From Magallana gigas (taxonomy: Eukaryota): a stretch of 64,000 nt of DNA. The position numbers were made by a program, and so were the translations under genes. Under the pieces are notes generated by a model. That model searched no databases. It saw only the letters and a program-made list of their open reading frames with translations, and was not told where the DNA came from. Below, one piece after another: positions 1-64,000 of this stretch (position 1 is the first letter of the stretch; the number at the start of each line of letters is the position of its first letter). The DNA is taken from positions 22,568,001 through 22,632,000 of the forward strand of contig NC_088860.1 of the NCBI RefSeq assembly GCF_963853765.1, given 5' to 3'.

Positions 1-11028: not shown

Positions 11029-13887
11029 ATTATATGAAATGATTATATACAACTATGCATTCTTTCTTCAAGTCTTTAGAGACACAAAAAATAAATGGCT
11101 TATGCATGTTTACCACTGGACTAGGTGTATATCTCTATTAAACTTTTATGTTCTCTGCAGGAGGAGAGATTTTTGTTCCCAATCTACCCACTACTGGCCT
11201 TGTTTGGGGCTGTGAGCATTGATTATTTACAGGTATGTGAATACAAAATCATTTTGATTAGACTGATCTGTTCAGAGTTTGTATTATACGATTAGTTCTG
11301 CTGAACAATATATACATGTATAAATGTTGTTTGGTTTCAGAAGCTGTGTTGTTTGTTGATGCCTGGACAGAGGGGCCAACACTACACAACAAACACCAAT
11401 TGGATCCCCGTTTGTCTGTGTGTCCTGTTCAGTGCCCTCTCCTTCTCTCGTATTATTGCCCTGTATCAGGGTAAGCAACTCTGTGTGTGTTTGACATAAG
11501 GTTCATGAACTCTCCTCCTCTAACATTGCTCTATTTAAGGGTAAATAACTCTGTAAGTGATTTATATAGTGCCGTCTTCTTCTATCGTATTATTGCCCTT
11601 TAACAAAGAAAGCAACTCTGTGCATGCAATATACATTGTATGATAAAGTGCCCTCTCCTCCTCTCATATTGCTCTGCATCAGGCTTAGTAACTCTGTGTG
11701 TGTGTGATGTGTAATGCCCTATCCTTCTACGTGTATTTGTATATGCATATTTGTAGAAGATAAAAAATCTAACTTTTAGACATATCTATTTATCATAGGA
11801 TACCATGCACCATTAGATATCTATGTGGAACTCAACAGAATTTCCTCCGATCCAAAAGTCCATACATTACCTCCTGACAAGTCTGTGAATGTTTGTGTGG
11901 GAAAAGAGTGGTATCGTTTCCCTAGCAACTTCTTCCTCCCTGGAAACAAGTAAGTAATGGTGTTATTCCTTTCACTTCGTGCGTGTATCTGTGATTGTTT
12001 GTACCCAAAGTACTGATGCCTACTTAGTAGAGTGAAATTAATATTGTTTGTCCGACATCTTTAATTTCATGGCTGAGCTATGTTGATAATTTCATTATTT
12101 TCATGCATTTTCAGCATTAAACACAACACATTAACAGTTTGACCAAGTCAGTCAAGGAATTTCATATACTGAAAGACTTTCTTCAAAGTAAAATTTTCTA
12201 TACATGTAGCTTTGTCTTTAATTCTCATAAATTTTATTTTTAAGCTGGAATCTACAGTTTCTACGGTCAGAGTTTAGAGGCCAACTTCCAAAGCCATACA
12301 GTTCAGGGGAGGATGCAACAAAAATAATTCCAACAGACATGAATGACCTCAATAGAGAAGAAATGTCTAGATATGTAAGTGTATATATTGCATGTGTACA
12401 ATATGGATATGTCAGTTTATTTAAAGAGTGCCATAAAACTATGTCTGTTTTTTGAATGAGTGCACTACAGCTATGTCAGTTTATTGAATGGTGTCACTAC
12501 AGCTAGGTCAGTTTATTGCTTGTAAGGCAGCGTAGATATGTTATTGTATGGTTTGTAAAACAAGAGTTATCCTTAGATACATTAACCATTAGCAATCATA
12601 GCATTTCATAGCATACAGGTAGATAGTGATGATAATGATAAAAGAACTGAGCAAGATCAAGTTATAAAAAGATTAGAGGGACTGAAAAACATGTATGAAG
12701 TAGCACCAACAATACACAGCTGTACTAAATAAAAAATGTACTACGCAACTTGGAATTTATCAGGATTAGAAGTAGAGCATTCAATTGTGAATTTATGAAT
12801 TTATTCATAAGAGGTTTTTTTAATACAAAATGTAATACATGTACATTTTTACCAAACAATTTTACTTAACAGGTAAACATTAGCAGGTGTCATTATCTGA
12901 TAGACCTGGACACACAGACAGACACAAAATATGAACCCAACTACTCCGCTAATTCTGAGGAGTGGACTGTCCTCCACTCAGTACCCTTCCTAGAGGCCAG
13001 CAGGTAACGAGATTCTTAATTCATAATGTGGAGAGGGGAGGGACGTTCAGTCAAATGGGAGGGGTCAAAGTCATGTGATCATAGCAATGACATTGCCCAA
13101 TATTTGATAAGCACTGGAAACAACAGTATCCTGGTGCTCTCAAAGTCTTTCCAATAAGGAAATACGCATGTACCATATTACATATATGTACCAGTTATCA
13201 TTTAAGGAACGTTCTTTAAGTATTTCAAGGGGAAGGCGTGACTCAATCCTTTAAAGCCTGAAGTGCTTTCTGATAGATTTTATCATGCCCTGGCAGTACT
13301 GATCCCCTCATGATATTCAAATAATGATTCCTTGTGACTTATATAATTTCCAGCAATTGTATGATTAAATATATATTTTACTTTTATTTCGTATAATTAT
13401 GCTGCTTGCACTTGGTCCCACAGTATGTCACTTGCATCATTGATGATTTTATTGAACTATAATTTACAAGTTTGATTCACAGTGTCATCAAAGACAGACA
13501 CTGGAAAATGTAAATAAATCAGGATAAGCTTGCTCAAAGGAAGTGGGGGGTTAATCAAATTGAAAAGTCTAAGTCATGGGAACTTACCAATAAAATTGTT
13601 CAGAAATTGAAGAGCTCTTTTAATGAAAAACAACAATTTCCTGTATTAATTCTCACAGTCTCTCCATGTACCGGTAGTAAATATGCGTGTGATAATCTAT
13701 ACACCTTGCTTGAAGAATCTCATTTTAAAGTTGTAAAATTTGGATTTTTGTTTTCTTTTTCAGGTCTCATCGACTATTAAGGGCATTCTACATTCCGTTC
13801 ATCTCATCAAGATACTGCACCTATGTGAATTACAATTTACTAAAAACTAAAAGGACTAAAAAGAATTCTGCGCACAGAAATGTTTAA
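5344..13887 (+). CDS. ALG9: Alpha-1,2-mannosyltransferase ALG9, 3' part (12 coding exons, 396 aa; 5' exons lie upstream of the window)
   Basis: Exons 5344-5405, 5537-5624, 6771-6876, 10027-10115, 10485-10521, 10861-10931, 11161-11232, 11341-11470, 11799-11949, 12245-12374, 12873-13003 and 13764-13887 are GT-AG and phase-consistent. Hallmark peptides: AILGWPF, YYGKLVIAPLNIVMYNVFTEHGPDLYGVEP, HKEERFLFPIYP, VNVCVGKEWYRFPS, SEFRGQLPKPY, LLRAFYIPF. Confidence 0.97.
5921..6081. mobile_element. Palindromic (foldback) MITE, ~160 bp, in an ALG9 intron
   Basis: ATAAG(T)AATAAGGAATCATTCTTTGA..GGTGATAATTT..GATCAAATC pairs with GATTTGATC..AATTATCACC..TCAAAGAATGATTCCTTATTCCTTAT around a central AAAGCCCTTCGGGCTTT hairpin. 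TATAAAT flanks both sides. Confidence 0.75.
6865..9750 (+). repeat. 41-bp minisatellite, ~70 copies, starting inside ALG9 exon 6771-6876
   Basis: Unit CTGATCTCTATG|GTGGGTTATTCTACACTAGGGCAAGCTTA with a 41-bp period (e.g. 7111 and 7152); 2886 bp / 41 is about 70. Confidence 0.97.
10978..11024. repeat. (CT)n microsatellite
   Basis: Pure CT run. Confidence 0.95.
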
Positions 13888-13900
13888 TTATATTGTAGGC

Positions 13901-13906
13901 AATAAA
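13901..13906 (+). promoter_or_regulatory. Candidate ALG9 polyadenylation signal
   Basis: AATAAA 14 nt after the ALG9 stop codon; a second AATAAA lies near 13970. Confidence 0.45.
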
Positions 13907-14627
13907 CCAATTGTAGATTTAGAGGAGAATGTTGTTTTGTCTTTTAATTAATATTCTGGTTGGATCCAAAATAAAATTATAGTTACATTGATAAACACGT
14001 TATTACCGTTTAGGCATCTTCACTTAAAAAGAGCATTTGGTCAAATCTGCTCCTGCAGAGTGGGCCAAAAAAACCTTGAATAGGGAAGATGCCCAATAGG
14101 GTTCATTATGGAGTTCATCATGGCCATGTTTTAATTCTCCTGATTCTCCTGATGTACCAATTATGAAGTACTGGTACATTTATAACCTAACATTTCATTG
14201 ATAAAATCACAAGTACTCTGTAGGAATCAGACAAAAATTTGTTTAAGTGATCAAATAAACAATATAATTGTGTTTTCATTATGAGATATGACCTAGTTAT
14301 AACAACACATTTATTTGTAATTTCTGCATTTAGTGTTTTCAATTATGTCCTTAATGATGGTATAAGTACCACTAGATGCTAGACAATTGTCGGTCACAGA
14401 GTAGGTTATGGTTCCTCCTCCATCTCGGGGATTTCCACTGCTTCCATGGAGATTCAGTTCCCTGTCCTGCTGAAGATCTTGACAGAGACACACACATGCA
14501 ACTATTTCATTTCCTCTATAACTGTTGGACTTCCATGTGAAAGGCTCTTTTTTTTTTTTTAAATCATTTACCAGTAATATTTCCTCTAGCTGTTGAATCT
14601 CCATAGGATAGGCTCTCTTTAAATCAG

Positions 14628-14994
14628 TGAGGAAGTTGGGGCTATATGGATCATGGATATTGGCCTGGATAGCTCAGTGGTAGAACTCCTGACTAGAGTT
14701 TCAGGGGTCCCAGGATCGATTCTTGGTCCAGCCATATGTTTTCATTATTTCTACCATCCCGTTACATTTGGTGCCATGACTAACCCCTGGAACTGACAGG
14801 TGAACTCCTGCCAGGGGAAGAGCCTGGGGTGATCTTCGAGGGCGAAGATCAGTTAAAGGGGAAGGAATATGACAGTCTGACAGATTCGAATGCCAGCGCC
14901 AGATAGCTCAGTTGGTAGAGCACCTGACTAGAGATTCAGGGGACCCAGGGTCAAATCCCGGTCTGGTCCATCATTATTTTTCCATCCAGTTACA
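14628..14994 (+). mobile_element. TRIM-type non-autonomous LTR retrotransposon with tRNA-like cores in its LTRs (Helenus-like)
   Basis: 4-bp TSD TCAG (14624-14627 and 14995-14998). 5' LTR TG..TTACA 14628-14766; PBS TGGTGCCATGACT at 14769; PPT AAAGGGGAAGGAA 14855-14867; 3' LTR TG..TTACA 14870-14994. Each LTR carries a tRNA-like unit with A box TAGCTCAGT(T)GG. Confidence 0.8.
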
Positions 14995-16913
14995 TCAGTT
15001 ACAAGTAATTAACAAATGACAAGGTTGTACGCTCTACTCTTTTATTGTTTTTATTTAATGAATCATTTGATAACCAGTCCACATACCTACATATTTCTAC
15101 AAAAAATGACTAACAGTCATGGAGAGAAAAATACAAGACCATGGAAACTTAACAACAACTGATACATATACATAACAATTAAGAAATGGTGGAGTTACTG
15201 AATGACAGCCAGTTCCCAAGTATTGGTTGCCATGTAAACACACACCCCCCTGTTAATGACCATGGCCTTCCTAGCCTTTTGTCTGAGCAGTCCAGGGATA
15301 AAACATATCATTTACTGAAATGAATGCTGATAACTGCCTACATTGAAAAAGTATACAAGCCAGGGGATATGACATGGACATAATTTCTACCTAAAAAATT
15401 TTGATCCAAGTATGATCTTTACAATTCATATTTTTAAAAATAAGAAAAACAATTGATATCTAGGGATTTTTTTAAAAGTTAAAATTCAGATCAGTGGTTT
15501 AAAATGATCTCTGTGCAATTTCTAAAACTATCGGTATTTATAGACATACATATAAACATGAAAAAACAAATCTGGTTCACCTGTACAAAATGCGCTCGGA
15601 TACTACCAGTGTAAGAGGGCAACAGATGAACCAGATTTTATTACCAGAACCAGTACAATTCGCCAGAGAACTGTATAATAGTAATTCACTTGATGCTATA
15701 CATCATCAGTACTAGTACAATTCATCAGGTGCTGTACATTAAGAATAGATTCGGAGGAATTGGGGATTGAAGTGGTAGCCAAGATGCATGCTGTATCAAT
15801 TTCACTAACCTTTGAATGAGCATTTACAAAGATACTGTAGATCGATTCCTAATTAAACGTATGGAATTAATATCCACAAAAAATCGCGAGAAGCAACCCT
15901 CGCCGATTTTATAATCACGCTTATATTTTTCAGACAGTTTTGAACTAGGTAAAAGAAATCATAGCAGAAAATTGGTGCTCCCTATTTTATACTCTCACAA
16001 TTTTGATACAAAAATCAGTGGAGTCGTGGAATTAGGTACTTATGTAAAATAAGGAATTTACAGTACATGTACTACATATCATTTAGTTATTCCAACTAGC
16101 AAACTATTAAATGAACTAATAATATTTCATAAATTAGGAATGTATACACAATGTCATTATTGTACAGTGACTTTACGATTGTTGGAATGACTTTTCTTTG
16201 TCACTATGTTTTGGCACAAGGATTAATATAAAGTAAAATCAAGATATCAATGCTTACTACGTCTGTGCAATACTAGTAGTTTTCATTATACCATATACAC
16301 ATGTAGGTATTGTAAAGATATGTTAGTAATATTGAGCTTGATAATTCAAACAGAATAACTGCAGAAATCAGTATTTTCACTTATCTAGAAAGGTATAGGT
16401 TCAACACCCCTCCCCCCTTCACACTATTAACGAAAATACAAACTTGAATAATGCCCTGCATGAACAAATGCACAGACACAAATATAGCATGAAGAGAAAA
16501 AAGTTATTCTGTTTCAATACACCCCATTTACATACAAAACTCTATGTATGCACACAATTCCTCTCAAAGATTCCAAAAGAAAAAATGGAAATATTATTTT
16601 ACAAAGTAAAATTAGTTGGATATATATGAATCCCTTTGCATGTGCAAATATCTTTGTGCAGTTTATTATCTGATTCAGTTAAATTTTGTGGTGCAAATAT
16701 TAGTGTTTCAGGGAATAGGGGCATGGTTTTCATATTTTCTTATTTTCAATAAAAAAAAAGATTTTAAAATAGATCTATGCACTATTTGCATTACCTGTGC
16801 ATTGGTGAAAAAAATTTATCAAGATTCTGCAAAACAATAATGACCATATTCAAAGTTACATAACATCTAAACTGTTTATTGTTTATGATCTTTCTAGCTC
16901 TCAGCTCTTTATC

Positions 16914-18726
16914 TCAGCTAAATCTGGCCACCAGAGTCTGTATATCAGGAAGTATATCCTTGACTAGGACTCTATCTTTCTTTCTATCTACCAAACAACG
17001 CTGTGAAATCATGAACAGATCGTCAGCGGTCTGGGTACACCACCCTCCTGCCCGGGGGTCGAGAAGGGGAATGATACTTTCTTCTACATTCTCAACAACA
17101 TGACTCAAAAGGTCTGTCTCTTCTCGAGTGCTGTCACTCGGTGGAAGACCTGTTAAAATTTCCAAAAGCACCACACCAAAAGCAAAAGAGTCTAGTTTAG
17201 CGGATATGTCAAACCTAATGGCCTCCGGAGCCATGTAGGCAGAAGTTCCGATCACTAGTTTTGTAGAGGCCACTGTGGTACTACTTCCAGATGGAGCGAG
17301 TCTCGCGGTGGCAAAATCACCCACTTTCGGCACAAAATTTTCGTCCAGTAAAACGTTTGCACTTTTGATATCCCTGTGAACTAAACCACAGTCATTCAGG
17401 TACACAATTCCTTTTGCTGTTCCACAGGCTATGTTTAGTCTTAAGTGCCAGGACAAGGGTGCCGTGCCATTCAAGCAGTGGAGTCTGTCCTCTAGAGAGC
17501 CATTGGGCATGAACTCATACACTAAACACTTTTCTGGACCATCGATAGAGTACCCCACTAGTTCCACAATGTTTTCATGATGATAATTTGCGAGCGTTTG
17601 CAGTTCTGTCTCAAACTGCTTTTGCATGACCGGATCCTCTGGATCTTTTAGTCTCTTGACAGCCACAACATACTGGTTGGAAAAACTAGCTTTATACACC
17701 GTTCCAAAGCCTCCCCTTCCTATAACACTACCACCCTGGGAAGCTGGCCTATCGTCAAAGTTATTAGTGTGATACTGCAGCACTGCGAAGTTGATGGCTT
17801 GAGACCCGGGCTGGTAGACCGCGGAGAGTTGTTTTGGGATATGTTTTTCTGAGGACTCTGAACAGGACGGTGCAGCATCCAGATTGGGACTCTGTTCTCC
17901 ACTGTCATAGGACTCGATTCTGTTCACCATCACACCATTTTCCGAGGGGTGACAATGCGCGAAGGAGAGAGAATCGTGTCTCGCTGAGTCCTGACTACTA
18001 CAGGTGGTGCTTGTGTCATTATCTGTTGAGCTGTCCGGCTGGACAGAGGCAGTGTCTGGCACCTTCACTCTGTTGTATAGTTCTCTTTTTTCAAAGCTTC
18101 TGTTCTCCAGATTTTTCTGCTCATTTGGAGTTAGAGAGCAGGAACCCACTGGTGATAAAATGGGTTCGTCCTCTCGTGGCACAGGGTCTCCTTTGAGTTG
18201 AGTGACAGATAGATAATCCGCTGCTGCATAGAGTCGAGCCTTACACAGAACTTTGATTAGATGTCTTACACTGGCATTCTGTGTTCCCCATTCTTCCAGT
18301 ATAATTCTGAAATAAAGAAAGATTCGTGAAAATCCGGGTTTTATGAAATGGTAACATAAGTACTTCCATATATTACTGCTGAAAAATGACACACGTGGCC
18401 AGAAAGGAATTAACTTATGAGTTGAATAGTTTTTTGTTAAATTTTATGAAAAATGTGTAAATATAATAGTATCTTCAAATCATTTATCGATTAAGCTTAT
18501 CTACTTACTTGGTAGCGTAAGCACCAGGTTTGGATGCTCTGTTTTCGATCATCTGCGCCTGAGATGTGCTGTATCTCTCCTCAAAATTATTTCCATCCAG
18601 TTGTTTTGGGATGTGACACAAAAGCCTTTTCCACAGCTGGTCTGGTTCCAAGAAATTTACGAGTTTTAGGATGGCAGAATACGGGAGTTTGCGGATGTAA
18701 GTTTCCGCCGTTACCTGATTCGACAT
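16914..18726 (-). CDS. IRAK4: Interleukin-1 receptor-associated kinase 4-like (death domain + Ser/Thr kinase), 536 aa, 2 coding exons
   Basis: Exon 18726-18509 (ATG..ACC AA|GTAAGT) joins exon 18306-16914 (TTTCAG|A ATT) in phase 2. Death domain: YIRKLPY..LEPDQLWKRL..ILEEWGTQNASVRHLIKVL. Kinase motifs: GRGGFG, VAVK, Tyr gatekeeper LVYEFMPNGSL, HRDIKSANVLL, GTSAYMAPE. Confidence 0.92.
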
Positions 18727-18769
18727 CTCAATTTAGTGTTTTTTTCCGCACCAAACTTTCACTCTTTAC

Positions 18770-18834
18770 CCGGAAGTAAGTCAATAATCATGTTGGGAAT
18801 TCCAGGATGACGTCAGAGGTGAAAATAGACCAAT
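18770..18834. promoter_or_regulatory. IRAK4-like proximal promoter motif cluster
   Basis: ETS CCGGAAGT 18770-18777, kappaB-like GGGAATTCC 18795-18803, CRE TGACGTCA 18808-18815 and CCAAT 18830-18834, all 44-108 bp upstream of the ATG. Confidence 0.55.
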
Positions 18835-18997
18835 CGGCGTTTAAAATGGATTACAAGTTATTGGATCTATTATCTTAATATTTTCATCAATAATTCCTAG
18901 AATTAAAGATTTTTACATCAATATAGCAATAACAAACGATTAAAACGATAGGTTTATGAAATTCATAACTTTACAAATATATGCTTTGTTTATAATC

Positions 18998-19139
18998 NNN
19001 NNNNNNNNNNNNNNNNNNNNNNNNNNNNNNNNNNNNNNNNNNNNNNNNNNNNNNNNNNNNNNNNNNNNNNNNNNNNNNNNNNNNNNNNNNNNNNNNNNNN
19101 NNNNNNNNNNNNNNNNNNNNNNNNNNNNNNNNNNNNNNN
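18998..19139. other. Assembly gap (142 N)
   Basis: Run of n. Confidence 1.
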
Positions 19140-22100
19140 TTTACATTATTTCATATGGAATAATTAATCTGCATAACAACGTATTGTTGTATAAACTAAA
19201 CTAACCTTTACCAGAGTTTTTAAACCATTCCCGAAAATGTCCGTACACTGTAAACCCTCGATAAATAAAACCGTCGATATATATTTTGAAAAATGATGAT
19301 AGTTCTTAGTGTGATGTTATTCTTAGTTGAAGCCTGAGAAAAAAAGGTTAAAAAGGTGAAGCAAGGGGTTTTAAATTGCATTTGATTAATCTTTAACGTT
19401 AGATACATGTATCTATTCCCTGATGATTGATCACTCACAAATATATGAACTCACAAAAATTTCTATTAAAGAAATAAAACAGAATTATCATTTCTTAGTT
19501 TATAGTCATGAAACAAATTTTACCTTGAATTTAAAAAAAAAAGATTTTGGAGGTGTATTTTTATTCTTTACAAATGCATGTACTTACAGAAAAAGAACCG
19601 TTATGCAATCCACCGAGCAAATTGAACCGTGTCTACATGTATATGCAAGCATTGGCACATTACGGGTTTTTTTTTAAAATTATGTGGGTTAGTCCAAAAT
19701 ATCCGATGCTTTCCTGGCCGTTTTAACGATTTTGATATTTTACTCGTCAGGAAAACGTCAGATATTCCAGCCTTTTTAAAGGTAAACTTCTATTACAGAA
19801 ACAATTGGCTATTGTCTTATATTTTACTTTGCATCATTATTTCATTTTTATAAAAGTAAACGGAAGAATACTAAGTGTTCATTTCTTTTGATTTTATTAC
19901 AGTGAGTAGCGGTATGTTTTGTCGCTTGATTGATATTTTATACTGTAATTTTTTTTTAAATATATAAACACTTGCAACATGCAGACACAAAAATAAACTA
20001 GAGAGAACAAAAACACTCTTTTTATAGTGCATGCTGGGATATCAATGAACAGAAAACTGTCAGCATGTAATGTGGGTTTTATTTTGCTTATTCAAGTTAG
20101 GCCAATCTTTAAAAAAAAAAGGACTCAAAGACTACAACTTTATAACTTCAAAAGGTCAAGCTTACAGTCCAAAACTTAGACTGATACGAAAGTAGAATAA
20201 TCTTAAGTTGGATTACATACTTACTGAGTAATTAACTTAATCATTAATAAAATGATGAAAAAAATATATATACATGTATATCTTATACGTATATATGGGA
20301 ACATGTCAACTAGAGAACATTTCAGACAAATATGCAGGAAGTACCAAATTATTTCTATCTCTGTATATTTGAAAAACAAATATTTCCTTCTCTCTCTCTT
20401 TTTTTTTCTTAAATGATTGCAAATGAAAGGAGTTGTCCAGACGTGAAACAATTAACTTCAGACAGGGAAAACCTTAAAAGAAATGGAAAGAAAACAGCGC
20501 CGCGAGTTTTTGGCAGGTGCGAGGAATTTGGAGGTAGCTGGGACGTCAATGGTTCAGACGAGAGAGACGAGTCGATCGCTCTGTCTCCCCCACTTCGACA
20601 AAGTGTCGATGTTTTTCAGTCTATGAACGATTTAATAGTAGATTTGTTTACCATCTAAACAAATAAAAGCGCCAGAATTTGCTCCATTATTTGTTTTTCT
20701 ATCGCGCCTTCCAATGATCCTTGCACCTTCAAACCCATACATTGTCAGAATGCACGCAGCCCACATTTAATTGTCTGCCTCTGATTTCAACCTCTTCATC
20801 AACAATACGGCGGACGCTCGTCTCCACGAGGAATTTGAATTTTAAACGATTTAGACTTCTCATCAACAGAAATCCCTAATATAATCGGTTGCTTAAAATA
20901 TAAATATAGCAGAGCAAATGGGTAGGTCAGTATATATACACACAGTTACCGTTTGCAAGGAAATTCGCGAACTTTTCTCGGACCAGAAATTTCAATTCCA
21001 TTTTGGATTAACTCCCTTTAAAAATCATTGTTGGATTAAAAATCGGACAAGCTGACGGTAAGATAACATTTAAACTTTTGCAGTATTTATATTTGATGAA
21101 TATTAAATTTGAATGTAATTGCGATAAATTTTTCATGTTCTTGCATTAAGTTGCATGAAATCGAAAGCATACATTTAACTACTTATTTCTTGAGTTTTAC
21201 GAGTTACGTCTCTTGGTCCTACGTTGACGCCTTTTCTTTTTCTCTCTCTCTCGAGTTTATACCAAACTATTAATAGACAGAAAGTGACAGATAAATAGAT
21301 AAGTCTGTCTGACGTAATTCACTCATTGCTAGCCAGCCAGTCGGTCTGACGGCCTGCGTGGGGGATCGCCAATGTTCCCACACCATCCCAGCCGGTTATT
21401 AGTCTGCGACGAACTATTCCGTGCGCCTGGATACGATAGAAAGCTTTTCATTTTTGGGACTGCCTCGTCCAAGAGACGTGTTTGTAGATGTCGTAATACA
21501 AGCTGGTTATGGTCAGAGTGACTACAGGTGGACGATTATATCGGCGTCCGTTAAGGGCAGTGCGGCAAAATAAACATTAGGGAGACTTCAAAGAGCGCGC
21601 GGTATGTTATGTACGCATGTACAAACACTGGCTATACAATACACAGTCAAAACCCGTTCTACGGTACAACGACAACAAGAGGAGACGGAGACACGAAGAT
21701 GTATGTGCGTTTGATCACAATGCTTTATGACACGGGTCCTTTATTTACTTCAGGTTTTGTTTTTAACTTAACCGCATACCAAACATTAACTAACGAATCG
21801 GTGTACAAAAAATTGAATAGAATATGTCGATGATTCAAACTTAATCATTAAATGAACACTGTAGTACTTAGCATGATAATGATTATCGCTGGAATTTAGA
21901 TAAACAAAAAAAAAGTGAAACAGTTAAAATAGAGCCATGTTTTCACGCATTCGGTTTTGATTTTATACACCTGCTAAGAACTTCCGGTTACAACTTTTGA
22001 CAACTTTTATATGCTCTTGTCTGACTAATTTTGTTTTGTACACATCATCGGGAGAGCATCCAAAAAATGAAATAGACAAGAAAAACCCCGTAAACAAAAT

Positions 22101-22955
22101 CCCATAAAAGTGGCCGATCTCATATTTCCGTTAGGTTTCGTGTGGCATTAATGCAGAAAACTAAGGGAAATATCAAGTTACTAATTTAATTTTGTATTTT
22201 AATTACATTTTTTATAACGGTAAAATTAATCGTTAATGTTTTATTTAATTTTTTGAAGAATAAATTGTAACACACGACATCTTCAGTTATATGGAACCGT
22301 AGTTTATACTGGTCATGGGTGTCCGACAAAGTATATAATACCTTTTCGCCGAGATTTGCTAAAAGCAACGTTTTGGCTGTAGGTAGACAAAATATAAATG
22401 TTAAGTACTATTAATAGACAAAACATAAATGTTACTATTAGTAGCACATCTGCACAAGTGAACAAAAACTAATCATTATCTTTAGTACTTTCAGTACTTT
22501 GATCAGGAAACAATCATGCGAAATCTGCAGAGAAATGTATATTAAATATGATGTTTACTTTTTAAAATCAATATATCACTGTAATAATAATTGTTAAAAA
22601 CATGTCAATTTTTGAAGGTCATAAGCAATTGAACGTCATTTTTTTTTTTTTTAAGTTTTGATCTTTTTTTTCTGGGGGGGGGGGGGGGTACATGAAACAA
22701 GTCTATAGGTTTGATTAATCTTCTAATCTTTTATCTCTATGTTAAGCGACCTTTATTTTTATAATTTTGATAAACTACATTCTGAAAAGCGGAACAAATT
22801 GCGCTTTTCAAAGAATTAAGTATATGAAGCATTATACAAGCTTGTTTTACATAACTTGGATGGTTTTGGTTACGTCGACAATATCATTGGGTAGTTTATT
22901 GTACAATGTAGTTGACGGTTGATTTTGTATGGAAAGCATTGTATACTGGCCTTCT

Positions 22956-22958
<3 letters not shown>

Positions 22959-23033
<75 letters not shown>
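22959..23033. repeat. (CT)n microsatellite
   Basis: Pure CT run. Confidence 0.95.
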
Positions 23034-23036
<3 letters not shown>

Positions 23037-63275: not shown

Positions 63276-64000
63276 ATTCGACGTTAAAAAAAAAATAAAC
63301 GGTTCAACGCATTTGAAATCAACAATGCGGTTAGTATTCAGCACTCAGCAAGCACAATGGGGGTTTACGTCAAATAAAGCCTTTCCCCCACTGCTCATTA
63401 TTTTGTCGGGCGAAGACCCACACGCCATACTTCATGTTTTAGTTGGCATACTTTGACGAGGGACCGGGGATTTTCTGTGTCAGGTAAAGGATTTTTTTGC
63501 AGATGCTTTTGTACGTATCGCCTTACGACAATCTTAATAGTTGTATATGATTGTGGATAAGGGTTACCTCAATACTTCAGCAGCAACATAAAAAACTGAA
63601 TTGGAAATAGAATCGAATTTCTGCCTCTAGGACATGTTGTTATTATTTGTCAAGTCCAAAACTGGCGAAATGGTAAGATTATCAATTAATATATCAATCT
63701 ATTAATCAATTCATGAATCGGTCAATGAAATAAATAAGTCCACAATAATAAGTGATACAGTAAGTATACATCTGTGATATGCTATGCATGTGACTATTGG
63801 CGCTTTATTGAATAAGTAATGGGGACGACACAAAATACAAAACAAATTGCTCTGAAAAAATCTCTCTCGAGATCGAAACATCATGCACAGAGAAAACTTA
63901 ATGTATTTTCCGTCGCTACCTCAGATCGGAATGCAACACTCTAGCTAGCTCACCCCCATAAACCCAAGGGACCATTAGCATTCATCTATGTGTATCACTG

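What the first reader, a model, noticed from the sequence alone, without database searches (positions are those of the whole stretch)
14628..14994. tRNA-LTR TRIM with two different LTRs but an intact 4-bp TSD
Seen: TSD TCAG, TG..CA ends, PBS, PPT and internal hairpins (GATCTTCG..CGAAGATC; CCCCTGG..CCAGGGG). Each LTR has a tRNA-like Pol III cassette and a shared 3' end (CATTATTT..CCATCC.GTTACA), but their 5' portions are unrelated (TGAGGAAGTTGGGGCTATATGG.. versus TGACAGTCTGACAGATTCGAATG..) and the tRNA cores differ. Established: Cassandra TRIMs carry 5S cores, tRNA-core TRIMs have been described as Helenus (recalled from memory, with 4-bp TSDs in animals), and standard reverse transcription yields identical LTRs. 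Inference: this family propagates as a hetero-LTR unit, implying alternating-LTR tandem templates, template switching or a non-canonical replication route. Both B boxes look degenerate here.
Basis: partly seen in the sequence, partly recalled or inferred. Interest (0 to 1): 0.7.

Follow-up and report, generated by a model that had tools for sequence, protein, structure and literature searches.

The report
One-off chimeric oyster Helenus retroelement
This is a real 367-bp miniature LTR retroelement with a tRNA-like unit in each LTR, but its two different LTRs come from a single old fusion of two published Pacific-oyster families (Helenus-2 and Helenus-2C), not from a family that copies itself with unlike LTRs.

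Summary
Window 14628-14994 is a TRIM with TG..CA ends, a tRNA-His primer-binding site, a polypurine tract, a tRNA-like unit in each LTR (Rfam 37.6 and 43.4 bits) and TCAG on both sides.

The interpretation does not hold. Both LTR types belong to oyster families published by Kojima in 2024: Helenus-2_CGi ("A") and Helenus-2C_CGi ("B"). In this genome both families normally have two like LTRs and 4-bp duplications (16 of 19 B copies checked).

A site-by-site comparison shows one sharp breakpoint at 14741-14745, just after the T-run that follows the A-type tRNA-like unit. Left of it the copy is Helenus-2. From there to the end it is Helenus-2C, which explains the "shared 3' end".

Whole-genome pattern counts give 69 B..B pairs, 7 A..A pairs and one A..B pair, which is this copy. 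The junction sequence is unique. No LTR of the kind expected in its progeny was found.

Both parts are about 9-10% diverged from their families, and both B boxes are degenerate.

The best reading is a chimeric cDNA made before integration, most simply by one plus-strand template switch between co-packaged cDNAs. It is a dead one-off. The scan has already noted Helenus copies elsewhere in this genome.

The parts
14624..14627 (.). Left copy of the 4-bp target-site duplication, TCAG
   Evidence: It directly abuts the family-defined first base of the A-type LTR.
14628..14766 (+). 5' LTR, 139 bp, a chimera with TG..CA ends
   Evidence: The module scan reads A-head, A-tRNA, then B-tail.
14628..14742 (+). 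Helenus-2_CGi-type part of the 5' LTR: the head, the tRNA-like unit and the T4 run
   Evidence: 38 diagnostic sites are A-like and 3 are B-like; 10.4% diverged from A copies. It matches the published Helenus-2_CGi LTR motifs.
14663..14734 (+). tRNA-like unit 1. A box is TAGCTCAGTGG at 14670-14680. The degenerate B box is GGATCGATTCT at 14713-14723.
   Evidence: 37.6 bits.
14741..14745 (+). The single A-to-B breakpoint, TTT|TCA|TTA. The TCA microhomology is shared by both parents, and the site lies directly after the T4 run.
   Evidence: The 32-mer spanning the junction is unique in the genome at up to 3 mismatches.
14743..14766 (+). Helenus-2C_CGi-type LTR tail (CATTATTTCTACCATCCCGTTACA)
   Evidence: B-tail module at 95.8%.
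14767..14867 (+). Internal region, 101 bp, Helenus-2C type throughout
   Evidence: 93% identical to the 2C internal region and 86% to the Helenus-2 internal region.
14769..14781 (+). Primer-binding site, complementary to the 3' end of host tRNA-His-GTG plus CCA, with two decayed positions
   Evidence: Kojima's supplement aligns Helenus-2C_CGi and Gypsy-39_CGi to tRNA-His-GTG.
14784..14817 (+). Internal hairpin 1 (CCCCTGG ... CCAGGGG)
   Evidence: The sequence is conserved across both families, with no covariation.
14831..14850 (+). Internal hairpin 2 (GATCTTCG AGGG CGAAGATC)
14855..14867 (+). Polypurine tract, AAAGGGGAAGGAA
14868..14994 (+). 3' LTR, 127 bp, wholly Helenus-2C_CGi type. Its first two bases read TA where the family reads TG.
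   Evidence: 11% diverged from B copies, partly by CpG decay.
14897..14969 (+). tRNA-like unit 2. A box is TAGCTCAGTTGG at 14904-14915. The degenerate B box is GGGTCAAATCC at 14948-14958.
   Evidence: 43.4 bits.
14995..14998 (.). Right copy of the target-site duplication, TCAG

Best explanation
This is one old, dead insertion of a chimeric Helenus TRIM.

Two related non-autonomous families live in this oyster genome, Helenus-2_CGi (A) and Helenus-2C_CGi (B). They use the same tRNA-His primer site and make the same 4-bp duplications, so they probably share one Gypsy helper (inferred). Their small RNAs were probably packaged into the same particle (inferred).

During reverse transcription, or at the latest before integration, an A-type LTR head was joined to a B-type element. 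The head comprises the first 35 bases, the tRNA-like unit and the T-run. The join falls at a 3-base microhomology just behind the T-run.

The simplest route needs one event. Plus-strand strong-stop DNA started on an A minus strand and switched onto a B minus strand. It then made the normal second transfer on the B strand. The product is [A head + B tail]-PBS-B internal-B LTR. This step is inferred.

Integrase then inserted the chimera, duplicating TCAG. That both ends are exact family termini flanked by the same 4 bases is shown.

The copy did not found a lineage. It has since decayed by about 10%, including both B boxes.
For: Single sharp breakpoint: sites are 38 A to 3 B up to 14741, then about 47 B to 2 A to the end, and both exceptions are CpG decay. 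The module scan agrees.

Both parent families are published and normally have like LTRs with 4-bp TSDs. B copies show identical TSDs in 16 of 19 cases and 93-98% identity between their own two LTRs in 18 of 19 (the exception, L010, 85%).

The left end is the exact A-family terminus and the right end is the exact B-family terminus, with TCAG on both sides.

Genome census: 69 B..B pairs, 7 A..A pairs and 1 A..B pair, this copy. The junction 32-mer is unique. B-head plus A-tRNA LTRs number 0.

The two halves are equally diverged, 10.4% and 8.7%, which fits one insertion date.

The stretch is held at 70-77% of sampled words by 14 runs (11 of them listed as DNA or probable DNA) from 8 studies, under two organism labels, so it is not an assembly artefact.

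The literature says that minus-strand switching gives identical LTRs. It also records TSD-flanked chimeric complexes and a plus-strand recombination model (PMC1950507; PMC6894440; PMC3187697).
Against: No empty site or intermediate allele could be examined, because the reads call failed.

The plus-strand switch is inferred from topology only. Joining of two cDNAs by the host, or integration of two different cDNA ends followed by end joining, would give the same product.

The pattern censuses need near-exact motifs, so old decayed hetero-LTR copies could be missed.

Two other loci mix A and B LTRs (L032, L041). Mixing therefore recurs, and its route is not settled.
Confidence: 0.7

Rival explanations
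1. Post-integration origin. A Helenus-2 copy and a Helenus-2C copy inserted independently side by side or at the same target. A later deletion by microhomology-mediated joining removed everything between the A tRNA-like unit and the tail of the B 5' LTR.
For: The junction sits at a 3-base microhomology (TCA), which is typical of end joining. Mixed A/B arrays exist elsewhere, and one of them (L032) has no matching flanks.
Against: It needs two insertions at the very same 4-bp target, or a chance flank match of about 0.4-0.6%. It also needs a deletion that leaves a tidy LTR-sized product. The two halves are equally diverged. No remnant of a second TSD or a second internal region is present.
Confidence: 0.17
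2. One reading: a family that regularly propagates as an LTR-A/internal/LTR-B unit, through alternating tandem templates or a non-canonical replication route.
For: This copy has an intact TSD. Heterogeneous A/B arrays exist at two other loci, one of them flanked by TTAT on both sides.
Against: This is the only A..B pair at TRIM spacing in 564 Mb, at 0 mismatches and, apart from two A-INT-A elements whose A-type motif falls within tolerance, at up to 3. The junction is unique. The best non-self whole-element match is 87% identical and is B-INT-B. Both parent families have like LTRs.
Confidence: 0.04
3. Replacement of part of a normal like-LTR element after insertion, by gene conversion or by cDNA-mediated homologous recombination with a copy of the other family.
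For: The families share about 80-86% identity in the tRNA-like, tail and internal parts, which could in principle support recombination.
Against: A conversion tract needs homology on both sides. The A head has no homology to the B head or to the flank. The B-like state runs to within 5 bases of the right end. No tract can therefore be anchored at either outer edge.
Confidence: 0.05
4. Assembly artefact that joins reads from two different Helenus copies.
For: The families are repetitive and short.
Against: This copy is about 9-10% diverged from all others, so its 31-mers are largely private. Even so, 14 runs (11 listed as DNA or probable DNA) from 8 studies hold 70-77% of the sampled words of the 901-bp stretch. 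That is more than the flanks alone could give.
Confidence: 0.02

Closest known systems
[quoted passage not shown]
   Same: The tail of the 5' LTR, the whole internal region (93%), the PBS for tRNA-His, the PPT and the whole 3' LTR (89%) are of this family.
   Different: The first 115 bases of the 5' LTR are not of this family. This copy is older than the near-identical recent 2C copies, at 8.7% against 2-4%.
Helenus-2_CGi (Kojima 2024; 139-bp LTR, 101-bp internal region, 379 bp, 4-bp TSD)
   Same: The head and tRNA-like unit of the 5' LTR, including the T4 run (38 of 44 diagnostic sites), and the exact 5' terminus.
   Different: The LTR tail, the internal region and the 3' LTR are not Helenus-2. 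Genuine Helenus-2 copies have A-type LTRs on both sides.
Template-switching complexes of LTR retrotransposons (Sabot and Schulman 2007, PMC1950507)
   Same: A chimera of two related elements, flanked by one TSD and hence integrated as a unit after recombination during reverse transcription.
   Different: Those complexes have three LTRs, with the two outer LTRs alike, as minus-strand switching predicts. This one has two LTRs that differ, which minus-strand switching cannot give.
Cassandra TRIMs (Kalendar et al. 2008, as cited in PMC10886601)
   Same: A TRIM with a Pol III-type small-RNA gene unit in each LTR.
   Different: Cassandra carries 5S rRNA and is found in plants. Here Rfam finds tRNA and no 5S.
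Strand displacement-assimilation model of retroviral plus-strand recombination (reviewed in PMC3187697)
   Same: It is the only class of reverse-transcription recombination that can leave the two LTRs different. It fits a breakpoint inside the 5' LTR.
   Different: It has never been shown for TRIMs, and it is inferred here from the structure of one copy.

Membership tests
Helenus (tRNA-LTR TRIM, Kojima 2024) | A tRNA-like sequence inside each LTR | tested here: met
   RF00005 scores 37.6 and 43.4 bits against a gathering score of 29. ARAGORN finds both.
Helenus (tRNA-LTR TRIM, Kojima 2024) | Short (under 1 kb), non-coding, with a PBS next to the 5' LTR and a PPT next to the 3' LTR | tested here: met
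   The element is 367 bp. The PBS matches host tRNA-His-GTG. The PPT is at 14855-14867.
Helenus (tRNA-LTR TRIM, Kojima 2024) | 4-bp TSD in animals and TG..CA termini | tested here: met
   TCAG on both sides. Family copies have identical TSDs in 16 of 19 cases. The first dinucleotide of the 3' LTR has decayed to TA.
Helenus (tRNA-LTR TRIM, Kojima 2024) | Two LTRs that are direct repeats of each other | tested here: not met
   The heads are unrelated and the rest is 77% alike. This is explained by one A/B breakpoint.
Helenus-2C_CGi | Both LTRs and the internal region match the family | tested here: not met
   Only 14743-14994 is of this family.
Helenus-2_CGi | Both LTRs and the internal region match the family | tested here: not met
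   Only 14628-14742 is of this family.
Helenus (function) | Pol III transcription from the A and B boxes | not testable with these tools
   The A boxes are intact and both B boxes carry two changes each. The reads tool failed.
Cassandra | A 5S rRNA-derived unit in the LTRs | tested here: not met
   No 5S match at E up to 1. tRNA is found instead.

The most novel reading that the evidence does not exclude
Hetero-LTR copies such as this one are captured intermediates of LTR-module swapping. Many small Helenus RNAs share one particle, so plus-strand or other late template switches between families occur at a measurable rate. One further replication round of such an intermediate would fix a new head/tRNA/tail combination. 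That could explain why Helenus-2 and Helenus-2C share homologous tRNA-like, tail and internal parts but have unrelated LTR heads.
Probability: 0.15. Interest if true: 0.5.

Novelty: new member of a known kind. Interest (0 to 1): 0.28.

Why it matters
For annotation, this is an ordinary decayed Helenus copy whose two tRNA-like units should not be called as tRNA genes.

For transposon biology it is a small, clean example. It is a TSD-flanked LTR element with unlike LTRs and a single breakpoint inside the 5' LTR. Minus-strand template switching cannot produce that, so the structure points to late (plus-strand or post-synthesis) recombination between co-resident TRIM families.

It also warns against dating such copies by LTR-LTR divergence.

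Tried and rejected
Nothing was laid, so no empty-site or expression evidence was obtained.

The first tRNA-motif pattern for A..A with N{200,230} gave 0 because A copies are older and one family has a longer period. I replaced it with head-to-tRNA patterns. A..B and B..A with tRNA motifs gave 0, but this copy itself fails the exact A motif, so those two zeros are weak.

Other mixed loci: I looked for rules in L032 and L041. L032 has no matching flanks. L041 has TTAT on both sides but also a ~66-bp flank duplication. Neither settles the mechanism.

Hairpin covariation: no compensatory changes were seen, so there is no evidence for or against a structural role.

Rejected on topology: gene conversion and cDNA-mediated homologous recombination, because no homology exists at the outer edges. 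Simple divergence of once-identical LTRs is also rejected, because the heads are unrelated and each matches a different family.

Per-column counts of copies were used only to classify sites. Family identities rest on the published sequences in Kojima's supplement. The paper PMC1170264 is not held.

Full report
**What is there.** Reading the window gives a 367-bp element at 14628-14994.
- 5' LTR: 14628-14766, TG..CA.
- Internal region: 14767-14867.
- 3' LTR: 14868-14994, ending CA.
- TCAG stands at 14624-14627 and again at 14995-14998.

Each LTR holds a tRNA-like unit. ARAGORN finds them at 14663-14734 and 14896-14970. Rfam tRNA scores them 37.6 and 43.4 bits against a gathering score of 29, and there is no 5S match. 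The two LTRs align at 77% from the tRNA-like unit onward, and their first 35-40 bases are unrelated.

The internal region begins with TGGTGCCATGACT. Seventeen places in the genome match TTCRAWTCNNNGTCACGGCA; fifteen read GGTCACGGCA, and the three loci scanned with ARAGORN are tRNA-His-GTG genes. With CCA added, their complement is TGGTGCCGTGACC. The PBS is therefore a tRNA-His site with two decayed positions.

The internal region ends with the polypurine tract AAAGGGGAAGGAA. Both B boxes carry two changes each.

One boundary needs correcting. Alignment to 19 family copies puts the start of the 3' LTR at 14868, where this copy reads TA and the family reads TG.

**Which genome and which families.** The assembly has 564 Mb in 29 contigs. 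Earlier notes of this scan call it the Pacific oyster.

Kojima (2024, PMC10886601) described Helenus as TRIMs with a tRNA-like sequence in the LTRs and 4-bp TSDs in animals, and reported them in Crassostrea gigas. His supplement prints Helenus-2_CGi, Helenus-2B_CGi and Helenus-2C_CGi.
- The Helenus-2 and -2B LTRs begin TGTAGTAGTTGGGGCTATATGG.
- The Helenus-2C LTR begins TGTGACGGTCAGACC.
- The supplement also aligns Helenus-2C_CGi (and lists Helenus-2_CGi) with Gypsy-39_CGi against tRNA-His-GTG.

I call them A (Helenus-2) and B (Helenus-2C).

**What the families look like in this genome.** A search with the whole element found, besides itself, only copies at 87% identity or less. These match from the tRNA-like unit of the 5' LTR onward. 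They are B-internal-B elements with a 229-bp period, and some are three- or four-LTR tandem forms.
- Nineteen simple B copies have B-type LTRs on both sides.
- Sixteen of the nineteen have identical 4-bp TSDs.
- The two LTRs of one element are 93-98% identical in 18 of the 19 (the exception, L010, is 85%).

A search with the 5' LTR alone found a separate A-type population.
- A-internal-A elements whose internal region is 82-88% like ours, with TSDs CAAG, CATC and TTAA.
- Helenus-2B-type elements with a different internal region.
- Solo LTRs with TSDs.

A subfamily variant of B with a changed tail carries that tail in both LTRs and has a TSD (L078). Like LTRs are therefore the rule in both families.

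**Anatomy of the window copy.** I aligned it with 6 A-internal-A copies and 19 B copies. I scored only the columns where the two sets differ.
- From 14628 to 14741, 38 sites are A-like, 3 are B-like and 3 are neither.
- From 14745 to 14994, about 47 sites are B-like and 2 are A-like. Both exceptions are G-to-A changes at family CpG sites.

There is one breakpoint, TTT|TCA|TTA. It lies directly behind the T4 run that follows the A-type tRNA-like unit, and TCA is shared by both parents. A module scan reads the same: A-head, A-tRNA, B-tail, B-internal, B-head, B-tRNA.

The A part differs from typical A copies at 10.4% of sites. The B part differs from typical B copies at 8.7%. CpG decay contributes in both. 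That fits one insertion of one age, older than the recent Helenus-2C burst.

**Is the hetero form a rule?** I ran whole-genome pattern counts.

| Pattern | Result |
|---|---|
| B-tRNA motif to B-tRNA motif at TRIM spacing | 69 |
| A-head to A-tRNA | 7 |
| A-head to B-tRNA, exact | 1, the window copy |
| A-head to B-tRNA, up to 3 mismatches | 3; the other two are A-internal-A on inspection |
| 32-mer across the junction, up to 3 mismatches | no second chimeric junction; the only other hit (3 mismatches) is an ordinary A-type tail |
| B-head plus A-tRNA LTR | 0 |

The last row tests for progeny. One canonical replication round of an A-internal-B parent should produce an LTR with a B head and an A tRNA-like unit, and none was found.

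The censuses need near-exact motifs, so they would miss very old copies. Within that limit the A-internal-B form is a singleton.

Two other loci mix A and B LTRs in longer, partly deleted arrays.
- L032 reads A-INTa-B-INTb-B and has no matching flanks.
- L041 reads A-B-INT-A-A and has TTAT on both sides, with a ~66-bp flank duplication.

Contact between the two families therefore recurs, but each case has its own structure.

**Is it real DNA?** Fourteen runs (eleven listed as DNA or probable DNA) from eight studies, under two organism labels, hold 70-77% of the sampled 31-mers of 14350-15250. The flanks make up only 59% of that stretch, and this copy's words are largely private. An assembly artefact is therefore unlikely.

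I have no empty-site or transcript evidence, and I sent none of those letters to any search tool afterwards.

**How it most likely arose.** Canonical reverse transcription, including minus-strand switches between co-packaged RNAs, makes both LTRs from one template and hence identical (PMC1950507; PMC6894440).

Gene conversion or cDNA-mediated homologous replacement cannot be anchored. The A head has no homology to the B head or to the flank, and the B state runs to within 5 bases of the right end.

Two independent insertions plus a deletion would need the same 4-bp target twice, or a flank match with about 0.4-0.6% chance.

Both outer ends are the exact family termini joined to one duplicated TCAG. 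The most economical reading is therefore that a chimeric cDNA was integrated as a unit.

One event suffices. Plus-strand strong-stop DNA begins at the PPT of an A minus strand. It copies the A head and the tRNA-like unit, switches at the T-run onto a B minus strand, and copies the B tail and PBS. It then makes the normal second transfer on that B strand. Recombination during plus-strand synthesis is an established though minor model for retroviruses (PMC3187697).

This route predicts breakpoints only in the 5' LTR or PBS, as seen here. Host end-joining of two cDNAs, or integration of two different cDNA ends followed by repair, would give the same product and cannot be excluded.

Which steps are shown and which are inferred:
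- Shown: the single breakpoint, the two parent families, the exact termini and TSD, and the uniqueness of the copy.
- Inferred: co-packaging, the shared Gypsy helper, and the strand on which the switch happened.

**Comparison and verdict.** The element meets the Helenus criteria except that its LTRs are not repeats of each other. It is not a member of either single family but a Helenus-2/Helenus-2C chimera.

It resembles the TSD-flanked template-switching complexes of Sabot and Schulman, but it has two unlike LTRs instead of three LTRs with like outer ones.

The inference of a hetero-LTR replication mode is not supported.

The families are already known, and other agents of this scan have filed Helenus copies from this genome. 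The copy itself is a tidy curiosity, with modest interest for the mechanics of reverse-transcription recombination.

Noticed in passing
L041 (G000:C5:20350910-20354048, minus strand), about 20352400-20353130: A four-LTR mixed array reads A - short internal - B - internal - A - very short internal - A. It is flanked by TTAT on both sides. About 66 bp of the left flank is repeated directly after the array.
   Followed up: partly
L032 (G000:C5:50409202-50412334), locus 1470-2066: A mixed array begins with only the first 8 bases of a B LTR fused to a PBS/PPT remnant. It continues A LTR - partly deleted A-type internal - B LTR - B internal - B LTR. The flanks do not match.
   Followed up: partly
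L004/L005, L011-L013, L018/L022, L023/L024 and G000:C2:47690547-47691324: Helenus-2C forms head-to-tail arrays of three or four LTRs with a 229-bp period. Kojima notes the same for a fish Helenus, and Satovic et al. note it for bivalve TRIMs.
   Followed up: partly
L078 (G000:C2:39664900-39665900), locus 347-705: This Helenus-2C variant has a different tail in both LTRs (CATGTTTTCTCCTTTCCTGTTACA, which contains a T4 run) and the TSD CTGC. Typical 2C copies contain no run of four T anywhere, so it is open where Pol III would stop on them.
   Followed up: partly
L077 (G000:C8:18542108-18545412), locus 1493-1873: In this A-internal-A element the first LTR has a B-like D-arm stretch (CAGTTGGTAGAGCACCTGAC) inside an otherwise A-type tRNA-like unit. 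This is another sign of exchange between the families.
   Followed up: no
window 16914-18392, minus strand: An uninterrupted 492-aa ORF has a full protein kinase domain (Pfam PF00069, E = 1.3e-42). It lies about 1.9 kb downstream of the element and may be an intronless kinase gene or a retrocopy.
   Followed up: partly
L007 and L017 (G000:C7:16590571 and G000:C3:43535914): Two Helenus-2C copies on different chromosomes share the same flanks and the same TSD, TCTC. The element was therefore copied there by a segmental duplication rather than by transposition.
   Followed up: no
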